The position numbers were made by a program, and so were the translations under genes. From an uncultured Chloroflexia bacterium (GTDB lineage: Bacteria; Chloroflexota; Anaerolineae; Anaerolineales; Anaerolineaceae), in NCBI GenBank assembly GCA_963831305.1, contig CAWHPL010000001.1, forward strand, positions 175,352-239,351: a stretch of 64,000 nt of DNA, in the 5' to 3' direction. Below, in pieces: positions 1-64,000 of this stretch. The first letter of the stretch is position 1. The number at the start of each line of letters is the position of its first letter. Below the pieces are notes generated by a model. That model did not search any database, had not been told where the DNA came from, and worked only from the letters and a program-made list of their open reading frames with translations.

Positions 1-462
1 GGTTTTACTTGCGCCGTCCGATATTCTTAAATGGGTTATTGCCAACTCGCTTAGATCGAAAGCGCCTTCATTGGCACCTGTTGAGATATTTAGTTCAATT
101 GGATCAGAACCAAATTGTAAATCCCAGGTATTTACGATCTGTCCGTTTGGAATGCCAACCGAGGTTGTGTTTGGTTGAGTGACCTTAATAGCATTTCCTG
201 AGTTGGTGATTATGGGTTCCCAATTCGCTACGTTGTAATCTACTGTTCCCTCAAGCGTTGAGATTGCACCAGCTGCGATATTAAGGCTGCCAGCGCCCAT
301 TTCAATTGTAATTGTGATGGGTTCGCTACTTGCTCCAGCAGTTTCGTTAATTGTCTTGGTTTCTGTTACCCCGGTGCGGATCTGAGGTACGTTGACAGAC
401 AAACTACAGGCAATTAAACTTCCGGCTAAAAGAAGTAAAACAAAAAATTTTATAGGTTTCAT
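1..462 (-). CDS. lipoprotein with beta-rich toast-rack/LiaF-C-like repeats (3' end cut by window edge)
   Basis: Hand translation of the minus strand from the ATG at 462 (GGAGG RBS a few nt upstream) gives MKPIKFFVLLLLAGSLIACS (lipobox). It continues ...IEMGAGSLNIAAGAI...LNISTGANEGAFDLSEL and stays in frame to position 1. Not in the ORF track because it is truncated. Confidence 0.6.
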   Translation of the reverse strand, partial: MKPIKFFVLLLLAGSLIACSLSVNVPQIRTGVTETKTINETAGASSEPITITIEMGAGSLNIAAGAISTLEGTVDYNVANWEPIITNSGNAIKVTQPNTTSVGIPNGQIVNTWDLQFGSDPIELNISTGANEGAFDLSELAITHLRISDGASKT

Positions 463-484
463 CAATCGTCCTCCATGAGTGTAT

Positions 485-1516
485 TTATTTACGCTCTTCC
501 GGATTCTCCATTGCAACTGGCAGGTCTTCTTTTGGGGGAAGAACAGAATGGATCAAGCTTTTGGCATACTTTTCCGATCCAAAGCGGGAGATGATGACTG
601 CACCGAGACCAAAGAGGACGATGATTCCACCGATCAGCCAGCCAGCGCAGGGGATCATTGTGGCAAATCCGGTGATCAGGCTAAGTAGCAGCACCCCAAT
701 ACCGGCGCTGATGGCAGGATGCCAGTCTACATGGAAGATGCTTTCAATACGGTCACCGATCTCATGACCGGCTGCCATCCAGCCAAAAAGCAATGCAAAT
801 ATAAAGAGAATGACTGTGAGGATCATCACAGGAATGAGAATGATGGTAATCGTAAGAAGGACAAGGACGATCGGCAAGACAACAATTGTCAGGAGTCCGA
901 CTCCACCAGCGACCAGCGGTTGGGCTGTGATGGTTGCCGATACCCTTTTTACCTGATGCGGAAGGATCAAGCCAAGGATTACAGCCAATGCACTAATAGC
1001 CAGGGATTCAAAGGTGATGGCTAGCGCTCTTGTTAAGGGATCATTATTGGACTTGAATGGGGAGAGCACATTTCCAGTATTTTTGAAGTTGAAAAGAGAT
1101 GGGCTTTGTTCAGTAATTTCGCCATTGATCACGGCAAGGGGAGAACGCTTTAACGTCGCACCGATGAGAACCAGATTGCCATTTACCACTGCTGAATCAT
1201 CAAGGGTTATTGCACCGCCAATGGCAATGATATCGCCATGGAGAGTGCCTGATAATGTGAGTGTGCCGCCGGATAGGATGGTATCACCTGACATCGTTGC
1301 GCCATTTTCAATTGTTGCGGTGCCCCCCACGATTGCGAGGTTGCCTGTCAGGGTGTTCCCTGAGGTTAACCGATAAGTATTACCTATGACGAGTTGATCA
1401 CCTGTGTAATTGGTGCCTGGTGTTGGAGTTGGGTCCTGGGCAAATACCAATCCTGTTGGGAGGATGATCAATGCCAATATGAGAGGAATAACAAGGAATT
1501 TTAGATAATTTTTCAT
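485..1516 (-). CDS. membrane protein: signal peptide, beta-helical (bactofilin/polymer-forming-like) repeat ectodomain, multi-TM C-terminus
   Basis: Internal start MKNYLKFLVIPLILALIILPTGLVFAQ at 1516 forms an ATGA overlap with the stop of the upstream anti-sigma gene. Repeats of the GDTILSGGTLTLSG / GDIIAIGGAITLD type are followed by a hydrophobic C-terminal third. Confidence 0.6.
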   Translation of the reverse strand: MKNYLKFLVIPLILALIILPTGLVFAQDPTPTPGTNYTGDQLVIGNTYRLTSGNTLTGNLAIVGGTATIENGATMSGDTILSGGTLTLSGTLHGDIIAIGGAITLDDSAVVNGNLVLIGATLKRSPLAVINGEITEQSPSLFNFKNTGNVLSPFKSNNDPLTRALAITFESLAISALAVILGLILPHQVKRVSATITAQPLVAGGVGLLTIVVLPIVLVLLTITIILIPVMILTVILFIFALLFGWMAAGHEIGDRIESIFHVDWHPAISAGIGVLLLSLITGFATMIPCAGWLIGGIIVLFGLGAVIISRFGSEKYAKSLIHSVLPPKEDLPVAMENPEERK

Positions 1517-2049
1517 TTTTCCACCACTTTTTTGAGAGAAACCTTCCAGACCGAGACACCCCAAGCTGCGACAACGAGTAAAATCCAACCGGCAAGCATC
1601 GCTCCGATGACAATAAGGGTGGTGGTTGGAGCAACTTTCATCAAACTGAGAAGGAGTGACCATATTTGTTTTACTGATTCAATGATGCGTACTATTGCAG
1701 AGGATATGGTCACGATGACAGAAATCAAGGAGATTTTGGGGAGAAGAATAGCTCCCAGAGCAATCAGTACCATTACAGCGCTTCCAATAAGACTGAAGAG
1801 AAGAGTTTTTGCATCTTTCCTCTTTTGATTTTCCTTGAAGAGTACCAAATTGGATTGCCAGGTACTGACAAAAAACTTTGGCGCTTTTTGGGCGGGAGTG
1901 GTGACAACCTGTCGTTGCACTTCCTGCCAGGATGTTTGTAAACGAGCACACTGAGAACAGCCTTTCAGGTGTTCCTTTAAAAGTTCTTTGTTTTCGGCGG
2001 TTTCAGGATTACCGTCAAGGATCCAGGTTTCAAATGGCTGGTGATTCAT
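1513..2049 (-). CDS. anti-sigma factor (zf-HC2 type) with TM segments
   Basis: HLKGCSQCARL matches the H-x3-C-x2-C motif. The AGGAG RBS favours the ATG at 2049 (MNHQPFETW). It lies directly downstream of, and overlaps, the ECF sigma gene. Confidence 0.7.
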   Translation of the reverse strand: MNHQPFETWILDGNPETAENKELLKEHLKGCSQCARLQTSWQEVQRQVVTTPAQKAPKFFVSTWQSNLVLFKENQKRKDAKTLLFSLIGSAVMVLIALGAILLPKISLISVIVTISSAIVRIIESVKQIWSLLLSLMKVAPTTTLIVIGAMLAGWILLVVAAWGVSVWKVSLKKVVEK

Positions 2050-2623
2050 ATTTTCTCCTTTCATTTTCTGGAGAGAGAGTTGAAGTTGTAATTAAAGTGG
2101 CCAGCTCTTTCCGTGAACGGTGAAGTCGGCTTTTTACAGCGCTAACCGATAAATTAAGCATTTCAGCGATTTCTGCCTCCGAACAATCGTGCCAATATTT
2201 AAGTATTACGGTTGCCCGATCAATAGGTTGCAGGTTGTTTATCAGGTTGTGAAGTGCTGTATTTTCCTCATTTGATTTGAGTTCCATTTCCGGACTGGGA
2301 AGATTAGGGTCTCCCAGGTCAAAGTCCGGAAATTCGTCCAGTTCAAATAATGGGAGCCTTCGTTTTCGCTGCTGGTCAATACAATAATGGGCAGCAATTG
2401 AAAGAATCCAGGTGATGAAGGAGCGCTGCGGGTCGTAGTGTTTCAGGTTTTGATACGCACGCCAAAATGTTTCCTGCGCGGCATCTTCTGCCGCTCCTCC
2501 CTCACCGAGCATTCGATAACACATGTTGTAAACTGGATTTTGATAGGTTTCAACAAGCTTTGTAAAAGCTTCGTCGTCACCAAGGCATGCTTTGTCAATC
2601 CATTCGCGCTCTAAGTTGGGCAC
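2030..2623 (-). CDS. ECF-type RNA polymerase sigma-70 family factor
   Basis: 197 aa with region 2 (FTKLVETYQNPVYNMCYRMLG, DAAQETFWRAY) and region 4 (EIAEMLNLSVSAVKSRLHRSRKEL). GTG start. Confidence 0.85.
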   Translation of the reverse strand: MPNLEREWIDKACLGDDEAFTKLVETYQNPVYNMCYRMLGEGGAAEDAAQETFWRAYQNLKHYDPQRSFITWILSIAAHYCIDQQRKRRLPLFELDEFPDFDLGDPNLPSPEMELKSNEENTALHNLINNLQPIDRATVILKYWHDCSEAEIAEMLNLSVSAVKSRLHRSRKELATLITTSTLSPENERRKYESPAI

Positions 2624-2725
2624 TACAACACCATGTTCTCAAATGTTCTACTTGATATACGATGTAACTGGGCATAAGTTGCATGGCCGTCCTTCTAAAA
2701 TATGAACTGTGATTCACATCGATTT

Positions 2726-3361
2726 TTAGAAGGTTAGTTCTTCTTTTCCGGACAATTTTGCCTGAATACGCTCGACAACCGTATCCAGATGTTTGGACTT
2801 GTGGACGAAATCCAGGTCGTCGGTCCGCAAAGTCAACACGGGGCAAAGGTCAAAGTTGGCTACCCAATCTGTGTAGTAAGAATCGAGAAGCGTAAGATAA
2901 TCAGGGCTGATGGAAGTTTCGATCTCGCGACCGCGTTTTTGAATGCGTTTGATCAAGACTTCAACTGGGGCTTTTAGATAAATAAGCAAAGAAGGTGGAG
3001 GCAGATTCTTTGTAACCAGGCTAAATACTTGTTGGTAAGTTTGGTAGTCACGCTCATTGATGTTTCCCATGCTGCGTAATGCGCGTGCAAAAATGTAGGC
3101 GTCTTCGTAGATGCTGCGGTCAATAATGGCTGATTGGACATCTTCAAAAAGATCCAAATGCTGTTGGGCGCGGTGACCGAGGAAAAAGACCTGCAAATGA
3201 AATGACCAGGCTTTCATATTCGCATAGAAATCCGGCAGGTATGGATTATCAGCCACAGATTCATACGCAGTTTTCCATCCCAGCTTTTCCCCAATCCGTT
3301 CAGTTAACGAGGTTTTACCGGATCCGATGTTTCCAGCTACTAGAATCAGCCTTTTTTGCAT
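2726..3361 (-). CDS. deoxynucleoside kinase (dAK/dGK family)
   Basis: P-loop GNIGSGKTS, ERS-like DRSIYED, and a C-terminal lid RIQKRGREIE. AAGGAG RBS before the ATG at 3361. Confidence 0.8.
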   Translation of the reverse strand: MQKRLILVAGNIGSGKTSLTERIGEKLGWKTAYESVADNPYLPDFYANMKAWSFHLQVFFLGHRAQQHLDLFEDVQSAIIDRSIYEDAYIFARALRSMGNINERDYQTYQQVFSLVTKNLPPPSLLIYLKAPVEVLIKRIQKRGREIETSISPDYLTLLDSYYTDWVANFDLCPVLTLRTDDLDFVHKSKHLDTVVERIQAKLSGKEELTF

Positions 3362-3459
3362 GAGACACTCCTTCAAAATGGAATCAAAAGTAATTATATG
3401 CTATATCATCTTGTTTATTTTATAGGTCATGGGATAATTCATGCAAAGGAATAATCATC

Positions 3460-4773
3460 ATGAATTCATTTGAACAAAGACAATCGTTGTTCCCAATCAC
3501 TGCCACGGTGAATTCTGATGGCCAACTGGAAGTTGCCGGATTGACTTTATCAGCATTGACCAAAAAATATGGCACACCTCTCTATATCTATGATGCTGCG
3601 ACTATCATTGAGCAGGTTTCCAATTTGGACTTATTGTTGCGCGATAATTATGTAGGTACTTCTGCGATTGCGTATGCATCAAAGGCTTATTTCTCTTTGG
3701 CGTTTGCCGGGAAACTGGCGAAACTTGGAATTGGTGCCGACTTGATCACTATCGGGGATATCCGCACAGCCCAAAAAGCAAAGCTGGATCCTCAAAAACT
3801 CCATTTGCATGGCAATAACAAATCTGAGGAAGAGATAAAGGCTGCCCTGATTTGGGGGATAGGGGCGATCGTGGTTGACAGCCTGGATGAACTATCGTTC
3901 TTGGAGATGATTGCCGCTGACATGAAGACAGTTGCAAAGATCTGGTTGCGTATCACGCCTGACATTGCTGTTGATACGCATCGCCACATTCAAACCTCTC
4001 ACGCTGCTTCCAAATTTGGATTACATATATCCGACGGACAAGCCGGAAAAGCGATCAGACAGGCGATGAGCAGTAAATCTATTGATCTCGCAGGTTTGCA
4101 CACCCATTTGGGATCTCAATTGCGTGATACGCAGGTTTATGAACAAGCCATCGCGAAAATGTACTGCGTTGCTGCTGAAAATGACTTTGCCCCACGGGAG
4201 TTTTCTGTTGGTGGCGGGTGGGGTGTTCGTTATACCGAAGAAGACAAGCCGAATGATCCAGCGGAGTGGATTGAGGCGATTTCGCGGAGTATCGTAAGCG
4301 AGTGTGAACAGCGGGGATGGGCATTGCCACATCTCGTGATCGAACCCGGTCGGTTGATGGTTGCCAGGGCAGGGGTAGCGCTTTACACAATTGGTTCCCA
4401 GAAGCAAACCCCGGAGGGGCAAAACATCGTTGCGGTTGATGGGGGTATTGCGGATAACCCCCGCGTTGCACTTTACAGCGCAAAATACACAGCAATGGTA
4501 GCGAATAAGGCAAATGCAAAGAATGTGAAACACTCACGTGTTGTTGGAAAATTCTGTGAAACTGGCGATGTGCTGATTGATGAGGTTGACATGCCTGAGG
4601 TGGTTCGTGGGGACATTCTTGCAATTCCGGTTGCGGGGGCATATCAATTGAGCATGTCATCCAATTACAATTTTGCCACCCGACCCACCGTACTTTGGCT
4701 TGAAAACGCAAATGTGGAAGTGATGCAGGCGCGTGAACGTCCGGAAGATAGCGCGTGGTGGTCAAACGTGTAA
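3460..4773 (+). CDS. lysA: diaminopimelate decarboxylase
   Basis: 437 aa fold-III PLP decarboxylase: YASKA (PLP Lys), HTHLGSQ, GGGWGVRY, EPGRLMVA, CETGD, GAYQLSMSSNYN. Confidence 0.9.
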   Translation: MNSFEQRQSLFPITATVNSDGQLEVAGLTLSALTKKYGTPLYIYDAATIIEQVSNLDLLLRDNYVGTSAIAYASKAYFSLAFAGKLAKLGIGADLITIGDIRTAQKAKLDPQKLHLHGNNKSEEEIKAALIWGIGAIVVDSLDELSFLEMIAADMKTVAKIWLRITPDIAVDTHRHIQTSHAASKFGLHISDGQAGKAIRQAMSSKSIDLAGLHTHLGSQLRDTQVYEQAIAKMYCVAAENDFAPREFSVGGGWGVRYTEEDKPNDPAEWIEAISRSIVSECEQRGWALPHLVIEPGRLMVARAGVALYTIGSQKQTPEGQNIVAVDGGIADNPRVALYSAKYTAMVANKANAKNVKHSRVVGKFCETGDVLIDEVDMPEVVRGDILAIPVAGAYQLSMSSNYNFATRPTVLWLENANVEVMQARERPEDSAWWSNV

Positions 4774-4857
4774 TTGATCTAAAAGGAACTATTTCGCCAT
4801 ATTTGTGTTATACTCTTTAAGTTATAGAAAGAGTAATTAGTAAATCGCGCTTGGTCA

Positions 4858-4890
4858 AATACCCTGCCGGTTCCGGAAGGGTATTTTTTT
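4858..4890 (+). terminator. rho-independent terminator after lysA
   Basis: aataccct(gccggttccgga)agggtatt stem followed by T7. Confidence 0.75.
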
Positions 4891-4906
4891 GTGAAATTGG
4901 AGAAAA

Positions 4907-6578
4907 ATGAAGGCTTTTGAAGAACTGGGATTATCCCAGGAGTATTTGAGCTCAGTTGAAAAATTGGAATACACTGAGCCAACCCCGATCCAGATTGCGG
5001 CTATTCCGCCTTTGCTTGAGGGACGTGATCTAATCGGACAGGCACAAACTGGCACTGGTAAAACTGCAGCATTTATGCTGCCTTTGTTACAACGGCTGGA
5101 CAATTCTGTTTCTGGTGTAAAAGCATTGATTTTAGCGCCAACAAGAGAACTTGCAAAACAGGTTACTGACGCTGGAAAAGCACTTGCACAAAAAACAAAC
5201 TGTTAAGATTATCTCGGTTTATGGCGGGCAATCTTATTCAATTCAGTTGAGAGCATTGGAACGCGGTGTGGATGTGGTGGTTGGAACCCCGGGCAGGCTG
5301 CTCGATTTGATCCATCAGAAGCATCCTGGATTTGAGCCACGTAAGCACTTTGATCATTGACGAAGCAGATGAAATGCTGGCGATGGGGTTTATTGAAGAT
5401 GTTGAGTTGATCCTCCGCGAGTTATCGGATAAACGCCAGGTGGCTCTTTTTAGCGCTACACTACCGGAGCGTATCCGAAAACTGTCTGAACGGTATCTGA
5501 ATAACCCGGTGAAAATTGCCATCAACCCTAAGGCAATCACAGTTGCTGAAATTGAGCAGCGATGTTACCGCGTAAGAGAAGAATCCAAGATTTCGGCGCT
5601 AACACGCTTGCTGGAGATCGAAGACGTCAGCAGTGCGTTGATCTTTACCCGCACCAAGGCGAGAGCACAGGACCTTTCTGAGGATCTACTGCGCATGGGT
5701 TTTGCCGCCGATGCCCTGCATGGTGATTTGAACCAGAATCGCCGTGAGCTTGTGCTGAACCGTTTCCGTAATGGGACTGTGAAAATCCTGGTGGCGACCG
5801 ATGTGGCTGCCCGTGGTTTGGATGTGGCAAATGTAAGCCATGTGCTCAATTTTGATCTACCCGCTGATAACGATGATTATGTTCATCGCATTGGTCGAAC
5901 TGGCAGAGCTGGCAAGACTGGCATCGCCATTTCTTTCATCACGCCAAAGGAACGTAACTGGGCGAATCAGATCCAATCGTTCACCCGGCAACCGCTGCGT
6001 GAATCAAATCTGCCGGATGTGGCTGAGGTTGAGCAAAAACGCGCTGAGCGGCTTATGGATCGCATCGAAGGACAACTTCTGGCTGGCGCGAATTCTTCGG
6101 AACGCGCATTGATCAGCAAATTAGTGGAGCGCGGATTTGACGCTGCGTCTATCGCAGTTGGCGCCATCCGTCTGCTCAGAGCAAATGAGGGCGAGCTGAA
6201 AACCGTTGAGTTGAAGCTCCGCGAGCTGAGAGAACAGCGAGAAGCAGCTCCAGAATCCGAGCAAACAAGGCGCGCAAGTGGCCAAAATCGTACGACCAGA
6301 ATGGTAGAAAACCCAAAGGCGGTCATCGCTCCAATGAAGATGGAATGGTGCGCTTGTGGATGAACCTCGGCAACACCAATGGAATCCGACCGGGTGATGT
6401 GGTTGGAGCAATCGCGAGTGAATCCGGGATACCGGGGCAGGCGATTGGCGTGATCGACATCCAAAAGGATCATACATTCGTGGATGTCATGGAACAACAC
6501 GTGGCTGTGGTGCTGAGCAGCAGTGAAGGCAAGTATAAATTACGGGGTAAACCCGTGATCTTACGGAAAGCCGGCTAG
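4907..6578 (+). pseudogene. DEAD-box ATP-dependent RNA helicase (DeaD/CshA-like, DbpA-type C-terminal domain), disrupted by three frameshifts as sequenced
   Basis: ORF pieces 4907-5206, 5151-5360, 5332-6363 and 6345-6578 read as one protein. Motifs in order: [46 protein letters not shown], then GIRPGDVVGAI...IGVIDI. Frame changes occur at the A6 run 5190-5195, within 5313-5325, and somewhere in 6240-6345. Confidence 0.85.
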
Positions 6579-6583
6579 ATTAG

Positions 6584-6614
6584 AAAATCCTTGGGAACCC
6601 CAAGGATTTTTTTT
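6584..6614. terminator. hairpin terminator between the convergent helicase and degV genes
   Basis: aaaatccttgg(gaacc)ccaaggatttt stem with T8 on the plus side and A4 on the other. Confidence 0.7.
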
Positions 6615-6622
6615 ATAAGATA

Positions 6623-7477
6623 CTACTCTTTTGCCACCAGGACGCACCCGATGGTGCCAACCCCGGTATGGGCTGATAGGCCGGGACCGAAATTGTAGAT
6701 GCTTGTATCCGCGGGGAGTTTTACCCGTTTTTGCAGGAGCGCTTTGAATTCTTCAGCGCCAGTTTGATTTAAGACCTGAATCACAGCCGCGCGCTCGATT
6801 TGACGTTCTCCAACAGAGTTGGCTAAAAGCTCCACCAAGCGCTCCATGGCGACCTTTTTTGTGCGCACTTTTTCGAGCAAATCCAGTTTACCGTTCACCA
6901 TAGTGAGGATGGGTTTGATATTGAGCAAATTACCCATGTTGGCGGCCAGGTTACTTACACGGCCCCCAAGCGCAAGGTATTTGAGGGTATCCAGGGCACC
7001 GTAAAGGTAGGTGCGGGGGATGAGGCTGCAGGCGGCGGCGACCGCTTCTTCATGGGTGGCACCGGTTTTCAACGCTTCGACGGCGGTGATGGCGATGAAC
7101 CCCTGCGCCAGGCTGAGGTGTTCAGAATCAACAATGGTGATTTTGCGCTCAGTCATTTCGCCAGCGGCAATAAGCGCGGATTCGTACGTGCGGCTGATGG
7201 CGCTGCCCACGGTGACACAGATTACAGAATCTGCACCGGAATCAAACGCGTTTTGGAAAGCGCTTGAGAACGCGGCAGGGGATGGGGCGGCAGTGGTGGG
7301 CAGCTTGCCCGATTTATCGATGCGGGCGAACATTGAAGGATTATCCAGCTCAAAACAATCCTTATAGGAATCGGCGCCGAATTGCACCGTGATGGGAACC
7401 TGGACAATGTTTAATTCTTTTGCCAGATCCAAGGGTAAATTTGCATCTGTATCGGTTATTACATGAACTTTTGACAT
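6623..7477 (-). CDS. DegV family fatty-acid-binding protein
   Basis: MSKVHVITDTDANLP..., TTAAPSP, and a typical DegV length. GAGGTG RBS before the ATG at 7477. Confidence 0.85.
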   Translation of the reverse strand: MSKVHVITDTDANLPLDLAKELNIVQVPITVQFGADSYKDCFELDNPSMFARIDKSGKLPTTAAPSPAAFSSAFQNAFDSGADSVICVTVGSAISRTYESALIAAGEMTERKITIVDSEHLSLAQGFIAITAVEALKTGATHEEAVAAACSLIPRTYLYGALDTLKYLALGGRVSNLAANMGNLLNIKPILTMVNGKLDLLEKVRTKKVAMERLVELLANSVGERQIERAAVIQVLNQTGAEEFKALLQKRVKLPADTSIYNFGPGLSAHTGVGTIGCVLVAKE

Positions 7478-7597
7478 ATCAATCACCTCGATTGGGAGGA
7501 ATAAAAACTTCACTTATTATAACCAACGGATTTGCAAAAAGATGTGACCGAAGGTAGATTTTGTTAATCCCAAGTGGGAACTCTGATGAATAGATGA

Positions 7598-7624
7598 AAA
7601 GAGAGGATTGTTGATCCTCTCTTT
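7598..7624 (-). terminator. rho-independent terminator after the GlsB-family gene
   Basis: aaagagagga(ttgttga)tcctctcttt hairpin. On the minus strand it is followed by TTTTC. Confidence 0.6.
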
Positions 7625-7633
7625 GGGGTTGAA

Positions 7634-7891
7634 CTAGCGGCGACGCCGAACGAGGCGCAAGATGAGGAGCACAACGATGGCTCCAATTATGGCACTAATG
7701 ACCTGCGACCAAAACCCGGAGCCGATGGATATGCCCAAAACAGAGAATAGCCACCCACCGAGAAAGCCACCGATGATGCCGACGATGATCTTGCCGAACA
7801 ATTTGAGGTTAATCCCCTTGATGATGAAATCTGCGACAATACCGGCGATAGCGCCGACGATGATCCAAACAAGAATATTGGTTAAGTTCAT
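7634..7891 (-). CDS. GlsB/YeaQ/YmgE family stress-response membrane protein
   Basis: 85 aa: IIVGAIAGIVADFI, GIIGGFLGGWLF, and a C-terminal RRRR tail. Confidence 0.8.
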   Translation of the reverse strand: MNLTNILVWIIVGAIAGIVADFIIKGINLKLFGKIIVGIIGGFLGGWLFSVLGISIGSGFWSQVISAIIGAIVVLLILRLVRRRR

Positions 7892-7974
7892 GATAGTCTC
7901 CTTTTTTATAACTATACCACTTTTGCTTTATTAGGACAATAATTGTCTAAATAATAAGGGATGGGATTACCCGA

Positions 7975-8066
7975 AAACCGAGAGGCGAAAAGCGAGAGGC
8001 GAGAGGCGAAAACCGAGAGGCGAAATACGAAAGACGAAAAGCGAGAGACGAGAGCCGAAAATACGG
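7975..8066. repeat. degenerate tandem repeat, about 14-nt unit cgagaggcgaaaa(c/g), almost T-free on the plus strand
   Basis: Read directly: cgagaggcgaaaag cgagaggcgagaggcgaaaac cgagaggcgaaata cgaaagacgaaaag cgagagacgagagccgaaaata. Confidence 0.8.
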
Positions 8067-8412
8067 AGATAAGTTGTTAAGGTTCAAGTTGGTTGCTGAT
8101 CTGCCCGGCAGACGAAAGATGATTCGTTTATTGGAATTGATGCCGGGAATAAAAAGAATCAATTCGAATAAATCAAATGCTGGCCCACAGTGGCACAGAG
8201 CACACAGGGAGAGCCAGACTGAAAAAGGACTTCCGTAATGGCGCAAAGCGTATAAGGGCAGGAGGAGTCGTTTGGATTTAAAAAGCGGGAACGAATAATA
8301 CGAATGCGTTTGCGCGATGGGGAGAGCGGGGATGTGCGATTGAGTACCATGACGCTATTATTGCATAAATGGGGGCGTGATGGGACTACCCAAATCGGCG
8401 AATTTTAAGCTA

Positions 8413-8457
8413 AAAACTTGCCAATTTGGCAAGTTTTGGGAGAATTTGGCAAGTTTT
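8413..8457. promoter_or_regulatory. operator-like site: 12-nt inverted repeat plus a third direct copy
   Basis: aaaacttgccaa-t-ttggcaagtttt (8413-8437) is a 25-bp palindrome. The 15-mer aatttggcaagtttt recurs at 8423-8437 and 8443-8457, 20 bp apart. Confidence 0.5.
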
Positions 8458-8907
8458 ACTAAAAAGAAAATGGCATAATTGAAAAAAACAGAATCCAGAA
8501 CTAAAATCATTTAGAAAGGGAAACCGAAGGAAATAATACAAAAATCAATGAATTATCACCAATAGGAATCGATTTTCGAAGGTTGATTTAGCGCTAGGAA
8601 AATAACTGAAATATTCTGTTTATTATGCGTCGCGATGCACCCTACTAACTGGAAATTTGGAAAACTCAAATTTTGTTGGGTAAGCTGCAGGATAATAACT
8701 TTAGAAAAATATCCAAAAAACTGAAATTAAAAATTGTTATTAATTTGATAAAAGGTTAAGTTTTATAAAATTAGTAATATACTAATAATATAATTGATAT
8801 TACATGTGGCTAATTGCATTTCATAGAATTTCAGAGCTAAAAGTGTATAATAGTTATTTTCTGGTTGGGATATTTGTTATGCTTTAATTTTTGAAGGGGC
8901 GGTAAAT

Positions 8908-10428
8908 ATGAAATCTATATGCATATCCAATTTACGATCACTTCTCAATACTGGCGACATTGAACTTAAACCAGTAACTTTGTTAGTAGGAAGAAATAAC
9001 TCTGGAAAAAGTACATTTCTAAGATCCCTTCCATTATTGAGACAAAGTTACGAGAGTATTTCAACTGGTCCATTATTATGGTTCGGAAAATATGTTGATT
9101 TTGGCAGTTTTAATGTGGCTGTAAATAAATATGCTGAGGTTGACCCAATTATATTAAAATTTTCATTTAACCTTGAAGATTTAGATTTAGTGCCATTTAT
9201 AATAAATGAAAATAAGGTCTATGAAGTTAGTGTTATTATAACAATTTCTCGTTTGAAAAATGATGCATTTACAAAACAAATAGAGCTAATTATTTCTGAG
9301 CATATAATTAAAATGGTTTTTAATCAAAACCATACTATTGAATATTTAAAGGTTAATGAACATGAATTTCATGAGGGGTTTGAACAATTTTTATGGTCAT
9401 TATCAAGTGGACCAATTCCTGGAATTCGAGAAAAAAAAGAACGCAACGGAGAGAAAAATAGTTTCTTTCGATATTCAATGGACGATTTTAATATAGTATC
9501 AACAAGGTTATGGGGGAATTCCAGAAAAAGAGTTTCTCTAGGTCCATTATTTGAACTAACAGAAATTGAAATTGCCAAAAAATCAGAGATGATTAAGGAG
9601 CTTCAAAAAACGAAAAAAAGGAAATATGTTCAAAAAATGATGGGAAAGGATGAGCTATCCGACCTAGATTTTAGTGAAGCAGTTGACTTATTAATTGCCG
9701 ACAAGTCAAGACAAATATTAAGTCTGTGTAATGATTACTTATCTGTATTTTTTAAAAATGTAAAATATATAGCTCCAATTAGAGCGGCTTATCGTTATTA
9801 CCGATATCAAAACCTTTCTGTGGATGAAGTAGACTCAGAAGGACACAACCTTGCTATATACTTAAGGAATCTTAAAGAAAATAAATTAGAACCAGAATTT
9901 AGGAAATGGACACAGGAGTTTTTTGGTTTTCAACCAAAACTAAAAGAATACCAAGGTTTTTCCTCAATTCTAATTGAACAAGATAATTCAACAATAAATA
10001 TGGCAGATATGGGATTTGGATATTCACAAATGCTACCAATTATCACACAAGTATGGCAGGCTATTCATAATAAAAATCAAAAAACACGCAAAAATGCACC
10101 ACCAATTACTATAGCGATTGAACAACCGGAGCTGCATTTGCACCCACAGTTACAGGCAGACATTACGAAAGCATTATTAAGCATAGTCCAAACAGCAAAT
10201 AATGAAAACCGAAATGTAAAATTAATAATAGAAACCCACAGTGACATAATAGTGAATAAGATAGGAGAATTGATTTCAAAACGTTTGGTAAATAATGAAC
10301 TTGTAAATGTCTTGGTTTTTGAAAAAGGGCACAATGATAAAGTGTCAAGAATTACTGAAGCTTATTTTGATGATAACGGTTTATTACAAAAGTGGCCATT
10401 TGGATTTTTTGAACCTGATCCTGAATAA
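8908..10428 (+). CDS. ABC/OLD-type AAA ATPase (AAA_15/21 with DUF3696-like C-terminus), AriA/AbiLi-like
   Basis: 506 aa: Walker A GRNNSGKST, MGFGYSQMLPI, Walker B IAIEQPELHLHP, H-loop IIETHSD, tail KWPFGFFEP. AT-rich codon usage. Confidence 0.8.
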   Translation: MKSICISNLRSLLNTGDIELKPVTLLVGRNNSGKSTFLRSLPLLRQSYESISTGPLLWFGKYVDFGSFNVAVNKYAEVDPIILKFSFNLEDLDLVPFIINENKVYEVSVIITISRLKNDAFTKQIELIISEHIIKMVFNQNHTIEYLKVNEHEFHEGFEQFLWSLSSGPIPGIREKKERNGEKNSFFRYSMDDFNIVSTRLWGNSRKRVSLGPLFELTEIEIAKKSEMIKELQKTKKRKYVQKMMGKDELSDLDFSEAVDLLIADKSRQILSLCNDYLSVFFKNVKYIAPIRAAYRYYRYQNLSVDEVDSEGHNLAIYLRNLKENKLEPEFRKWTQEFFGFQPKLKEYQGFSSILIEQDNSTINMADMGFGYSQMLPIITQVWQAIHNKNQKTRKNAPPITIAIEQPELHLHPQLQADITKALLSIVQTANNENRNVKLIIETHSDIIVNKIGELISKRLVNNELVNVLVFEKGHNDKVSRITEAYFDDNGLLQKWPFGFFEPDPE

Positions 10429-10450
10429 CATCGATTAATGGGGAAAAAAT

Positions 10451-11554
10451 ATGATTTTTTACATTGATGATACATTAGTGTTAGATTTAGAAACAAACAA
10501 GCAACGTGACCAAAATGTAAAAGCAATTGAAAGCGTAATTACATCACAAATTCAGCTTAATCACTTTTTCTACTCTTCGAGGCAAAATCTTTTGAAGATG
10601 ATAGAAATTCCTGAGTTGAATGAAAGAATGCGAACTGAGGTAATTAGAGCTTATAACAGATTTTCTCAAAACGGATTTCTATATCAAATTCCAACAAGAA
10701 TTGAATTGATTTCAGGGCTAAACACTAAAAATATTACAAGAAATAATCATAGTATGGTAATTAGAATATCAACAGATTTATTTAATCAGTCGAAGTTTTG
10801 TGAAAGACCGATTTTCTTAACCGAAAATACTAATGATGGAAGAATATATAAGCAAATGGTTAATTACTATTTGCAAACAAGAAAATTACATAATATTATA
10901 AAAGCAGAATTTAAATTGGAAAATGGTGGGGGAAGTGTAACAGCAAACCAGTTGCGTTTCATTAGCAATGAAGGCGTAGATATTTGCTTTTGTATACTCG
11001 ATTCAGATAAATCTTTTCCAACAGATCGGATAGGTGAAACTTTAAAGGAGGCTTATAATGCGCTTAAACAGAATCAAGACTTTGGGTGTTGTTTAATAAT
11101 GGCTTTACAAGCAAGAGAATTAGAAAACTTATTACCTATTGGGTTATTACATAAACTATCAATCAGCAACGCTCAGTCAAAAGAGTTTATTTCTACGTTG
11201 GGTAATTTATCAACAGATGGAAAAAGATATGTGGATGTCAAATGTGGAATTTATGCGAAAAATTTTTGTTTGTCAACAAACACGAAGTTGCGGGATTTTT
11301 GGTTAGCCGAATTCAATTCTATTTATGATTGCGGGTTTAATAGTGGAGAATGTCTTCAAATCAGTTGTAAAGAAATACCTGGATTAGGTAAACATATAGT
11401 GCGAAATTTAATTGACAAATATGATAATACAGAAGGGTGGAAAATGATATTTGGTATTGTTGACAACGATCCATTTTGTAAAGCAGAATGGATTAAAATA
11501 GGAAATGAAATTTTCGAATGGTTTTGTAGTCCAATTTCGGTTAAGAACACATGA
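10451..11554 (+). CDS. Toprim/DUF4435-like putative nuclease partner (AriB/AbiLii-like) with extra N-terminal and Cys-rich C-terminal regions
   Basis: 367 aa, starting 22 nt after the ATPase gene. Ordered motifs FLTENTNDG, ENGGGS, ILDSDK (DxD), ARELENLLP. Confidence 0.6.
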   Translation: MIFYIDDTLVLDLETNKQRDQNVKAIESVITSQIQLNHFFYSSRQNLLKMIEIPELNERMRTEVIRAYNRFSQNGFLYQIPTRIELISGLNTKNITRNNHSMVIRISTDLFNQSKFCERPIFLTENTNDGRIYKQMVNYYLQTRKLHNIIKAEFKLENGGGSVTANQLRFISNEGVDICFCILDSDKSFPTDRIGETLKEAYNALKQNQDFGCCLIMALQARELENLLPIGLLHKLSISNAQSKEFISTLGNLSTDGKRYVDVKCGIYAKNFCLSTNTKLRDFWLAEFNSIYDCGFNSGECLQISCKEIPGLGKHIVRNLIDKYDNTEGWKMIFGIVDNDPFCKAEWIKIGNEIFEWFCSPISVKNT

Positions 11555-11580
11555 TTATTTTTGATTGCAATTTATTTGGT

Positions 11581-12643
11581 TTATATCAAGATACATATAT
11601 CTGACAAAGGTCTTAACAGATTTTGATTTTCATAAAAACCTTGGATTTCACTAGGTAGATGAGAAAAAGTAAAATCTCTAGTATTTGTTCTAGTAGAACG
11701 AAATATTATACTTTCAGCTCTTCGGCGTGATTTATACCGAATCAAATCTTCTATGATTGGCCAAGCAGCCTTGGCTTCAATTCTCATTTGTGTAAATGGA
11801 TTATTATATTTTTTAATTAAAGAACAAGCTAGAAGCCAATATTCATCATCTGGGTTGCTGTCAGACAACACTTTGGATAATGGCGGTAGGAATAATTGTG
11901 TGATCGATCCTATCAATAAAATCTGATAATTTCTCTATCCCTGATGGCAAAATTGTATTCTCGATCCACGAATCTTTGTACTGTTTATAAAGGAATTGTC
12001 CATTAACCTCATTGTATACTTCAATTTCAGGAGAGGTAAATATGGAAGATCCTGCAAAAAACAAAACAGCTTTGCCAAGGTTATGTTTATTTATTCCTTC
12101 GAAATATTCACCATTCCACATAGGTGCGAGAAGTTTTCCGTAAATTGGTTTGTTTTGAATTTTTGCATCAACCTCATCTATTAATACTAATGGTAATTTT
12201 CCATTCAAGTTTTCGGACTGAATTTTTCGAAAAAGATCGTCTAGATTTTTTATAGTCTTGAAAGCTGAAATTTGGAATTCTAGAAAAGAAGAATCAATAT
12301 TATTAGATTGGAGATCCGTTGCCAATTCATTGATTAAAAAGGATTTTCCACTTCCTGAAAATGCACCAATCAAAATGTTGAGTGGCCGTTTTTGCTTTCT
12401 ATAAGAAGTTGTTTGATAATTAATAATTTCGTTTTTAATTACTTGTATATTGTCACGAAACCCATCATTACAAGAAATAAATCTGCCAGCAATAGGTGTG
12501 TAAAGCATAGATATTTCGGAGGTTTTTTGATCATTTTTTAAATCCACAATACGCTTCAAAACATCAAATTTTGCCGATGCAATATACTCTTGTGAATTCT
12601 TTTTTTGTAAAACATGCAAACTCGTTTTAAACCCCTTTCCCAA
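11581..12643 (-). pseudogene. orphan AAA+ ATPase, apparently split by a frameshift near 11875-11900 (or ATPase plus an overlapping 111-aa ORF)
   Basis: ORF 11861-12643 has Walker A GAFSGSGKSF, Walker B PLVLIDEVD, LLAPMWNGEY and DFIDRIDHTIIP. ORF 11581-11916 continues in another frame from a TTG with PPLSKVLSD... The two overlap by 56 nt. Confidence 0.55.
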
Positions 12644-12677
12644 GATTACAGACTAAAATTTTCTCACATGAATTGTA

Positions 12678-15278
12678 TTAGCATTCACTATACCCGCAGG
12701 AGTAGCATTTGCGGCAGCCTTCTTCGTTGATGACGGCGGCGACGCCGCATTCAGGGCAGAGGTCGCCAATGGCGGCGGGGTTGGCTGCGGGCTGGGAATC
12801 CTCTTCAATCGTGGCTATCTTGAATTGCGGGGTGCCATCTGCGTCAAGAAGCGAGGGTTGTTTTTCTTCAGCACCGGACAGGGCTTTGCCGAGGCGGATG
12901 GCGCGTTCATCCAGGTATTCCTGCAGCACCTGGGCAACGCCGTCAGGAAGTGAGCGAACACGGTTGGGTCCAAACCCGAGTGAGCGCCCGCCGCCGATGC
13001 CGCCAAGCTGGCGCTGCACATCAGTGAGGCGCTGGGTGGGTTCGATGGGTGAGGAGAGGCGCAAGACGTAAGAGATGAGGCGCCCGATGGCTTCACTAAC
13101 CGCGGCGGTATCGGAGCCGGCTTTGGCAGTGTTGAGGAAAATCTCAAAAGGCTGCTCGGAACTGTTTTCATTGATGGTAATGAAAGCCTTGCCAAGCGGG
13201 GTCTCGATGGAATAGGTCTGACCCAGCAGGGCACGCGGGCGCGGTTTCTTGGTCTCCTGCCAGATCTTGATCTGTTCGTCTGACACTGATTCTTCATCTG
13301 ATTTGCGCGAGGCGGTGCCGTGGGTTTCGAGAACCACCTGATCGCGTGAACCGGTGACGTACACGGTGATGCCTTTGCAATTCATTTCCCAGGCGGTTAC
13401 ATAGGCGCTGGCAACATCTTCAACAGTGGCATTTTCAGAGAAATTGATGGTCTTTGAGAGGGAATTATCCACAAACGCCTGGAGGGCAGCCTGGGTGCGC
13501 ACATGCTCTTCAGCGGAGATATCGGCGCTGACCACGAAAACTTCTTTGAGGTTGGCGGGGACGTTTTCGATATTCTGGCAAGACCCATCACTCATCACCT
13601 TGTCGATGATATCCTGCCGATCCAACTCACTGATGCCGGCTTCGATGAGCGCCTGCTCGAACATGGGGCTGGTGTAGGTGAGCTTGAGATCCTTGCCATT
13701 GTCGTTGACATGGCGAATGTAGGCTAACGCGAAGACAGGCTCACAGCCGTACCCTTCACAGCCGGCGACGGTGGCAATGGTGCCGGTGGGGGCAACGGTG
13801 GTTTGAGCGGCGTTGCGAATACCGTAGCGTTTGATGCCTTCGACGATGCTCTGCCAATCGAGATTCGGACGATTCCAGTATTGTTGATTTTCAAATGGAG
13901 AGGCGGGCGGCTGCCAGATGAGGTGGCTGGGGTCGTAAATGCTGCCGCTAATGGCTGGAAATGCGCCTCTTTCGTGGGCGAGTTCAATGCTGGTCTGCAT
14001 GGAAATGAAGCGGATAAACTCCATTACCTGCGCGCCAAAATCTTCACCGGAGGGAGACCCATAGCGAACGCCGACGTGATACATCAGGTCAGACAAGCCC
14101 ATCACGCCCAGACCAATGCGGCGGGCACGCAAGGCGGATTCCTTAAGTTTGGGCACAGCCGGCACATACGCGTTGGCATCGATCACATCATCCAGGAAAC
14201 GGGTGGAGAGACGGGTATTTTCACGCAGCTTTTCCCAATCCACTGAGTGGGCAGGTCCGAGATGCTGCGCCAGGTTAATCGAACCGAGGCAGCAGTTTTC
14301 GTAAGGTCCAAGCCATTGCTCACCGCAGGGATTGGTGGCTTCAAGCTGGTAGAGGTGCGGAACGGGGTTTGAGCGGTTGGCGGCGTCGAGGAAAAGCAAT
14401 CCGGGTTCGCCGTTGTGGTGCGCCTGCTTGACGATCTTTTCAAATAGGTCGCGGGCGCGAACGGTTTTATAGGTTCTAAACGGAATCCCCTGGGCTTCTG
14501 CCTGCTCAAAAGTTCCCTTAAAGCCTTTGCAGCGTGGATCAAGCAAATCGGGGAAGCGCAGCGGCCATTCGCGATCTTCTGCAACCGCGGTCATAAAGTC
14601 ATCGGTGATGCCGACAGAAATATTAAAATTGGTGATCTGATTTTCGTTGGTTTTGCAAGTGATGAAATCTTCGATATCCGGATGGTCGATGCGCAAGACA
14701 GCCATGTTGGCACCACGGCGGGTGCCGCCCTGGGCGACTTCACCAAAGGCGTTGTCGTATACGCGGAGGAAACCCACGGGACCGGTGGCTTGACCGGCGG
14801 ATGTTTTGACGATGCTTCCTTTGGGACGCAGGCGAGAGAACGAAAAACCATTACCCCCGCCGGTTTGCTGGATCAAGGCGGCATCGCGCAAGGTCTGGAA
14901 AATACCGGAGGAGTCTTTGCCCATATCGTCATCAATGGGGAGCACAAAACAAGCTGCCAACTGCCCGAGCGGCGTGCCAGCGCCGGTGAAGGTGGGGGAG
15001 TTGGGAAAGAACGCCTTGGAGGTGAGGAGCGTATAGTATTTTTTCGCCAGGCTGGTTACATCGGTGGACCACTTTTCTTCAACCAGGGCGATGTTATAGG
15101 CAACGCGCCAGAACATTTCTTCGACTGTTTCAGCCGGTTGTCCATCGGTTCCACGCCTGACATAGCGTTTGATCAATACCTGGCGGGCATTGTCTGTCAA
15201 CTCAATTTTGGGCAGATCCTTGGGCATTCCTGCCACATCCAATAAGGACCGTTGTGACGTGTTGGCAATAGTATCCAT
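12678..15278 (-). CDS. nrdJ: class II (adenosylcobalamin-dependent) ribonucleotide reductase
   Basis: 866 aa: NPCGEQ active-site motif, TVAPTGT, a C-terminal CPECG...[12 protein letters not shown] zinc ribbon, and nrdR immediately upstream. Confidence 0.9.
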
Positions 15279-15292
15279 CGGGTTTTGAACTC

Positions 15293-15742
15293 CTAATTAT
15301 CTAATAGTCTGTCAATCTCTTTGCGGATGGAAACGAGGTCACTTAATTGAAGGTAAACGATCGCATAGCGGATATAGGCAATATGGTCCAGTTGCTTAAG
15401 CCCTTCGATGACGATGTCCCCCACAATTCTGGATGATACTTCTTCCCTTCCCATTTGTTGAAGTCTGGTCTCAATTTCACTTACCAGGTGATTGATCTCG
15501 GCTGCCGAAACAGGGCGCTTAGTGCAAGAGAGGCGGATACCCTGAAGGAGTTTTTCGCGATCAAATTCTTCGCGGGCACCGGATCGCTTAACAATTAGAG
15601 GGGTAGCCAGGATTGGTCTTTCGTAGGTGGAAAACCGTTGATTGCATTTTTCACATTCCCGGCGTCTTCGAATGCCGCCACGGTTATCATGAGTGGTGTC
15701 GAGCACTCTGGAGTTTTCATCCTGGCAATAGGGACAGCGCAA
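15293..15742 (-). CDS. nrdR: transcriptional repressor NrdR
   Basis: MRCPYCQ...[17 protein letters not shown] zinc ribbon plus an ATP-cone. Confidence 0.95.
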
Positions 15743-15806
15743 TTAACCCTCCTAACGGCATATTACCCAAAAAACAAACTCAGCTTACTATAAAACTGAA
15801 AAACAA

Positions 15807-15822
15807 CCCCCATATATGGGGG
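15807..15822. promoter_or_regulatory. NrdR box (perfect 16-bp palindrome) upstream of nrdR-nrdJ
   Basis: cccccatatatggggg lies 65 nt upstream of the nrdR start. Its core CATATATG matches the recalled NrdR-box consensus acaCwAtATaTwGtgt. Confidence 0.6.
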
Positions 15823-16131
15823 ATACTTGCTTAACTAACCGTATATCTACGCCATTTATTCTAGCACAAAATTTCAGCGACTTCAATCAATCCATGTAAA
15901 AATTAATGTTAAAAATTGCGGGAAATATTGTGAAAAATGCGAATAACACAAAAGGAAAATACTCTCAGGTTGGGCATTAGTTAACGGATTTCCTTACTAT
16001 TACGGGGAAGCTGGTTCAATTCAATTAAAATAAAATATATTTGGGGTGGAAAATTTGGAAGATTAAGAAACTTAAAAAATCCTGTAAATCAATTAATGGT
16101 TTAGCACGCACCGATGCCCAAAAGCGAAAAC

Positions 16132-16572
16132 TTAAGGATAGATATGCCCACAATTGTTAAATGTATCATCACCGGGTCCACCTATACAAACATCATCGCC
16201 ATTGCCCCCTTTGATGGTGTCATCGCCTCCACCGCCTACTATGCAATCAGTTCCCTTTTTCCCGCTGATCGTCTCACCGTCTTCAGTACCGAGGATTAAA
16301 TCATCGCCTTGGGAGCCGTTGCAGGTATTCCCACCAGAACAAACTACAATGTTGGTTAATACAATCCCGGCACATTCCGGTGGTTTAAGATCATTCTCGC
16401 CGGCAGAATGGGTTGAACTTCCGACCCTGGAAGAACCAACCAGATTGGCAGCGCTGAAAGCAGACGAGGTGAGAAAAATGACCATGCCTATGAAAATGAT
16501 CACGGTCATTATCAGCACCACTTTGAACAATTTATTCCGTAATAACATTTTTACCTTTTCTTTAATGTTCAT
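16132..16572 (-). CDS. small secreted Ca-binding (RTX-like GGxGxD repeat) protein with a SipW-cognate-like signal peptide
   Basis: 146 aa with an N-terminal TM, then SAFSAANLVGSSRVG, then GGGGDDTIKGGNGDDVCIGGPGDDTF. ATGA overlap with the peptidase gene. Confidence 0.7.
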   Translation of the reverse strand: MNIKEKVKMLLRNKLFKVVLIMTVIIFIGMVIFLTSSAFSAANLVGSSRVGSSTHSAGENDLKPPECAGIVLTNIVVCSGGNTCNGSQGDDLILGTEDGETISGKKGTDCIVGGGGDDTIKGGNGDDVCIGGPGDDTFNNCGHIYP

Positions 16573-18218
16573 AATACATTATTCTTAAGAATATCGACAT
16601 CGTTAAAATCACAAATATAGGTAACCCCATTTGCTTCAACGTAATAAGCGTGTTGCCCGTTGCCCTCGTAGTGCAGGATCACAGTCCCCGCCTTTTCGGA
16701 AAGCCTGGCGAGATCGTCAATCTGTGAAAGTTTTACCGTGGTGCGTTGGTTCAACAATGGTGGGGTATCGGTATTGATGAGTGAGCCGCCGTATTTCAAT
16801 TTGACCATCAACCCTTTGTCTTTCTTTGAGACTTTTGAAATTTGATTAAAAATCAGCCAAAGTCCTGCCAATGAAAAGAGAAGGCATAGCGCGGAGATCA
16901 ATCTAGCCGTGGTTACTTTCAGGTTGAATGAAAAAAGGTGAATAATGTTTGGAGCAATTTGCCGGGAGGATTGAACGCTGTCAGTTGATTGATTTAATGG
17001 ATCAACGTCCAGGTCTTCATGGGTCACATAAACACGGGTTTCATCTATTTGAAAGGGTAGGGCGGAATTGAAAGGTGCGGAGAATTGGGTTCCGCTGATT
17101 AATCCTGTTTGCAGCACATTTGGTTCAATAAAAATATTGTAAAGGTAGGAGGTGGATCCGGTCTGTTCTTCCATTGCCGTGATGGCTGCTCTTAACTGGC
17201 AAAAATTAATCACGACCTGGCTAGAAAACGAATCACCGGTAAAAACTTGTTCGGTTTCAAGTGGAAAATTGCGTTTCCAACCGCTTAATGGTTCAGAGAT
17301 CACTGCTTCCAAGTGATGGGTACCGGTTAATCCTTCAAGAACTGAGCCGGCGATCTGGTAAGTTGCGATCAGATTGATCTGGCAAGTGAGGTTAGTGAAA
17401 ATCGGGTCGCCAGAGGTTAATGATTTTGAATTGTAAACCCCCAAAGGTGCCGAGGCATTATATTCATATTTGATGGATTGGGAATATGGAAAATCAGGAT
17501 TGGTGACTTTGGTCACGGGTTTTAGAAAGCTGATCAGGAATAGGATTAACGAAGCCAGGGCAATAATTCCAAGTAGGAAGATACCAAGTTCGACATAAAC
17601 ATTTAGGAATGAAGAGCCAGAATTTGGTTTGTTCTTGTTTGAATCTGAATCAGGAAGATTCGAGGGGGGGATTGAGTCATAACCAACTGAAAATGAGGAG
17701 CCATCATGACTCTCAATAACGGGAGGTGAAATAACTCCCTTTTTCTTTTTTTTCGTAAATAAACCAAATCCCATAATCGTACCTCCGAATATTCCAGCAA
17801 AGAGTGAAGCGTTGAGCGGTTGTTTTAACCATGCGACGGACTTCCCCGCACCAGGAATAAAAAGCCATTCTTTGCCGAGAATTTCACTTGCTGAAGGTTG
17901 ATAAGAATCAACCCAATCGTTGTTGTCTCCCTGCATGATGTAGTGCAGTGAGTTGCCATCTACAATACGGTGGAAGACAATTCTGTTAATTTCCGAATTT
18001 TGATATGCAACTGCATCGCCGATTTGATATTCATCGTATTTTCGAACCAAAATGAGGTCATTTTGATGAACCCGCGGTTCCATGCTGTTGCCAGTGATGA
18101 TGATAAATTCGACCCGCCCCCCCAGTTTTATGGGAGCAAAAAGCAGCCAGACTATAAGAGCGGCAACGATCAAAAAACTTGATAAAAAAGTTAAAGTCCA
18201 GCGGGATTTTCCCATCAT
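16569..18218 (-). CDS. SipW/Sec11-type (S26B) signal peptidase I fused to a large multi-TM C-terminal domain
   Basis: GNSMEP (Ser), FHRIV (His) and QGDNNDWVD boxes are followed by 3 further TM segments, a ~220-aa ectodomain and a cytosolic tail. Start uncertain: ATG-ATG at 18218 versus TTG at 18275. Confidence 0.75.
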   Translation of the reverse strand: MMGKSRWTLTFLSSFLIVAALIVWLLFAPIKLGGRVEFIIITGNSMEPRVHQNDLILVRKYDEYQIGDAVAYQNSEINRIVFHRIVDGNSLHYIMQGDNNDWVDSYQPSASEILGKEWLFIPGAGKSVAWLKQPLNASLFAGIFGGTIMGFGLFTKKKKKGVISPPVIESHDGSSFSVGYDSIPPSNLPDSDSNKNKPNSGSSFLNVYVELGIFLLGIIALASLILFLISFLKPVTKVTNPDFPYSQSIKYEYNASAPLGVYNSKSLTSGDPIFTNLTCQINLIATYQIAGSVLEGLTGTHHLEAVISEPLSGWKRNFPLETEQVFTGDSFSSQVVINFCQLRAAITAMEEQTGSTSYLYNIFIEPNVLQTGLISGTQFSAPFNSALPFQIDETRVYVTHEDLDVDPLNQSTDSVQSSRQIAPNIIHLFSFNLKVTTARLISALCLLFSLAGLWLIFNQISKVSKKDKGLMVKLKYGGSLINTDTPPLLNQRTTVKLSQIDDLARLSEKAGTVILHYEGNGQHAYYVEANGVTYICDFNDVDILKNNVL

Positions 18219-18336
18219 AATTATTATCTTACTATAATCCAGACCATCCACTGGAATCGAGTCTCGTCGTTCCAATAAGATGGCCTGGGATCATCCGTGA
18301 TTACCAGAGGTAGTACTGGTAAATATTTGACAATGG

Positions 18337-18693
18337 CTAGTTGGATGCAACAACCTGAAGGGTGGCGGCACTTAATACTGTCGTTCCAGAAATATTGCAA
18401 GACCAGGTGGATCCAGTTAGTGTACAAGCAGGACTCCAGGTAGCGCCAACTTTAGCTCTAACTGCTGTTGCAGGTGAGTTAAGTTCGAATGTAACTGCAT
18501 CAATGGTGGACGGGGTGGTTGTGTTCAATACATAATGAATATTGGTGACATCGTATCCAGTGATCGCGCCACTGCCATCGCCAGCTTTGGAGGGGTCAAC
18601 AACATTTGCAGCAGCAAAAGCAAAAGTGAACCCAGACAGGGCAAGAACCATAACAACAAGCATCAGAACCTTCATACTCTTTTTATATAACAT
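18337..18693 (-). CDS. small secreted protein with a SipW-cognate-like signal peptide (possible fibre/pilin-like subunit)
   Basis: 118 aa: MKVLMLVVMVLALSGFTFAFAAANVVDPSKAGDGSGAITGY, then a beta-rich domain. AAGGAG RBS. Confidence 0.65.
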   Translation of the reverse strand: MLYKKSMKVLMLVVMVLALSGFTFAFAAANVVDPSKAGDGSGAITGYDVTNIHYVLNTTTPSTIDAVTFELNSPATAVRAKVGATWSPACTLTGSTWSCNISGTTVLSAATLQVVASN

Positions 18694-18813
18694 TTTTTCA
18701 TCTCCTTTTCTTACCTGAATATTACCAGAACTACCTAATAACTACCGTAAAAATTACGTAAAAAAATTCCTACAATCACTTAACAATAAAAAAGAATTAA
18801 TCAGAATTAATTA

Positions 18814-18836
18814 ACTGGCGGGGACCAACCGCCAGT
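18814..18836 (-). terminator. hairpin downstream of ftsZ
   Basis: actggcgg(ggaccaa)ccgccagt. It is followed on the minus strand by a U/A-rich tract, not a clean U-run. Confidence 0.4.
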
Positions 18837-18920
18837 CTTAAAGTAAATACACCTTGCCATGGAGAAGCAAGCCCCCTGGTATTTAGGGAGGAAGATACTC
18901 TTTACCAGGCATAAAAATTA

Positions 18921-20126
18921 TTACTCGTCACGACCGTCCAGGTAATTGCGCAGGAAAGTCGGAATATTCAACATGTTGGAGTCAATTGTGGTTGGCTCAA
19001 AGGTAATTCCGGGTTCTCTGCTGGAGCCAACCATCACAGATTGCTGCAGAATAGGCTGTAGCACTCTGTTGCTGGATTCAACCTTGGTTGTTGGTGCGCT
19101 GATCACTTTTGGGGTGCCGGCCCGATCGAAACCGGTGGCGATCACGGTGATGCGCAGTTCTTCTCCCATGTTTTCATCAATTACTGCACCAAATATCATA
19201 TTGACATCCGGGTGGGCAGTTTCTTTAATGATTGCTGCTGCCTGGTTGACTTCATAAAGCGTCAGGCTTGGACCACCGGTGATGTTGAAGAGGATACCGC
19301 GTGCGCCATTGATGGTGACATCGAGAAGCTGATTGGAGATCGCCTGTTCGGCGGCTTTACTGGCGCGGTCATCACCACTGGCGCGACCCACTGCCATCAA
19401 AGCTGCTCCACCTTCGGACATGACTGCTTTTACATCTGCAAAGTCGAGGTTGACAAGTCCGGGAACCGTAATGACTTCAGAGATTCCCTGCATACCCTGA
19501 CGCAGAACATCATCAGCTGCCTTGAAAGACTCTTGAAGAGTCGCTTTTTTATCTGCCATTTGAAGCAAGCGATCGTTGGGGATAACGATCAAAGTATCAG
19601 TGTGCTCCTTGAGACGGGCAATGCCTTGCTCGGCTGCCTGGAGGCGTTTTTGCCCTTCAAAGGAGAAGGGGCGGGTGACCACACCGATGGTGAGGGCACC
19701 AACTTCACGGGCAATCTGGGCAACGATTGGCGCTGCACCGGTTCCGGTGCCACCGCCCATGCCTGCAGTTACAAAAACCATGTCACTGCCTTTGAGGGTT
19801 TCATATAACTCCTCAGAGGATTCTTCGGCTGATTTGCGCCCGGTCTCAGGATTGCCGCCTGCGCCCAACCCTTTGGTGGTTTGGTCGCCAATGCGAACTC
19901 TTATCTGAGCTTTGGAATTTACGAGTGCCTGTGCATCGGTGTTCACAGTAATGAACTCAATGCCCTGAACGCCTTCATCGATCATGCGATTGACGGCATT
20001 GCAACCACCGCCGCCAACGCCGATCACCTTGATCCGAGCGAAGGATTCAGCCAGCTGTTTGCTTTCGGGTTCAGATTGACGATTCCGAAAAGCGCTTTGG
20101 TTCTGATTGTTTCTGTTAGTCTCCAT
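18921..20126 (-). CDS. ftsZ: cell division protein FtsZ
   Basis: [20 protein letters not shown], and NLDFADV. Confidence 0.97.
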
Positions 20127-20179
20127 TGTATTCCTCCATTGTGTTGGTCTATATTATCCAGGAACAGCTTCCTGGTGGT

Positions 20180-21430
20180 CTACGGTAGCATTCTCTTGCC
20201 TAAATCCTTCAAAAACGCTTTCACTTCATTCCATCGTGGGGTGCGAATCCCCGGAAATGATGAGCGGGTTCGGGTGGTGGTTGAAGAGGTGGCATTCACC
20301 AATTCTGCCCATTTGAGCAGCCCGACGCTGGTCGAAAATGCCGGACTTTGTAACTGATCAACCAGCCCAATCAAATTTTCGGGTTTGGCGATGCGAACGG
20401 GCATGTTCAGAACACGGGTGGCTAAGGGGCGTATTCCAGCCATCAAGCTGGAGCCGCCGGTGAGAACCATGCCGGCAGGGAGCAGGCTATTCAGCCCAGA
20501 ACGATGAATCTCCTGCAAGACAAGTTGAAAGATCTCATCTACCCGGGCTTCGACGATCTGAGCGAGGTGCCTTCGGCTTACCTGAACAGGTGAATCTTCA
20601 CCAAAGGCGCGCAGGGTGAAGAACTCTTCTTCACTGACTTCACTCAATAAGGAATAGCCATATTGTTTCTTGACTTGTTCAGCCTGGTCAGGGTTGATAC
20701 GCATGACAACAGCGATGTCCTGAGTGATGTGATTGCCACCAACGGGAAGAACCATGGTGTGCCACACATCGCCATTCACATATATTCCGAGGTTGGTGGT
20801 TCCTCCACCGATATCGCAAACGCAAACACCCAAGTCACGTTCGGTTTTATTTAATACCACTTCACCAGCGGCCAAGGGGTTGAGCACAAATTGCGAAACA
20901 TCCACGCCAGCTGATTGGACACACTGACGTAAGTTTTCCATTGTAGCGGCGGCGGCGGTGATGATATGAGCTTCAACTTCCAAGCGATAGCCGGAGAAAC
21001 CAATCGGGGCTTGAATCCCTTCCTGACCATCTACTGAAAAACCGCGCTGAATGACATGAACGATCTCACGATTGTGCGGGATGGCGACAGCCTGCGCACC
21101 ATCGAGAGCGCGCCAAACGTCATCCTGGCTGATAACACCACCTGAGATGGCGACGACGCCACGGGAATTGATCCCCGAAACCTGCGAGCCGGCAAGGCTG
21201 ACGATGGCAGAGGTGATCTCGAGCCCCGAAGTCCGCTCAGCTTTTTCAATAGAGCGGGCGATCGATTGAGATGCAGCAGCAAGGTCAACGACTGCGCCAG
21301 ATTTGATCCCCTGGGAAGGTTCAATGCCAACGCCAAGGATCCGCTGGTCGCTTTCGCCTTCAAGGCGCGCCACAAGCGTGCAAATCTTGGTGCTTCCAAC
21401 ATCTATCCCGACAACAATTGGATCGCTCAT
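20180..21430 (-). CDS. ftsA: cell division protein FtsA
   Basis: Actin-fold protein: VGIDVGSTK, DIGGGTT, LTGGSS. Confidence 0.93.
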   Translation of the reverse strand: MSDPIVVGIDVGSTKICTLVARLEGESDQRILGVGIEPSQGIKSGAVVDLAAASQSIARSIEKAERTSGLEITSAIVSLAGSQVSGINSRGVVAISGGVISQDDVWRALDGAQAVAIPHNREIVHVIQRGFSVDGQEGIQAPIGFSGYRLEVEAHIITAAAATMENLRQCVQSAGVDVSQFVLNPLAAGEVVLNKTERDLGVCVCDIGGGTTNLGIYVNGDVWHTMVLPVGGNHITQDIAVVMRINPDQAEQVKKQYGYSLLSEVSEEEFFTLRAFGEDSPVQVSRRHLAQIVEARVDEIFQLVLQEIHRSGLNSLLPAGMVLTGGSSLMAGIRPLATRVLNMPVRIAKPENLIGLVDQLQSPAFSTSVGLLKWAELVNATSSTTTRTRSSFPGIRTPRWNEVKAFLKDLGKRMLP

Positions 21431-21439
21431 AAGATCCTC

Positions 21440-22507
21440 TTACTCCGTCCGATAATAAGGTGCATCAGCGTATTCGACGCTGATCGTAGTGGGTGTGATA
21501 CCAAGTTCAGACAGACGCTGAACAATAGCTTGATATTCAACCTGTTTGAACGCCATATTTTGCAAAGTTGAACCAAAGAAAACAGTCCAGCCGCGGGTAT
21601 CTTTCCAACCCATGCCGGAAACGGAATCGTAAACAAGCGCGGAACCTTCGGGCATCTGGGTGCTGAAATCAATTGCAGCTTTGATCACGGCGGAATCCAT
21701 GTGCTTGAGGGCTTCCTCGGGAGTAAGCTTTTTCTCCGCACGATCAAGTGCGATATTTAGATAATCGAGGGGATCGGAGGGAATGGGGGTGGTGCGAGTT
21801 AATGGCATGGGATCACTGGAATAAATGTAGAGAACTGTGCCGGAATCACCACGAGGAGGAAAGACCACTCCGTCAGAATCAACCCACAAGGTGGAATCGC
21901 CAGAGGTCCATGAGAGGATCGGTTGGCGTTCGACAACAGTGATTTTTATCCCAGATGGAAGAGACGTGCGCAGACTCTTGATGATTATTTCCGGGAACGC
22001 GAACGACAAAGCTTCAATGATCTCTTCGCGGTTCACCACGAAAATTGAACCACTATGTTCCTGGATCACCGGCGCAAGGTCTTCCGCTGTCAGGCGATTG
22101 AGTCCATCAACGCCGATTGAATTGACCTGAAAGACCGAGAGGTTGGTCAGTAATAATGCCACCGCAATGAAAACTACTGCGAGAATGCCAGATACCCACT
22201 GCCAATTGAAATGCATGGTGGGCAGGGTGAGCATGCGTGTTTCGACTCCATTAGAGGCAACCTTGTATTGCACTTTGCGCGGTGTGGCTGCTGTTTGTGG
22301 AATTGAACGCGATGTTGCAGAATACCGCGAAACAGGCACGGATTGATGGCGAATCGGTGGGGATACCGGGTGGCTAACAGGCTGCCATACATTGGAATTG
22401 ACCGGTTTCTCGCTTGGCTTGCTTTCAGGCATCTTTACCTGGCGGACCGGTTGGGAACGCCGCTGCCTTACGGCTTCAGAATGGGAGGTGGTTTTGTGCG
22501 AATTCAT
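21440..22507 (-). CDS. ftsQ: cell division protein FtsQ/DivIB with a long Pro/Ser-rich N-terminus
   Basis: Single TM, then POTRA-like VNSIGVDGLNRLTAEDL, in the position between ddl and ftsA. Confidence 0.75.
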   Translation of the reverse strand: MNSHKTTSHSEAVRQRRSQPVRQVKMPESKPSEKPVNSNVWQPVSHPVSPPIRHQSVPVSRYSATSRSIPQTAATPRKVQYKVASNGVETRMLTLPTMHFNWQWVSGILAVVFIAVALLLTNLSVFQVNSIGVDGLNRLTAEDLAPVIQEHSGSIFVVNREEIIEALSFAFPEIIIKSLRTSLPSGIKITVVERQPILSWTSGDSTLWVDSDGVVFPPRGDSGTVLYIYSSDPMPLTRTTPIPSDPLDYLNIALDRAEKKLTPEEALKHMDSAVIKAAIDFSTQMPEGSALVYDSVSGMGWKDTRGWTVFFGSTLQNMAFKQVEYQAIVQRLSELGITPTTISVEYADAPYYRTE

Positions 22508-23610
22508 TCTCCCCTCCTGAATGTGTGAATTGTGCGGCTTCGGTCAGATTTTCTTTCGAGGGCAAGATCGATCAATTTTTCAACCAGGTTTTCATAGGAA
22601 ATGCCCATTGCCTGTAGAAGCTTGGGATACATGCTAATTTTGGTAAACCCGGGTAGGGTGTTGATTTCACTTAGGAAGATCTCATTTGAGTCACGGTCGA
22701 GGAGAAAATCAACCCGAGCCATGCCGGCACCATCAACTGCCTTGAATGCGCGGATTGCGATCTCCTTGATGGAATCAGCTTCCGTTTCGGTCAGCTTAGC
22801 AGGAATAATCAGTTCGGAATCGTCATCAATGTACTTGGCATCATAGGTGTAAAAATCATCCGCGGGGCGAACTTCGCCGGGGATTGACGCCAGGATTTCA
22901 TCGTTTCCGAGCACACTGACTTCAATTTCACGCGCATTGATACCACGTTCCACCAGGATACGGCGATCATAGCGAGATGCTTCCAACAAGCCTTCGTAGA
23001 GATCAGAATGAGTTCTGCATTTTGTAATCCCGACGGAGGATCCAAGGTTGGCAGGTTTGACAAATATCGGGTAGGGGAGAGCTTTTTCAATATTTGCGAC
23101 AACCTCTTCGATTGAAGAGGTAATCTCAGCCCGGTTAATCAAAATGGATTCAGGAACCGGAATATGGTTAGCTCTCATGACATCCTTGAACAAGGATTTG
23201 TCCATGCCAACCGCGGAAGCGAGCACACCACAACCCACATACGCGACATCAGCGAGTTCAAATAATCCCTGGAGGGTACCATCTTCACCAAAAGTTCCAT
23301 GGGTGACAAGGAAGTAGACATCAATAGGGGATAGCGGTTGAATGGTTTCATCTTTGCGCAAGAATAATGAGTTCTTATGAGGCTCTGGTAGTAAGGTGAT
23401 CGGAGTGAGAGTGTCGAAGCGGTTGTTCTCAAAAGCTTCAATAACATTTACCCCGGTAAACCATAATCCTTCACGGGTAATGCCGATTTCAGTGACTTCA
23501 TAGTGATCACGGTTGAGGACGGAACGCACTGAACGGGCGCTCATGAGAGAGACCTCATGTTCACCTGAACGACCGCCAAAAACAAGCGCAAGTTTTTTCT
23601 TCAATGTCAT
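22504..23610 (-). CDS. ddl: D-alanine--D-alanine ligase
   Basis: ALVFGGRSGEHEVS, HGTFGEDGTLQG, EINTLPGFT. The ATG at 23610 forms an ATGA overlap with the murB stop. Confidence 0.93.
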   Translation of the reverse strand: MTLKKKLALVFGGRSGEHEVSLMSARSVRSVLNRDHYEVTEIGITREGLWFTGVNVIEAFENNRFDTLTPITLLPEPHKNSLFLRKDETIQPLSPIDVYFLVTHGTFGEDGTLQGLFELADVAYVGCGVLASAVGMDKSLFKDVMRANHIPVPESILINRAEITSSIEEVVANIEKALPYPIFVKPANLGSSVGITKCRTHSDLYEGLLEASRYDRRILVERGINAREIEVSVLGNDEILASIPGEVRPADDFYTYDAKYIDDDSELIIPAKLTETEADSIKEIAIRAFKAVDGAGMARVDFLLDRDSNEIFLSEINTLPGFTKISMYPKLLQAMGISYENLVEKLIDLALERKSDRSRTIHTFRRGE

Positions 23611-24527
23611 TTCGATACCTGCCAATTACCGAGTAATTCAATTTCTAATTCAAGCGATACGCCAAAATTTCCCACAACTTTTGCCTGGATCAAGCGGATC
23701 AACTGATAATAGTCTTCAGCATTGCCGGTGCCATCATTGACGAGGAAGTTGGCATGCACCGGGCTAACCTGCACACCACCGATCTGCGTGCCTTTTAGAC
23801 CTGCGGCTTCGATTAAACGACCAGCGTGGTCGCCAATGGGATTCTTGAAAGTTGAACCCGTACTGGCACCAACAGGTTGTGAGGCTTTGCGTTTGGCGAT
23901 ATTGTTTTCCATCATCGCATTGATCTCGTTAACATCACCTTTTTGAACTTTCAAATCTGCGGCAAGGATGATTGACTTGCCTGGATCGCGCTTGAGATAA
24001 CTTGAGCGATAGGAATACTGCATCTCCTCTGCGGAGAGTGCCTTATTGTCAAAAGTAGGGTGCACGATATATGCCATATCCAATGTTTTGCTCATATCGC
24101 TGCCAAATGCCCCGGCATTGCCATAAACAGCGCCTCCAAGCGACCCTGGCACGGCACATGCCCATTCCAACCCTGTAAAGGCATTGCGGGCGGCAAAACG
24201 CGAAACAGCGATGAAGGCTGCGCCGGTCTCGGCGTGGATGAGCGGTATTTCAGCGGTACCGGCGATTTCAATTTTATTGCAGCGGTTGTGAAGAACGAGA
24301 GTGTCGAGACCGTTGCTGCTGACGATGATATTGGCACCACCGCCAAGAACCATAAAAGGCACATTGTTTTCCCAACACCAGTGGATGTCTGATTTAAATA
24401 TCGCGAGGTCTTTTTCCTCAACAAAGTACCTGGCCATTCCGCCAACCTTGGAAGTGGTATGGCTGGACAGGCTGACATTCATCTGCAGCCTGTCTTTGAA
24501 ATGGGAGAGTACCAGTTGATGATCCAC
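23607..24527 (-). CDS. murB: UDP-N-acetylenolpyruvoylglucosamine reductase
   Basis: FAD-binding GGGANII, GSLGGAVYGNAGA, and GSTFKNP. Confidence 0.92.
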   Translation of the reverse strand: MDHQLVLSHFKDRLQMNVSLSSHTTSKVGGMARYFVEEKDLAIFKSDIHWCWENNVPFMVLGGGANIIVSSNGLDTLVLHNRCNKIEIAGTAEIPLIHAETGAAFIAVSRFAARNAFTGLEWACAVPGSLGGAVYGNAGAFGSDMSKTLDMAYIVHPTFDNKALSAEEMQYSYRSSYLKRDPGKSIILAADLKVQKGDVNEINAMMENNIAKRKASQPVGASTGSTFKNPIGDHAGRLIEAAGLKGTQIGGVQVSPVHANFLVNDGTGNAEDYYQLIRLIQAKVVGNFGVSLELEIELLGNWQVSK

Positions 24528-24539
24528 TATTTTTATGCC

Positions 24540-24731
24540 TTAAAGTTCTTTCACGTGGTCAATCAGGCGGGATAAGAGTTCCTGTTTTTCAGGGGAGGAC
24601 AAAGTGCGGAAATCAGACTCTTCATATTTACGCTGCGGTTTTACCTGGATGCGGGGAAAATCGCTGAAGAAACGTGCGCTGTCGCTATTGAAGCCATTGC
24701 TCGAGTAGTTATTCTTCCTTGGGTCTGTCAT
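24540..24731 (-). CDS. 63-aa hypothetical protein embedded in the dcw cluster
   Basis: The ATG directly abuts the murC stop (TAAATG). No recognisable motif; charged and polar composition. Confidence 0.4.
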   Translation of the reverse strand: MTDPRKNNYSSNGFNSDSARFFSDFPRIQVKPQRKYEESDFRTLSSPEKQELLSRLIDHVKEL

Positions 24732-26099
24732 TTAATTGCTCCTCTCTTTCAATCCATCAATTACGAACTTGCAAATCTGGTTTGCATCACCAGCCGATAA
24801 GATGATCAGAACGTCGCCTTCTTTTAATTCGTTTAGTAAATAATCACCAATTGCAGGGAGGGAAGGGATGAATTCCCAATGGGTGTAAGAGATTGCTTTG
24901 GCAATTTGCAATGATGAGTAATCTTCAAACTTTTCACGTGAGGCATAAATCTCGGAGATGACCACAAGGTCAGCATTGTGAAATGAAGCGACAAAATCAG
25001 CCGCCAATGCTTTAGAGCGGGAATACGTGTGTGGCTGCCATACGGCGATGATGCGACGTGAGGGGAAGCGGTTTCTGGCAGCAGCAAGGGTAGCCTGAAT
25101 CTTGGCAGGATGATGCGCGTAGTCATCAATCACTGTAATTCCGTTAATTTCTCCAACGATCTCGAAGCGGCGTCCGGTTCCGGCAAATGACTTAAGCGCA
25201 CTGGCGATTTTTCCTGGGGTAAAACCGATCTGGGTTAGGGTAGTAAAGACACCCAAAGCGTTGAGAACATTGTGTTCGCCGGGTATAGATAATTCGATGG
25301 TAGCGGCGGTTTGGTTTCGGTGAGTGACGTCAAATGTGAAACCACCTGACTCATTCAACTGAAGATTCGTAGCCTTGTAGTCTGCATTGGCAATAAAACC
25401 ATAGGTAAGGGCTACCTGTTCACTGTGGATTGATGCAAAAAGGTGCATGCGATTAGCGTCGGTTGCATTGGCTATGATTACTCCACCGGGTTTGAGCTGA
25501 TTCACAAATTGCCGGAAGGTTTCTTCATACTCTTCAACAGTGGGGAAACAATCGGGATGATCGTAACCAATATTGGTGAGAAGGATCACATCGGGATTCA
25601 GACCAAGGAACATGCGGTCATATTCATCTGCTTCAACAACAAAGTACTTACCCGTTCCGGCGTGGGCGTTATTTTTCAAATTCTTGCTGACGCCTCCAAG
25701 AATATAAGTAGGATCTTCACCAAGAGATTTCAATGCCCATGCCATCATGGCGGAAGTGGTGGTTTTACCATGAGAACCAGCAACAGCGATGCTGGTATTT
25801 TGAGTCATCAGGCTGCCGAGGAAATCAGCACGTTTTAGCACGGGAATTCCCTTTTCAAGGGCTGCGACAACTTCCACATTGTTATCAGGGATGGCAGAAG
25901 AACGCACCACAAGGTCGGCACCTGAGATGTTCGCGGCTGCATGCCCTTCAAATACCGTGACCCCGGCGATTTGCAGATCGGTTGCAAGAGACGACAGAAT
26001 ACAGTCCGAGCCGCTGACTTCGTATCCTTTTTCGAGGAGTACGCGGGCAATGGAAGAGATGCCTGAACCGCCTACGCCGATCAAATGCACGTGTGTCAT
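24732..26099 (-). CDS. murC: UDP-N-acetylmuramate--L-alanine ligase
   Basis: MTHVHLIGVGGSGISSIA, GSHGKTTTS, and DDYAHHP. Start at 26099 shares 1 nt with the cvpA stop (TGATG). Confidence 0.92.
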   Translation of the reverse strand: MTHVHLIGVGGSGISSIARVLLEKGYEVSGSDCILSSLATDLQIAGVTVFEGHAAANISGADLVVRSSAIPDNNVEVVAALEKGIPVLKRADFLGSLMTQNTSIAVAGSHGKTTTSAMMAWALKSLGEDPTYILGGVSKNLKNNAHAGTGKYFVVEADEYDRMFLGLNPDVILLTNIGYDHPDCFPTVEEYEETFRQFVNQLKPGGVIIANATDANRMHLFASIHSEQVALTYGFIANADYKATNLQLNESGGFTFDVTHRNQTAATIELSIPGEHNVLNALGVFTTLTQIGFTPGKIASALKSFAGTGRRFEIVGEINGITVIDDYAHHPAKIQATLAAARNRFPSRRIIAVWQPHTYSRSKALAADFVASFHNADLVVISEIYASREKFEDYSSLQIAKAISYTHWEFIPSLPAIGDYLLNELKEGDVLIILSAGDANQICKFVIDGLKERSN

Positions 26100-26641
26100 C
26101 AGATAAATACAACCAATACAATTACAAAACAGATTGCCACTGCCACGTAGATCGTTGGCGTTGTCATAAGCCACGCGGGAGGCAGAAATTGCACCAGATT
26201 GAGGGATGCCAATCCGTTTGCAGTGGTGGCATCCGGTGCTGTGACAAAAGTAAAGGGATATTCAGCCACATTGAGGAAATACCAAATGCTGCCGATAACC
26301 AGGAAGCCATTGATCATCCCCAAAAATCCACCAAGCAAGGTGTCTTGCAGCATATTGCGGATAAATTTTCCGGTATCTGCCAGACGCGGGATCTTTGGCG
26401 TTTCATATCCAAAGAAGACCAGTCCTCCCAAGAAAGCGGTACGAATCCAAAACACTGTGGCGGGGGTTGCGGTTTTGATGATCTCCTTGAAGAAGGGGAT
26501 GAAGCTCTCAAAAACGGTGAGAGAGAACATGGCAAGGATGATACTGAAGGTGACCAGTACTTCTTTTGCCCAACCGCGCATGGAGCCGATAATACCAAAC
26601 AGGATGACAAAGATGATCAACATCACATGAAGGCTAATCAT
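26099..26641 (-). CDS. cvpA: CvpA family membrane protein
   Basis: MISLHVMLIIFVILFGIIGSMRGWAKE, four TM segments. AAGGAG RBS and an ATGA overlap with the murG stop. Confidence 0.7.
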   Translation of the reverse strand: MISLHVMLIIFVILFGIIGSMRGWAKEVLVTFSIILAMFSLTVFESFIPFFKEIIKTATPATVFWIRTAFLGGLVFFGYETPKIPRLADTGKFIRNMLQDTLLGGFLGMINGFLVIGSIWYFLNVAEYPFTFVTAPDATTANGLASLNLVQFLPPAWLMTTPTIYVAVAICFVIVLVVFI

Positions 26642-27742
26642 TTGGAGTCTCCTTGCTGATGTGAAGCCAAAGCACATACCAGATCTGCCAACTGCGCAGA
26701 GGCCTGAGGGGATGCCAGAGAGGACATTGCCAGGCTCATTGAGGTCAATTTCGAGGGGTCTGCAAATAACTGGTTGACTGAATTGACGAGTTCGGATTCC
26801 AAATCAGGATTATTGATCACAATTGCTGCGTCATGAGCCACGAGGTAATCAGCGTTCACTTTTTGGTAGCGCCAGGCAAAGGGATAAGGAACAAGCAAAG
26901 CGGGTAATCCCATCGTGGGAAGCTCGCCTAAGATGGAAGCGCCTGCTCTTGATATGACCAGATCGGCAGCTGAAAAAGCCGCGCTGATCTCATCATGCAA
27001 ATAAGCAAATGGATGATAATGCTCACCAAGTTCAGCAGCCATTTTCAATTTTAAATCCTGGCATTCCTGACAGTCAGCATTTCCTGTTATGTGGAGTACC
27101 TGGTAACGGGGTAGCAGGGCGGGGAGGTTGGGGAGAACAGCCTGGTTGATAAGATGAGCCCCTTTGCTACCGCCAATGATAAGGAGTACCGGTAATTCAT
27201 TTTTGAGACCAAACTGTTTTCTTGCTTCTTCCTTGCCAATTTTCTTGAAATTTTCACGCGTGGGATAACCGGTGACTACCGATTTATCGTTTGATTTAAA
27301 ATATTTTTTCGAGTCATGGGCTGTTAAGGCAATTTTGTCTGAAAATCTTGCCAATGTACGGAGTGCCAAGCCGGGTTCAATATCGGGAACATACAATAGG
27401 CTATTGATCGCAGTTCCAGCCAATGCCATAGGTACTGCCACAAAGCCGCCAGTGAACAAGAGCACATCCGGATTGAACTTTCGCAGGATTTTGCGTGAAG
27501 CGGTAACCCCTTTGACTAACTTGACGAGATTGCCGGGAAGTTTTGTTAGTCCAACGCCGTGAACACCAGCAGAAGGAACTGCTATAAAGGGAATACTTTT
27601 GGCAATTACAAGGTCGGCTTCCATGCCGCCTTCACTGCCTACCCAAAGAACTTGCGCTGGCTCGATTACCGAGAGCTTGAAGGATTGACAGGGCGGGATA
27701 CACTCCGCCGCCTGTCCCCCCTGCGCAAATTAACAACCGCAT
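26638..27742 (-). pseudogene. murG: MurG glycosyltransferase, one frameshift near 27655-27668 as sequenced
   Basis: Hand translation from the ATG at 27742 (AGGAG RBS) gives MRLLICAGGTGGGVYPALSILQALGN, then a stop after 36 codons. The other frame continues EPAQVLWVGSEGGMEADLV... into ORF 26638-27624. Confidence 0.85.
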
Positions 27743-28907
27743 GAGAGGTGCTCCTTTCTGAAGTTGGAGATTCCAACTTCGAAGTTCGGGAAATTCCCAT
27801 TAAGATACCAATTGCCGTAAATGTAGTAACCAAACTGGACCCACCGGAACTAATGAGGGGAAGGGCGTTGCCTGCAAAAGGCAGCAGATTGACTAAAACA
27901 CCAGTGTTGATCACAGCTTCAAGTGTGATCCACAATGTGATGCCACTGGCGAGCCATTTTCCGAGATCATCTTTGGCGCGGTTGGCGATGGTTAATCCAC
28001 GCCAGAGGAAAGCGACATAAAGAGCAAGGATGGCAAATGCACCCAACAAGCCAGTTTCTTCTGCGATTACCGCAAAAATGGAATCAGTTGGGGCAACCGG
28101 GAGTCCGATGAATTTAGTGGTGGAGCGCCCAATCCCTACTCCGAACAATCCACCGTTGATGATGGCTTCGAGCGACCACTTGACATGATCGGAAGCCTGT
28201 TCAGGATTCTGCAAACCACTCCAGTAATCCTTTAAACGGGTTGAAGCGTTGTTGTTTATCAGCACAACCAGAACGCCTAAAATTCCGGTGACAACCACAA
28301 CCATAAGAATCTGTCGAAGCTTTCCTCCTGCGAGGAAGAATAAAACGCCACCGAGGACAATGACTGTGGCAGCAGCGGACACATCCGGTTGCGCCAGGAT
28401 CAAGCCGGCAGTAATGCCAACAATGCCCATCAACGGGACAAGCCCTAATGACCATTGGTTCATGGTTTCTTTTTTGCTATAAAGCCAAAAGCTGAGGTAG
28501 ACAATGATCATTAACTTGGCAAGTTCGGAGGGTTGAATAGACCCTGATAACAATCCACGTTTAGCGCCAAATTGGGTTGCCTGCCCGAAAAGAAGAACCA
28601 GGAATAGGAGCACGATGGTTGTCAACATGGCAGGGACTACCCAGCGGTTAAATTTGCGATAGTCGTAAAAAGTGAGAAAAATGGCAATACCGATGCCAAG
28701 AATGCCGTAACCAAACTGTTTGAGAACGGTGGTGTATTCAGAATATCCTTGCTGACGGGCAAATTGCCAACTGGCTGAAAAGACCATCAATAAGCCAATG
28801 ATGAAAAGGGTCAAGACCACAAGTACCAGTGGAAAATCGAAATTTTCACGCATCGTCAGTTTACGTGGTCTCGAATTTGAGGTTGGTGTCTTCATATTTG
28901 CATTCAT
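27666..28907 (-). CDS. ftsW: FtsW/RodA/SpoVE family peptidoglycan glycosyltransferase
   Basis: 413 aa, about 10 TM, with PSELAKL and GLPVAPTDSIFAVIAEE. The 3' end overlaps the murG start by about 77 nt. Confidence 0.88.
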   Translation of the reverse strand: MNANMKTPTSNSRPRKLTMRENFDFPLVLVVLTLFIIGLLMVFSASWQFARQQGYSEYTTVLKQFGYGILGIGIAIFLTFYDYRKFNRWVVPAMLTTIVLLFLVLLFGQATQFGAKRGLLSGSIQPSELAKLMIIVYLSFWLYSKKETMNQWSLGLVPLMGIVGITAGLILAQPDVSAAATVIVLGGVLFFLAGGKLRQILMVVVVTGILGVLVVLINNNASTRLKDYWSGLQNPEQASDHVKWSLEAIINGGLFGVGIGRSTTKFIGLPVAPTDSIFAVIAEETGLLGAFAILALYVAFLWRGLTIANRAKDDLGKWLASGITLWITLEAVINTGVLVNLLPFAGNALPLISSGGSSLVTTFTAIGILMGISRTSKLESPTSERSTSHAVVNLRRGDRRRSVSRPVNPSSSR

Positions 28908-30292
28908 TTAAGCTCATTCACCCAATTCTTGAAATAATTGCCGCGTTCTTCAAAATCTTTAAAAGCATCATAGCTGGTGCAGCCAGGAGAGAGGAGTACT
29001 ACATCTCCGTTGGAAGCTATTTCAGCGGCTTTAACTAACGCAGACTCAAACGACCCTGCAATATGGATACTTTCCAGAGTTTCACCAGCCAGCGGGTCGC
29101 CAAGCGCGGATGCGATTTTTTGTGAGGCTTCGCCGAAAATAATGACTTTTGAGACCCTTTGATGAATCTGAGTTGAAAGATCCTGCCAGGGAAGGTTTTT
29201 ATCACGACCACCAAGGAGAAGTACGATGGGTTCCGTGAAAGAAGACAAAGCCGCCATGGTACGCTCGGGAGCGGTTGCAATCGAGTCATTAATCCAAGTT
29301 ACACCGTTAATTCTCTAACAATTTCGAGGCGGTGTGGTACCCCTGTAAAACCAAGGATGCCTGTTTTTATTGCATCAATGGTCATGCCTGCTGCGGCGCA
29401 AATTGAAACAGCGGCCAATACGTTGAAAAGGTTGTGGCGCCCGCAGCAGGTGGATTTCACTCGTTTCGATCACCGGGGTTACCGTGTTGTCAACTTTAAG
29501 CATGACCCATCCGTTTTCAACAAAAGTACCGTTTTCATCATCAACAAGTGGGTTCAATCCAAAAGAGAAGAGTTGACCAACTGTGACTGATTTGAGAGCC
29601 GATGACCCGGCGTCATCCCGATTAAGAATAGTCAGATCTTTTTCATTTTGGAATTTGAGGATGCGGGTTTTGGCTGCGGTATAGGCTGCCATTGTGCCGT
29701 GGCGATCCAGATGGTTTGGCGTGATATTGAGGACAGCAGCGATGTGAGGGCTGACTGTCATTTGTTCCAACTGGAAGCTTGATAGTTCAAGAATAACCAG
29801 ATCATTTGCTTTGATGTCGTCCAAATACTCGACCAGTGGCTGACCAATATTGCCGCCGACCCAGGCTTTTTGTGAGGGTTGGACTGAATTTTGAGCAATA
29901 CGACCCACCAGGGTAGTGGTGGTGGTTTTTCCGGCTGAACCGGTGATGCCTATGACGGGAGCTTTTACTTCTTCCATGAAAATTTGAGAATCATTGGTGA
30001 GGAGCAATCCGTGTTCAATGGCACTCTTCACAATGGGCAGATCAAGGGGAATTCCACCTGAAAGGCAAACAATCTCAACCCGGTCAAGCAGCGAGAGGGG
30101 ATGACTGCCCAGAACGAGTTCAATTCCGCGGGATTTCAACTCTTCTACGGTATTCCCCATTTGCTCAGGTGTACATTTGTCGTTAAGGATGACACAAGCT
30201 TGTTTACTGGCAAGGTAGCGTGCCAGAGCCTGCCCTTGCCGAGCGGCTCCGAGAATCAAAACCCTTTTACCTTGCCATTTATTGATTGACAT
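28904..30292 (-). pseudogene. murD: UDP-N-acetylmuramoylalanine--D-glutamate ligase, two frameshifts as sequenced
   Basis: N-terminal part is ORF 29375-30292 (ILGAARQG, GITGSAGKTTT). The middle part HNLFNVLAAVSICAAAGMTIDAIKTGILGFTGVPHRLEIVREL is only readable in a third frame. The C-terminal part is NGVTWINDSIATAPERTMAAL... (ORF 28904-29257). Shifts lie near 29436-29446 and at ttaac 29306-29310. Confidence 0.85.
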
Positions 30293-30295
30293 TTT

Positions 30296-31288
30296 TTATG
30301 CCATCGCAATCGCAAAACCAAAAATTCCGAATAAAAGGCTGATCAGCCAAAAACGCTGCACAACCTGCGTTTCACTCCAACCAATCAATTCAAAGTGATG
30401 ATGCAAAGGAGCCATTTTGAAAAGACGTTTCCCCTTGGTATATTTGAAATAAAGCACCTGAAGTACATCACTGGCGACATTACTGACGGGGATTATCGCA
30501 ACCAGAGGTAGGAGCAACCATTGACCTGTCATGAGGGAAACAACACCAAGAACTGCGCCAAGTGATAATGAACCAAGGTCACCCATAAAAAGCATGGCGG
30601 GATGAACATTGAACCATAAGAATCCGAACAGGCCACCTACGATTGTGAAGCAGAAACGACCCACAAACAAGTTGCCTTGCATCAAAGCGATGCTTCCATA
30701 AGTAGCAAAGGCAGTAACCGAGATGAGTCCGGCGAGCCCATCAAGTCCATCAGTGAGGTTAACCGCGTTTGACATGAGCACAATAACAAATGTGGCGATG
30801 GGAATGTACCAGCTACCCAGATCGATCTCGCCTTGAGTGCCGGGTAAATATAATTGCGGAACCTGGAGAACATTTTTTAAGACAAAGGCTGTGGCAATTG
30901 CCAGAATAACCTGGATTAGGAATTTGGTACGAGCCCGCATTCCCATACCTTTACGGGGTCCGCGGATTCCTTCCCAATCATCGATTGCCCCAAGGACACC
31001 AAAAGCGAACATCACCGCTAGCGGCAGGAGAACGGATTGCCCGAGGACATTAATTCCAAGGATATCTACCGCATTGAGGAGAATTGTTACTGCTGCAACG
31101 GGGATGAGAATCATGAGACCGCCCATGGTGGGGGTTCCCATTTTGGTGATGTGGCTATCGGGACCTTCAACGCGGATCATTTTTCCAAGGCGAAAATGCT
31201 TCAGGATGCGTATGAGGGGGCTTCCCCAAATAACTGCCAGGACGAATCCCAATCCACTTAGCGCAATTGCTAATGAGGTTTCTTTCAC
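30296..31288 (-). CDS. mraY: phospho-N-acetylmuramoyl-pentapeptide transferase
   Basis: NAVNLTDGLDGLA, PAMLFMGDLGSL, and APLHHHFE. Confidence 0.95.
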   Translation of the reverse strand: MKETSLAIALSGLGFVLAVIWGSPLIRILKHFRLGKMIRVEGPDSHITKMGTPTMGGLMILIPVAAVTILLNAVDILGINVLGQSVLLPLAVMFAFGVLGAIDDWEGIRGPRKGMGMRARTKFLIQVILAIATAFVLKNVLQVPQLYLPGTQGEIDLGSWYIPIATFVIVLMSNAVNLTDGLDGLAGLISVTAFATYGSIALMQGNLFVGRFCFTIVGGLFGFLWFNVHPAMLFMGDLGSLSLGAVLGVVSLMTGQWLLLPLVAIIPVSNVASDVLQVLYFKYTKGKRLFKMAPLHHHFELIGWSETQVVQRFWLISLLFGIFGFAIAMA

Positions 31289-32706
31289 TCTTCCACCTCC
31301 AGAGCTTGAATGATATGGTCCATGCGCAGACCGTGAGATCCCTTAATCAACACCACATCTCCCTTATGTAAATTAGTTCGAAGCATTTCTACCACCTGAT
31401 CTGGTTCATCGAACGAAGTGATCAACTGACTTTCCATGCCGGCTTCACGCGCCGATGAGGCGATTTGTTTCGCGAGATCTCCGAGAGTGATCAATTGATC
31501 GACTACTTCAGCTGCTCGAATACCGACCTTTTCGTGCCCTTCAAGTTCGTATTCACCTAACTCGAACATGCCACCCAAGACTGCAATTTTCCGTCCCGGC
31601 AATTCAGAGAGCAAATTGAGTGCGGCAAGGGTTGACTCAGGTGAGGCGTTGTAAGTGTCATCCAGTAAAAGTGCTCCTTCACGGGTTCGAGCTGCAACGA
31701 GCCTTAGCTGCCCGCTTGAATGCTGTAACGCAGTAATCGCTTCTTCGATTGGCATACCTTCTACCAGAGCAGCTGCGATTGCGCGCAGGATGGTATGAAC
31801 GCTGTGCTGACCAATCAGGGGAGCGTGGGTAACGAATGTGTCACCCGCATAATGTAAGTGGAAGCGCAACCCTTTTAAGCCTTCGCTTTCAATATGGTCT
31901 GCCCATAACTCAGCCTGGGGATTTAGCCCGTAGAAAAAGACCCGCGCCTGAGTGAGGTTTGCCATCGGGACAATCCAGGGATCATCCATGTTGAGAATTG
32001 CTGTGCCTTCGGGGGCAGCCGGCAAGGCTTGAACCAATTCACTTTTCCCTTTTGCAATCATTTCCTGGGATCCGGCACGCTCTGCGTGAACGGTGCCGAT
32101 ATTGGTGAGGATGCCTACCTGGGGGAGGGCAATCCTACATAAATGTGCTACTTCACCGGGGTAATAGAATCCCATTTCAGCGACAACTTTTTCGTATCCT
32201 GGACCGAGGCGAAGCATGGTAAGCGGAAGACCGATTTCATTATTAAGATTGCCTTGATTTTTTAAAGTGCGGAAACGACTGGAAAGAATCTCTGCCACAA
32301 GTTCTTTGGTGGTGGATTTTCCAACGCTGCCGGTAATCCCGATTACACGTGGATTGAATTTTCTGCGCCAAAAAGCGGCCAATTTGGTCAATGCGTCTTG
32401 TGAGTTCACCACCCGGATTGCAAAAGGAAGATCCGGGATTACTGCATCCCGGTTGAAAGGTTTGGTGAGATCAAATACAGGGATGGCGGGGTCGATATTC
32501 TTATCGACCAATGCCATTGCTGCACCATGGCTGAAGGCATCAGATACATAAGCATGGCCGTCCACATTTTCGCCTTTATAAGCTACGAAAAGTGAGCCCG
32601 GGATTGCCTGCCGTGAATCCACCACGGCTTCGGTTATGCCGGGTGTGGGATGCACAGGACGGGTGCCTTGTTCTGATTCGATCAAATCTGCCAGCGTTAA
32701 CATCAT
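31285..32706 (-). CDS. murF: UDP-N-acetylmuramoyl-tripeptide--D-alanyl-D-alanine ligase
   Basis: DSRQAIPGSLFVAYKGENVDGH, GITGSVGKSTT, GNLNNEIGLPLTMLRL, and DDTYNASP. Confidence 0.9.
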   Translation of the reverse strand: MMLTLADLIESEQGTRPVHPTPGITEAVVDSRQAIPGSLFVAYKGENVDGHAYVSDAFSHGAAMALVDKNIDPAIPVFDLTKPFNRDAVIPDLPFAIRVVNSQDALTKLAAFWRRKFNPRVIGITGSVGKSTTKELVAEILSSRFRTLKNQGNLNNEIGLPLTMLRLGPGYEKVVAEMGFYYPGEVAHLCRIALPQVGILTNIGTVHAERAGSQEMIAKGKSELVQALPAAPEGTAILNMDDPWIVPMANLTQARVFFYGLNPQAELWADHIESEGLKGLRFHLHYAGDTFVTHAPLIGQHSVHTILRAIAAALVEGMPIEEAITALQHSSGQLRLVAARTREGALLLDDTYNASPESTLAALNLLSELPGRKIAVLGGMFELGEYELEGHEKVGIRAAEVVDQLITLGDLAKQIASSAREAGMESQLITSFDEPDQVVEMLRTNLHKGDVVLIKGSHGLRMDHIIQALEVEE

Positions 32707-32710
32707 TTCC

Positions 32711-34486
32711 TTATTGACCTTGCAAACTCATCCGCTGATCGTCAGGAGGGATGTTCATTAAAACAACAATTTCCTTGACGACATCACGGAAAACGGGCGC
32801 CGCGACAATCGAGCCCCAGATTGAGGACTGTGGTTTTTCAAGCCAAACGTAGACAATAAATTTGGGATCCTCCACTGGACCCCACCCGACAAAAGAGGCA
32901 TTGGTTGCATAACTTGAATACTGACCATTGACTGCAATTTCAGCGGTTCCGGTCTTGCCTGCCACACGATAGTTATCGACTAATGCATCGGAGGCTTCTT
33001 CTTCAAGGGATACAGCCAGCATTTCAGTAATCGTGTAGGCTGTGGCAGCAGTGATGGGAGCGCCAGCGATTTTAGTGCCGGTGTTAAACTGCTGACCATC
33101 CTGGATATAAGCTTTGAGCACATGAGGGACGACCATCTTGCCATCATTGGCGAGCGCAGATGCTGCCATGATCATTTGTATTGGGGTAACAGCAACACCC
33201 TGACCAAACGAATTGGTGGCGAGGTTGATCGTGTACCATGTGGGATCATTTGGTTCGCTGAGCGGGTAGACTTCTTCGCCAGCGAGATCGATATTGGTAC
33301 GGTGACCGATGCCGAACCGATCCATATACTGGTAGAAAGTGGTAGGTCCCAACTGGGTAGCAATCCATGAGAGGCAAACATTCAATGAATGCTGCATACA
33401 ACCTACCATAGTCTGAAGTCCCCAAGCACTGCGATCCCAGTTATAAATGTCCCAGCCGCCAACCTCGATTACGCCAGTGTCATTGAATTCTGTGGTTGGA
33501 GTCACTGTTCCATTATCAAGAGCTGCTGCCATAGTCAGAACTTTGAAAACAGAGCCTGGTTCGTAGACCTGGCTGACGGCTTTGTTGAATGGGATACCGG
33601 CGGTGAAGACATCACCATAAGTCCAATAATTGTTAGGGTTGAAGCGGGGCGTGGTAGCCATTGCCAGGATCTCACCGGTTTCTGGATCCATGACGATGAT
33701 CGTGCCATTGGCAGCTTTATTTTTTGTTACAGCTTTATCAAGAATGGTTTCCACACTGCGCTGCATTTCGCGGTCAATAGTGAGTACCAGACTGGAAGCA
33801 GCTGGAGCTGTTGGGATTTCTTGCATTTCGTATGGATCAAGTTTGATAAGAACTTTTTGTTTGGTGCCGGATAGCAGATCGTTGTATTCTTCTTCAACAC
33901 CAAAATATCCGTTACCGCCTTCGCGGTCGAAAAAGGTATAAAAACCCAGCACGTTGGAAGCTAATTCATTCTCGGGATAAATTCGCTGTAAATGAGCTGT
34001 CCAGGTTAATCCTCGAAGAGAGGGAAGTGATAGGTCTTCGCCGTAAGGATTTGCGGCTTCATATTGTTTCTTCAGATTGATCAGCTCTTCCAATTTGTCG
34101 GAAGTAACGAAATCGGCGAGGGTCACATAAACCATTGTCGCGGGTTCGTATGGCAAACTAACAGCTGCCAGGGACGCATCATAATCGACGCCGAATAATT
34201 TTGAAGCCGCAGAAGCGATGGCCGTCGGGTTCTGTACATATTGCAGTTCTGCGCCAATCTCATAAACCTCTTTGTTACCAGCGAGGAGATGACCCCAGCG
34301 GTCATAGATATATCCGCGTTCAGATTGAACGGTGCGAACTTCAACCCCGTAGCTTTGAGCCCATTTATCAAGGTAAGCTGCGTGGGTGCTGGTTTGAATT
34401 CGGATCATCTGAACTGCGATCACCACAACAAAAGCGGTGAGAAATAATCCAATTGCTTTGGGGCGATTGATTGAGCGCAGGTTCAT
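32711..34486 (-). CDS. ftsI: penicillin-binding protein (class B transpeptidase, FtsI/PBP2-type)
   Basis: N-terminal TM, SVFK (SxxK), and KTGTA, in the position after ftsL. Confidence 0.85.
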   Translation of the reverse strand: MNLRSINRPKAIGLFLTAFVVVIAVQMIRIQTSTHAAYLDKWAQSYGVEVRTVQSERGYIYDRWGHLLAGNKEVYEIGAELQYVQNPTAIASAASKLFGVDYDASLAAVSLPYEPATMVYVTLADFVTSDKLEELINLKKQYEAANPYGEDLSLPSLRGLTWTAHLQRIYPENELASNVLGFYTFFDREGGNGYFGVEEEYNDLLSGTKQKVLIKLDPYEMQEIPTAPAASSLVLTIDREMQRSVETILDKAVTKNKAANGTIIVMDPETGEILAMATTPRFNPNNYWTYGDVFTAGIPFNKAVSQVYEPGSVFKVLTMAAALDNGTVTPTTEFNDTGVIEVGGWDIYNWDRSAWGLQTMVGCMQHSLNVCLSWIATQLGPTTFYQYMDRFGIGHRTNIDLAGEEVYPLSEPNDPTWYTINLATNSFGQGVAVTPIQMIMAASALANDGKMVVPHVLKAYIQDGQQFNTGTKIAGAPITAATAYTITEMLAVSLEEEASDALVDNYRVAGKTGTAEIAVNGQYSSYATNASFVGWGPVEDPKFIVYVWLEKPQSSIWGSIVAAPVFRDVVKEIVVLMNIPPDDQRMSLQGQ

Positions 34487-35004
34487 CGTGTGTTTCCTCC
34501 CACGCTATCACTCAAGCGGTTTAATCCGCTAAACATCCAATCCCAAAGAGATTGCCGGTAAATTGATTTGACAATTGAAATTCCTGAATTGCTTACTCCG
34601 GGAGGAGCGGCTAGAACAACCGGTTGCCGTCCGGTGTATCCATTTACTAACACGTAAACCGCTTGAGAAGGGTCTATCCGTTGAAAACCGGCATCTTTGG
34701 CGCGTTGTTCCATGATGGCAGCTGAGGTGATGATGGCAATCTGCGCTTTGTGGTCAGCAATGGCGCGTTCGAGATTCTGACGTTGCAGGCTGTAAGAATA
34801 AGCACGCAAGCCGGCGGCAGCAGCACGTCCGCTGATGCTTAGATAGACACTGGCAACGAGAACCACGATCACCAATGCAAGCAGGAATAAACCCACAAAC
34901 TGGATCTGGTTCCTCCAGGGGGCTTGCTTGAACGCCTGTGAAAGGTTTAATCTAACCTTGCCACGGCGTGTTTTTCTTGGGGTTCGCTCATTGCGTTCTG
35001 TCAT
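34483..35004 (-). CDS. ftsL: FtsL-like cell division protein
   Basis: Basic N-terminus, single TM, and a coiled segment, located between rsmH and ftsI. Confidence 0.6.
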   Translation of the reverse strand: MTERNERTPRKTRRGKVRLNLSQAFKQAPWRNQIQFVGLFLLALVIVVLVASVYLSISGRAAAAGLRAYSYSLQRQNLERAIADHKAQIAIITSAAIMEQRAKDAGFQRIDPSQAVYVLVNGYTGRQPVVLAAPPGVSNSGISIVKSIYRQSLWDWMFSGLNRLSDSVGGNTR

Positions 35005-35006
35005 GT

Positions 35007-35940
35007 TTATATCTTTTCAGCCACTCTTAATTTGGCGCTTCTTGCGCGAGGGTTATTTTCTTTCTCGTTTTCATCAGCTTCGATCGGATGCCGAGTGATT
35101 TCGATGATGGAAGCTTTGTGCGCACATTGGCACACTAATTGGTCAGGCGGGCAGATGCAATCCCGGCTTTCCTGTTTAAAATACTGCTTTGTAATCCTGT
35201 CTTCCAGCGAGTGGAAGGAGATGACTGCCAAACGACCCCCTGAAGAAAGTGCATTCATTGCCTGAGGGAGAAAACCCTCCAGGGACTCAAGTTCACGATT
35301 GACTGCGATCCGTAATGCTTGAAAAGTTCGGGTAGCCGGGTGAATTCTTCCGCCGGGTTTTCGGCTTGACCTTGCGATCACTTTTGCCAGTTCGAGAGTT
35401 GTGGTAAGCGGCCGGTTTTGAATGATCATGCGGGCGATGCGATAAGAGTTACGCTCCTCACCATACTTCCAAATCAAATTTGCCAGGTCATTTTCTGAAT
35501 AAGTATTGACCATATCAGCCGCGCTGACGGGTTGGGACGGGTCAAAACGCATATCTAACGGTCCATCTTTTTGGAATGAGAAACCACGTTCGGGAGAGTC
35601 TATTTGCATCGATGAAACACCCAGGTCAATGACAATACCGTCTACATGGTCCCAGCCAAGCGTCAGCAACTGCGAAGAAAGAGAAGTGTAGGAGGAGTGG
35701 AACAGATGATAACGATCTTTAAAAGACGAAGAGGCGCTGGTGTGCAAGTTCCAGCGCCCGAGGATCAACATCCAATCCCAGTAGTTGCCCTTTCGGCGAA
35801 CTTTGCTCGAGGATCCCCCAGGCGTGTCCTCCAGCTCCGATGGTCGCATCTACATAGAACCCCGGACTTTTTGGACGCAAAGCAGTTATAATAGGTTGGT
35901 AAAGAACTGAGACATGTGGTGAAGCAGAGCCACTGTCCAT
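35007..35940 (-). pseudogene. rsmH: 16S rRNA (cytosine1402-N4)-methyltransferase RsmH, one frameshift near 35722-35742 as sequenced
   Basis: The N-terminus MDSGSASPHVSVLYQPIITAL...YVDATIGAGGHAWGIL...GLDVDPRALELAHQRL sits in the frame of ORF 35719-36255. The remainder, FKDRYHLFHSSY...DLGVSSMQID...SFHSLEDR, sits in ORF 35007-35849. Confidence 0.85.
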
Positions 35941-36394
35941 ATTTGGGTCATAGATGCTCAAGTCGAATTTCTCAGCAAGTTCTGCAGCAAGGTCAGGTGA
36001 ATCAAATTGCTCATCCTGTTTTTTGAGCAGTTCAGGTGACCAAACTTCAATATCCTCGCCGGTGCCGATAACTGTTGCTGCGCCATCCAAATGGGCATAT
36101 TCGCGAAGCACTGAGGGAATAATAAAGCGTCCGTTCTTGTCAAATTCAATTTCAGCTGCATTTTTGAACAAGAAACGGCGTAAATTACGAGTGCTGGCAT
36201 CAGCCATATTTAGACTGTTTACTTTATCAAAGAGTAAGTTTGAAACGATTGGCATTCATGATCAACAGGTTTCCGTCGAATCCGCGCACGACAAAAGCAC
36301 CAACACCCAACTGCTCACGAAAACGCGCAGGAAAGGTAATGCGGTTTTTCTCATCAATGTTGTGCTCGAATGTGCCAAAGAAACCTGCGAACAT
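35941..36394 (-). pseudogene. mraZ: transcriptional regulator MraZ, one frameshift near 36233-36245; no stop before the rsmH ATG in the 3' frame
   Basis: First half: MFAGFFGTFEHNIDEKNRITFPARFRE...IMNANRF. Second half in another frame: LLFDKVNSL...EIEFDKNGRFIIPSVLREYA...IEVWSPE. Confidence 0.8.
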
Positions 36395-36591
36395 AAGTTC
36401 TACCTTTCGTATATTATGCCGAAACGCCGGAAAACTCCGGCGCTCCACTTTCACCCACTTTTATCCACTTATGCATATATTATAACGAGTTTTCTTAGTT
36501 TTTCAAGTAGGAAAATGATTTTTTAAGTATTTTAATGGAACAAATCTCTGGTTTATACGTTAAGTAATCAGGAAATGTGAGGATAAATTCA

Positions 36592-37533
36592 ATGAAAAAA
36601 ATAAAATTGCCTGTAATTCTTGTGGGGTTTTTATTCCTGTCGGCGTGTTCCTTAACCCCGACCCAATTTCCAAATTCAGGCAGTGTTCCGACTGCGCTGA
36701 GCACTGAGGTTCCAGCTGTTCCTGCCGATATTAATACTCCAGTATCTCAACCTGCTGAAATTAATTTGGATGACTTGAAGAACATGCTGGTCTATGCGCC
36801 GGAACTGCAAAAGGATGTTCAATTGGTAGACGGACAATGGACTGAAGCCCAGCCTGATGGGTCTATCCAAACGGTCAATTTGGATGCGCATGTCGCGGTA
36901 GGTGATCTAAATTCAGACGGAGTAGACGATGCAGCGTTGTTGATTGCTGAATCGATGGGTGGGACCGGTAGTTTTTATTCAACGGTTGCGATGGTGAATG
37001 AGAACGGGAGTTTTGTCCCTAAAGGTTCTATATATGTGGATGATCGTCCGGTCATTCACTCACTTGAAATAAATAATGGCGAAATTATTTTGAAGGCGAA
37101 TGTGCACGGACCAAGTGATGCGATGGTCGAGCCGACGCTCAATTTAACGAAAACATACCGTATTTACAATGGTGAGGTAACGCTGTGGCGCCAGACGCAA
37201 TTGTTTAATGACGGCAAAATTCGAGAGATCAATATTGAATCCCCCCTGGATAATGAAGAAGTCAGCGGCACATTAACCTTAAAAGGAAACATGCCGATTG
37301 CTCCGTTTGAGAATAATCTTTTGATCCAGGCTTTCGGTGCACAATCGGGGGCAAATTTTCAAAACGGACTAATGGTTTCCTCAGAAGACATGGGGATGCC
37401 GGCAGCAATCGATACAACAGTTTCGTTGGGTATGTTTCATTCAGGAGAGCTTGTGCTGATTCAACTGATTGAGGAGAGCATGGCAGATGGTTCACCAATG
37501 GCAGTGGATAGTGTTGTTGTCAGGATGAAATAA
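36592..37533 (+). CDS. lipoprotein with a C-terminal Gmad2-like Ig domain
   Basis: MKKIKLPVILVGFLFLSACS lipobox. The C-terminal INIESPLDNEEVSGTLTLKGNMPIAPFENNLLIQ resembles the Gmad2 domain. Confidence 0.65.
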   Translation: MKKIKLPVILVGFLFLSACSLTPTQFPNSGSVPTALSTEVPAVPADINTPVSQPAEINLDDLKNMLVYAPELQKDVQLVDGQWTEAQPDGSIQTVNLDAHVAVGDLNSDGVDDAALLIAESMGGTGSFYSTVAMVNENGSFVPKGSIYVDDRPVIHSLEINNGEIILKANVHGPSDAMVEPTLNLTKTYRIYNGEVTLWRQTQLFNDGKIREINIESPLDNEEVSGTLTLKGNMPIAPFENNLLIQAFGAQSGANFQNGLMVSSEDMGMPAAIDTTVSLGMFHSGELVLIQLIEESMADGSPMAVDSVVVRMK

Positions 37534-37562
37534 CTGTTTTTAAACTGCCCACAATTAGGATG

Positions 37563-37595
37563 AATTGAGAAGGTTGGTTATCAACCTTCTCAATT
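37563..37595. terminator. 14-bp perfect hairpin between convergent genes
   Basis: aattgagaaggttg(gttat)caaccttctcaatt, with no clean U-tract on either side. Confidence 0.5.
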
Positions 37596-37626
37596 GTATT
37601 AAACAGGAAAAATTCCGAAAAATCGA

Positions 37627-38004
37627 TTATATCTGCTTGGTGTAGGCTCGCCAACCACGCCATGCGGTAATCTCTCTTTGCCTTTCACAAATGTAGGGTT
37701 CTGCCAGAATTCCCAGAACCACCTCGCCATCACTCAGTTCGATTTTTCCGAGGCAGAGACCGGGCGGCTCATTGGAAAGGATGCCAATAAGGCTATCGGC
37801 GTCTATCTGCCAAATCTCTAAATTAATGCTTACTCCTTTATCTGACGAGCGTAGCATCCCTGGATATTCGTCACCAATTGACCAAAGAGAATAGTATGGT
37901 GAGGTTTGCGCTTCGCGAATAAAAATTGCGCCAACATTCATCAGGTTGGGGTTCAAGGCGAGTCCGCGCATTAAGGTTCCATTAACAGCAAAAAGTATTT
38001 TCAT
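37627..38004 (-). CDS. gamma-glutamylcyclotransferase (AIG2/GGCT-like) family protein
   Basis: 125 aa: FAVNGTLMRG...YPGM...GEV resembles the GGCT fold pattern. Confidence 0.6.
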   Translation of the reverse strand: MKILFAVNGTLMRGLALNPNLMNVGAIFIREAQTSPYYSLWSIGDEYPGMLRSSDKGVSINLEIWQIDADSLIGILSNEPPGLCLGKIELSDGEVVLGILAEPYICERQREITAWRGWRAYTKQI

Positions 38005-38027
38005 ATCCTTGGTTTTCCCATGATTAG

Positions 38028-38185
38028 CTATTCACTGACTCCCGGGAGGCATTGCAATGCTTCAGCCAGGTGAACCTGATTGATTGGCAAAAATCATACA
38101 AGTCAGCAATCTTGATGTCTCCCATTCACTCAGCGCTGATACAAGCCACCGGGTATCCGTGAGAGGTATTTCCATCATATTTTCT
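38028..38185 (-). pseudogene. decayed fragment of a comM/yifB 3' end
   Basis: The minus-strand reading ends ...QVHLAEALQCLPGVSE*, versus ...QVHLAEALQYRPRVGGL* in comM. It has 20 identical nt plus weaker, frame-broken similarity (KIADL, acctctc..atacc) extending about 100 nt upstream. Confidence 0.7.
38059..38078. repeat. 20-bp direct repeat copy A (gcttcagccaggtgaacctg)
   Basis: Identical to 41046-41065, same orientation. Confidence 0.95.
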
Positions 38186-38385
38186 CAACAAAAAATAGTG
38201 CCCTCTATTTCCATACTTCTGGTATCGTCAAAGTGATAATCAAAGTCAGTTTATCAGTTTTATTAATATTACGGAATATTAGAAATTTATATAATCCTTG
38301 TACATGAAATTGTTTATTTCATTAGTCTAAATTAGAATATTAATTAATAATGGTTAATTGAATGTTTAGAGGTAAAGGAGTTTTA

Positions 38386-39489
38386 ATGAGAATTTACAGG
38401 TTAGGTGCCGGTTTGGTGCTGGCAACCCTGCTGGTATCTGCATGCAGCACAGATGTTGAACCCACCCAAACTGATTCACTACAAAAGATGGAGGATAACG
38501 CTCAAATGACAAACCCGTATGATGAAACCTATATCAGGCAAGATGGCGTAGAGGTAATCTACTTCGCTGGTGGCTGCTTCTGGGGGCTTGAGAAATTGAT
38601 GGAGTCAATCCCGGGGGTGGTTAACGCCACAAGTGGTTATGCCAATGGAGAGGAAGGTTTATCTCCAACCTACAATTCTGTCTTGACGGGTAACACAGGT
38701 TACCGCGAAACAGTCCGCGTGGAATATGACCCGGAAAAGGTCAGCCTGGATGCACTTCTGTTTGCTTATTTCCATGTGATTGACCCCACGGTGAAGAATG
38801 CACAGGGGAATGATATCGGCACTCAGTACCAAACCGGCGTCTACTACCCGGACGAAAAATCCGGAAAGACTGTCACGCGAATAACCGATATTGTGAAGAC
38901 ACGATACAAACAATTCTTTGTGGAGATAAAACCTCTGGAACGCTTTTATGATGCAGAGGAGTATCACCAGAATTACCTAGATAAAAATCCATCTGGCTAT
39001 TGTCATATTTCCATGGCGGAGATCGACACTCTTAGCAACATGATCATTGACCCCGGTGATTATCCGCGACCAACAGACGAGATGATCAAAGCGAAGTTAA
39101 CTGAAGAACAATACATAGTCACCCAGCAAGACGGGACAGAACCACCTTTCCAGAACGAATACTGGGACAATCATGACCGCGGCATTTATGTGGATGTGGT
39201 CACAGGGGAACCGCTCTTTTCTTCCACTGACAAATATGATAGTGGTACCGGCTGGCCGAGCTTCACAAAGGGAATAGACGAGAATACCTTCTATTTTAAA
39301 GGCGATGGATTAAACGACGCGTCAGGGGCTGAAGTCCGCAGCCGCGCTGGGGACTCTCACCTGGGACACATTTTTTACAACGATCCAACCTCTCCAAATG
39401 GAATCAGGTATTGTATGGACAGCGCTGCGTTGCGATTTATTCCATTTGAGGAAATGGAGAATGCGGGTTATGGCTACCTGAAAGAGTAA
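38386..39489 (+). CDS. msrAB: exported (lipoprotein) bifunctional methionine sulfoxide reductase MsrA-MsrB
   Basis: MRIYRLGAGLVLATLLVSACS lipobox; MsrA GGCFWG; MsrB GTGWPSF and RYCMDSAALRF. Confidence 0.88.
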   Translation: MRIYRLGAGLVLATLLVSACSTDVEPTQTDSLQKMEDNAQMTNPYDETYIRQDGVEVIYFAGGCFWGLEKLMESIPGVVNATSGYANGEEGLSPTYNSVLTGNTGYRETVRVEYDPEKVSLDALLFAYFHVIDPTVKNAQGNDIGTQYQTGVYYPDEKSGKTVTRITDIVKTRYKQFFVEIKPLERFYDAEEYHQNYLDKNPSGYCHISMAEIDTLSNMIIDPGDYPRPTDEMIKAKLTEEQYIVTQQDGTEPPFQNEYWDNHDRGIYVDVVTGEPLFSSTDKYDSGTGWPSFTKGIDENTFYFKGDGLNDASGAEVRSRAGDSHLGHIFYNDPTSPNGIRYCMDSAALRFIPFEEMENAGYGYLKE

Positions 39490-39566
39490 GTAAAGTAAGA
39501 GAATCAGCCTGAATGAACTGCCCCCCAAAGGGTGGGATAAAATGAAAGCTGCCTCAAAGTTTAATA

Positions 39567-39601
39567 AAACAGACACCTTATCTTTGTAGGGTGTCTGTTT
39601 T
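39567..39601 (+). terminator. rho-independent terminator after msrAB
   Basis: aaacagacacc(...)ggtgtctgttt followed by a short T tract. Confidence 0.6.
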
Positions 39602-39732
39602 GATATTAATAGTATCTGTTATGTTTGACCTGTCCTCGATCATTGAGCCCGGGTATAAGTGCAATATAAAAATTTTGAAAATTATCGGTAATATATCTAG
39701 GTGAACTGAAAACAAAAAATTGTTTTTCCTAA

Positions 39733-40374
39733 CTATACTCTCTGGGGTGATGTTTGGGCGGGGGAGGATTTTTTTATCTTTAAGATTTCATCATATTTGT
39801 CTTTAAAAACCTTGATTACATTGGGATCGAACAAAGTTCCATCACATTGCACAATCAACTTATAGGCTTCCTGATCATTCAATGTAGCTTTATAGGTGCG
39901 AGGGGTGGTAAGAGCGTCCAAACAATCAACGACTGCGTAAATTCTCGCAACAAGCGGAATCTTTTCTCCGTTGAGTTTATTAGGATATCCAGAACCATCC
40001 CAGCGTTCATGATGATTTTCTGCAATCACGGCTGCTAGCTGAAAAAGTGGTGACGTAGATCTTTTCAAGATCAAGGCACCAACTTGTGTGTGATTTTCGA
40101 CAGTGACCCATTCACTTGCATTAAATTCACCCTTGCACTTCATAAGTTCATCAGGCATTGTGCACTTACCAATATCATGTAACTGGCTAGCAGTGGCGAT
40201 TTGCTCGCTTTCTTTTCGAGGGATGTTCATACCGATACATATTAATTGACAGTAGGAACGAGTCCTAAAAAGGTGAGCTCGATTATCCCATTCCCTGATC
40301 TCTGCTATGTATGCTAATTGGGAGACTAAATCAATGAGTTCTTCCTCGTTGTTTGAAATAGGTCTTGTAAACAT
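39733..40374 (-). CDS. HD-GYP domain phosphodiesterase
   Basis: QLHDIGK and HHERWDGSGYP. ATG at 40374 (the ORF-track start at 40389 is a TTG). Confidence 0.85.
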   Translation of the reverse strand: MFTRPISNNEEELIDLVSQLAYIAEIREWDNRAHLFRTRSYCQLICIGMNIPRKESEQIATASQLHDIGKCTMPDELMKCKGEFNASEWVTVENHTQVGALILKRSTSPLFQLAAVIAENHHERWDGSGYPNKLNGEKIPLVARIYAVVDCLDALTTPRTYKATLNDQEAYKLIVQCDGTLFDPNVIKVFKDKYDEILKIKKSSPAQTSPQRV

Positions 40375-41011
40375 CGCAATATCTCCCAATATGTATTCTA
40401 TTTAAATCCCAACTCTAACAATTATATGCTGAATTTCAAGAAAAAATATAATTGAACCCATTAAAAAGCAATCCTTTATCACGCCAATTTCAAATAATTC
40501 GTTTGGAGCGCTTAAGGGGCGAGCCCAATTCATTGAACCAAATGTAATTTTAGTTTCACTGACAATAAAACAATGAAAAACGCTAATTGCTTTAAAGGAA
40601 AACTCAACTAGTTCGGGTCTTCAAAAATACAAAACAGGAACAATGTTGTCAAGCATTTCATAAATAGAGCAGGGTCTCTAAAGAAAAGCTTAGTGGAGTC
40701 TATAGGTTAAGGGTACCCGAAATATAGCGCATTCTTTCTCCTTGCCAATTATTATCTGTGCCCATGGAAATAACCTATTGAATGGGAAACTTATCCCTAT
40801 TTGAGCTAGAAAACATTTCCTCGATATTTCAAATCTACCTCGATAATTAACCGCAAGGGAGAAGATTCATTTAGGTGGGCAGTTGGAAGTTTGACGGGAG
40901 AGTGCGCGCTCCCTTGGCTTGGTTGTGGGTTACTACAATATCCCCGAGAGGTTAGCGAGACACTTCAAGAAACTGCGTACAGATTTAAGACAATTCATCG
41001 CCTTGGGGAAA

Positions 41012-42535
41012 TCAAAGCCCGCCGACTCTGGGACGGTACTGAAGGGCTTCAGCCAGGTGAACCTGGGTGATGGGTGATGACCCCGCCAGGTCAGCAATAG
41101 TACGAGAGAGTTTGAGAATCCGATGGTATGCGCGGGCGGAGAGGTCCATTTGATCCATGGCAGCGCGCATCAATCTGCGGCAGGAATCATCGAGATCACA
41201 GTACTGGCGAACCTCAGCCGGGTGCATGTCTGCATTGCAAGTTAATTTTGTGCCAGCAAAACGGGTGCGCTGCAAGTCGCGAGCTGTCTCCACGCGTAGC
41301 GCGATAACACTCGAAGGTTCCCCTAATCTTAAATCACTCAATTTTTCATAATCAACACGCGGTACGTCCACATGTATGTCGATGCGGTCTAGCAAGGGAC
41401 CGGAGATGCGATGCTGGTATTTGGTCACGGTTGAATGGGCGCAAGTACAAGGTTTCACTGCATCTCCATAATAACCGCAAGGGCAAGGATTCATTGCCGC
41501 TACCAGTTGAAAATTTGCCGGAAAAGTGAGCGTTCCCTGGGCACGGCTGATGGTTACGACTTTGTCTTCCAGTGGTTGGCGCAAGACTTCCAGCACGCGC
41601 GAACCAAATTCAGGAAATTCATCTAAAAAGAGCACGCCGCGATGCGCCAGTGAAATTTCACCGGGATGCGGAATGTTTCCTCCGCCTACCAAGCCGGCAT
41701 GGCTGATGGTGTGGTGAGGAGATCGGAAGGGACGGTTTTTAATCAACGGAATCCCGACCGGTAACGCATCTGCGACCGAGTAGATTCGGGTAACATCCAG
41801 TGATTCCTCCACAGTCATGTGCGGCAGAATGGAGGGAAGGGCACGTGCCATGAGGGTCTTGCCTGCACCTGGCGCGCCAATCATCAAGATGTTGTGCCCA
41901 CCAGCGGCAGCAACTTCAAGAGCGCGTTTGATGTGTTCCTGCCCTTTGATTTCCTGGAAGTCTGTTTGAACTTGCGGTTTCACCTGCTCAATTTCAAGGA
42001 CGGGTTGAGGGGGAATTGTGATTTGCCCGATAAGATGGTTGTAAAGGTCCAGGAGGGATTTTACCGGAATGACCTCAATGTCTTCGAAAATAGCGGCTTC
42101 AGGTGCATCTTCTGTTGGCACAAAAATGCGCTTGAATCCTTCCTGCCGCGCCACGGCCGCCATAGGTAACACTCCACGAACATGGCGTACACCGCCATCG
42201 AGCGAAAGTTCTCCCATCACCAGAGAATCCTTTAGACAATCGGGAGGCAACTGGCGATTTGCGAGAAGAATGCCCAAAGCAATGGGTAGATCATAAGCAG
42301 AACCAGCTTTCCGAACGGTTGCTGGCGCCAAATTGACCCGAACTTTTTTGTGTGGATACTCGAGACCGGTATTATGGATGGCGGAGTTAACCCGTTCTTT
42401 GCTTTCCTGGACGCTGGCATCGGGAAGCCCAACGATGACGATAGGCGGGGTGAAGCCAGGGGTAAGATCGACTTCGACATCTACAATGACGCCGTCGAGA
42501 CCAACCACTGCACAGGCGTTGACTTTAGCTAACAT
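41012..42535 (-). CDS. comM: YifB/ComM family Mg-chelatase-like ATPase
   Basis: 507 aa with an N-terminal Lon-protease-like domain. Motifs: GAPGAGKT, LFLDEFPEF, a CPCGYYG zinc motif, and C-terminal RAYHRILKLSRTIADL. Confidence 0.92.
   Translation of the reverse strand: MLAKVNACAVVGLDGVIVDVEVDLTPGFTPPIVIVGLPDASVQESKERVNSAIHNTGLEYPHKKVRVNLAPATVRKAGSAYDLPIALGILLANRQLPPDCLKDSLVMGELSLDGGVRHVRGVLPMAAVARQEGFKRIFVPTEDAPEAAIFEDIEVIPVKSLLDLYNHLIGQITIPPQPVLEIEQVKPQVQTDFQEIKGQEHIKRALEVAAAGGHNILMIGAPGAGKTLMARALPSILPHMTVEESLDVTRIYSVADALPVGIPLIKNRPFRSPHHTISHAGLVGGGNIPHPGEISLAHRGVLFLDEFPEFGSRVLEVLRQPLEDKVVTISRAQGTLTFPANFQLVAAMNPCPCGYYGDAVKPCTCAHSTVTKYQHRISGPLLDRIDIHVDVPRVDYEKLSDLRLGEPSSVIALRVETARDLQRTRFAGTKLTCNADMHPAEVRQYCDLDDSCRRLMRAAMDQMDLSARAYHRILKLSRTIADLAGSSPITQVHLAEALQYRPRVGGL
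41046..41065. repeat. 20-bp direct repeat copy B (inside the comM 3' end)
   Basis: Identical to 38059-38078. Confidence 0.95.
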
Positions 42536-42600
42536 GAGATTAGTGTATGGGAATTGATTTGAATTGTCAATTTATTTTATGATATCGTATTCAACCAGAA

Positions 42601-43548
42601 CTATTGGCTAAGTATAAGGCTGAGATCGCTCTCGGATACTTTTAACAATCCTGCAGCAGGTAATCGCCTTAATAATTCAACCCAATTTCTGTCACTGGCA
42701 AACACCTTTTTAAAGATCGGCAGTGACTTGGTGATCTTGCCGCTTTCCGCCAGGGTGACTGCCTGCCAGAATGGCAATTCGATGATTTCGGGAGCGAGTG
42801 AAGCGGCTGCATTGTAAGCAACAAAGGCTTCCTCGATTTTTCCTTCTGCAAGGCGGGCATCGCCGGTATTCATGGATTGGTAAGCATTGTTCACGGTAAT
42901 CAGCCGGCGCAGCTCCTGCAGCGGTTCGGGGTGGTCATCCACGCGCAGATCGACCAGAATCCCCTGCCATGGATGGGAGAGTCTTTCACCGTCAACCACC
43001 AGCATTGCCGCAGATTGTTTGCCGCGGATGTCTCCGCCTTCCTGTTGGGCTGCATCGAGAGCTTGCATCAAGCGCTCACTCAAATCACCCTTGCTTGCTT
43101 TGAAAGCATCTGCCATGGCATGCCAGACAGTATTCTTTAACATCATGTTTGCCTGGGCAGAGAATTGGTCACCTGATTCGTGACCAGCTTCTTGAATACA
43201 TCGGTTACCCGTGTGAGTTGCTACATTACCTTTGGAATCCACCATCGCCACCTGGCGTAAATCGCGTCCTTCATCCTTTGCGAGGAGGTCAGATAATAAC
43301 TGTTGCTGTGGAATCCCGTTGCGCATTCCATCCAACCCAAGGGGTCCATAGCTGACTTCAACCATCGATTGGGTAGCCACGACACCAACGCCGGCTTCTC
43401 CCCAGGTAACTATTGATCCGGTGCAAAACCAATGGGATTGAACTGCTACGCCCATTTGTCCTGTTTGAGGGTCTCTGGCAACGATCGAGAATGTATGGGC
43501 AAAAGGGAAACGAATTTGGGGCGTGATTGGAGAAGTGGAATTTCTCAT
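42601..43548 (-). CDS. DUF1028 (Ntn-hydrolase-like) family protein with a TPR-like tail
   Basis: The FSIVARDPQTGQMGVAVQSHWF N-terminus is typical of DUF1028. Confidence 0.7.
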   Translation of the reverse strand: MRNSTSPITPQIRFPFAHTFSIVARDPQTGQMGVAVQSHWFCTGSIVTWGEAGVGVVATQSMVEVSYGPLGLDGMRNGIPQQQLLSDLLAKDEGRDLRQVAMVDSKGNVATHTGNRCIQEAGHESGDQFSAQANMMLKNTVWHAMADAFKASKGDLSERLMQALDAAQQEGGDIRGKQSAAMLVVDGERLSHPWQGILVDLRVDDHPEPLQELRRLITVNNAYQSMNTGDARLAEGKIEEAFVAYNAAASLAPEIIELPFWQAVTLAESGKITKSLPIFKKVFASDRNWVELLRRLPAAGLLKVSESDLSLILSQ

Positions 43549-43549
43549 T

Positions 43550-44191
43550 TTATTCTGCCTGGGGTTTGAAATAAAAAGCGGTATCGGAAATGCCGTTGCT
43601 CGTCCAAAAATAACGCCAATTGGAAATCAAGTTAAAAACTTGCTGCCATTCTTCATCAATTGGACCAGTGGAATTGCTGCGGGAATTTGGAGCAGCGGAA
43701 TTGCCGGGTAGGTAGCGGTTGACATTATCAATAACCAGGATGCCGCCGAGCTTGAGCACAGGTAAGGATTTCAGGACACATTGGGCGCGATAGGTTCCAT
43801 CCACGAGGACTACGTCCATGCTGGAAGGTGAGAAATTGCGAGTTATGTTTACATAGTTACTTTCTTTGGCGGGAATGGAGTCATCCTGCTTGGGCTGGAG
43901 TATATAAGTGATGTTCACCATGGAAAGCTCTTTAATTTTGGTTTCGATCTTTGCATACCAATCAGGATTATGCTCGACACTGGTAATGTGGTTTACGCGA
44001 TGGGCAAACCAGAGGGTGCTGCGACCAGAACCGAATTCAAGCATGTTGTCTGTTTTCCGCAGATATCCATCCAGAAATTCAACGGCGGCAGGTGCCAGCC
44101 AGGGAACTTGGGGATTACGGCGTCGGTAGTTTTTTTCGACCAAACGGTCGAATAGATATTGAAAACTCCAATGCTTGTAGGTTCTGCCCAT
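43550..44191 (-). CDS. class I SAM-dependent methyltransferase
   Basis: Motif I LEFGSGRST; 213 aa. Confidence 0.6.
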   Translation of the reverse strand: MGRTYKHWSFQYLFDRLVEKNYRRRNPQVPWLAPAAVEFLDGYLRKTDNMLEFGSGRSTLWFAHRVNHITSVEHNPDWYAKIETKIKELSMVNITYILQPKQDDSIPAKESNYVNITRNFSPSSMDVVLVDGTYRAQCVLKSLPVLKLGGILVIDNVNRYLPGNSAAPNSRSNSTGPIDEEWQQVFNLISNWRYFWTSNGISDTAFYFKPQAE

Positions 44192-44377
44192 ATTTGCTCC
44201 TTTATTTGCGTGTTATCTTTCACCAATCCGTAGTTTCATCACGATGGAAGCCTTGTGCATAATTGAAATCTTAATTATTCAAAAGGGGGAATGATTGAAA
44301 TATTTCCTTGATATTTATGAGTAGGTTATCTGCCGAGGTTATCAGTCTTAGGTGATTTAAAAATAAAAGCTATTGCC

Positions 44378-45283
44378 CTAAACTGATTTTTGCCATCTGG
44401 CAAAAATTGCCGTTGAAAGGAAGCGACCTGCCGATTTTTCCTGCAGCCCCATCTCGCCAAATGTGGTGATTCCAGAATATCCGCGCATGGTCTCATCCAA
44501 AGCCTGCTTCAAAGTAAGTGCTGAGGCTTTTACGGCATAGGCAGTTAATTGAACAAACAACGGTTTTTCTGAGAGCACAGATTTGCACGCTTCAAGCAGT
44601 GATGGAAGGAGTTTATAGAACTCCCACACCTCTCCTTTGGGTCCGCGACCGAATTTAGGCGGGTCAAGGATGATGCCATCGTAAAATGATCCGCGGCGGG
44701 CTTCGCGCTGCACAAATTTCACGGCATCATCCACAATCCAACGGATTGAAGATTGATTAATGGCGGATAGGAGTTGATTTTCTTTTGCCCATAAGACAAC
44801 TTTCTTTGAAGCATCCAGGTGGGTAACTAGGGCACCGGCGCTGGCTGCGGCAATAGACGCTAATCCGGTGTAGCCAAACAAGTTGAGTATCTTTGGTTTT
44901 GTGCCTGATGAACGAATGACCTGATCTGCCCAATCCCATTGGCAAGCCTGTTCGGGGAAAACCCCGATATGCCTAGACCCTGAAAATTGACCCGTAAACT
45001 TGAGATTCGCGTAAGTCATCTGCCATTGTTCAAGTTTATTTCCGCGAAATTCCCAATGACCGCCATTTTCTTCCGGCGAAGGATTATAGATGGCGTTGGC
45101 TTTTTTCCAGTCAGCATCAGGCAGCGCTGGAGACCAGATGGCTTCAGCTTCCGGTCGTACAAGTGTATAAGGACCATACTTTTCGAGCTTGAAGCCGTTG
45201 CCACTGTCAAGCAGGGCATAGTCTTTCCATCTGGTAGGGAATTCCAGCAAGATGGCAGGGGTTGGATTTTCTTTTTGGGTCAT
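44378..45283 (-). CDS. class I SAM-dependent methyltransferase (COG1092/RlmI-like)
   Basis: LNLFGYTGLASIAAA...HLDAS...IILDPPKFGRG. ATG at 45283 (the upstream ORF start is a TTG). Confidence 0.7.
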   Translation of the reverse strand: MTQKENPTPAILLEFPTRWKDYALLDSGNGFKLEKYGPYTLVRPEAEAIWSPALPDADWKKANAIYNPSPEENGGHWEFRGNKLEQWQMTYANLKFTGQFSGSRHIGVFPEQACQWDWADQVIRSSGTKPKILNLFGYTGLASIAAASAGALVTHLDASKKVVLWAKENQLLSAINQSSIRWIVDDAVKFVQREARRGSFYDGIILDPPKFGRGPKGEVWEFYKLLPSLLEACKSVLSEKPLFVQLTAYAVKASALTLKQALDETMRGYSGITTFGEMGLQEKSAGRFLSTAIFARWQKSV

Positions 45284-45397
45284 GATTGAATTGAGTATAA
45301 CAGTAGTGTAAAAAAGAACCAACAAATGGATTGATTCATTTGTTAATTATTGGATGCCATTCTATAATCAAGGGAAGTAAATTGTTTTGGAGCAATC

Positions 45398-46543
45398 ATG
45401 GCACAAACTCTTTTTACATCTGTTGATCGGATGAACACGGACTCAATCAAGTGGAGAGTGTACCCCCCGGATGTTTTGCCGCTGTGGGTGGCAGACATGG
45501 ATTTTACTTCTCCTCCCGAGGTAATCGAAGCATTAAAGAAACGCGTTGAGCACGGTGTTTTTGGATATGGAGATGAATCTCTTAAACTCTTAGAGCTGGT
45601 AGTTGAGCGCATGGAACGATTGTACGGCTGGAAGATTAAGGTTGAAGATATTTTACTAACCCCTGGGGTGATCACTGGATTCAACCTGACATGCCAGGCA
45701 GTGACCAACCCAGGTGATTCAATTGTTATTCAGCCACCCATTTACCCTCCGTTCTTTGGGGTTGCTGGTATTGCCGGGGTTAATCAGATTCAATGCCCAC
45801 TCGAAAATGATGGCACTGGCGACTATACACTCAATTTATCAACCCTTGAAAGTGCACTTGGAAAAAGCAAATTCCTGCTTTTTTGCAATCCCCATAATCC
45901 GATTGGAAAAGTGTACTTGCAAAGAGAACTTGAAAAAATTGCCGAAGCCTGCCTTCGAAATGATGTATTTATATGTTCTGATGAGATCCATTCCGATCTG
46001 GTGTTCTCAGAAAGCCGACATATCCCGATTGCATCGCTAAACAAGGAGATTGGTCAGAAGGTGGTTACACTGATAGCTCCCAGTAAAACATACAACATTG
46101 CGGGATTGGATTGTGCCATCTTGATCTGCGAAAACGCAGAATTGATGAAACATATCAAACAAGCTCGCAGGGGGATTATGGGAGGTGTAAATCTACTGGG
46201 CAACACCGCGGCTATTGCAGCTTATCGTTATGGTCAACCGTGGCTCGAAGAAATCCTCCATTATTTGCAGGAAAATCGGGACTATTTGAGCGACTATATT
46301 CGGAAATATATTCCCAAGATTAAAATCCATTCACCGGGAGCCACTTATCTGGCATGGTTGGATTGCACAGGTCTTGTATTGGAAGTTGAAGCTCATGACT
46401 TTTTTCTGAAAAACGCAAAAGTTGCTCTCAACCGTGGATTTGATTTTGGAGGAGATGGAAGAGGATTTGTTAGGCTTAATTTTGGATGTGATCGAGCGAC
46501 TTTGACGCTTGCATTGGAAAGGATGAAAAATTCATTAAAATAA
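45398..46543 (+). CDS. patB: PatB/MalY family PLP-dependent cystathionine beta-lyase/aminotransferase
   Basis: DSIKW...LPLWVADMDF, CNPHNPIG, and SPSKTYNIAG. Confidence 0.8.
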   Translation: MAQTLFTSVDRMNTDSIKWRVYPPDVLPLWVADMDFTSPPEVIEALKKRVEHGVFGYGDESLKLLELVVERMERLYGWKIKVEDILLTPGVITGFNLTCQAVTNPGDSIVIQPPIYPPFFGVAGIAGVNQIQCPLENDGTGDYTLNLSTLESALGKSKFLLFCNPHNPIGKVYLQRELEKIAEACLRNDVFICSDEIHSDLVFSESRHIPIASLNKEIGQKVVTLIAPSKTYNIAGLDCAILICENAELMKHIKQARRGIMGGVNLLGNTAAIAAYRYGQPWLEEILHYLQENRDYLSDYIRKYIPKIKIHSPGATYLAWLDCTGLVLEVEAHDFFLKNAKVALNRGFDFGGDGRGFVRLNFGCDRATLTLALERMKNSLK

Positions 46544-46612
46544 AGAAGCTCATCCCAATACTATTTGGACAGACTCCTTTTTATTTTTATTTATTTAATT
46601 GTTTTAAAGTTC

Positions 46613-46642
46613 GAGGCTGACTAAAAAGTCAGCCTCTTTTTT
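46613..46642 (+). terminator. rho-independent terminator (patB; the hairpin is shared with convergent csp)
   Basis: gaggctgact(aaaa)agtcagcctc followed by T6. Confidence 0.75.
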
Positions 46643-46644
46643 GG

Positions 46645-46863
46645 TTATTCTTGTGCGACGGGTTTTACTTCTGCAGCCTGGAGTCCCTTGGGACCCTTCT
46701 CGACTGAGAATTCAACCTGCTGACCTTCTTTCAGAACCTTGTAGCCTTCCATTTCAACCGCAGAAAAATGAACAAACACATCTTCTGCACCATCGCGGCC
46801 TATAAAGCCGTACCCCTTGGCGGGATTGAACCATTTTACTGTACCTACAAATCGTTCTGACAT
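46645..46863 (-). CDS. cold-shock protein (CspA family)
   Basis: [15 protein letters not shown] and DVFVHFSAV. Confidence 0.95.
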
Positions 46864-46920
46864 ACCATTTTCTCCATCTTTTTTGATATGTGCGCACAGG
46901 AAAACCCTGAATAACGCACT

Positions 46921-48405
46921 ATGAATAAAAATTTACCACTCTGGCAAATGAATGTCAAGCAAAGTCATGAGCCGGGTTGTTATAATACCTGTGTGTCGAG
47001 AATAAGATCAGCGCTGCCTGGAATAATAATTATCTTACCGTTGTTTCTCACGGGAATACTTCAAATACAACCATACCCGGAAGCCATCTCAGAGGCTAAC
47101 GCGGCATTATATTCTGTTGATCAGGGTAAATCATCTGCGGTTGAAGATCTGTCCACCTTGCTGGATTTTCAACCCTGGCGCAGCGATCTTTGGGAACGGC
47201 TAGGGCGTGAATACCTGGATAGCGAAAATTTCACTGCTGCAATAGATGCATTTGAAAAAGGGGATAATTTTGGAAAACTTTCAACCGATGGAAAGATCGC
47301 ATGGGCAGATGCTTTGATCTCAGGGGGGGAGCTAGATTCGGCCAAAGAACTGTTGAGGTTAACTGCCAGCAATGAGAGCGATCTTTTTAGTTTGTTGCAG
47401 ATAATTGCTTTGCAACGACGGATCAGTGATGTATTTGGCGCTGAAGCAACCCTTTTAAAGGCGAACCAATTATTCCCTGAAAACGCAGAGATCGCTTTTC
47501 AATTGGGATTAATGCTTTGCACCACTCAGCCCGACAGCGCAATTCAGTTCCTATCCCATTTACAAGGCGACAACCAAAATGATCTGCTCTTGAAGGATGC
47601 ACTGATCACTACCATAGAAAAAACGGACTCCATTTCTGCAGCGGAACGCTTTCTGCAGATCGGTCAAGTGCTTTCAACTTTTGAAGAATGGGATGTTGCT
47701 CGGCAGGCATTCCAGTCAGCGTTGGATATTGATCCAAAATCAGCTTTGGCATTGATCTACCTGGCTGAAGCAAAGCAACAACTAGGGATGAAAGCCTTTG
47801 AAAACATTGATCAAGCGATGAAGTTGGCTCCTGAAAACGAGATCGTAAATGGGTTGGCGGGACTATACTACCGACGACAGGCGAAAAACGAATTATCGCT
47901 GATTTATCTCAATAAGGCGGCTGAAATTAACCCCGATGCAGCGGTTTGGATCATTGAAAAAGGGCGAACGTATGAGCAAATGGGAGACCTTGAAACAGCT
48001 TTCAAGTTATTAATTGAGGCGGTTGATCAAGCGCCAAAAGATTGGACAACCTGGAAAGCGCTAGCGGTGTTTTGCATAACCCATAATTATGATGTAGAGG
48101 AAACTGGATTGGAAGCGGCTCGAAAGGCATTGGCGCTGAATCCTTCGTCTCCGGTCTTGATGGATCTTCTAGGAACCGGATTAATGCTCTCGGGGGATTT
48201 TGACAGTGCAGAAAGGTTCTTTATTAAAGCGTTAAATACTGATCCCCACCAATCTGCCATACTTATCCATCTTGGTCAGCTAAAAATCTATCAGCAGGAT
48301 CTATCCCAGGCGAAAGTTTATTTGCAACAAGCGATCGATTTTGCGCCAAGCAATCGATTGAGAGACCTGGCAATCCAATTGCTCAATGAAAAAACTGGCA
48401 ATTGA
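46921..48405 (+). CDS. TPR-repeat protein with an N-terminal TM
   Basis: Multiple TPR-like A..A...AL..dP repeats. The true start may be downstream of 46921. Confidence 0.65.
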
Positions 48406-48446
48406 TGGCATTGGTATAATACGAATAACAATTTCATTGGAGTGAG

Positions 48447-49112
48447 ATGAAAAAACCATCATTTTTCAATATTCAAATTGCAATACTCTTGTTATTGTTC
48501 GCAGCAGGGTGTTCGATACTGCCTGGAACCCCTACAGTGGAGCCCGCCTCACATTCCGGATGGATTTTCTTTGAGGATGATTTTTCGACCTCGCCAAACG
48601 GTTGGGGAACTTCAGGGAGCGAAGGAGGGTCAGCGGCTGTAAATTTCGGCGGTATGGTAATTCGTGTTGATCAGCCGGGGTCACTATTTTGGACGAATAA
48701 TGAAGGACTTTATGCAGATGCGAAAGTTGATGTAGATGCTGTGCTTTTGAACGGTCCCACTAATGATAATTTTGGTGTGATTTGCCGATTTGTAGACAAT
48801 CAAAATTTTTATGGTTTTCTTGTATCACATGATGGTTATTATGGAATTTTTAAGATGCTAGATGGCAAGATGATCCTTGCCGGCAACCAAACGAATTTGG
48901 ATTTTAGCGAGGTGATCCGACAGGGAGGAGTGGTGAACCATATCTCTGCTACTTGTAATGGGGAAATCCTTACGTTAACTGTCAATGATGATGTGCTAGC
49001 AGAAATTCAAGATGGGTCATTTCCTTCAGGTCAAATCGGATTGATTGCGGGGGCTTATGATCAGGCTGGAGTTGAAGTGCTCTTTGACAACCTGGTCGTT
49101 ACCCAACCTTAA
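48447..49112 (+). CDS. lipoprotein, concanavalin/LamG-like (DUF1080-like) domain
   Basis: The LLLFAAGCS lipobox is clear. The domain assignment is tentative. Confidence 0.55.
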   Translation: MKKPSFFNIQIAILLLLFAAGCSILPGTPTVEPASHSGWIFFEDDFSTSPNGWGTSGSEGGSAAVNFGGMVIRVDQPGSLFWTNNEGLYADAKVDVDAVLLNGPTNDNFGVICRFVDNQNFYGFLVSHDGYYGIFKMLDGKMILAGNQTNLDFSEVIRQGGVVNHISATCNGEILTLTVNDDVLAEIQDGSFPSGQIGLIAGAYDQAGVEVLFDNLVVTQP

Positions 49113-49117
49113 TTAAA

Positions 49118-50404
49118 ATGAAAGTATTTTTTGATACTGTTGGCTGCCGGCTGAATCAGGCAGAAATCGAGGAAATGGCTGGAAAATTACGCCAGGCTGG
49201 ACATGAAATCATGTCTAAGTCTGAAGACGCGGATACAGTTATTATCAACAGCTGTGCTGTTACAGCCGCGGCTTCCTCTGATTCCCGGCAAAAAGTACGC
49301 CAAGCGCATCACAACGGGATTGATAACATTATCCTCACCGGATGTTGGGCGACCTTGTATCCACAGCAAGCTGCCGCGCTCGAAGGGGTCGCTTCTGTTG
49401 TTAATAACATCGAGAAGATGAATATTCCGGCGCAACTCATCCCCCAATGGGATGAAATGATTGATATTGAGCCGATTAGTCGTCGGCCGATTCCCGGTGT
49501 TCACCATCGAACACGCGCATTCATTAGAGTGCAAGATGGATGCGATAATTTCTGTACCTATTGTGTCACAAGACTTGCCAGAGGGAAGGCTCATAGTATC
49601 TTAAAAGACGAAATACTTTGCCATTTAAATGAAGCAGTTGCCGGGGGAGCCAAAGAAGCTGTGCTGACGGGAGTAAACCTTGGTTCATGGGGGGAAGAAC
49701 TTGATGGAACACCGACCATCACCCAATTATTGGATTACCTGCTTAATCATTCTGAGGTCGAAAGAATCCGACTTTCCTCCTTGGAACCCTGGGATATAAT
49801 GCCTTCCTTTTTTGAATTGTGGCAAAGTTCACGAATGTGTTCGCACCTGCATCTTCCCTTGCAATCAGGCTCAAAAAGTGTTCTTCAAAGAATGGCTCGC
49901 AATACAACACCAGAAAAGTTTCGCGATTTAGTTGAAATTGCAAAGTCCAAAATTCCCGATGTTGCGATTACAACTGACGTAATTGTCGGCTTTCCGGGAG
50001 AAACCGATCAGGAATTTGAGGAAAGCCTGGCTTTTGTAAAAGAGATGAATTTTAGCGGTGGACACGTTTTTCGATATTCAAGAAGAGAGGGAACGGCTGC
50101 TGCGACATATCCGTTGCAAATTTCAGGTAAGACAGCCATTGATCGTGCGCGGCGGATGAGAGAAACTCTTGAAAGCGATGAACGGGAATTTATAAAGAGT
50201 CAATTAAATAAGGACGTGCATGTTCTTTGGGAAGCCTGTAATGAAACCAGCCCTGGAACCTGGCAGTTAGAAGGGTACAGTGAAAACTATATCCGTGTTC
50301 GAGCCGTTGCTTCAGAAAATCGATGGAATCATATTGATGTGGTTAAGGCGAATAAGGTAAACCAAAAGGTCATGCTTGGAGAAATCGTTCAATACGGGCA
50401 TTAA
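49118..50404 (+). CDS. mtaB: radical-SAM methylthiotransferase, MtaB-like
   Basis: UPF0004 N-domain (TVGCRLNQAE), CDNFCTYC radical-SAM cluster, and a TRAM-like C-terminus. Confidence 0.75.
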   Translation: MKVFFDTVGCRLNQAEIEEMAGKLRQAGHEIMSKSEDADTVIINSCAVTAAASSDSRQKVRQAHHNGIDNIILTGCWATLYPQQAAALEGVASVVNNIEKMNIPAQLIPQWDEMIDIEPISRRPIPGVHHRTRAFIRVQDGCDNFCTYCVTRLARGKAHSILKDEILCHLNEAVAGGAKEAVLTGVNLGSWGEELDGTPTITQLLDYLLNHSEVERIRLSSLEPWDIMPSFFELWQSSRMCSHLHLPLQSGSKSVLQRMARNTTPEKFRDLVEIAKSKIPDVAITTDVIVGFPGETDQEFEESLAFVKEMNFSGGHVFRYSRREGTAAATYPLQISGKTAIDRARRMRETLESDEREFIKSQLNKDVHVLWEACNETSPGTWQLEGYSENYIRVRAVASENRWNHIDVVKANKVNQKVMLGEIVQYGH

Positions 50405-50583
50405 GCCGATGAAAATTTTCAAATTAGAAGCTGGCAATTGTCATGGGAATTAATGGGTATTTGAAGATTACAGGCATTGTCTTACTTGATGGACGTATTA
50501 ATAGGTGTATGCTGGTGTAATAAAATCCATGAAAATGGGTGTATAATCTCTCGCTTTGTGCAGTTGATAAGAAGTGAGCAGGT

Positions 50584-52530
50584 ATGAATTTAGAAGAGCA
50601 TAATGGTTCCACCGTTTTTAAACGTCAGTCCGAATACATTCCTGGACGAAATTGGCGCAACTTCCTTATAGGCAGACCCCTTTCCACAGCTGACGCACCC
50701 CATCAAACCATTGGTAAGGCATTAGGATTAGCAGTATTTTCATCGGATGCCATGTCTTCAGTGGCATATGCACCGCAGGAAATGTTGATCATCCTGGCGG
50801 CTGCGGGTGTTTCCTCTTTCGGGATATCCATCCCGCTGGCATTGGCGATTTGTGTGTTGTTGATCATCCTGACGCTTTCGTATGAACAAACCATCCACGC
50901 ATATCCTGATGGCGGTGGTGCCTATATTGTCGCGCGCGACAACCTGGGTGAATTGCCAGCTCAAACGGCTGGAGCGGCATTATTGACGGATTACATCTTA
51001 ACAGTTGCGGTTTCGATTTCTTCCGGTGTGGCACAAATTGCCTCTGCATTTCCGGCAGTTGCTCCCCATCGGGTGGTTATTTCCATCGGATTGGTAATGC
51101 TTGTAATGTTGATCAATTTACGCGGCGTAAAAGAATCAGGGATCACTTTTGCGATTCCTACTTATTTCTTTGTCATCATGATGTATGTAACGATCATTGT
51201 TGGCTTGGTCAGGGTTATTACCGGTACGCTTGGATTGGTTTCAATTCCCCCCACCGATGTAATTGACTTACACCAAACTTTACAGCCCATTACCTTATTC
51301 CTAATTCTAAAGGCATTTTCAAGCGGTACTACTGCACTCACAGGGGTCGAAGCCATTTCAAATGGCATCACGGCGTTCAAGGAACCGCGCAGCAAAAATG
51401 CCGGAAGAACCTTGATATACATGGCTTGTATCCTGGGATCTATGATGTTGGGCATTACGTTTTTAGCTCACCAAATTGGAGCGCTCCCTTCCGAACATGA
51501 GACGCTTATTTCACAATTGGCAAGAACAATTTTCAATGACCGAGGTATTTTTTACATTGGAACGATTGCAGCCACCACAGTTATATTGGTAATGGCAGCC
51601 AATACCGCTTTTGCTGATTTCCCGAGGTTGAGCGCTATTGCCGCAAAGGATGGTTTCCTCCCTCGGCAGTTGACCTACCGTGGCAGCCGGTTGGTGCACT
51701 CTCGCGGAATTGTTTTATTATCTCTGGTTGCCTGCGCTTTGATTGCGGTCACCGGGGCAAGTGTTACAAGGTTGATCCCGCTGTATGCGATTGGTGTATT
51801 TCTGTCGTTTACACTTTCTCAATTCGGGATGGCACGGCGTTGGTGGAAAGTTGGAAAACTTCAGCCTGGTGAACAAATTGTGGAACGTGGATCCACATTG
51901 ATACCAGATTCCGGCTGGAAATTTAAAATGATTGTCAACAGCGTCGGATCATTGGTAACATTCATTGTCATGGGTGTGTTTGCTGTGACCAAGTTTAAAG
52001 ATGGCGCATGGTTTGTGGTGGTCTTAACACCAACACTGGTGATTCTATTTAGTTCCATCCATCGCCATTACCAAAAGGTAGCAGAAAACCTCTCATTGGA
52101 TAACTACTTACCGCCAAACCGGATCAGCCATAAAAAGGTAGTGATGCCGATCAGCGGTGTGCACCAGGGGACGCTTGCTGCGATACGTTTTGCCAAGACA
52201 TTGTCTGATGATATTACAGCGGTAAATATTTCAACGGATATTGCTGACACCAAGAAGTTACAGGAAAAATGGGAAACCTGGGGTGATGGCTACCGGCTGG
52301 TCGTTTTGGACTCTCCGTACCGGTTGTTCATTGAACCATTATTATCTTATATTGAAGAACTAGATGAGAATAAACTGCCAAATGAAGTAATATTGGTAGT
52401 TGTACCGCAATTTGTGCCAAAACACTTTTGGAATAACTGGCTGCATACCAAAACTGCTGATACATTGCGCAGGGTTTTGTTATTCAGAAAAGATATCGTG
52501 ATTATGGAAGTTCCAATCGTGGTTGATTAG
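50584..52530 (+). CDS. kimA: KimA-family (APC superfamily) K+ importer with a cytosolic C-terminal domain
   Basis: FLIGRPL, SSDAMSSVAYAPQE, YPDGGGAYIV, LLTDYILTVAVSISSG, LKAFSSGTTALTGVEAISN, IPLYAIGVFLSFTLSQ and PQFVPKHFW match my recollection of B. subtilis KimA. Confidence 0.7.
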   Translation: MNLEEHNGSTVFKRQSEYIPGRNWRNFLIGRPLSTADAPHQTIGKALGLAVFSSDAMSSVAYAPQEMLIILAAAGVSSFGISIPLALAICVLLIILTLSYEQTIHAYPDGGGAYIVARDNLGELPAQTAGAALLTDYILTVAVSISSGVAQIASAFPAVAPHRVVISIGLVMLVMLINLRGVKESGITFAIPTYFFVIMMYVTIIVGLVRVITGTLGLVSIPPTDVIDLHQTLQPITLFLILKAFSSGTTALTGVEAISNGITAFKEPRSKNAGRTLIYMACILGSMMLGITFLAHQIGALPSEHETLISQLARTIFNDRGIFYIGTIAATTVILVMAANTAFADFPRLSAIAAKDGFLPRQLTYRGSRLVHSRGIVLLSLVACALIAVTGASVTRLIPLYAIGVFLSFTLSQFGMARRWWKVGKLQPGEQIVERGSTLIPDSGWKFKMIVNSVGSLVTFIVMGVFAVTKFKDGAWFVVVLTPTLVILFSSIHRHYQKVAENLSLDNYLPPNRISHKKVVMPISGVHQGTLAAIRFAKTLSDDITAVNISTDIADTKKLQEKWETWGDGYRLVVLDSPYRLFIEPLLSYIEELDENKLPNEVILVVVPQFVPKHFWNNWLHTKTADTLRRVLLFRKDIVIMEVPIVVD

Positions 52531-52545
52531 AAAACGCGAGGGATT

Positions 52546-53208
52546 ATGAAAGCTATTGTAGTAGGGTGTGGAAGGATCGGATCGCAGCTAGCCTCCAGTT
52601 TGTTCAAAAGGGGGCATGAGGTTTCGGTTATTGATGCGGACGGCGCTTCATTTGATAATCTGCCTGCAAATTTCCAGGGCAGATTACATGAAGGCGATGC
52701 GATGAATCAGGATGTGCTGGAACGAGCTGGAGTAAAGAATTGCGATGCACTGGCAGCTGTAACAGATAACGATGGGCTCAATATCGTTATTGCGCATATC
52801 GCACAGAAAGAATTCAATGTGCCGCATGTGATCGCGCGTAACTACGACCCACAGATCCGCCAGGTTTATGAAACCTTTGGTATTCAGGTGGTCAGTTCAA
52901 CCTCGTGGGGGGCTCAACGGATTGAGGAGTTGATGGTTGATACTGATATCCGGACAGTTTTCTCGGCTGGAAATGGTGAAGTTGAAATCTATGAGCTCCC
53001 AATTCATCAGGGGTTAAAAGATCTTAGTCTTTCAGACATCATCACCTGTTCAACCTGTAACCCATTGGCAATTACCCGGGCCGGGAAAGCATTTTTGCCG
53101 TCCCTGGATACGAAAGTTGAAACAGGCGATATTTTAACAGTTGCGGCAACAATGGACGGCATCCAATCCACAAGAAGTATTTTTTTGAAGCACGCGAGGG
53201 AGGATTAA
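52546..53208 (+). CDS. TrkA/KtrA-type RCK protein (TrkA-N + TrkA-C)
   Basis: VVGCGRIGSQLA Rossmann motif; C-terminal TrkA-C pattern GDILTV. Confidence 0.8.
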   Translation: MKAIVVGCGRIGSQLASSLFKRGHEVSVIDADGASFDNLPANFQGRLHEGDAMNQDVLERAGVKNCDALAAVTDNDGLNIVIAHIAQKEFNVPHVIARNYDPQIRQVYETFGIQVVSSTSWGAQRIEELMVDTDIRTVFSAGNGEVEIYELPIHQGLKDLSLSDIITCSTCNPLAITRAGKAFLPSLDTKVETGDILTVAATMDGIQSTRSIFLKHARED

Positions 53209-53209
53209 G

Positions 53210-53878
53210 ATGTTTGTTGTCATAGCTGGTGGAGGTCGGACTGGCGCACAACTTGCGCGTTCATTAATTTCGGGTGATCACACGGTGCATGTGATCGATT
53301 ATCGCAAAGAAGTTTTATCTCGAATTCACAAGGAATTGCCAACCGAAGTGATCTTTCCGGGAAATGCGATGGATTGCTCGGTACTGGAACAGGCTGGAAT
53401 TAAATTCGCCAATGTTTTTGCGGCCACAACAACCTCAGATGAAGAAAACCTGGCACTATGTTATATCGTGCGCCAAAAATACGGAGTTAAGCGTACTATT
53501 GCTCGGGTGAATAATCCAAGAAACGCATGGTTATTTGACGCCAAGTTTAATGTAGATGTTGCGGTAAACCATGCGGACATTCTTTCACGCCTTATTGAGG
53601 AAGAAATGTCGATGGGCGATATGATGACACTGCTTAAATTGAAACGTGGGAAATATGCGCTGGTAGAGGAAAAAATTCCACCCAACGCGCTAGCAATTGG
53701 GCAGATGATCAAGGATCTTCATTTGCCAACAAATTGCACAATTGCAGCCATTATTCGTTCAGGAGAAGTAATCGTTCCTCGCGGCGTTACTACCTTAGAA
53801 GTTGGGGATGAAGTGCTGGCGATAACTGATACTGAAGGCGCTAAGAAATTGGCTGAACTTTTCGCTATTCATATATAA
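53210..53878 (+). CDS. TrkA/KtrA-type RCK protein (second copy)
   Basis: IAGGGRTGAQLA and C-terminal GDEVLAI. Starts 1 nt after the previous stop. Confidence 0.8.
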   Translation: MFVVIAGGGRTGAQLARSLISGDHTVHVIDYRKEVLSRIHKELPTEVIFPGNAMDCSVLEQAGIKFANVFAATTTSDEENLALCYIVRQKYGVKRTIARVNNPRNAWLFDAKFNVDVAVNHADILSRLIEEEMSMGDMMTLLKLKRGKYALVEEKIPPNALAIGQMIKDLHLPTNCTIAAIIRSGEVIVPRGVTTLEVGDEVLAITDTEGAKKLAELFAIHI

Positions 53879-53884
53879 ATACCT

Positions 53885-53913
53885 TTGACCAGATAAGCGC
53901 CCTGCGGTATAAT
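53885..53913 (+). promoter_or_regulatory. sigma-70-type promoter for rpmH
   Basis: TTGACC - 17 nt - TATAAT, 43 nt upstream of the rpmH ATG. Confidence 0.6.
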
Positions 53914-53956
53914 TCAGGTTTGCTGTTTTAATAATACGCTTTTGAGAGGAAATACA

Positions 53957-54127
53957 ATGCCTAAGAGGACTTACCAACCTAGAATCCGCCGCCGTGTTCG
54001 TGTGCATGGCTTCAGATCCCGCATGGCTACGGCCGATGGGCGAGAAGTTTTGAAACGACGCCGCGCAAAAGGTCGTTACAAGCTGGCAGTGAAAAGCAAT
54101 AATCACGTCAAGAAAATTAGCTGGTAG
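53957..54127 (+). CDS. rpmH: 50S ribosomal protein L34
   Basis: [38 protein letters not shown]. Confidence 0.95.
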
Positions 54128-54180
54128 ACTATTTCTATGCCGAAAAGTAACGGCATGGTGATTGCGAGCAAGGGTAATGG

Positions 54181-54519
54181 GTGAAACGACAATATCGAAT
54201 TACCCGGGCTAATGATTACAAGCGGGTGCGGCAGAATGGTAAAGGCTATTCGCACCCGCTTGTAATGATTCTTGTCTTACAAGTTCCGATTGACGAAAAA
54301 CGAATCGGGATTATTGTGGGAAAATCAATAGGAAATGCCGTCAAGCGTAATTTGGTGAAAAGAAGAATTAAATCAATTGCAAATGAGTTCATTTACAAAA
54401 TTAATAAGAATGTTGATATTTTAGTGATTGCTAAATCCCCCATTGCATCAGTGGAATTCATGGAAATTCACCAGGCAATTGAGGATGGGTTAAGAAGAGC
54501 AAGATTAATAGTGGAATAA
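54181..54519 (+). CDS. rnpA: ribonuclease P protein component
   Basis: Position after rpmH, basic, with a [11 protein letters not shown] (RNR-like) motif. GTG start. Confidence 0.85.
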
Positions 54520-54520
54520 A

Positions 54521-54808
54521 GTGATACAAGAAGATCAATTGCATCAGACAGCTGAACCTAGGATTAGAGACCTAAAATTCACCATATGGAAACTTCCCCG
54601 ATTTATATTGCTGTTATTAATTCGAGGTTACCAGGCGGTGGTTTCACCTGCTCTACCCAAAGACACCTGCCGTTTCTACCCCACTTGCTCACATTATGGC
54701 TACCAGGCAATATATAAATATGGAGCAATAAAAGGTACTGCAATGGCAATCTGGCGTGTCCTGCGGTGTAACCCTTACAACCCAGGCGGCTTTGACCCTG
54801 TACCCTAA
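54521..54808 (+). CDS. yidD: membrane protein insertion efficiency factor YidD
   Basis: YQAVVSP...[19 protein letters not shown]...RVLRCNP. The start may be internal. Confidence 0.9.
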
Positions 54809-54840
54809 TTGGGTCAATCGACAAAAAGGAAAATTACTCG

Positions 54841-55911
54841 ATGAAAAAAAGTACTTACATAGCTTTGTTTTTGTTTCTATCCCTTGCATTCCTTCTGACC
54901 GGGTGCGCGGGAGCTTCAGGTACTGCTGTTAACACCTGGGGCGGGGCAGCGATTGCAGATTCAATGGTTTACTATGCCAGCGGATCGCAAGTTCTGGCAT
55001 TAGCGGATACCGGATTGAATTACACCGTCCGCTGGACCTATCCAGAAAAAGCCGCAGCGGCACGCCTATTTATGGCGGAACCGTTGGTGGTTGGCGAACA
55101 ATTGATCCTTGCTGATTACGCAAGCAACCTGGCTAGTGTGAGCACCCGGGATGGAATGGAAAACTGGTTATTCCCTGATGCAACCGATCGATATATTGAC
55201 AGCCCGTTATTTGTCGCTGATGTATTATATGCACCAAATGCTGACGGTAATGTTTATGCTGTTGACATGACTGGCAAATTAGTATGGAAATTCACAGAAG
55301 ATGGTGCTTTTTGGGCACGACCTGCAAACAACGAAAAAACAATATTTGTTCCCTCTTTGAACCATTTCTTGTATGCGGTTGATATCAAAACCGGACAAAA
55401 GGTGTGGGAAGTTGACCTGAAATCATCTGTGGTTGCCCGACCACTTCTCGTGGATGGGGTGCTTTATGTGGGGAACCTCACTGGTAATTTTTATGCAATC
55501 AACGCAACTGATGGAACTGTAAAGTGGGTTCAAAAAGTTGCTGCAGGGGTTTGGGGACAGGCAATTTTGGAAAACAAACAACTCTTTTTTGGAGATGAGA
55601 ACGGTGTTGTCAATATTCTCTCTGCTGAAGATGGAAAGATCATTGCCCAGAGCGAAACTGGTTCGGCTATTATTGGCAAAGGTGCTGTTGTTCCAGAGGG
55701 TGTAATTTTTGGCACGGAAAGCGGGAAAATCGTCCTTTTTGATGTTGAAGGAAAAAGCCGCCCACTGCTGACTCTGGAGAACGGATCGATCTACTCCAAT
55801 ATCATTGTTGATGGTGAGCGCATGGTGATTCTGGCGTACAAGGGAAACAAACCATTGATCGCATTAGACTTAAACGGCAATGAAGCCTGGTACTACTCGA
55901 CTAAAAAATAA
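54841..55911 (+). CDS. PQQ-like beta-propeller lipoprotein (BamB-like fold)
   Basis: FLSLAFLLTGCAG lipobox. Repeated YA.D..G...W propeller blades. Confidence 0.7.
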   Translation: MKKSTYIALFLFLSLAFLLTGCAGASGTAVNTWGGAAIADSMVYYASGSQVLALADTGLNYTVRWTYPEKAAAARLFMAEPLVVGEQLILADYASNLASVSTRDGMENWLFPDATDRYIDSPLFVADVLYAPNADGNVYAVDMTGKLVWKFTEDGAFWARPANNEKTIFVPSLNHFLYAVDIKTGQKVWEVDLKSSVVARPLLVDGVLYVGNLTGNFYAINATDGTVKWVQKVAAGVWGQAILENKQLFFGDENGVVNILSAEDGKIIAQSETGSAIIGKGAVVPEGVIFGTESGKIVLFDVEGKSRPLLTLENGSIYSNIIVDGERMVILAYKGNKPLIALDLNGNEAWYYSTKK

Positions 55912-55921
55912 GGACTGAGCC

Positions 55922-56704
55922 ATGTGGGATACCATTATTATTAAACCATTTATAAATATGCTTCTAGGCATATATCAACTCATTGGAAACTTTGGAGTTG
56001 CGATCATACTATTTACCATCCTGACCCGTGTCGTCTTGTATCCTTTAACTGCAAAGCAGATCAAAGGGGCACAGGCGATGCAGGAATTGCAGAAAAACAA
56101 ACGCTATATTGAGATTCAGGAAAAATACAAGAATGACAAAGAAAAATTAGCCCAGGAGCAAATGAAGCTTTACCAGGAGCTGAAGATCAGTCCATTTTCA
56201 TCTTGTCTTCCAACATTAATTCAGTTCCCGATTATCATCGGGTTGTATCAAGGGCTGATCCAGTCGATTGCATCTTCCCCTTTGGATTTGTTGAAGCTCT
56301 CGCGCCATATTTATCCGAAAATCCTCGACTTTGCTACTTTAATTCCCCTCAATACTAAATTCCTATGGATGGACATGGGGCAGCCAGAACGATTGTATAT
56401 TTTTGGAATTGGAATCCCTGTTTTGACAATCATTGTGGTCATTACAACTTACATTTCGACCAAAATCATTTCGCCACCGTCTGCCACAGGCGGAAACGAT
56501 CAGGGTGCAGCCATGACAAAAATGATGAATTTATATATGCCCGTCTTGATGGGTTGGCTCGCCTGGTCTCTTTCATCTGGTTTAGCACTTTACTTTGTAG
56601 TTTCTAACCTGGTTCAGATAGCACAATATGCGATTACAGGGAAAGTTTACTGGAAGAATATTATCCCCTGGAAAAAAGAAACTGGAATCGCTACAAAAAA
56701 ATAA
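55922..56704 (+). CDS. yidC: YidC/Oxa1 family membrane protein insertase (short form)
   Basis: GVAIILFTILTRVVLYPLT, MQELQ, CLPTLIQFPI. Confidence 0.9.
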   Translation: MWDTIIIKPFINMLLGIYQLIGNFGVAIILFTILTRVVLYPLTAKQIKGAQAMQELQKNKRYIEIQEKYKNDKEKLAQEQMKLYQELKISPFSSCLPTLIQFPIIIGLYQGLIQSIASSPLDLLKLSRHIYPKILDFATLIPLNTKFLWMDMGQPERLYIFGIGIPVLTIIVVITTYISTKIISPPSATGGNDQGAAMTKMMNLYMPVLMGWLAWSLSSGLALYFVVSNLVQIAQYAITGKVYWKNIIPWKKETGIATKK

Positions 56705-56716
56705 TGGAGTAAAAAC

Positions 56717-57484
56717 ATGGTTGATGAAAAAACAACACTTGAGATGATCGCTCCGACCCCGGAAGAAGCCATTGAGAATGCCTTGGCGCAACTTGGGTTA
56801 ACAGAAGACGACGTTGAAGTTGAAATTTTGGACTCAGGCTCTAAGGGGTTGTTAGGGTTGGGGGGACGTCAGGCACGCGTAAAATTAACGGTTAAAAAAT
56901 TTTCAAAACCCTCTAAGAAAAAAACAGTGGTTGAAGAAAGTATTTCCGACGATGAGATGGTTATCTCTTCTGTAAAAAGTGTTGAAGCAACTGACCTTAA
57001 TGAAGAAGAGAAAGAGAACTTAAAAATAACCAGAACTGTGGTGGAAGAACTATTAGAGCGTATGCGTGTGAAGGCTACCATTGATCCGCGTTATGTTGAA
57101 CCTGAAGACGAAAAAGATCGCAGGGTAATTCTTGTTGATATTCAGGGTAACGATCTTAGTATCCTTATTGGACGACGTTCTGAAACTTTGAATGCACTGC
57201 AATATATTGCCAGCCTCATTGTAAGCAAAGAAGCTGGAAAATGGGTTCCGATGATGATTGATGTACAAGGGTATCGAGAACGACGTGACCGTCAACTACG
57301 GCAGCTTGGCCGCCGGATGGCAGATCAGGCTATCCAGTCTGGCAGATCGCAGACACTTGAACCCATGCCGGCAAACGAACGACGCATCATCCACCTCGAA
57401 TTACGTGATCACGAGGAGGTTTTCACTGAAAGCACAGGTGAAGAGCCGTACCGCAAAGTAATGATCTCACTAAAAAGAAATTAA
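56717..57484 (+). CDS. khpB: Jag/KhpB RNA-binding protein (Jag-N, KH, R3H)
   Basis: N-terminal Jag_N, central Lys/Glu-rich linker, and C-terminal R3H (ERRIIHLEL). Follows yidC. Confidence 0.85.
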   Translation: MVDEKTTLEMIAPTPEEAIENALAQLGLTEDDVEVEILDSGSKGLLGLGGRQARVKLTVKKFSKPSKKKTVVEESISDDEMVISSVKSVEATDLNEEEKENLKITRTVVEELLERMRVKATIDPRYVEPEDEKDRRVILVDIQGNDLSILIGRRSETLNALQYIASLIVSKEAGKWVPMMIDVQGYRERRDRQLRQLGRRMADQAIQSGRSQTLEPMPANERRIIHLELRDHEEVFTESTGEEPYRKVMISLKRN

Positions 57485-57490
57485 ATCAGA

Positions 57491-57522
57491 TGCCAGGCTC
57501 GCGAGAACCTGGCAATTTTTTT
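57491..57522 (+). terminator. rho-independent terminator after jag
   Basis: tgccagg(ctcgcgagaa)cctggca followed by T7. Confidence 0.75.
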
Positions 57523-57572
57523 AGTTGGCAATGGTAAAATCTTAATTATTAAACAATTTACATGGAGCTAAG

Positions 57573-58877
57573 ATGAACGCAGTTGATGTAATAATAAATA
57601 AGCGGGATCACAAGGAATTAACTTCAGAAGAAATAACTTTTTTCATTAATGGTTTGACTAAAGGAGCCATTCCTGATTACCAGGTGGCAGCCTGGGCAAT
57701 GGCAGTTCTGCTAAACGGCATGACCGATCGCGAGACTACTGATCTGACATTGGCTATGGCTAATTCGGGAGAAATCCTGGACCTATCAAAAATTGTGCCG
57801 ATCGAAGTGGATAAACATTCCACAGGTGGTGTGGGAGACAAAACCACGCTGGTGGTGGAACCATTAGTTGCAGCATGTGGATTACCGGTCGGGAAAATGT
57901 CAGGAAGGGGATTGGGTTTCAGTGGTGGAACACTGGATAAAATGGAATCGATCCCGGGATTTCGAACAGCACTTTCACAAGATGAATTCATTAATTTACT
58001 AAAGACGAAAGGACTGGTTCTGGCGGGACAAAGCGGTGATCTTGCCCCAGCTGATGGAAAACTCTATTCACTGCGGGATGTAACAGGCACAGTTCAATCA
58101 ATTCCGTTGATCGCATCCAGTGTGATGAGCAAGAAAATTGCAGGCGGCGCTCAGGCGATCGTATTGGATGTAAAGGTAGGGTATGGCGCTTTTATGAAGA
58201 ATCTGGAGGAAGCGCGCCAATTATCCAGGTTAATGGTGGCTATCGGAAAATTAAGCAATCGGAAAGTCGTCGCTTTGCTTTCTGACATGAATCAACCACT
58301 TGGGCAAGCGGTGGGGAATGCTCTTGAGGTTAAAGAAGCCATTAATACACTTAAAGGATGGGGACCTGCAGATTTTCAGGAACATTGCCTCACAGTTGGA
58401 TCACATATGCTGGTAATTGGTGAAAAAGCTAAAACACTGGCTGAAGGACGCCAGTTAATCAGTGAGGCACTATCGGAGGGGAGAGGGCTTTCCAAGTTCA
58501 AGGAGTTGGTGGAAAACCAGGGCGGGGACGCGTCTTATGTTGATCACCAGGAAAAATTCAAACTGGCTCCGGTCATCTCAGAAGTTTTATCCCCTGCAGC
58601 TGGATTTTTGCAGGAAATCAATGCACAGGATATTGGTGAGGCTTCGGTGGAAATGGGCGCTGGCAGGGTGAAGAAAGAGGATGAGATCGACCATTCGGTT
58701 GGGATGATCGTTCACCATAAAGTAGGAGACAATATTAAACAGGGTGACAGGTTGTTTACCTTGCATGCTAAAGATGAAGCCTCCATGTTAAGGGCAAAAG
58801 ATCGTGCGCTTGACGCCTGCAAATTTAACAAAGAAGCATGTGCCCCACTCCCGCTTTTTTATGAGGTGATCAGTTAA
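57573..58877 (+). CDS. pdp: pyrimidine-nucleoside (thymidine) phosphorylase
   Basis: DKHSTGGVGDKTTL, SGRGLGFSGGTLDK. Confidence 0.9.
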   Translation: MNAVDVIINKRDHKELTSEEITFFINGLTKGAIPDYQVAAWAMAVLLNGMTDRETTDLTLAMANSGEILDLSKIVPIEVDKHSTGGVGDKTTLVVEPLVAACGLPVGKMSGRGLGFSGGTLDKMESIPGFRTALSQDEFINLLKTKGLVLAGQSGDLAPADGKLYSLRDVTGTVQSIPLIASSVMSKKIAGGAQAIVLDVKVGYGAFMKNLEEARQLSRLMVAIGKLSNRKVVALLSDMNQPLGQAVGNALEVKEAINTLKGWGPADFQEHCLTVGSHMLVIGEKAKTLAEGRQLISEALSEGRGLSKFKELVENQGGDASYVDHQEKFKLAPVISEVLSPAAGFLQEINAQDIGEASVEMGAGRVKKEDEIDHSVGMIVHHKVGDNIKQGDRLFTLHAKDEASMLRAKDRALDACKFNKEACAPLPLFYEVIS

Positions 58878-58906
58878 TTGATTTTCCTCCCACTCTGTGG
58901 GATAAT
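58878..58906 (+). promoter_or_regulatory. sigma-70-type promoter for the ileS leader
   Basis: TTGATT - 17 nt - GATAAT, immediately after the pdp stop. Confidence 0.5.
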
Positions 58907-58912
58907 CAAAGT

Positions 58913-59178
58913 GTAAATGCCTTGATGGAAACGAGTAAGTTGCTGTGATGCTTAAAGCGAGCCCGGGTTGGTGGAAGCCGGGCAAGCAATTGCAACTGAA
59001 AATCCTTCCGGAGCTGCGACCCGAACACGGGAAACCGTTATTAAGCAAGCCGGATATTCAATCGTTACCTTGAAGCAGGTTTGTCCTTTTGGACGAACCC
59101 GACCAAGCGCTCACTCAATTGAGAAGCAGGGTGGTACCGCGGAATTTTTCCGCCCCTGACCAGGGGCGGTTTTTTTTT
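58913..59178 (+). promoter_or_regulatory. T-box riboswitch leader (Ile)
   Basis: Canonical T-box sequence GGGTGGTACCGCG at 59129-59141, immediately 5' of an intrinsic terminator. Upstream are AGTA, an AGCGA bulge-like element, a GC hairpin with a GGTGGAA loop, and GAAAATCC containing ATC. It lies directly upstream of ileS. Confidence 0.8.
59150..59178 (+). terminator. T-box attenuator terminator
   Basis: ccgcccctg(ac)caggggcgg followed by T9. Confidence 0.85.
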
Positions 59179-59189
59179 ATGGAGGTTGA

Positions 59190-62100
59190 ATGTTCAAGCC
59201 TGTTTCACCAAAACTTAATGTAAATGAAATGGAAGAAAAAATCCTGCGCCACTGGCAGTGGCATGATATTTTCCATAAAAGTATGACGCAAAGGGAAGGC
59301 GGCAAAGAATACATCTTTTTTGAAGGACCGCCAACCGCCAATGGTAAACCGGGTGTGCACCATGTGCTTGCGCGCGCTTTCAAGGATATATTTCCACGAT
59401 ACAAAACCATGCAGGGTTATCATGTAGCACGTCGCGGAGGTTGGGATACTCATGGTTTGCCAGTGGAAATTGAAGTTGAGAAAAAACTTGGATTTACTAA
59501 TAAAAGGCAAATCGAAAGTTATGGTATCGAAAAGTTTAATGAACTTTGCAGAGAGTCAGCATTTACCTATATTAAAGAATGGGAGAAGTTAACGGATCGG
59601 ATCGCCTATTGGGTTGACCTGAAAGATGCCTATATCACTTATAAGAACGAATATATTGAGTCTGTTTGGTGGATTCTGAAGAACTTTTGGGAAAGGGATC
59701 TCCTTTACCAGGGATATAAGGTCGTTCCTTATTGCCCACGGTGTGGAACACCCCTTTCAGACCACGAGGTGGCGCAGGGCTATCGCGAGACTAGTGACCC
59801 CTCGGTATTTGTTCGAATGCCGCTTGTGGATGAGCCTGGCACATCCCTACTCGTTTGGACGACGACTCCCTGGACGCTACCGGCAAATGTGGCGGTTGCG
59901 GCAGGAGCGGATATTGATTATGTGAAAATCAAGCGCCAATTGGTTGAGGGAGGTTCAGAGCAGCTTATTCTTGCCGAGAACCTAGTCTCCAAAGTATTTG
60001 GTGATGAGGAAGTGAAAGTTGTTGAACGTTTAAAAGGGAAGCAACTGAAAGGGAAGAAATACAAACCTTTATTCACTTTCCTTCCAACCTCGAAACCCGC
60101 TCATTTTGTGGTATTGGGAACATTTGTTACCACCGAAGATGGCTCAGGGTTGGTGCATATTGCGCCCGCTTTTGGCGCGGATGACATGCAGGTGTCAATT
60201 GATTATGATTTGCCCATTCTCTCAACTGTTGCTGAAGACGGCACTTTTATTTCAGATGTTCAGCCATGGGCTGGAAAATTTGTGAAAGATGCCGATCCTT
60301 ACATTATCAGAGATTTGGATGACCGCGGATTACTGTTTAAAAAAGCAGAATATGTCCATACTTATCCATTCTGTTGGCGATGTGATACGCCTTTGTTGTA
60401 TTACGCCCGACCGACCTGGTATATCCGCACAAGTCAATTTAAAGACCGGATGGTGGAACTGAATAATCAGATCAATTGGTACCCGGGGCACATCCGGTCT
60501 GGACGGTTTGGTAACTGGCTTTCAAACAATGTGGACTGGGCGCTTGGACGGGAACGGTATTGGGGAACCCCATTGCCGGTTTGGGAATGCGAATCTTGTC
60601 ACAACCAGGCTTGTATTGGTTCAGTTGAAGAACTTTCAGAACGAGCCGGATATGATCTTACAAATTCAGATCTACACCGACCTTATGTGGATGATGTTAA
60701 GCTCAAATGCTCTGATTGTGGTGGCCGTATGAAACGGGTGCCAGAATTGATCGATGTGTGGTTTGATTCCGGATCGATGCCCTCGAGCCAGTGGCATTAC
60801 CCATTTGAAAATGAAGAGGAATTCAAAGAGCATTTCCCGGCTGATTATATTTGCGAAGCAGTTGACCAAACGCGAGGATGGTTCTACTCGCTGCATGCCA
60901 TCAGTACGCTATTGTTTGATACTAACTCATTTAAGAATGTGATCTGCCTCGGACATATCCTTGATGCCGATGGGCAAAAAATGTCCAAGACTCGTGGGAA
61001 TGTCGTTCCCCCGTGGGAGGTAATCGAGAAGCACGGCGCAGATGCGATGAGATGGTACTTGTATACCGCCAGTCCTCCGGGGCAAGAACGCCGGTTTTCA
61101 AGCGATCTGGTGGGTGAAGTGGTGCGTAACTTTACTTTGACTCTTTGGAATACCTATTCATTCTTTGTGACTTATGCAAACCTCGATGGCTGGCAGCCTG
61201 ATCCTGAAGCAAAGATCGAATACAGTCCACTCGACAAATGGCTGAGGTCTTCTTTGCACACCCTAGTTCGCGATGTGACTTATGCCCTGGAGACGTATGA
61301 TGTTTTAGGCGCAACCCGTCCGATCGAGCAGTTCGTTGATAATTTATCCAACTGGTATTTGCGCCGGTCGCGACGGCGTTTTTGGAAGAGCGGCTCGGAT
61401 AGTGATAAAAATGCAGCTTATGCAACCCTTTATGAAGCTCTGGTGACAGTATCGAAATTGCTTGCCCCGACAATGCCTTTCATTGCAGACGAGTTATATT
61501 TAAACCTTGTGGGCAGCCTTGATCAAAAGGCGGTTGAATCTGTGCACCTTATGGAATGGCCGCAGTATGACGCAGGCCTTATTGATGAAAAATTAAATAC
61601 AGCGATGACGCTGGTAATGAAATTAACTTCGCTGGGGCATGCAGCCCGCAATAAAGCGAACCGTAAGGTGCGCCAGCCTTTAGCTGAAGCGGCGTTTGCA
61701 ATGCCAAATCGCGAAGATGATAATGTAATTAAAGATTATGCAGACCTCCTCGAAGAAGAGTTGAACGTTAAAAGTGTACGCTCGTTAAACTCGGCTGCTG
61801 AGGCGGTTAGTTATATATTGAACCCGTTGCCCAAACAATTGGGCCAAAAATATGGCAATAAATTCCCTGAAATCAGGAAAAAAGTTCTGGAAATGAACGC
61901 CGAAAAAACGGCAATGACATTACTTTCTGGTAACTCAATTGAGGTGGAAGTGGCAGGGGAAAAGTTGGAACTTCTCCCTGAAGAAGTCGAGGTCAGGATC
62001 CAGGCGAGAGAAGGATTTTCAGTTGCGTCCGAGGGAGCATATGTAGCTGCACTGGTGACAGAGCTGACCCCTGAATTGGTGGAAGAAGGACTGGCACGCG

Positions 62101-62339
62101 AATTTGTCAGACGGCTGCAAGACTTGCGCAAGACGGCAGATCTGGATATCGCGGACCGTATCAAAGTAATTTACGCGGCAAGCCCAGTTCTGGCACGGGC
62201 GATTGAAACATTCTCGGCATATATCAAATCTGAAACCCTGGCGTTAGAATTAAACGAAGGGCAAAACACCAAGTGCTGGATTCAGGTGGAAGATGAATTC
62301 GATGGTGAGAAAGTGACCATCGCTCTCGAACGTCAATAA
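59190..62339 (+). CDS. ileS: isoleucine--tRNA ligase (type 2)
   Basis: 1049 aa: PPTANGKPGVHH (HIGH region), KMSKT, CP1 editing domain, GGAGG RBS. Confidence 0.95.
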   Translation: MFKPVSPKLNVNEMEEKILRHWQWHDIFHKSMTQREGGKEYIFFEGPPTANGKPGVHHVLARAFKDIFPRYKTMQGYHVARRGGWDTHGLPVEIEVEKKLGFTNKRQIESYGIEKFNELCRESAFTYIKEWEKLTDRIAYWVDLKDAYITYKNEYIESVWWILKNFWERDLLYQGYKVVPYCPRCGTPLSDHEVAQGYRETSDPSVFVRMPLVDEPGTSLLVWTTTPWTLPANVAVAAGADIDYVKIKRQLVEGGSEQLILAENLVSKVFGDEEVKVVERLKGKQLKGKKYKPLFTFLPTSKPAHFVVLGTFVTTEDGSGLVHIAPAFGADDMQVSIDYDLPILSTVAEDGTFISDVQPWAGKFVKDADPYIIRDLDDRGLLFKKAEYVHTYPFCWRCDTPLLYYARPTWYIRTSQFKDRMVELNNQINWYPGHIRSGRFGNWLSNNVDWALGRERYWGTPLPVWECESCHNQACIGSVEELSERAGYDLTNSDLHRPYVDDVKLKCSDCGGRMKRVPELIDVWFDSGSMPSSQWHYPFENEEEFKEHFPADYICEAVDQTRGWFYSLHAISTLLFDTNSFKNVICLGHILDADGQKMSKTRGNVVPPWEVIEKHGADAMRWYLYTASPPGQERRFSSDLVGEVVRNFTLTLWNTYSFFVTYANLDGWQPDPEAKIEYSPLDKWLRSSLHTLVRDVTYALETYDVLGATRPIEQFVDNLSNWYLRRSRRRFWKSGSDSDKNAAYATLYEALVTVSKLLAPTMPFIADELYLNLVGSLDQKAVESVHLMEWPQYDAGLIDEKLNTAMTLVMKLTSLGHAARNKANRKVRQPLAEAAFAMPNREDDNVIKDYADLLEEELNVKSVRSLNSAAEAVSYILNPLPKQLGQKYGNKFPEIRKKVLEMNAEKTAMTLLSGNSIEVEVAGEKLELLPEEVEVRIQAREGFSVASEGAYVAALVTELTPELVEEGLAREFVRRLQDLRKTADLDIADRIKVIYAASPVLARAIETFSAYIKSETLALELNEGQNTKCWIQVEDEFDGEKVTIALERQ

Positions 62340-62414
62340 AATCAATCTCCGATGGGGGCCTGATGAATGGCAATTGGTGATTAAGGTAAAATGAAATTAG
62401 CTATGGAGGATTGA

Positions 62415-62948
62415 TTGAAAAGAATTGCTAAGACTTATGGTTTGATGGTTTTAATTTCTGCATTTTTGATTGTGTTGGATCAATACACAAAATCTGTGAT
62501 TCGAACATATCTTGAATTTGGCGAGATATGGATGCCCTGGAAATGGCTGGAACCGTATGCGCGAATCATCCACATCAATAACACAGGCGCGGCGTTCGGC
62601 TTATTCAAAGGGGCTAACTCAATATTTATGGTTTTGGCAGTGATCGTGGCCGGTGCCATCATATATTACTATCCATCAATCTCTAAAAAAGATTGGGTGA
62701 TACGTATAGCCCTGTCGATGCAGCTGGCAGGCGCGGTGGGAAACCTTATCGACCGAATTCAGTTCGGGCGGGTGACGGATTTTATTTCCATAGGGACATT
62801 TGCAGTGTGGAATGTGGCAGACGCTTCGATAACCGTGGGGGTGGTTGTTTTATTAGTTGGCATTTGGGTGCAAGATAACCGCGAAAAAAAAGCGAAATTA
62901 TTAGCAACCGAAACCACTGATGAAGAACAAGGTGCAATGGTTGACTGA
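62415..62948 (+). CDS. lspA: lipoprotein signal peptidase II
   Basis: NTGAAFG, GNLIDR, and FAVWNVADASI. TTG start. Confidence 0.9.
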   Translation: MKRIAKTYGLMVLISAFLIVLDQYTKSVIRTYLEFGEIWMPWKWLEPYARIIHINNTGAAFGLFKGANSIFMVLAVIVAGAIIYYYPSISKKDWVIRIALSMQLAGAVGNLIDRIQFGRVTDFISIGTFAVWNVADASITVGVVVLLVGIWVQDNREKKAKLLATETTDEEQGAMVD

Positions 62949-63873
62949 GAAAATTGTAAACTTTACCGCTTCTTCAGTTCCAAGTGTGAGACTGGATAAA
63001 GCACTTGTAGCTTACCTGCCTGATTTTTCAAGGTCGCGCCTCCAATCACTTATCAAGAACGAATTAGTGAGCGTCAATAATACAGTAGTGACAAAAAATG
63101 GCTGGTTGGTCAACGCGGGTGATGCCATTGAGGTGGTTATCCCCGAAGTAGTTGAAACCGGGTTGATCGCGGAAGAAATTCCGCTGGATATTATTTTTGA
63201 AAATGAGGATGTTGCGGTAATCAATAAACCAGCTGGAATGGTCGTTCATCCATCGATTGGGCATGATTCAGGAACACTGGTAAATGCTGCTCTGGCTGAA
63301 TTTGAAGATTTGCAGGGGATTAACGGGGAGCTTCGCCCCGGGATTGTGCATCGATTGGATAAGGAAACGTCCGGGATCATTCTGTTGGCTAAGAATGAAA
63401 AAGCGCTGACCTTTTTGCAGAATCAATTTAAAAGCCGGCAGGTAACCAAGGCGTACATCGCTTTGGTTGATGGAAAACCACCTACGTCAGTCGGACGAAT
63501 TGAAGCGGCAATTGCACGTGACCCAGCCCACCGGAAAAAGATGGCGATTGTTTCCCCGGATAGAGGGCGGCATGCTGAATCTGAATACCGAACGCTGGAG
63601 ACTTTCAGTCAAAATACTTTGCTTGAAGTGCAGATCTTTACGGGAAGAACGCACCAGATCAGGCTTCACATGGCATTTTTGAAGTGCCCGATCGTGGGAG
63701 ACAAGGTTTACGGGCGAGTCCATCAAAACATTGAAATTAATCGCCATTTTCTCCATGCGGCGCGAATAAAGATAACCTTACCGGGTGAGGAAAAACCTCG
63801 AACTTTTGAAGCTCCATTGCCTGTTGAATTGCAGGATATTGTTGATACTCTGAGGAAAAATGAAAATCATTGA
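62920..63873 (+). CDS. rluD: RluA/RluD family pseudouridine synthase
   Basis: S4 domain, [25 protein letters not shown]. The start may be slightly downstream of 62920. Confidence 0.88.
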
Positions 63874-64000
63874 TATGCGCTCTGATACAGTGACCCTCCC
63901 GACCGAGGAAATGCGGCAAGCCATGGCAACCGCAAAAGTTGGCGATGATGTTTATGGTGAAGACCCCACAGTAAATGAATTACAGGAACTTGCCGCACAA
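63860..64000 (+). CDS. ltaE: low-specificity threonine aldolase family (5' part, cut by window edge)
   Basis: Hand translation gives [47 protein letters not shown], the typical beta-eliminating-lyase/LtaE N-terminus. Confidence 0.75.

Follow-up and report, generated by a model that had tools for sequence, protein, structure and literature searches.

A two-gene operon lies within an AT-rich islet

The window (the whole stretch of 64,000 nucleotides that was analyzed) contains two adjacent ORFs on the forward strand, as are all features described below unless stated. Gene 1 (positions 8908 to 10428, ATG start) encodes a 506-residue ABC ATPase of the OLD type whose C-terminal tail is DUF3696-like, and gene 2 (10451 to 11554, ATG start) encodes a 367-residue, three-domain candidate effector that is annotated as "hypothetical protein." The operon junction is an intergenic spacer of 22 nt (10429 to 10450) with a GGGGA Shine-Dalgarno sequence, and a GGGG-type Shine-Dalgarno sequence is found 8 to 9 nt upstream of the ATG in gene 1 and gene 2 alike. 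Both ORFs, the gap between them, and every motif quoted in the initial annotation, which a model had made from the letters of the sequence, were present in the ORF list and its translations. The AT-rich islet that it described is also real, with a GC content of 0.29 to 0.32 from ~8.5 to 12.5 kb compared to 0.44 to 0.56 on the flanks. The islet borders were searched for direct repeats, tRNA genes, and integrase genes, with none found, and no forward-strand ORF of at least 60 residues occurs upstream of gene 1 between positions 8350 and 8908. Two further ORFs occupy the minus strand of the islet (11861 to 12643 and 11581 to 11916), outside the gene pair.

Gene 1 encodes an OLD-type ATPase with a substituted Walker B motif

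Gene 1 had been taken for an OLD/ABC-type ATPase, and database comparisons agree: its product matched Pfam AAA_15 (5.6e-31) and AAA_21 (1.8e-17), and hhalign aligned it with OLD-family proteins (98.8%, E 5e-17). Its homologues number more than 1,990, the closest sharing 39% identity. Searched against PDB sequences, the gene 1 family profile recovered Thermus OLD (3.9e-9) and Eco8 OLD (5.5e-5), with Rad50 heads as weak matches.

The Walker A motif GRNNSGKST (8989 to 9015; residues 28 to 36) contains K34, and G28, N30, G33, K34, and S35 are invariant among 35 homologues, as are E442, T443, H444, and S445 of the H-loop IIETHSD (10225 to 10245; residues 440 to 446) among gene 1 homologues. In the signature-like motif MGFGYSQMLPI (10009 to 10041; residues 368 to 378), GxG replaces the SGG of ABC proteins, and D367, G369, F370, G371, Q374, and P377 of this region do not vary among homologues. 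The Walker B motif IAIEQPELHLHP (10111 to 10146; residues 402 to 413) carries Q406 at the position of the catalytic glutamate. The tetrad E405-Q406-P407-E408 is kept in 35/35 homologues and lines up with EEPE in Thermus OLD and with DEPE in P2 Old. An E-to-Q replacement in Walker B is made experimentally when an ABC ATPase is to be held in its ATP-bound form. Since this replacement is invariant here, the gene 1 family would let one ask in a natural setting whether ATP binding without fast hydrolysis suffices to gate an effector.

Between these motifs lies a hypervariable middle insert (9103 to 9765; residues ~66 to 286), in which the column majority fraction is 19 to 43% compared to 63 to 80% in the ATPase core. 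Its length ranges from 206 to 249 residues among homologues, and most of it has no majority residue in the family consensus; we suggest that it may form a sensor surface. The C-terminal tail (10291 to 10410; residues 462 to 501, including WPFGFFEP) matched Pfam DUF3696 at 3.5e-4 and 21.2 bits, just below the 22-bit cut-off, and several gene 1 homologues carry a precomputed PF12476 (DUF3696) match. Within the string KWPFGFFEP (residues 495 to 503), W496, P497, G499, and F500 are invariant among homologues. The predicted NsnB-NsnC complex of Menshen suggests, by analogy, that this tail could serve as the effector docking site.

Gene 2 encodes a three-domain protein of a large family

A word-indexed homologue search with gene 2 returned its own sequence only, and it was an exhaustive HMMER search that revealed a family of 1,112 representatives (sequences at 50% clustering, E ≤ 1e-3), nearly all of which are ~370 residues long and matched over their full length. 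With the family alignment, AlphaFold2 produced a model with a pLDDT of 93.5 and a pTM of 0.92; the single-sequence prediction was unusable (pLDDT of 37.5). Gene 2 belongs to no family in Pfam, NCBIfam, or PHROGs, and its family consensus matched no Toprim-type family in Pfam, PADLOC, or PHROGs.

The N-terminal alpha/beta domain (10451 to 10786; residues 1 to 112) has no counterpart in AriB, the effector of PARIS. Its predicted secondary structure reads beta-alpha-alpha-beta-alpha-alpha-alpha-beta-beta-beta, and G36 and H38 are kept in 59/63 and 54/63 relatives, respectively. This domain had no library or hhalign match. A PIN-like identity is unsupported, with an hhalign P of 0.11 against one PIN protein and no PIN or VapC among the top 50 Foldseek matches of the whole gene 2 chain.

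The Toprim-like core (10799 to 11137; residues ~117 to 229) bears the pattern E125-x3-D129, G159-G161, D184-x-D186, and E223-x-E225-N226, found in the strings FLTENTNDG (residues 122 to 130), ENGGGS (157 to 162), ILDSDK (182 to 187), and ARELENLLP (221 to 229). E125 and G159-G161 do not vary across an alignment of 63 family members, and in an independent set of 77 homologues D184, D186, and E225 are present in 72/72 ungapped sequences and E125 in 72/73. Invariance in the first set and retention in the second indicate that these motifs did not arise by chance.

The C-terminal helical domain (11138 to 11551; residues 230 to 367, with helices from 230 to 358 in the model) contains the cluster C294, C301, and C306 within CGFNSGECLQISC (residues 294 to 306; nucleotides 11330 to 11368), together with the strings CGIYAKNFC (residues 265 to 273) and FC...WFC (342 to 359). 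Four cysteine columns of this domain are kept in 47 to 55 of the 63 relatives, and the protein in the window lacks the first. In addition, K264, G266, G313, W347, and W357 show at least 90% conservation in the family alignment.

The two genes are paired across phyla and occur on mobile elements

A member of the gene 2 family, detected with the family HMM, directly follows the gene 1 homologue in 76/80 loci, so the two families do co-occur, a point that the initial annotation had proposed to check. In three of the four loci that lack the partner, the contig stops at the ATPase gene, and we regard the pairing as essentially obligate. In related loci where the partner was found, the ATPase and its partner are separate genes, and the junctions of 61 loci range from overlaps to +17 nt, most commonly from -4 to +13. 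No third conserved gene was found in the 80 loci.

The pair has a wide but patchy distribution in Chloroflexota, Cyanobacteria, Bacteroidota, Bacillota, Pseudomonadota, Myxococcota, Spirochaetota, Acidobacteriota, and Verrucomicrobiota, and species-representative genomes contain at least 527 loci. It is also carried by plasmids and by a Pf-type filamentous prophage (family HMM, 7e-55). The immediate neighbors are mostly housekeeping genes, with a minority of restriction or defense-type genes, so guilt by association carries little weight. Our searches of the literature on PDC-M55, DUF3696 with Toprim, and Pf prophages with OLD found no published description of this family of gene pairs.

Gene 1 shares peculiarities with Menshen NsnB

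Most likely, the gene pair is an unnamed candidate relative of the anti-phage systems PARIS, Menshen, and OLD, and we place it as a candidate variant in the ABC-ATPase and Toprim defense class that is neither PARIS nor Menshen. The best match of gene 1 in the PADLOC defense library was NsnB of Menshen (4.8e-48). NsnB is reported to have a DUF3696 tail, an SGG-to-GxG change, and a Walker B dyad EN (PMC12065111), and gene 1 likewise combines AAA_15 with a DUF3696-like tail, a GxG signature, and a degenerate Walker B dyad (EQ versus EN). NsnC has an N-terminal adaptor and a variable effector that is sometimes Toprim-fold (PMC12065111), a layout resembled by the extra N-terminal domain and predicted nuclease domain of gene 2. 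Given these similarities and the presence of a true three-gene Menshen among the distant matches (locus L084), the pair could be a Menshen-lineage module that lost NsnA (DUF262) or never had it, in which an NsnB-like ATPase senses infection itself and works with an NsnC-like effector. Such a reading is about ancestry and is compatible with the mechanism proposed below.

We nonetheless consider a Menshen origin unlikely. The pair has no gene for the ParB-like DUF262 protein NsnA upstream, and the DUF262 DGQQR motif was absent from the two nearest upstream genes in all 80 loci. At ~510 residues, gene 1 is ~140 residues longer than Menshen-type ATPases (~365 residues) and has a large variable insert, and the NsnB model spans residues 219 to 502 only. 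On the effector side, the N-terminal domain of gene 2 has no detectable likeness to the one PIN protein compared, its core has no match to RloB or DUF4276 in Pfam, and the family HMM did not match the one Pantoea NsnC searched.

The core of gene 2 is probably Toprim-like

From its motifs and its predicted structure, we regard a Toprim-like, metal-binding core in gene 2 as probable but not proven. The Toprim fold has a beta-alpha core of four strands in which Glu follows strand 1 and DxD follows strand 3. In the AlphaFold2 model, the beta/alpha order and the motif positions fit Toprim at the level of predicted secondary-structure order. The core also aligned by hhalign with an OLD Toprim profile (P of 1.8e-4, probability of about 48%) with three motifs in register, and the number of aligned columns rose from 25 to 68 with a more diverse template. 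None of 150 shuffles reached this score, and the other controls gave P ≥ 0.037. The earlier assignment of gene 2 to Toprim thus stands as regards motifs, predicted topology, and this alignment, but it found no echo in curated profiles or significant fold matches. Pfam Toprim, RloB (PF13707), and OLD-like_TOPRIM (PF20469) matched neither gene 2 nor its 63 relatives nor their consensus, whereas P2 Old, the positive control for PF20469, scored 1.2e-17. The gene 2 profile also did not match the single P2 Old sequence. However, Toprim subfamilies are mutually invisible at the HMM level, as a class 1 OLD profile reached class 2 OLD only at an E of 0.42 and missed AriB altogether. A word-indexed search seeded with the Toprim region of P2 Old yielded only five near-identical fragments, scans of viral contigs with P2 Old or a three-sequence Toprim alignment returned close P2 Old relatives only, and no OLD-like ORFs were found in the collected loci.

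Foldseek comparison of the whole gene 2 chain with PDB and BFVD gave nothing significant (best E of 0.1), and GajA, Thermus OLD, and retron Eco2 were among the weak matches in its top 10. A borderline match of the family profile to deoxynucleoside-kinase/NDUFA10 among PDB sequences is probably spurious. The absence of a curated profile or significant fold match, an hhalign probability below 50%, and the Foldseek "prob" ranking, which favors generic Rossmann- or flavodoxin-like folds, would all suit a Rossmann-like ligand-binding or regulatory domain that has no nuclease activity and whose acidic motifs mimic Toprim. This reading appears improbable, since the three motifs are in register with OLD Toprim spacing, the hhalign controls are negative, the five acidic positions are near-invariant, and gene 2 is partnered by an OLD-type ATPase. 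With a Toprim-like core preferred, gene 2 probably encodes a metal-dependent nuclease.

The gene pair resembles an OLD nuclease split in two

Modules of an ABC ATPase and a Toprim domain (OLD, Gabija, PARIS, and some Menshen) are a major theme in bacterial immunity, and detailed understanding of ATPase sensing and nuclease gating is, to our knowledge, limited to PARIS and Gabija. The ATPase domain of gene 1 is homologous to that of the OLD family (P2 Old, Thermus OLD, GajA, and the retron Eco8 effector), with whose Toprim motifs the gene 2 core aligns. Unlike in OLD and GajA, where ATPase and Toprim are fused, the two parts are here distinct ORFs divided by a stop codon and the 22-nt spacer. 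The nuclease-like protein also differs from OLD in its added domains and in its lack of a PF20469 match, and no GajB-type helicase accompanies the pair as in Gabija. We read the pair, with a probability of about 0.6, as a self-contained, horizontally mobile two-gene operon that is like an OLD nuclease split in two and has an ATPase-gated effector.

This two-gene organization is shared by PDC-M55 and HEC-01. PDC-M55 in PADLOC comes from a set of 145 untested phage defense candidates (Payne et al. 2024, bioRxiv 10.1101/2024.01.29.577857), and a literature search under its name gave no result; like our pair, it consists of an ATPase and a partner, and its A and B models were each matched in part by the adjacent genes. 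PDC-M55A (5e-37) covers the C-terminal half of gene 1 only (residues 233 to 504 versus model positions 135 to 402 of 421). PDC-M55B, the sole defense-library match of gene 2 (1.1e-7), is restricted to the core; its coverage is partial, as residues 125 to 271 align with model positions 103 to 246 of 315, and the N- and C-terminal domains of gene 2 fall outside the match. The same model was matched by 54/63 relatives and by the family consensus (8e-16). HEC-01, an ABC ATPase with a separate Toprim protein, follows the same logic and gave no defense when Payne et al. assayed it (bioRxiv 10.1101/2024.01.29.577857); gene 1 matched HEC-01A models more weakly (6e-14), and gene 2 did not match the HEC-01B model.

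A gated-effector mechanism is proposed

The gene pair itself, its domain make-up, the strict cross-phylum pairing, the conservation of the acidic residues, and the carriage by plasmids and a prophage are directly observed. By analogy with PARIS and the NsnB-NsnC prediction, we propose the following mechanism. An ATP-bound oligomer of the gene 1 ATPase would keep the putative nuclease encoded by gene 2 sequestered and inactive, restraint of a toxic nuclease by an ATPase being the likely logic shared with PARIS, and this restraint would probably involve the DUF3696-like tail gripping the N-terminal domain of gene 2. The variable insert would sense a trigger that derives from the phage, and the ATPase would change conformation in response. 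The nuclease would then be released or activated to cut nucleic acid (RNA/tRNA or DNA), and this cleavage would stop the growth of the infected cell. Precedents for an ATPase-gated effector are PARIS (PMC10802264, PMC11464382) and Menshen, for which the predicted NsnB-NsnC complex offers a model of DUF3696 docking (PMC12065111). More tentatively, and at somewhat less than even odds, the pair may be the first example of a widespread, unnamed, sensor-less "split-OLD" immune system, in which a naturally hydrolysis-impaired Walker B E-Q ATPase is both an ATP-locked clamp and, through its insert, a direct phage sensor that gates a three-domain effector made up of a novel N-terminal adaptor, a Toprim nuclease, and a Cys/zinc module. 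Such a system would connect the lineages of PARIS, Menshen, and OLD.

A role other than immunity, either as a selfish toxin-antitoxin-like module for addiction to, or stabilization of, mobile elements or as an ATPase-nuclease pair for DNA repair or recombination, appears decidedly improbable. It would fit the setting of the pair, a short insertion with housekeeping genes around it and not part of a large defense island, as well as carriage by plasmids and a prophage. Moreover, PARIS itself formally behaves as a type II toxin-antitoxin pair (PMC10802264), and complexes of Rad50-type ABC ATPases with nucleases, whose ATPase heads were among the weak matches of gene 1, do carry out repair. However, the close relatives of known role (OLD, Gabija, PARIS, Menshen, and the retron Eco8 effector) all act in phage defense, a hypervariable insert and a patchy cross-phylum spread are typical of conflict systems, and some neighbors are restriction or defense genes. 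If an anti-phage role is validated, defense-annotation tools would gain a missing system from a large, multi-phylum, and mobile family whose effector has no established protein family, and it would be easier to see how ATPases of the Menshen type and the OLD/PARIS type are connected in evolution.

The gene pair is distinct from PARIS

PARIS is activated by anti-restriction proteins (Ocr and Ptr) and cleaves tRNA. The present pair shares with it the split operon of an ABC ATPase and a Toprim-type effector, although an AAA_15/AAA_21 ATPase adjoining an effector is a generic feature that is common to many systems. The acidic motif pattern of gene 2 is like that of the AriB active site, E26/D30/D88/E90/E122 (PMC10802264), with 59 residues from the glutamate to DxD in gene 2 and 62 in AriB. 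In AriB, however, the Toprim domain is N-terminal and is followed by a C-terminal helical bundle (PMC10802264), whereas the core of gene 2 begins at residue ~117, behind a conserved domain of 112 residues. The initial annotation had already pointed to an additional N-terminal part and a Cys-bearing C-terminal part compared to AriB. Both the N-terminal domain (~115 residues) and the Cys cluster are conserved in the family, and because gene 2 differs from AriB in these features, the guess of that annotation at a "divergent or undescribed variant" holds. The ATPases differ as well: the catalytic Walker B residue E393 of AriA is required for defense (PMC10802264), and the gene 1 family has glutamine at this position in its invariant EQPE.

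The labels "DUF4435-like" and "PARIS/AbiL-class" given to the pair at the outset did not survive profile searches. Pfam DUF4435 had no match in gene 2 (E ≤ 1), its 63 relatives (E ≤ 0.1), or the consensus (E ≤ 10), and the missing RloB (PF13707) match separates gene 2 from AbiL/RloAB. The PADLOC AriB model missed the protein in the window and matched 2/63 relatives, at about 1e-3, and in the fold comparison AriB chains were absent from the top 50 Foldseek matches of gene 2. The PADLOC "AriA" models matched gene 1 at 6e-34, but these matches are generic, as the models coincide with Pfam AAA_15/AAA_21 in length and in match coordinates, and AriA chains in PDB were missed by the gene 1 family profile (E ≤ 0.01). 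Identity as a true but divergent PARIS (AriA/AriB), for which the two-gene layout with a Toprim-like partner and the "AriA" and occasional AriB matches would speak, is largely refuted, as HMM models, the fold search, and the published descriptions of AriB all set the pair apart. The more distant ATPase matches on plasmids and phages have, rather than DUF4435, partners that are Menshen, PIN, DUF2325, or PD-(D/E)xK-like.

A two-gene module in an AT-rich islet

The ORF listing bore out the layout proposed in the initial annotation, i.e., gene 1 (positions 8908 to 10428, plus strand), encoding a 506-residue OLD-type ABC ATPase, followed after a gap of 22 nt by gene 2 (10451 to 11554, plus strand), encoding a putative effector of 367 residues. 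All motifs quoted there were found in the two translations, and the AT-rich islet is real, with 29 to 32% GC at approximately 8.5 to 12.5 kb compared to 44 to 56% in the flanks. Both genes carry a GGGG-type ribosome-binding site 8 to 9 nt 5′ of the ATG. The islet is bordered on the left by lysA and genes for a DEAD-box helicase, DegV, and a small membrane protein, and on the right by genes for a class II ribonucleotide reductase and NrdR. A search of its borders for a tRNA, an integrase, or a flanking direct repeat found none. Two minus-strand ORFs outside the pair share the islet with it. One (260 residues, 11861 to 12643) gives a weak AAA/P-loop signal and is 36% identical (5e-16) to the NTPase portion of plasmid proteins with an RyR-domain annotation. 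The other (111 residues, 11581 to 11916) overlaps it by 56 nt in a different frame, has no matches, and could be what is left of the same gene after a frameshift. At other loci, neither ORF is a conserved neighbor of the pair.

Gene 1 encodes an OLD-type ATPase with a natural glutamine in Walker B

Gene 1 matched Pfam AAA_15 (5.6e-31) and AAA_21 (1.8e-17), and its DUF3696 tail scored 21.2 bits, just below the cutoff of 22. Its best PADLOC match was the Menshen protein NsnB (4.8e-48, residues 219 to 502), then PDC-M55A (5e-37), with further matches to "AriA," HEC-03B, and many GajA models. Since the PADLOC "AriA" models share the lengths and match coordinates of Pfam AAA_15/AAA_21, these matches are generic and do not point to PARIS. 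Among PDB sequences, the gene 1 family profile found Thermus OLD (3.9e-9), the retron Eco8 OLD nuclease (5.5e-5), and Rad50 heads, and no AriA chain. Comparison of the family with ten OLD-family proteins by hhalign gave a probability of 98.8% (E 5e-17) across the ATPase domain. The family is large (>1,990 matches at E ≤ 1e-10), and the nearest relative of the window protein is 39% identical.

Walker A, a GxG signature-like motif, Walker B, the H-loop, and a WPxGFF tail are invariant among the homologues, whereas residues ~75 to 275 are hypervariable (column majority of 19 to 43% versus 63 to 80% in the core). Walker B reads E-Q-P-E in 35/35 aligned homologues, compared to E-E-P-E in Thermus OLD and D-E-P-E in P2 Old, so that the catalytic glutamate position is naturally a glutamine in this family. 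The ATPases of all 80 loci fetched for comparison are also E-Q, but this set was partly picked with the pattern EQPELHLH and only the 35 are unbiased. In ABC ATPases, replacement of the Walker B catalytic glutamate by glutamine allows ATP binding and cripples hydrolysis. The same outcome was obtained experimentally with AriA E393Q (PMC10802264). The natural E-Q suggests that ATP may serve gene 1 as a structural latch, not as fuel.

Gene 2 belongs to a large family with a candidate Toprim core

The gene 2 protein has no match in Pfam, NCBIfam, or PHROGs, its only PADLOC match is PDC-M55B (1.1e-7, residues 125 to 271), and a word-indexed homologue search returned just the protein itself. An exhaustive HMMER search of 50% clusters recovered 1,112 representatives at E ≤ 1e-3 (399 with the cutoff at 1e-10), nearly all of 350 to 390 residues and matching over their full length at 22 to 30% identity. 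The two regions that the initial annotation could not place in AriB, i.e., the first ~115 residues and the C-terminal third with its cysteines, are thus features of the family and not peculiar to the window copy. In an alignment of 63 sequences, M1, E125, G159 to G161, and D186 are invariant, and G36, D184, E225, N226, P229, K264, G266, G313, W347, and W357 are at least 90% conserved. Each of four cysteine columns in the C-terminal domain is kept in 47 to 55 of the 63 sequences; the window protein lacks the first and retains C294, C301, and C306. An independent check on 77 homologues taken from genomic loci gave, among ungapped sequences, E125 in 72/73, D129 in 69 (plus four with Glu), and D184, D186, and E225 in 72/72 each.

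The initial annotation had called this protein DUF4435-like and had suggested a RloB comparison. DUF4435, Toprim, OLD-like_TOPRIM, and RloB profiles matched neither the protein, nor its 63 relatives, nor the family consensus. The family profile found no OLD, GajA, or AriB chain among PDB sequences, and the PADLOC AriB model touched just 2 of the 63 relatives, at ~1e-3. As a calibration that tempers these negative results, a class 1 OLD Toprim profile scored the solved class 2 OLD Toprim no better than E 0.42 and missed AriB altogether. At the profile level, Toprim subfamilies routinely fail to detect one another.

AlphaFold2 with the 63-sequence alignment gave a confident model (pLDDT 93.5, pTM 0.92), in whose predicted core strands 1 to 4 are followed by E125, GGG, D184-x-D186, and ExEN, respectively. 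Such an order of motifs and strands is the one given for Toprim (definition summarized in PMC12065111), and in this respect the prediction fits that fold. A whole-chain Foldseek search returned nothing significant (best E, 0.1): the top ten include GajA (0.12), Thermus OLD (0.32), and retron Eco2 (0.36), and AriB lay outside the top 50.

The family was also compared with purpose-built profiles of OLD Toprim domains. Against a template of three fragments (P2 Old, Thermus OLD, and GajA), 25 columns aligned (P 4.2e-4, 34%), placing the family glutamate on the OLD catalytic glutamate. Against ten diverse plasmid, phage, and archaeal OLD proteins, 68 columns aligned (P 1.8e-4, 48.5%), with E125 on the catalytic glutamate, GG on GK, and DSD on DxD, all in register. 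When the full-length family was compared with full-length OLD, the top-scoring region was again the OLD Toprim domain. No column-shuffled template matched the observed score (0/200 for the 3-sequence profile and 0/150 for the 10-sequence profile; observed, 26.2; shuffled, 10.5 ± 2.0, maximum 18.8). Controls gave P values of 0.095 for the reversed template and, against OLD Toprim, 0.037 for the gene 2 N-terminal domain, 0.28 for its C-terminal domain, and 0.16 for the ATPase family. The active site of AriB comprises E26, D30, D88, E90, and E122 (PMC10802264); gene 2 has the E-x3-D in common with it, and its glutamate lies 59 residues from DxD, versus 62 in AriB. Short of proof, we put at about three in four the probability that the gene 2 core is a metal-dependent nuclease of the Toprim fold.

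The pair is conserved across phyla and carried by mobile elements

Loci were found with the 35-sequence gene 1 alignment; 527 of 599 pattern-matched stretches in species-representative genomes encode a gene 1 relative, and 80 loci from such genomes were fetched. With gene 2 alone as the query, a homologue began a few bases from the end of the ATPase gene in 61 of these loci, and with the family HMM a partner was found behind the ATPase gene in 76/80. In three of the remaining four (L022, L071, and L077), the contig ends at the ATPase gene, leaving locus L072 as the only true exception. No third conserved gene was found in the 80 loci, the largest neighbor cluster covering 8 loci at variable positions. 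Hosts include Chloroflexota, Cyanobacteria, Bacteroidota, Bacillota (including Streptococcus mitis and S. infantis), Alpha-, Beta-, and Gammaproteobacteria, Myxococcota, Spirochaetota, Verrucomicrobiota, Acidobacteriota, and Longimicrobiales. Plasmids of Ruegeria, Bacillus thuringiensis, Planococcus, Lacticaseibacillus, and Exiguobacterium carry the pair, with the partner annotated as a hypothetical protein. The Pf-type filamentous Pseudomonas phage 62-2 (OR621022, 2992 to 5628) carries a full copy adjoining a repressor, an excisionase, and a Dcm methylase; its gene 2 homologue (family HMM, 7e-55) was annotated by the depositors as a "putative OLD family nuclease."

For loci L001 to L065, taken in order, the genes immediately adjoining the pair on either side were also scanned (111 proteins). 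Many were housekeeping genes (shikimate kinase, GidA, transketolase, and a tRNA synthetase), and a defense-type minority comprised other AAA_15/21 ATPases, ResIII helicases, a C5 methylase, DinG, DolB, and PDC candidates. Such heterogeneity indicates that the pair acts as a compact mobile insert and is no constant part of large defense islands, making guilt by association just moderate. The case for a defense role rests on the homology of both halves to defense proteins, the hypervariable insert, the patchy distribution across phyla, and the presence on plasmids and a prophage. In four oral streptococcal loci (L046 and L052 to L054, S. infantis/S. mitis, ~8668 to 11540), the genes after the pair encode a Dcm-type cytosine methyltransferase and a 528-residue protein, neighbors that look like restriction-modification.

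Comparison with known systems

The nearest catalogued entry is PADLOC PDC-M55, one of 145 candidates that Payne et al. made searchable in PADLOC (bioRxiv 10.1101/2024.01.29.577857). The pair matches both of its profiles in part, as they cover the core alone of gene 2 (B) and the C-terminal half of gene 1 (A). Literature searches on PDC-M55, DUF3696 with Toprim, and DUF3696 alone found no description of the gene 1-gene 2 family. Menshen NsnB reportedly departs from the canonical motifs much as gene 1 does, with "EN" at the Walker B dyad and GxG for SGG (PMC12065111). The pair is not Menshen, as it lacks NsnA, and the DUF262 "DGQQR" motif was absent from the two nearest upstream genes at all loci. 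The genuine Menshen layout is seen in a Pantoea locus (L084) as a DUF262-DUF3696-hypothetical trio. PARIS is excluded by the missing DUF4435, a domain order unlike that of AriB, an ATPase that is not AriA-like, and different Walker B chemistry. Classical OLD and Gabija are ruled out, as one gene encodes the ATPase and another the Toprim-like core, with no GajB-type helicase alongside. The pair appears to be a widespread, unnamed variant within a known class, the ABC-ATPase-gated Toprim effectors; the class-level reading and the "undescribed variant" of the initial annotation stand, and its DUF4435 and PARIS labels do not.

Other ATPase-effector combinations also occur. A different pair in a P2-like phage hotspot (P2-EC5, AM157364, 243 to 2913) and on the Vibrio coralliilyticus p337 plasmid (1819 to 4441) joins a ~550-residue AAA_15 ATPase to a ~300- to 330-residue partner unrelated to gene 2, whose shared D..ExK-like motif (GELDLVIEDK/GSLDLVIEDG) suggests a PD-(D/E)xK nuclease effector. 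Another variant, on an Aeromonas salmonicida pAsa9-like plasmid (2577 to 5205), comprises a DUF3696 ATPase, a 177-residue PIN-type protein (VIDTNVL), and an RNA-ligase family gene, and adjoins AbiEii and Hok/Gef genes.

Proposed mechanism

In PARIS, AriB is kept sequestered by a hexamer of AriA until a trigger is sensed and it is set free (PMC10802264, PMC11464382), and in the predicted NsnB4-NsnC2 complex the effector N-terminal domain is clamped by paired DUF3696 tails (PMC12065111). By analogy with both, an ATP-bound gene 1 oligomer may hold the putative gene 2 nuclease in an inactive state by way of the ATPase tail and the effector N-terminal domain. The variable insert of gene 1 would sense a phage product, and the Toprim domain, released or repositioned, would then cut RNA/tRNA or DNA, leading to growth arrest.

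Other features of the locus

The DEAD-box RNA helicase frame left of the islet (4907 to 6578, plus strand) is split into four overlapping ORFs (4907 to 5206, 5151 to 5360, 5332 to 6363, and 6345 to 6578). Three or more frameshifts are implied, the explanation being either a pseudogene or an error in assembly or sequencing. The left islet edge (7958 to 8061) holds a degenerate purine-rich tandem repeat with units such as CGAAAAC and CGAGAGG at a spacing of 14 to 21 nt. A perfect 15-nt palindrome (AAAACTTGCCAATTT/AATTTGGCAAGTTTT), with AATTTGGCAAGTTTT repeated once more in direct orientation after it, lies at 8413 to 8457, ~450 nt upstream of gene 1, and could be an operator or the remnant of an element end. 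Finally, a 2.8-kb Logan contig from an independent sequencing run (ERR15459710) carries an identical gene 2 and a gene 1 called in two pieces (215 and 279 residues), a split that points to either a frameshift variant or misassembly in those data.

Follow-up and report, generated by a model that had tools for sequence, protein, structure and literature searches.

A signal peptidase gene that lies between two genes for small exported proteins raises the question whether the enzyme is dedicated to its neighbours or whether the three genes merely adjoin. Chloroflexota are dominant as filaments in sludge flocs, sediments, and mats; to our knowledge, almost nothing has been learned about their surface and matrix proteins. 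The locus considered here is part of a window of 64,000 nucleotides of Chloroflexota DNA, to whose positions all coordinates refer. All three genes are on the minus strand: gene A (18337..18693) codes for 118 aa, gene B (16569..18275) for 568 aa if read from a TTG start, and gene C (16132..16572) for 146 aa. An earlier note on this DNA had described the upstream protein of 118 aa, the downstream protein of 146 aa, and the ATGA overlap (4 nt) joining B and C, all of which lie where it placed them, and had proposed a dedicated secretion and fibre or matrix module. We conclude that A, B, and C on balance probably form a self-contained export-and-maturation cassette with a dedicated peptidase and two cognate substrates.

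On its upstream side, ftsZ ends at 18921 and is followed by a terminator-like hairpin (18813..18837, minus strand) with a 9-bp stem containing 6 GC pairs, which sets the cassette apart from the division cluster. Between C and nrdR, downstream of the former and upstream of the latter, a terminator-like hairpin with a T-run (15807..15822, minus strand) probably marks where the operon ends; no plausible ORF, small ORF, or Rfam element was found in this interval. A link to cell division was rejected, because the ftsZ and nrdR flanks are shared only with the four closest relatives (L001-L004). Upstream of A, a sigma-70-like promoter was looked for and not found. The spacer between A and B contains a long RNA hairpin (18239..18288, minus strand; z -3.7). 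A hairpin 3' of A is a conserved feature of the cassette: of 71 loci, 92% reach a best 60-nt MFE of at most -20 kcal/mol, compared with 32-38% of coding-region controls (p 2e-15), a comparison of intergenic with coding sequence. Among six relatives whose A-B spacer hairpin was examined, three have a U-run. The hairpin probably acts as an attenuator or stabiliser of the A transcript. Its conservation and the strong ribosome-binding site of gene A (AAGGAG) would fit a structural protein A that is made in excess.

The identity of the peptidase follows from several profile searches. B contains the boxes ITGNSMEP, VFHRIV, and QGDNNDWVD, as had been read from the sequence before; its catalytic pair is Ser/His rather than Ser/Lys, and Asp residues are conserved too. 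Among 47 homologues, no fewer than 90% have S64, and H102, D117, and D123 are invariant. Pfam detects Peptidase_S24 (E 2e-6), and B, with 60.1 bits, exceeds the cutoff (51.85) of the NCBIfam model TIGR02228 (sigpep_I_arch), whereas it reaches only 29 of the 190 bits that the SipW equivalog model (NF046067) requires. Thus, B is of the Sec11/archaeal type and no SipW orthologue. Residues 333-554 match DUF5305 (PF17231), a family that the earlier note had listed for searching, at 47.4 bits (gathering score 29) over positions 1-216 of the 217 in the profile. B is therefore an ER/archaeal-type signal peptidase I (MEROPS S26B-like) fused to DUF5305. The Ser/His Sec11/SipW class and the fusion to a large membrane domain, both proposed in the earlier note, are thereby supported. 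The true start of B is probably the ATG at 18218 (549 aa), since alignments of the homologues begin at MMGKSRW.

In the AlphaFold2 model of B (pLDDT 84.7), a first transmembrane helix (24-46) precedes the peptidase (55-140) and a second helix (153-173), followed by a disordered, Lys-rich linker (176-216), a third helix (220-251), a beta-sandwich ectodomain (255-453), a fourth and last helix (454-485), and a cytosolic alpha/beta domain (487-556). This order agrees with the three additional transmembrane segments, the ectodomain, and the cytosolic tail that had been predicted to follow the peptidase. The arrangement in residues 220-556, with an external beta-sandwich between two membrane helices and a cytosolic alpha/beta domain, also agrees with the description of DUF5305 in the AbpX preprint. 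Foldseek against the PDB placed human SEC11A (7p2p_A, E 3e-4) first and also matched Streptococcus pyogenes SipA (4n31). The fused domain had been thought uncharacterised, which is not wholly correct: it is DUF5305, a proposed accessory protein of signal peptidase I in archaeal loci for fibres of the TasA superfamily, and a fusion of both proteins in Anaerolinea thermophila (E8MZY1) has been noted in the AbpX paper; papers of 2025-26 on Tafi and AbpX thus already mention such fusions.

Protein A, whose gene reads ...FAFAAANVVDPSKAGDGSG, begins with a signal peptide (helix 2-29), which is followed by the conserved tag AAANVVDPSKAGDGSG and a sandwich of seven strands. The model (pLDDT 84.8) shows this sandwich to be Ig-like and to comprise about 77 residues. 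Invariant in the family are A27, A28, N30, A37, G38, G40, G46, Y47, and two cysteines, C90 and C99. The family has no Pfam or NCBIfam model, and clustering it at 50% identity gives 1,900 clusters or more; the family of C is large and unnamed as well. The earlier note had supposed the subunits to be uncharacterised. That they would resemble TasA was not borne out. The models for camelysin/TasA (PF12389), DUF1102, TIGR04088, and TIGR04089 gave no match with E of 1 or less in the A protein of the window and 43 members of its family, and camelysin/TasA and both TIGR models, which the earlier note had named, likewise matched nothing in C; for the N-termini of A and C, the null results with TIGR04088 and TIGR04089 are to be read with the reservation that very weak matches can be lost to the HMMER filters. 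When the A model was compared with the PDB by Foldseek, no TasA, AbpA, TafE, or Tafi structure was retrieved, the best matches being generic Ig domains (E of 0.23 or worse), and a profile search of the PDB with the family of A gave nothing but noise, an antibody chain at E 0.62. By HMM and by fold, A is thus not TasA-like, and the TasA-like beta-sandwich for which structure prediction was to look, a jelly-roll, did not appear.

The N-terminal segment of protein C (its gene reads ...SAFSAANLVGSSRVGSS) is long and hydrophobic; the protein further contains the tag SAANLVGSSR, the conserved element NDLKPPECAGI, and an RTX beta-roll that is rich in Cys. The GGxGxD calcium-binding repeats noticed earlier are recognised as HemolysinCabind (PF00353; E 3e-8, 33.8 bits against a gathering score of 23) and are kept across 34 homologues. 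Models for RTX toxins matched weakly, in the repeats only, and far under their family cutoffs.

A and C belong to otherwise unrelated families and share a tag of 12 residues, A-x-A-A-[AST]-N-T-V-P-x-[ST]-[KR], directly after the hydrophobic segment. The common N-terminus AAN[VL]V..S[KR].G, first seen in the window, is thus a property of both families, and the copies in the window (AANVVDPSK in A, AANLVGSSR in C) diverge slightly from the family consensus AANTVPxS[KR]. Both small proteins also carry export signals, in line with the earlier reading. When six-frame ORFs from 81 loci were searched for the strict tag within their first 110 residues, 104 of 6,598 contained it, and 96 of these 104 belonged to the A or C family. 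In the window, a third tagged substrate was not found, the other regex matches being two chance ORFs without a signal peptide.

These 81 species-level loci stem from a genome scan with an alignment of 10 closer B sequences and are distributed over Chloroflexota and some Actinomycetota, in agreement with the earlier note, which places similar three-gene clusters in these phyla. A occurs in 75 and C in 74 of the 81, on the same strand and in the order A-B-C, so that the cluster is conserved as the earlier note had expected. All-against-all clustering of the neighbouring genes revealed no further conserved partner such as a sortase, tip protein, regulator, transporter, or immunity gene. About 10 loci contain two or three A paralogues. 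In some relatives, A and C domains occur in a single chain: P0263 and P0284 consist of signal and tag followed by A-A-C-A-C, and P0342 of signal and tag followed by A-A-C-A, ending after the third A domain without the second C module. The gene for P0263 has an A gene on one side and a B gene on the other. Judged by their sequences, these proteins are Rosetta-stone fusions, which count in favour of the cassette. They carry the tag once, at the N-terminus, and their internal A domains lack it. The tag would thus act in processing or sorting and not be part of the fold.

A second feature of the B family is a C-terminal EAL domain (PF00563) in 31 of the 81 B proteins and an HD-GYP domain in another 2. 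The remaining 48, namely the B of the window and 47 others, have neither and yet keep A and C; in the window, residue 568 is the last of B, whose gene overlaps that of C. All 31 EAL domains retain the Glu of the EAL motif and the Arg, Asn, Lys, and Gln residues. Of the catalytic motifs, DDFG[TAS]G is present in none, E[LIVF]TE in 3, and EG[VI]E in 8 of the 31, so that the full set (ExxE, DDFGTG, EGVE) does not occur, although some of the fused domains retain more of it than others. This combination is presumably that of non-catalytic c-di-GMP receptors (residues as in RocR and TBD1265; receptors LapD and FimX). The presence of a c-di-GMP-type domain on the same enzyme in about 40% of the relatives suggests that the cassette belongs to the physiology of biofilms and adhesion.

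Taken together, these features can be accommodated in the following scheme. Sec would insert A and C into the membrane, in which their hydrophobic N-terminal segments would retain them. B, with its catalytic Ser64, His102, and Asp and with DUF5305 as a built-in accessory subunit, would recognise and cleave A-x-A/A-[AS]-N-T-V-P-x-[ST]-[KR] (the slash marking the putative cut). By this cut, the abundant Ig-like A and its partner C, a beta-roll that binds Ca2+, would be released to the cell surface, where both may associate to form an adhesive or matrix structure. Since A-x-A is the canonical site of signal peptidase I, a housekeeping enzyme of the LepB type could cleave A and C as well. That B rather than such an enzyme processes them is suggested by the context of the genes, and this context also makes it very unlikely that B is a general signal peptidase beside which two ordinary secreted proteins are encoded by chance. 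A cleavage site following the general rule and the position of the cassette in the window among the housekeeping genes ftsZ and nrdR would fit a general enzyme. However, order, strand, and the 4-nt overlap of B and C are kept in about 75 of the 81 loci while all other neighbours change, the tag is common to both neighbours and almost absent elsewhere in the loci, and A-C fusion proteins adjoin B. Even less credible is the reading of A and C as a pair of secreted toxins or bacteriocin-like proteins with a peptidase of their own for maturation. Small, exported, Cys-containing proteins, one of which has RTX repeats as some toxins do, might be expected of such a pair, but an Ig-like sandwich is no known toxin module, the similarity of C to RTX toxins is confined to the repeats, and no neighbour is conserved in the loci, be it a gene for immunity, for transport, or of another kind.

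Two further alternatives concern the product and its control. A could be the major subunit of a fibre like those of TasA, AbpA, or Tafi, with its N-terminal extension complementing the next subunit as a donor strand and with C as a TapA-like minor subunit, tip, or nucleator. Archaeal donor-strand fibres do come with signal peptidase I and DUF5305, the A paralogues are reminiscent of major and minor pilins, the hairpin after A suits a major subunit, and the tandem A-A-C fusions resemble beads on a string. Moreover, residues 30-41 of A, which follow the signal helix, are conserved but unstructured in the monomer model (pLDDT about 57-75), as might be expected of a free donor strand. Against this, the Ig-like sandwich is already complete with its seven strands, is half as large as a TasA jelly-roll, and has no match in the TasA superfamily by HMM or Foldseek. 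In the extension (NTVPxSKAGDGSG), Gly, Asp, and Pro abound and hydrophobic residues do not alternate as they do in donor strands, and the internal A domains of the fusions fold without this stretch. Such a fibre thus appears somewhat unlikely, and of the module proposed in the earlier note, linkage, the Sec11-type peptidase with DUF5305, and the shared tag stood, TasA-like substrates did not, and the fibre with its donor strands stays inferential. Unlikely, too, is an inside-out protease gated by c-di-GMP that would unite LapD and LapG in one chain, its cytosolic sensor deciding whether an Ig/RTX surface complex is released or, with its signal-anchor uncut, stays in the membrane. The receptor-like pattern of the EAL domains and the rare HD-GYP domains may hint at such control, C has a hydrophobic segment of sufficient length for an anchor, and it resembles LapA in being an RTX protein. 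Yet the larger part of the B family, including the protein in the window, occurs beside A and C without a sensor of this kind, the catalytic set is more complete in some of the fused EAL domains, and no precedent was found in the literature.

The dedicated cassette therefore remains the preferred reading. Apparently new are the families of A and C, their shared tag, and the degenerate EAL and HD-GYP domains on relatives of B. Carried by two large unnamed families, the private tag would define a new class of cognate signals that annotation pipelines could capture. As far as the domain composition of the many relatives can tell, the c-di-GMP-type domain suggests a direct link between a second messenger and protein maturation at the membrane; no paper was found that describes this link, a fusion of signal peptidase and EAL, or adhesins of Anaerolineae in connection with c-di-GMP. 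As a speculation to which we give little weight, Chloroflexota and Actinomycetota might possess a widespread but so far unrecognised class of surface filaments or lattices unrelated in fold to TasA, composed of Ig-like beads and a Ca2+-binding beta-roll partner. Their assembly would be licensed by cleavage at NTVPxS[KR] through a single-chain fusion of signal peptidase and DUF5305. In about 40% of the species, a degenerate EAL or an HD-GYP domain would connect this enzyme directly with c-di-GMP and thus make it a signal peptidase gated by a second messenger.

Known systems resemble the cassette to different degrees. The LapD-LapG-LapA system offers an analogy only: it combines a cytosolic degenerate EAL domain, a protease outside, and an RTX substrate that is cut at an N-terminal site containing Ala-Ala. 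The components are not homologous, LapG being a Cys protease and LapD a HAMP-GGDEF-EAL protein, and B of the window has no EAL domain. The eukaryotic signal peptidase complex (SEC11A/C, SPC22/23, SPC25, SPC12) shares with B the fold of SEC11A, the best structural match, and an external or lumenal beta-sandwich accessory beside the protease. A match between the DUF5305 ectodomain and SPC22/23 was not found in the fold search, however, and B is one chain instead of four subunits and apparently dedicated instead of general. In the operon tapA-sipW-tasA of Bacillus subtilis, as in A-B-C, a dedicated ER-type (Ser/His) peptidase is flanked by two exported substrates that have a private N-terminal signal in common, and the products there have a role in the biofilm matrix. 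In contrast to SipW, which lacks DUF5305, B carries this domain and scores far below the SipW cutoff; A and C are not homologues of TasA or TapA by HMM or fold, and the tag NTVPxS[KR] is not of the TIGR04088 type.

The haloarchaeal Tafi system likewise has a dedicated signal peptidase I (TafD) and a DUF5305 membrane protein (TafG) with a beta-sandwich between two transmembrane segments and a cytosolic domain. Deletion of TafD blocks the processing of TafA, and DUF5305 has been proposed to be an accessory subunit of the peptidase. Here, in contrast, both are one polypeptide, export is of the Sec type with no twin-arginine motif, and the cassette has three genes instead of seven, without TafA/TafE-like jelly-roll pilins, the TafB regulator, or tip proteins. 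The AbpX loci, which encode Ca2+-dependent donor-strand fibrils, share signal peptidase I, DUF5305, and calcium with the cassette, and in bacteria they adjoin genes for c-di-GMP enzymes. Their linked peptidase has 10 transmembrane helices whereas B has 4, the cassette has as its substrates an Ig-like mini-domain and a protein with RTX repeats, both outside the TasA superfamily, and the c-di-GMP-type domain, where relatives of B have one, is fused to the peptidase itself. Dedicated peptidases that mature the subunits of biofilm fibres (SipW/TasA, TafD/TafG, and the AbpX loci) are emerging as a system common to bacteria and archaea. The cassette would be a widespread relative, minimal with its three genes, of such surface-matrix systems of the SipW/TasA type, and the fusion of DUF5305 to the enzyme within it supports the view that peptidase and DUF5305 work as one machine.

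Genes A, B and C lie co-directionally on the minus strand between ftsZ (end 18921) and nrdR (start 15742). Gene A (18693-18337), with a strong AAGGAG ribosome-binding site, encodes a small Ig-like exported protein of 118 aa. Gene B, a signal peptidase fused to DUF5305, occupies an ORF at 18275-16569 (568 aa counted from TTG); its start most likely is the ATG at 18218, because alignments of homologues open at MMGKSRW. Gene C (16572-16132), which overlaps B by ATGA, codes for a Cys-rich RTX protein of 146 aa. All motifs cited for these proteins in an earlier note were found in the sequence, and its observation of a three-gene arrangement was confirmed. The genes look like a single transcription unit, since terminator-like hairpins follow ftsZ (18837-18813) and, with a T-run, lie downstream of C (15822-15807). 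On one side of the cassette is the ddl-ftsQ-ftsA-ftsZ division cluster (18921-23625), on the other nrdR with a class II ribonucleotide reductase (12678-15742), both on the minus strand, and the ftsZ/nrdR flanks are common only to its four closest relatives (loci L001-L004).

Elsewhere in the window, a low-GC island (8000-12650; 0.32-0.33 vs ~0.47 elsewhere) is probably an acquired candidate anti-phage defence pair. It contains an AAA_15/DUF3696 ATPase (8908-10428) matched by the PADLOC models NsnB (5e-48), PDC-M55A (5e-37) and AriA (6e-34), a 367-aa protein (10451-11554; PDC-M55B, 1e-7), and a divergently oriented AAA protein (11861-12643). The sole Rfam match in the window is a T-box leader (RF00230) at 58913-59160 on the plus strand, which scores 102.5 bits where 93 is the gathering score. 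ARAGORN detected neither tRNA nor tmRNA genes in the 64 kb.

Gene B matches Peptidase_S24/S26 and DUF5305 in Pfam, the latter with 47.4 bits vs a cutoff of 29. Its N-terminal domain belongs to the archaeal/ER-type signal peptidase I model TIGR02228 of NCBIfam (60.1 bits vs 51.85); with the equivalog model for SipW it reaches just 29 of the 190 bits required. S64 is found in at least 90% of 47 B homologues and H102, D117 and D123 are invariant, so that B has the Ser/His/Asp residues of a Sec11-type enzyme. As modelled by AlphaFold2 (pLDDT 84.7), B comprises TM1, the peptidase domain, TM2, a cytosolic, Lys-rich, disordered linker, TM3, an ectodomain forming a beta-sandwich of 200 residues, TM4, and a cytosolic alpha/beta domain. 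In Foldseek searches the top PDB match was human SEC11A of the signal peptidase complex (7p2p_A), and the pilus-associated peptidase homologue SipA of S. pyogenes was likewise matched; the ectodomain resembles generic ApaG/Af_0446-type sandwiches.

A scan with one genome per species yielded 80 loci around B-type genes, 81 including the window. Nearly all are from Chloroflexota (Anaerolineae and Anaerolineales, Caldilineaceae, Thermomicrobiales), joined by one Rubrobacteraceae and one Actinomycetota MAG. A is located upstream of B in 75 of the 81 loci. C is downstream in 74, on the same strand without exception and usually with a 4-nt overlap with B or a spacing of at most 40 nt; most absences fall at contig ends. 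Clustering of all neighbouring ORFs revealed no other gene family in more than 15 loci.

The A family is large: a profile search against 1.84 billion representatives retrieved 1,903 clusters at E ≤1e-3 and 1,143 at 1e-10. Neither gene A nor its 43 aligned homologues match any Pfam or NCBIfam model. Their alignment contains two invariant cysteines and, directly past the hydrophobic segment, the invariant block FAAANTVPxSKAGDGSGxISGY. In the predicted structure (pLDDT 84.8), residues 2-29 form the signal helix and 30-41 are modelled with low confidence; a sandwich of 7 strands and ~77 residues follows. About ten loci hold two or three A paralogues, sets that by analogy resemble major and minor subunits; such tandem paralogues adjoin B in L006, L031, L032, L060, L066, L076 and L079, and the last, an Actinomycetota locus, has two further A paralogues past C. 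The C family (114 matches) comprises proteins of 130-160 aa that share a long hydrophobic segment, A-x-A-A-x-N-T-V-P-x-S, RTX repeats, conserved cysteines, and a conserved ITANDLKPPECAGI element.

A common N-terminal tag connects both families. Proteins from the loci were aligned on the tag Asn, an anchor located in 72 of 88 A and 68 of 78 C proteins, so that its 100% frequency there is by construction; in independent alignments this Asn is invariant in A and replaced in 6 of 34 C sequences. Both families have Ala at -5, -3 and -2 and a small residue at -1, followed by N-T-V-P-x-[ST]-[KR]. Among 6,598 ORFs from the loci, 104 carry the strict motif within the first 110 residues, and 96 of these are A or C family members. 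The window's two other matches were rejected as tagged substrates, being chance ORFs. By the -3/-1 rule, cleavage likely occurs between A-x-A and A-[AS]-N-T-V-P. Three representatives (P0263, P0284, P0342) are natural fusions, single chains in which signal and tag are followed by two A domains, a C-like module and a further A domain. A second C-like module comes next in P0263 and P0284 and is absent in P0342, which stops after the third A domain; P0263 (locus L081, 511-2109) has an A gene on one side and a B gene on the other. This Rosetta-stone evidence suggests that A and C work together physically. The fusions have a single, N-terminal tag, and their internal A domains start right at the first strand; the tag thus behaves like a signal for processing or sorting rather than a structural element of the individual domains. 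The A-B spacer of the window forms a strong hairpin (18288-18239, z -3.7). Six relatives also have a hairpin there, which in three is accompanied by a U-run. Of 71 loci, 92% reach a best 60-nt MFE of ≤-20 kcal/mol past gene A, vs 32-38% of coding controls (Mann-Whitney p 2e-15), with the caveat that intergenic sequence is set against coding sequence. The pattern would fit genes of major structural subunits, whose product is made in excess of the machinery.

Many relatives of B carry an additional domain. Database homologues are mostly ~800 aa long with a C-terminal EAL domain (among them P0002 and P0004-P0009), and two have HD-GYP (P0035 and P0045, where the HHExxDGxGYP motif reads as intact). 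In the genome loci, EAL occurs on 31 of 81 B proteins (L001-L003, L006, L011 and others) and HD-GYP on 2 (L031, L078); window B and 47 others lack both. The fused EAL domains retain the EAL Glu, Arg, Asn, Lys and Gln, but of the catalytic motifs DDFG[TAS]G is found in none of the 31, E[LIVF]TE in 3 and EG[VI]E in 8. The catalytic residues are established from RocR and TBD1265, and LapD and FimX are degenerate receptors; the motif losses therefore suggest c-di-GMP sensing rather than hydrolysis. No literature was found on a signal peptidase fused to such a c-di-GMP-type domain, and this regulatory fusion appears unreported.

Taken together, A-B-C is rather probably a dedicated maturation cassette. 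B would cut A and C at their private tag, and the cut proteins, freed to the cell surface, would associate there into a product for adhesion or matrix formation. The earlier note had proposed a dedicated secretion and fibre/matrix module, a reading that is partly supported. Assembly into donor-strand fibres seems doubtful, as it lacks support from fold or sequence and the composition of the tag speaks against it. When the A model was compared with PDB by Foldseek, the matches were all generic Ig domains with E ≥0.23, structures of TasA, AbpA or Tafi being absent, and a PDB profile search with the A family returned nothing; with HMM searches also unmatched, gene A is not recognisable as a TasA superfamily member. 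A gated release like that of LapD/LapG, attractive where B relatives bear EAL, is rather unlikely and cannot be carried over directly to the window. Synteny makes a housekeeping role of B very improbable, and a toxin pair formed by A and C is scarcely credible for the same reason.

With respect to known systems, the proposed maturation cassette has counterparts. TafG of the haloarchaeal Tat-fimbriae is a DUF5305 protein, TafA is no longer processed when the adjacent peptidase gene tafD is deleted, and bacterial peptidases carrying a fused DUF5305 have been listed (PMC11821415; PMC12337348). A 2026 preprint on AbpX names DUF5305 an SPase I accessory protein, supported by the fusion in Anaerolinea thermophila (E8MZY1), and points out the likeness to the eukaryotic complex. 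The architecture of B is thus already known in outline, and the neighbours of the fusion are discussed in neither the Tat-fimbriae nor the AbpX source. The cassette belongs among the dedicated SPase I and DUF5305 systems, with novel, unnamed substrates.
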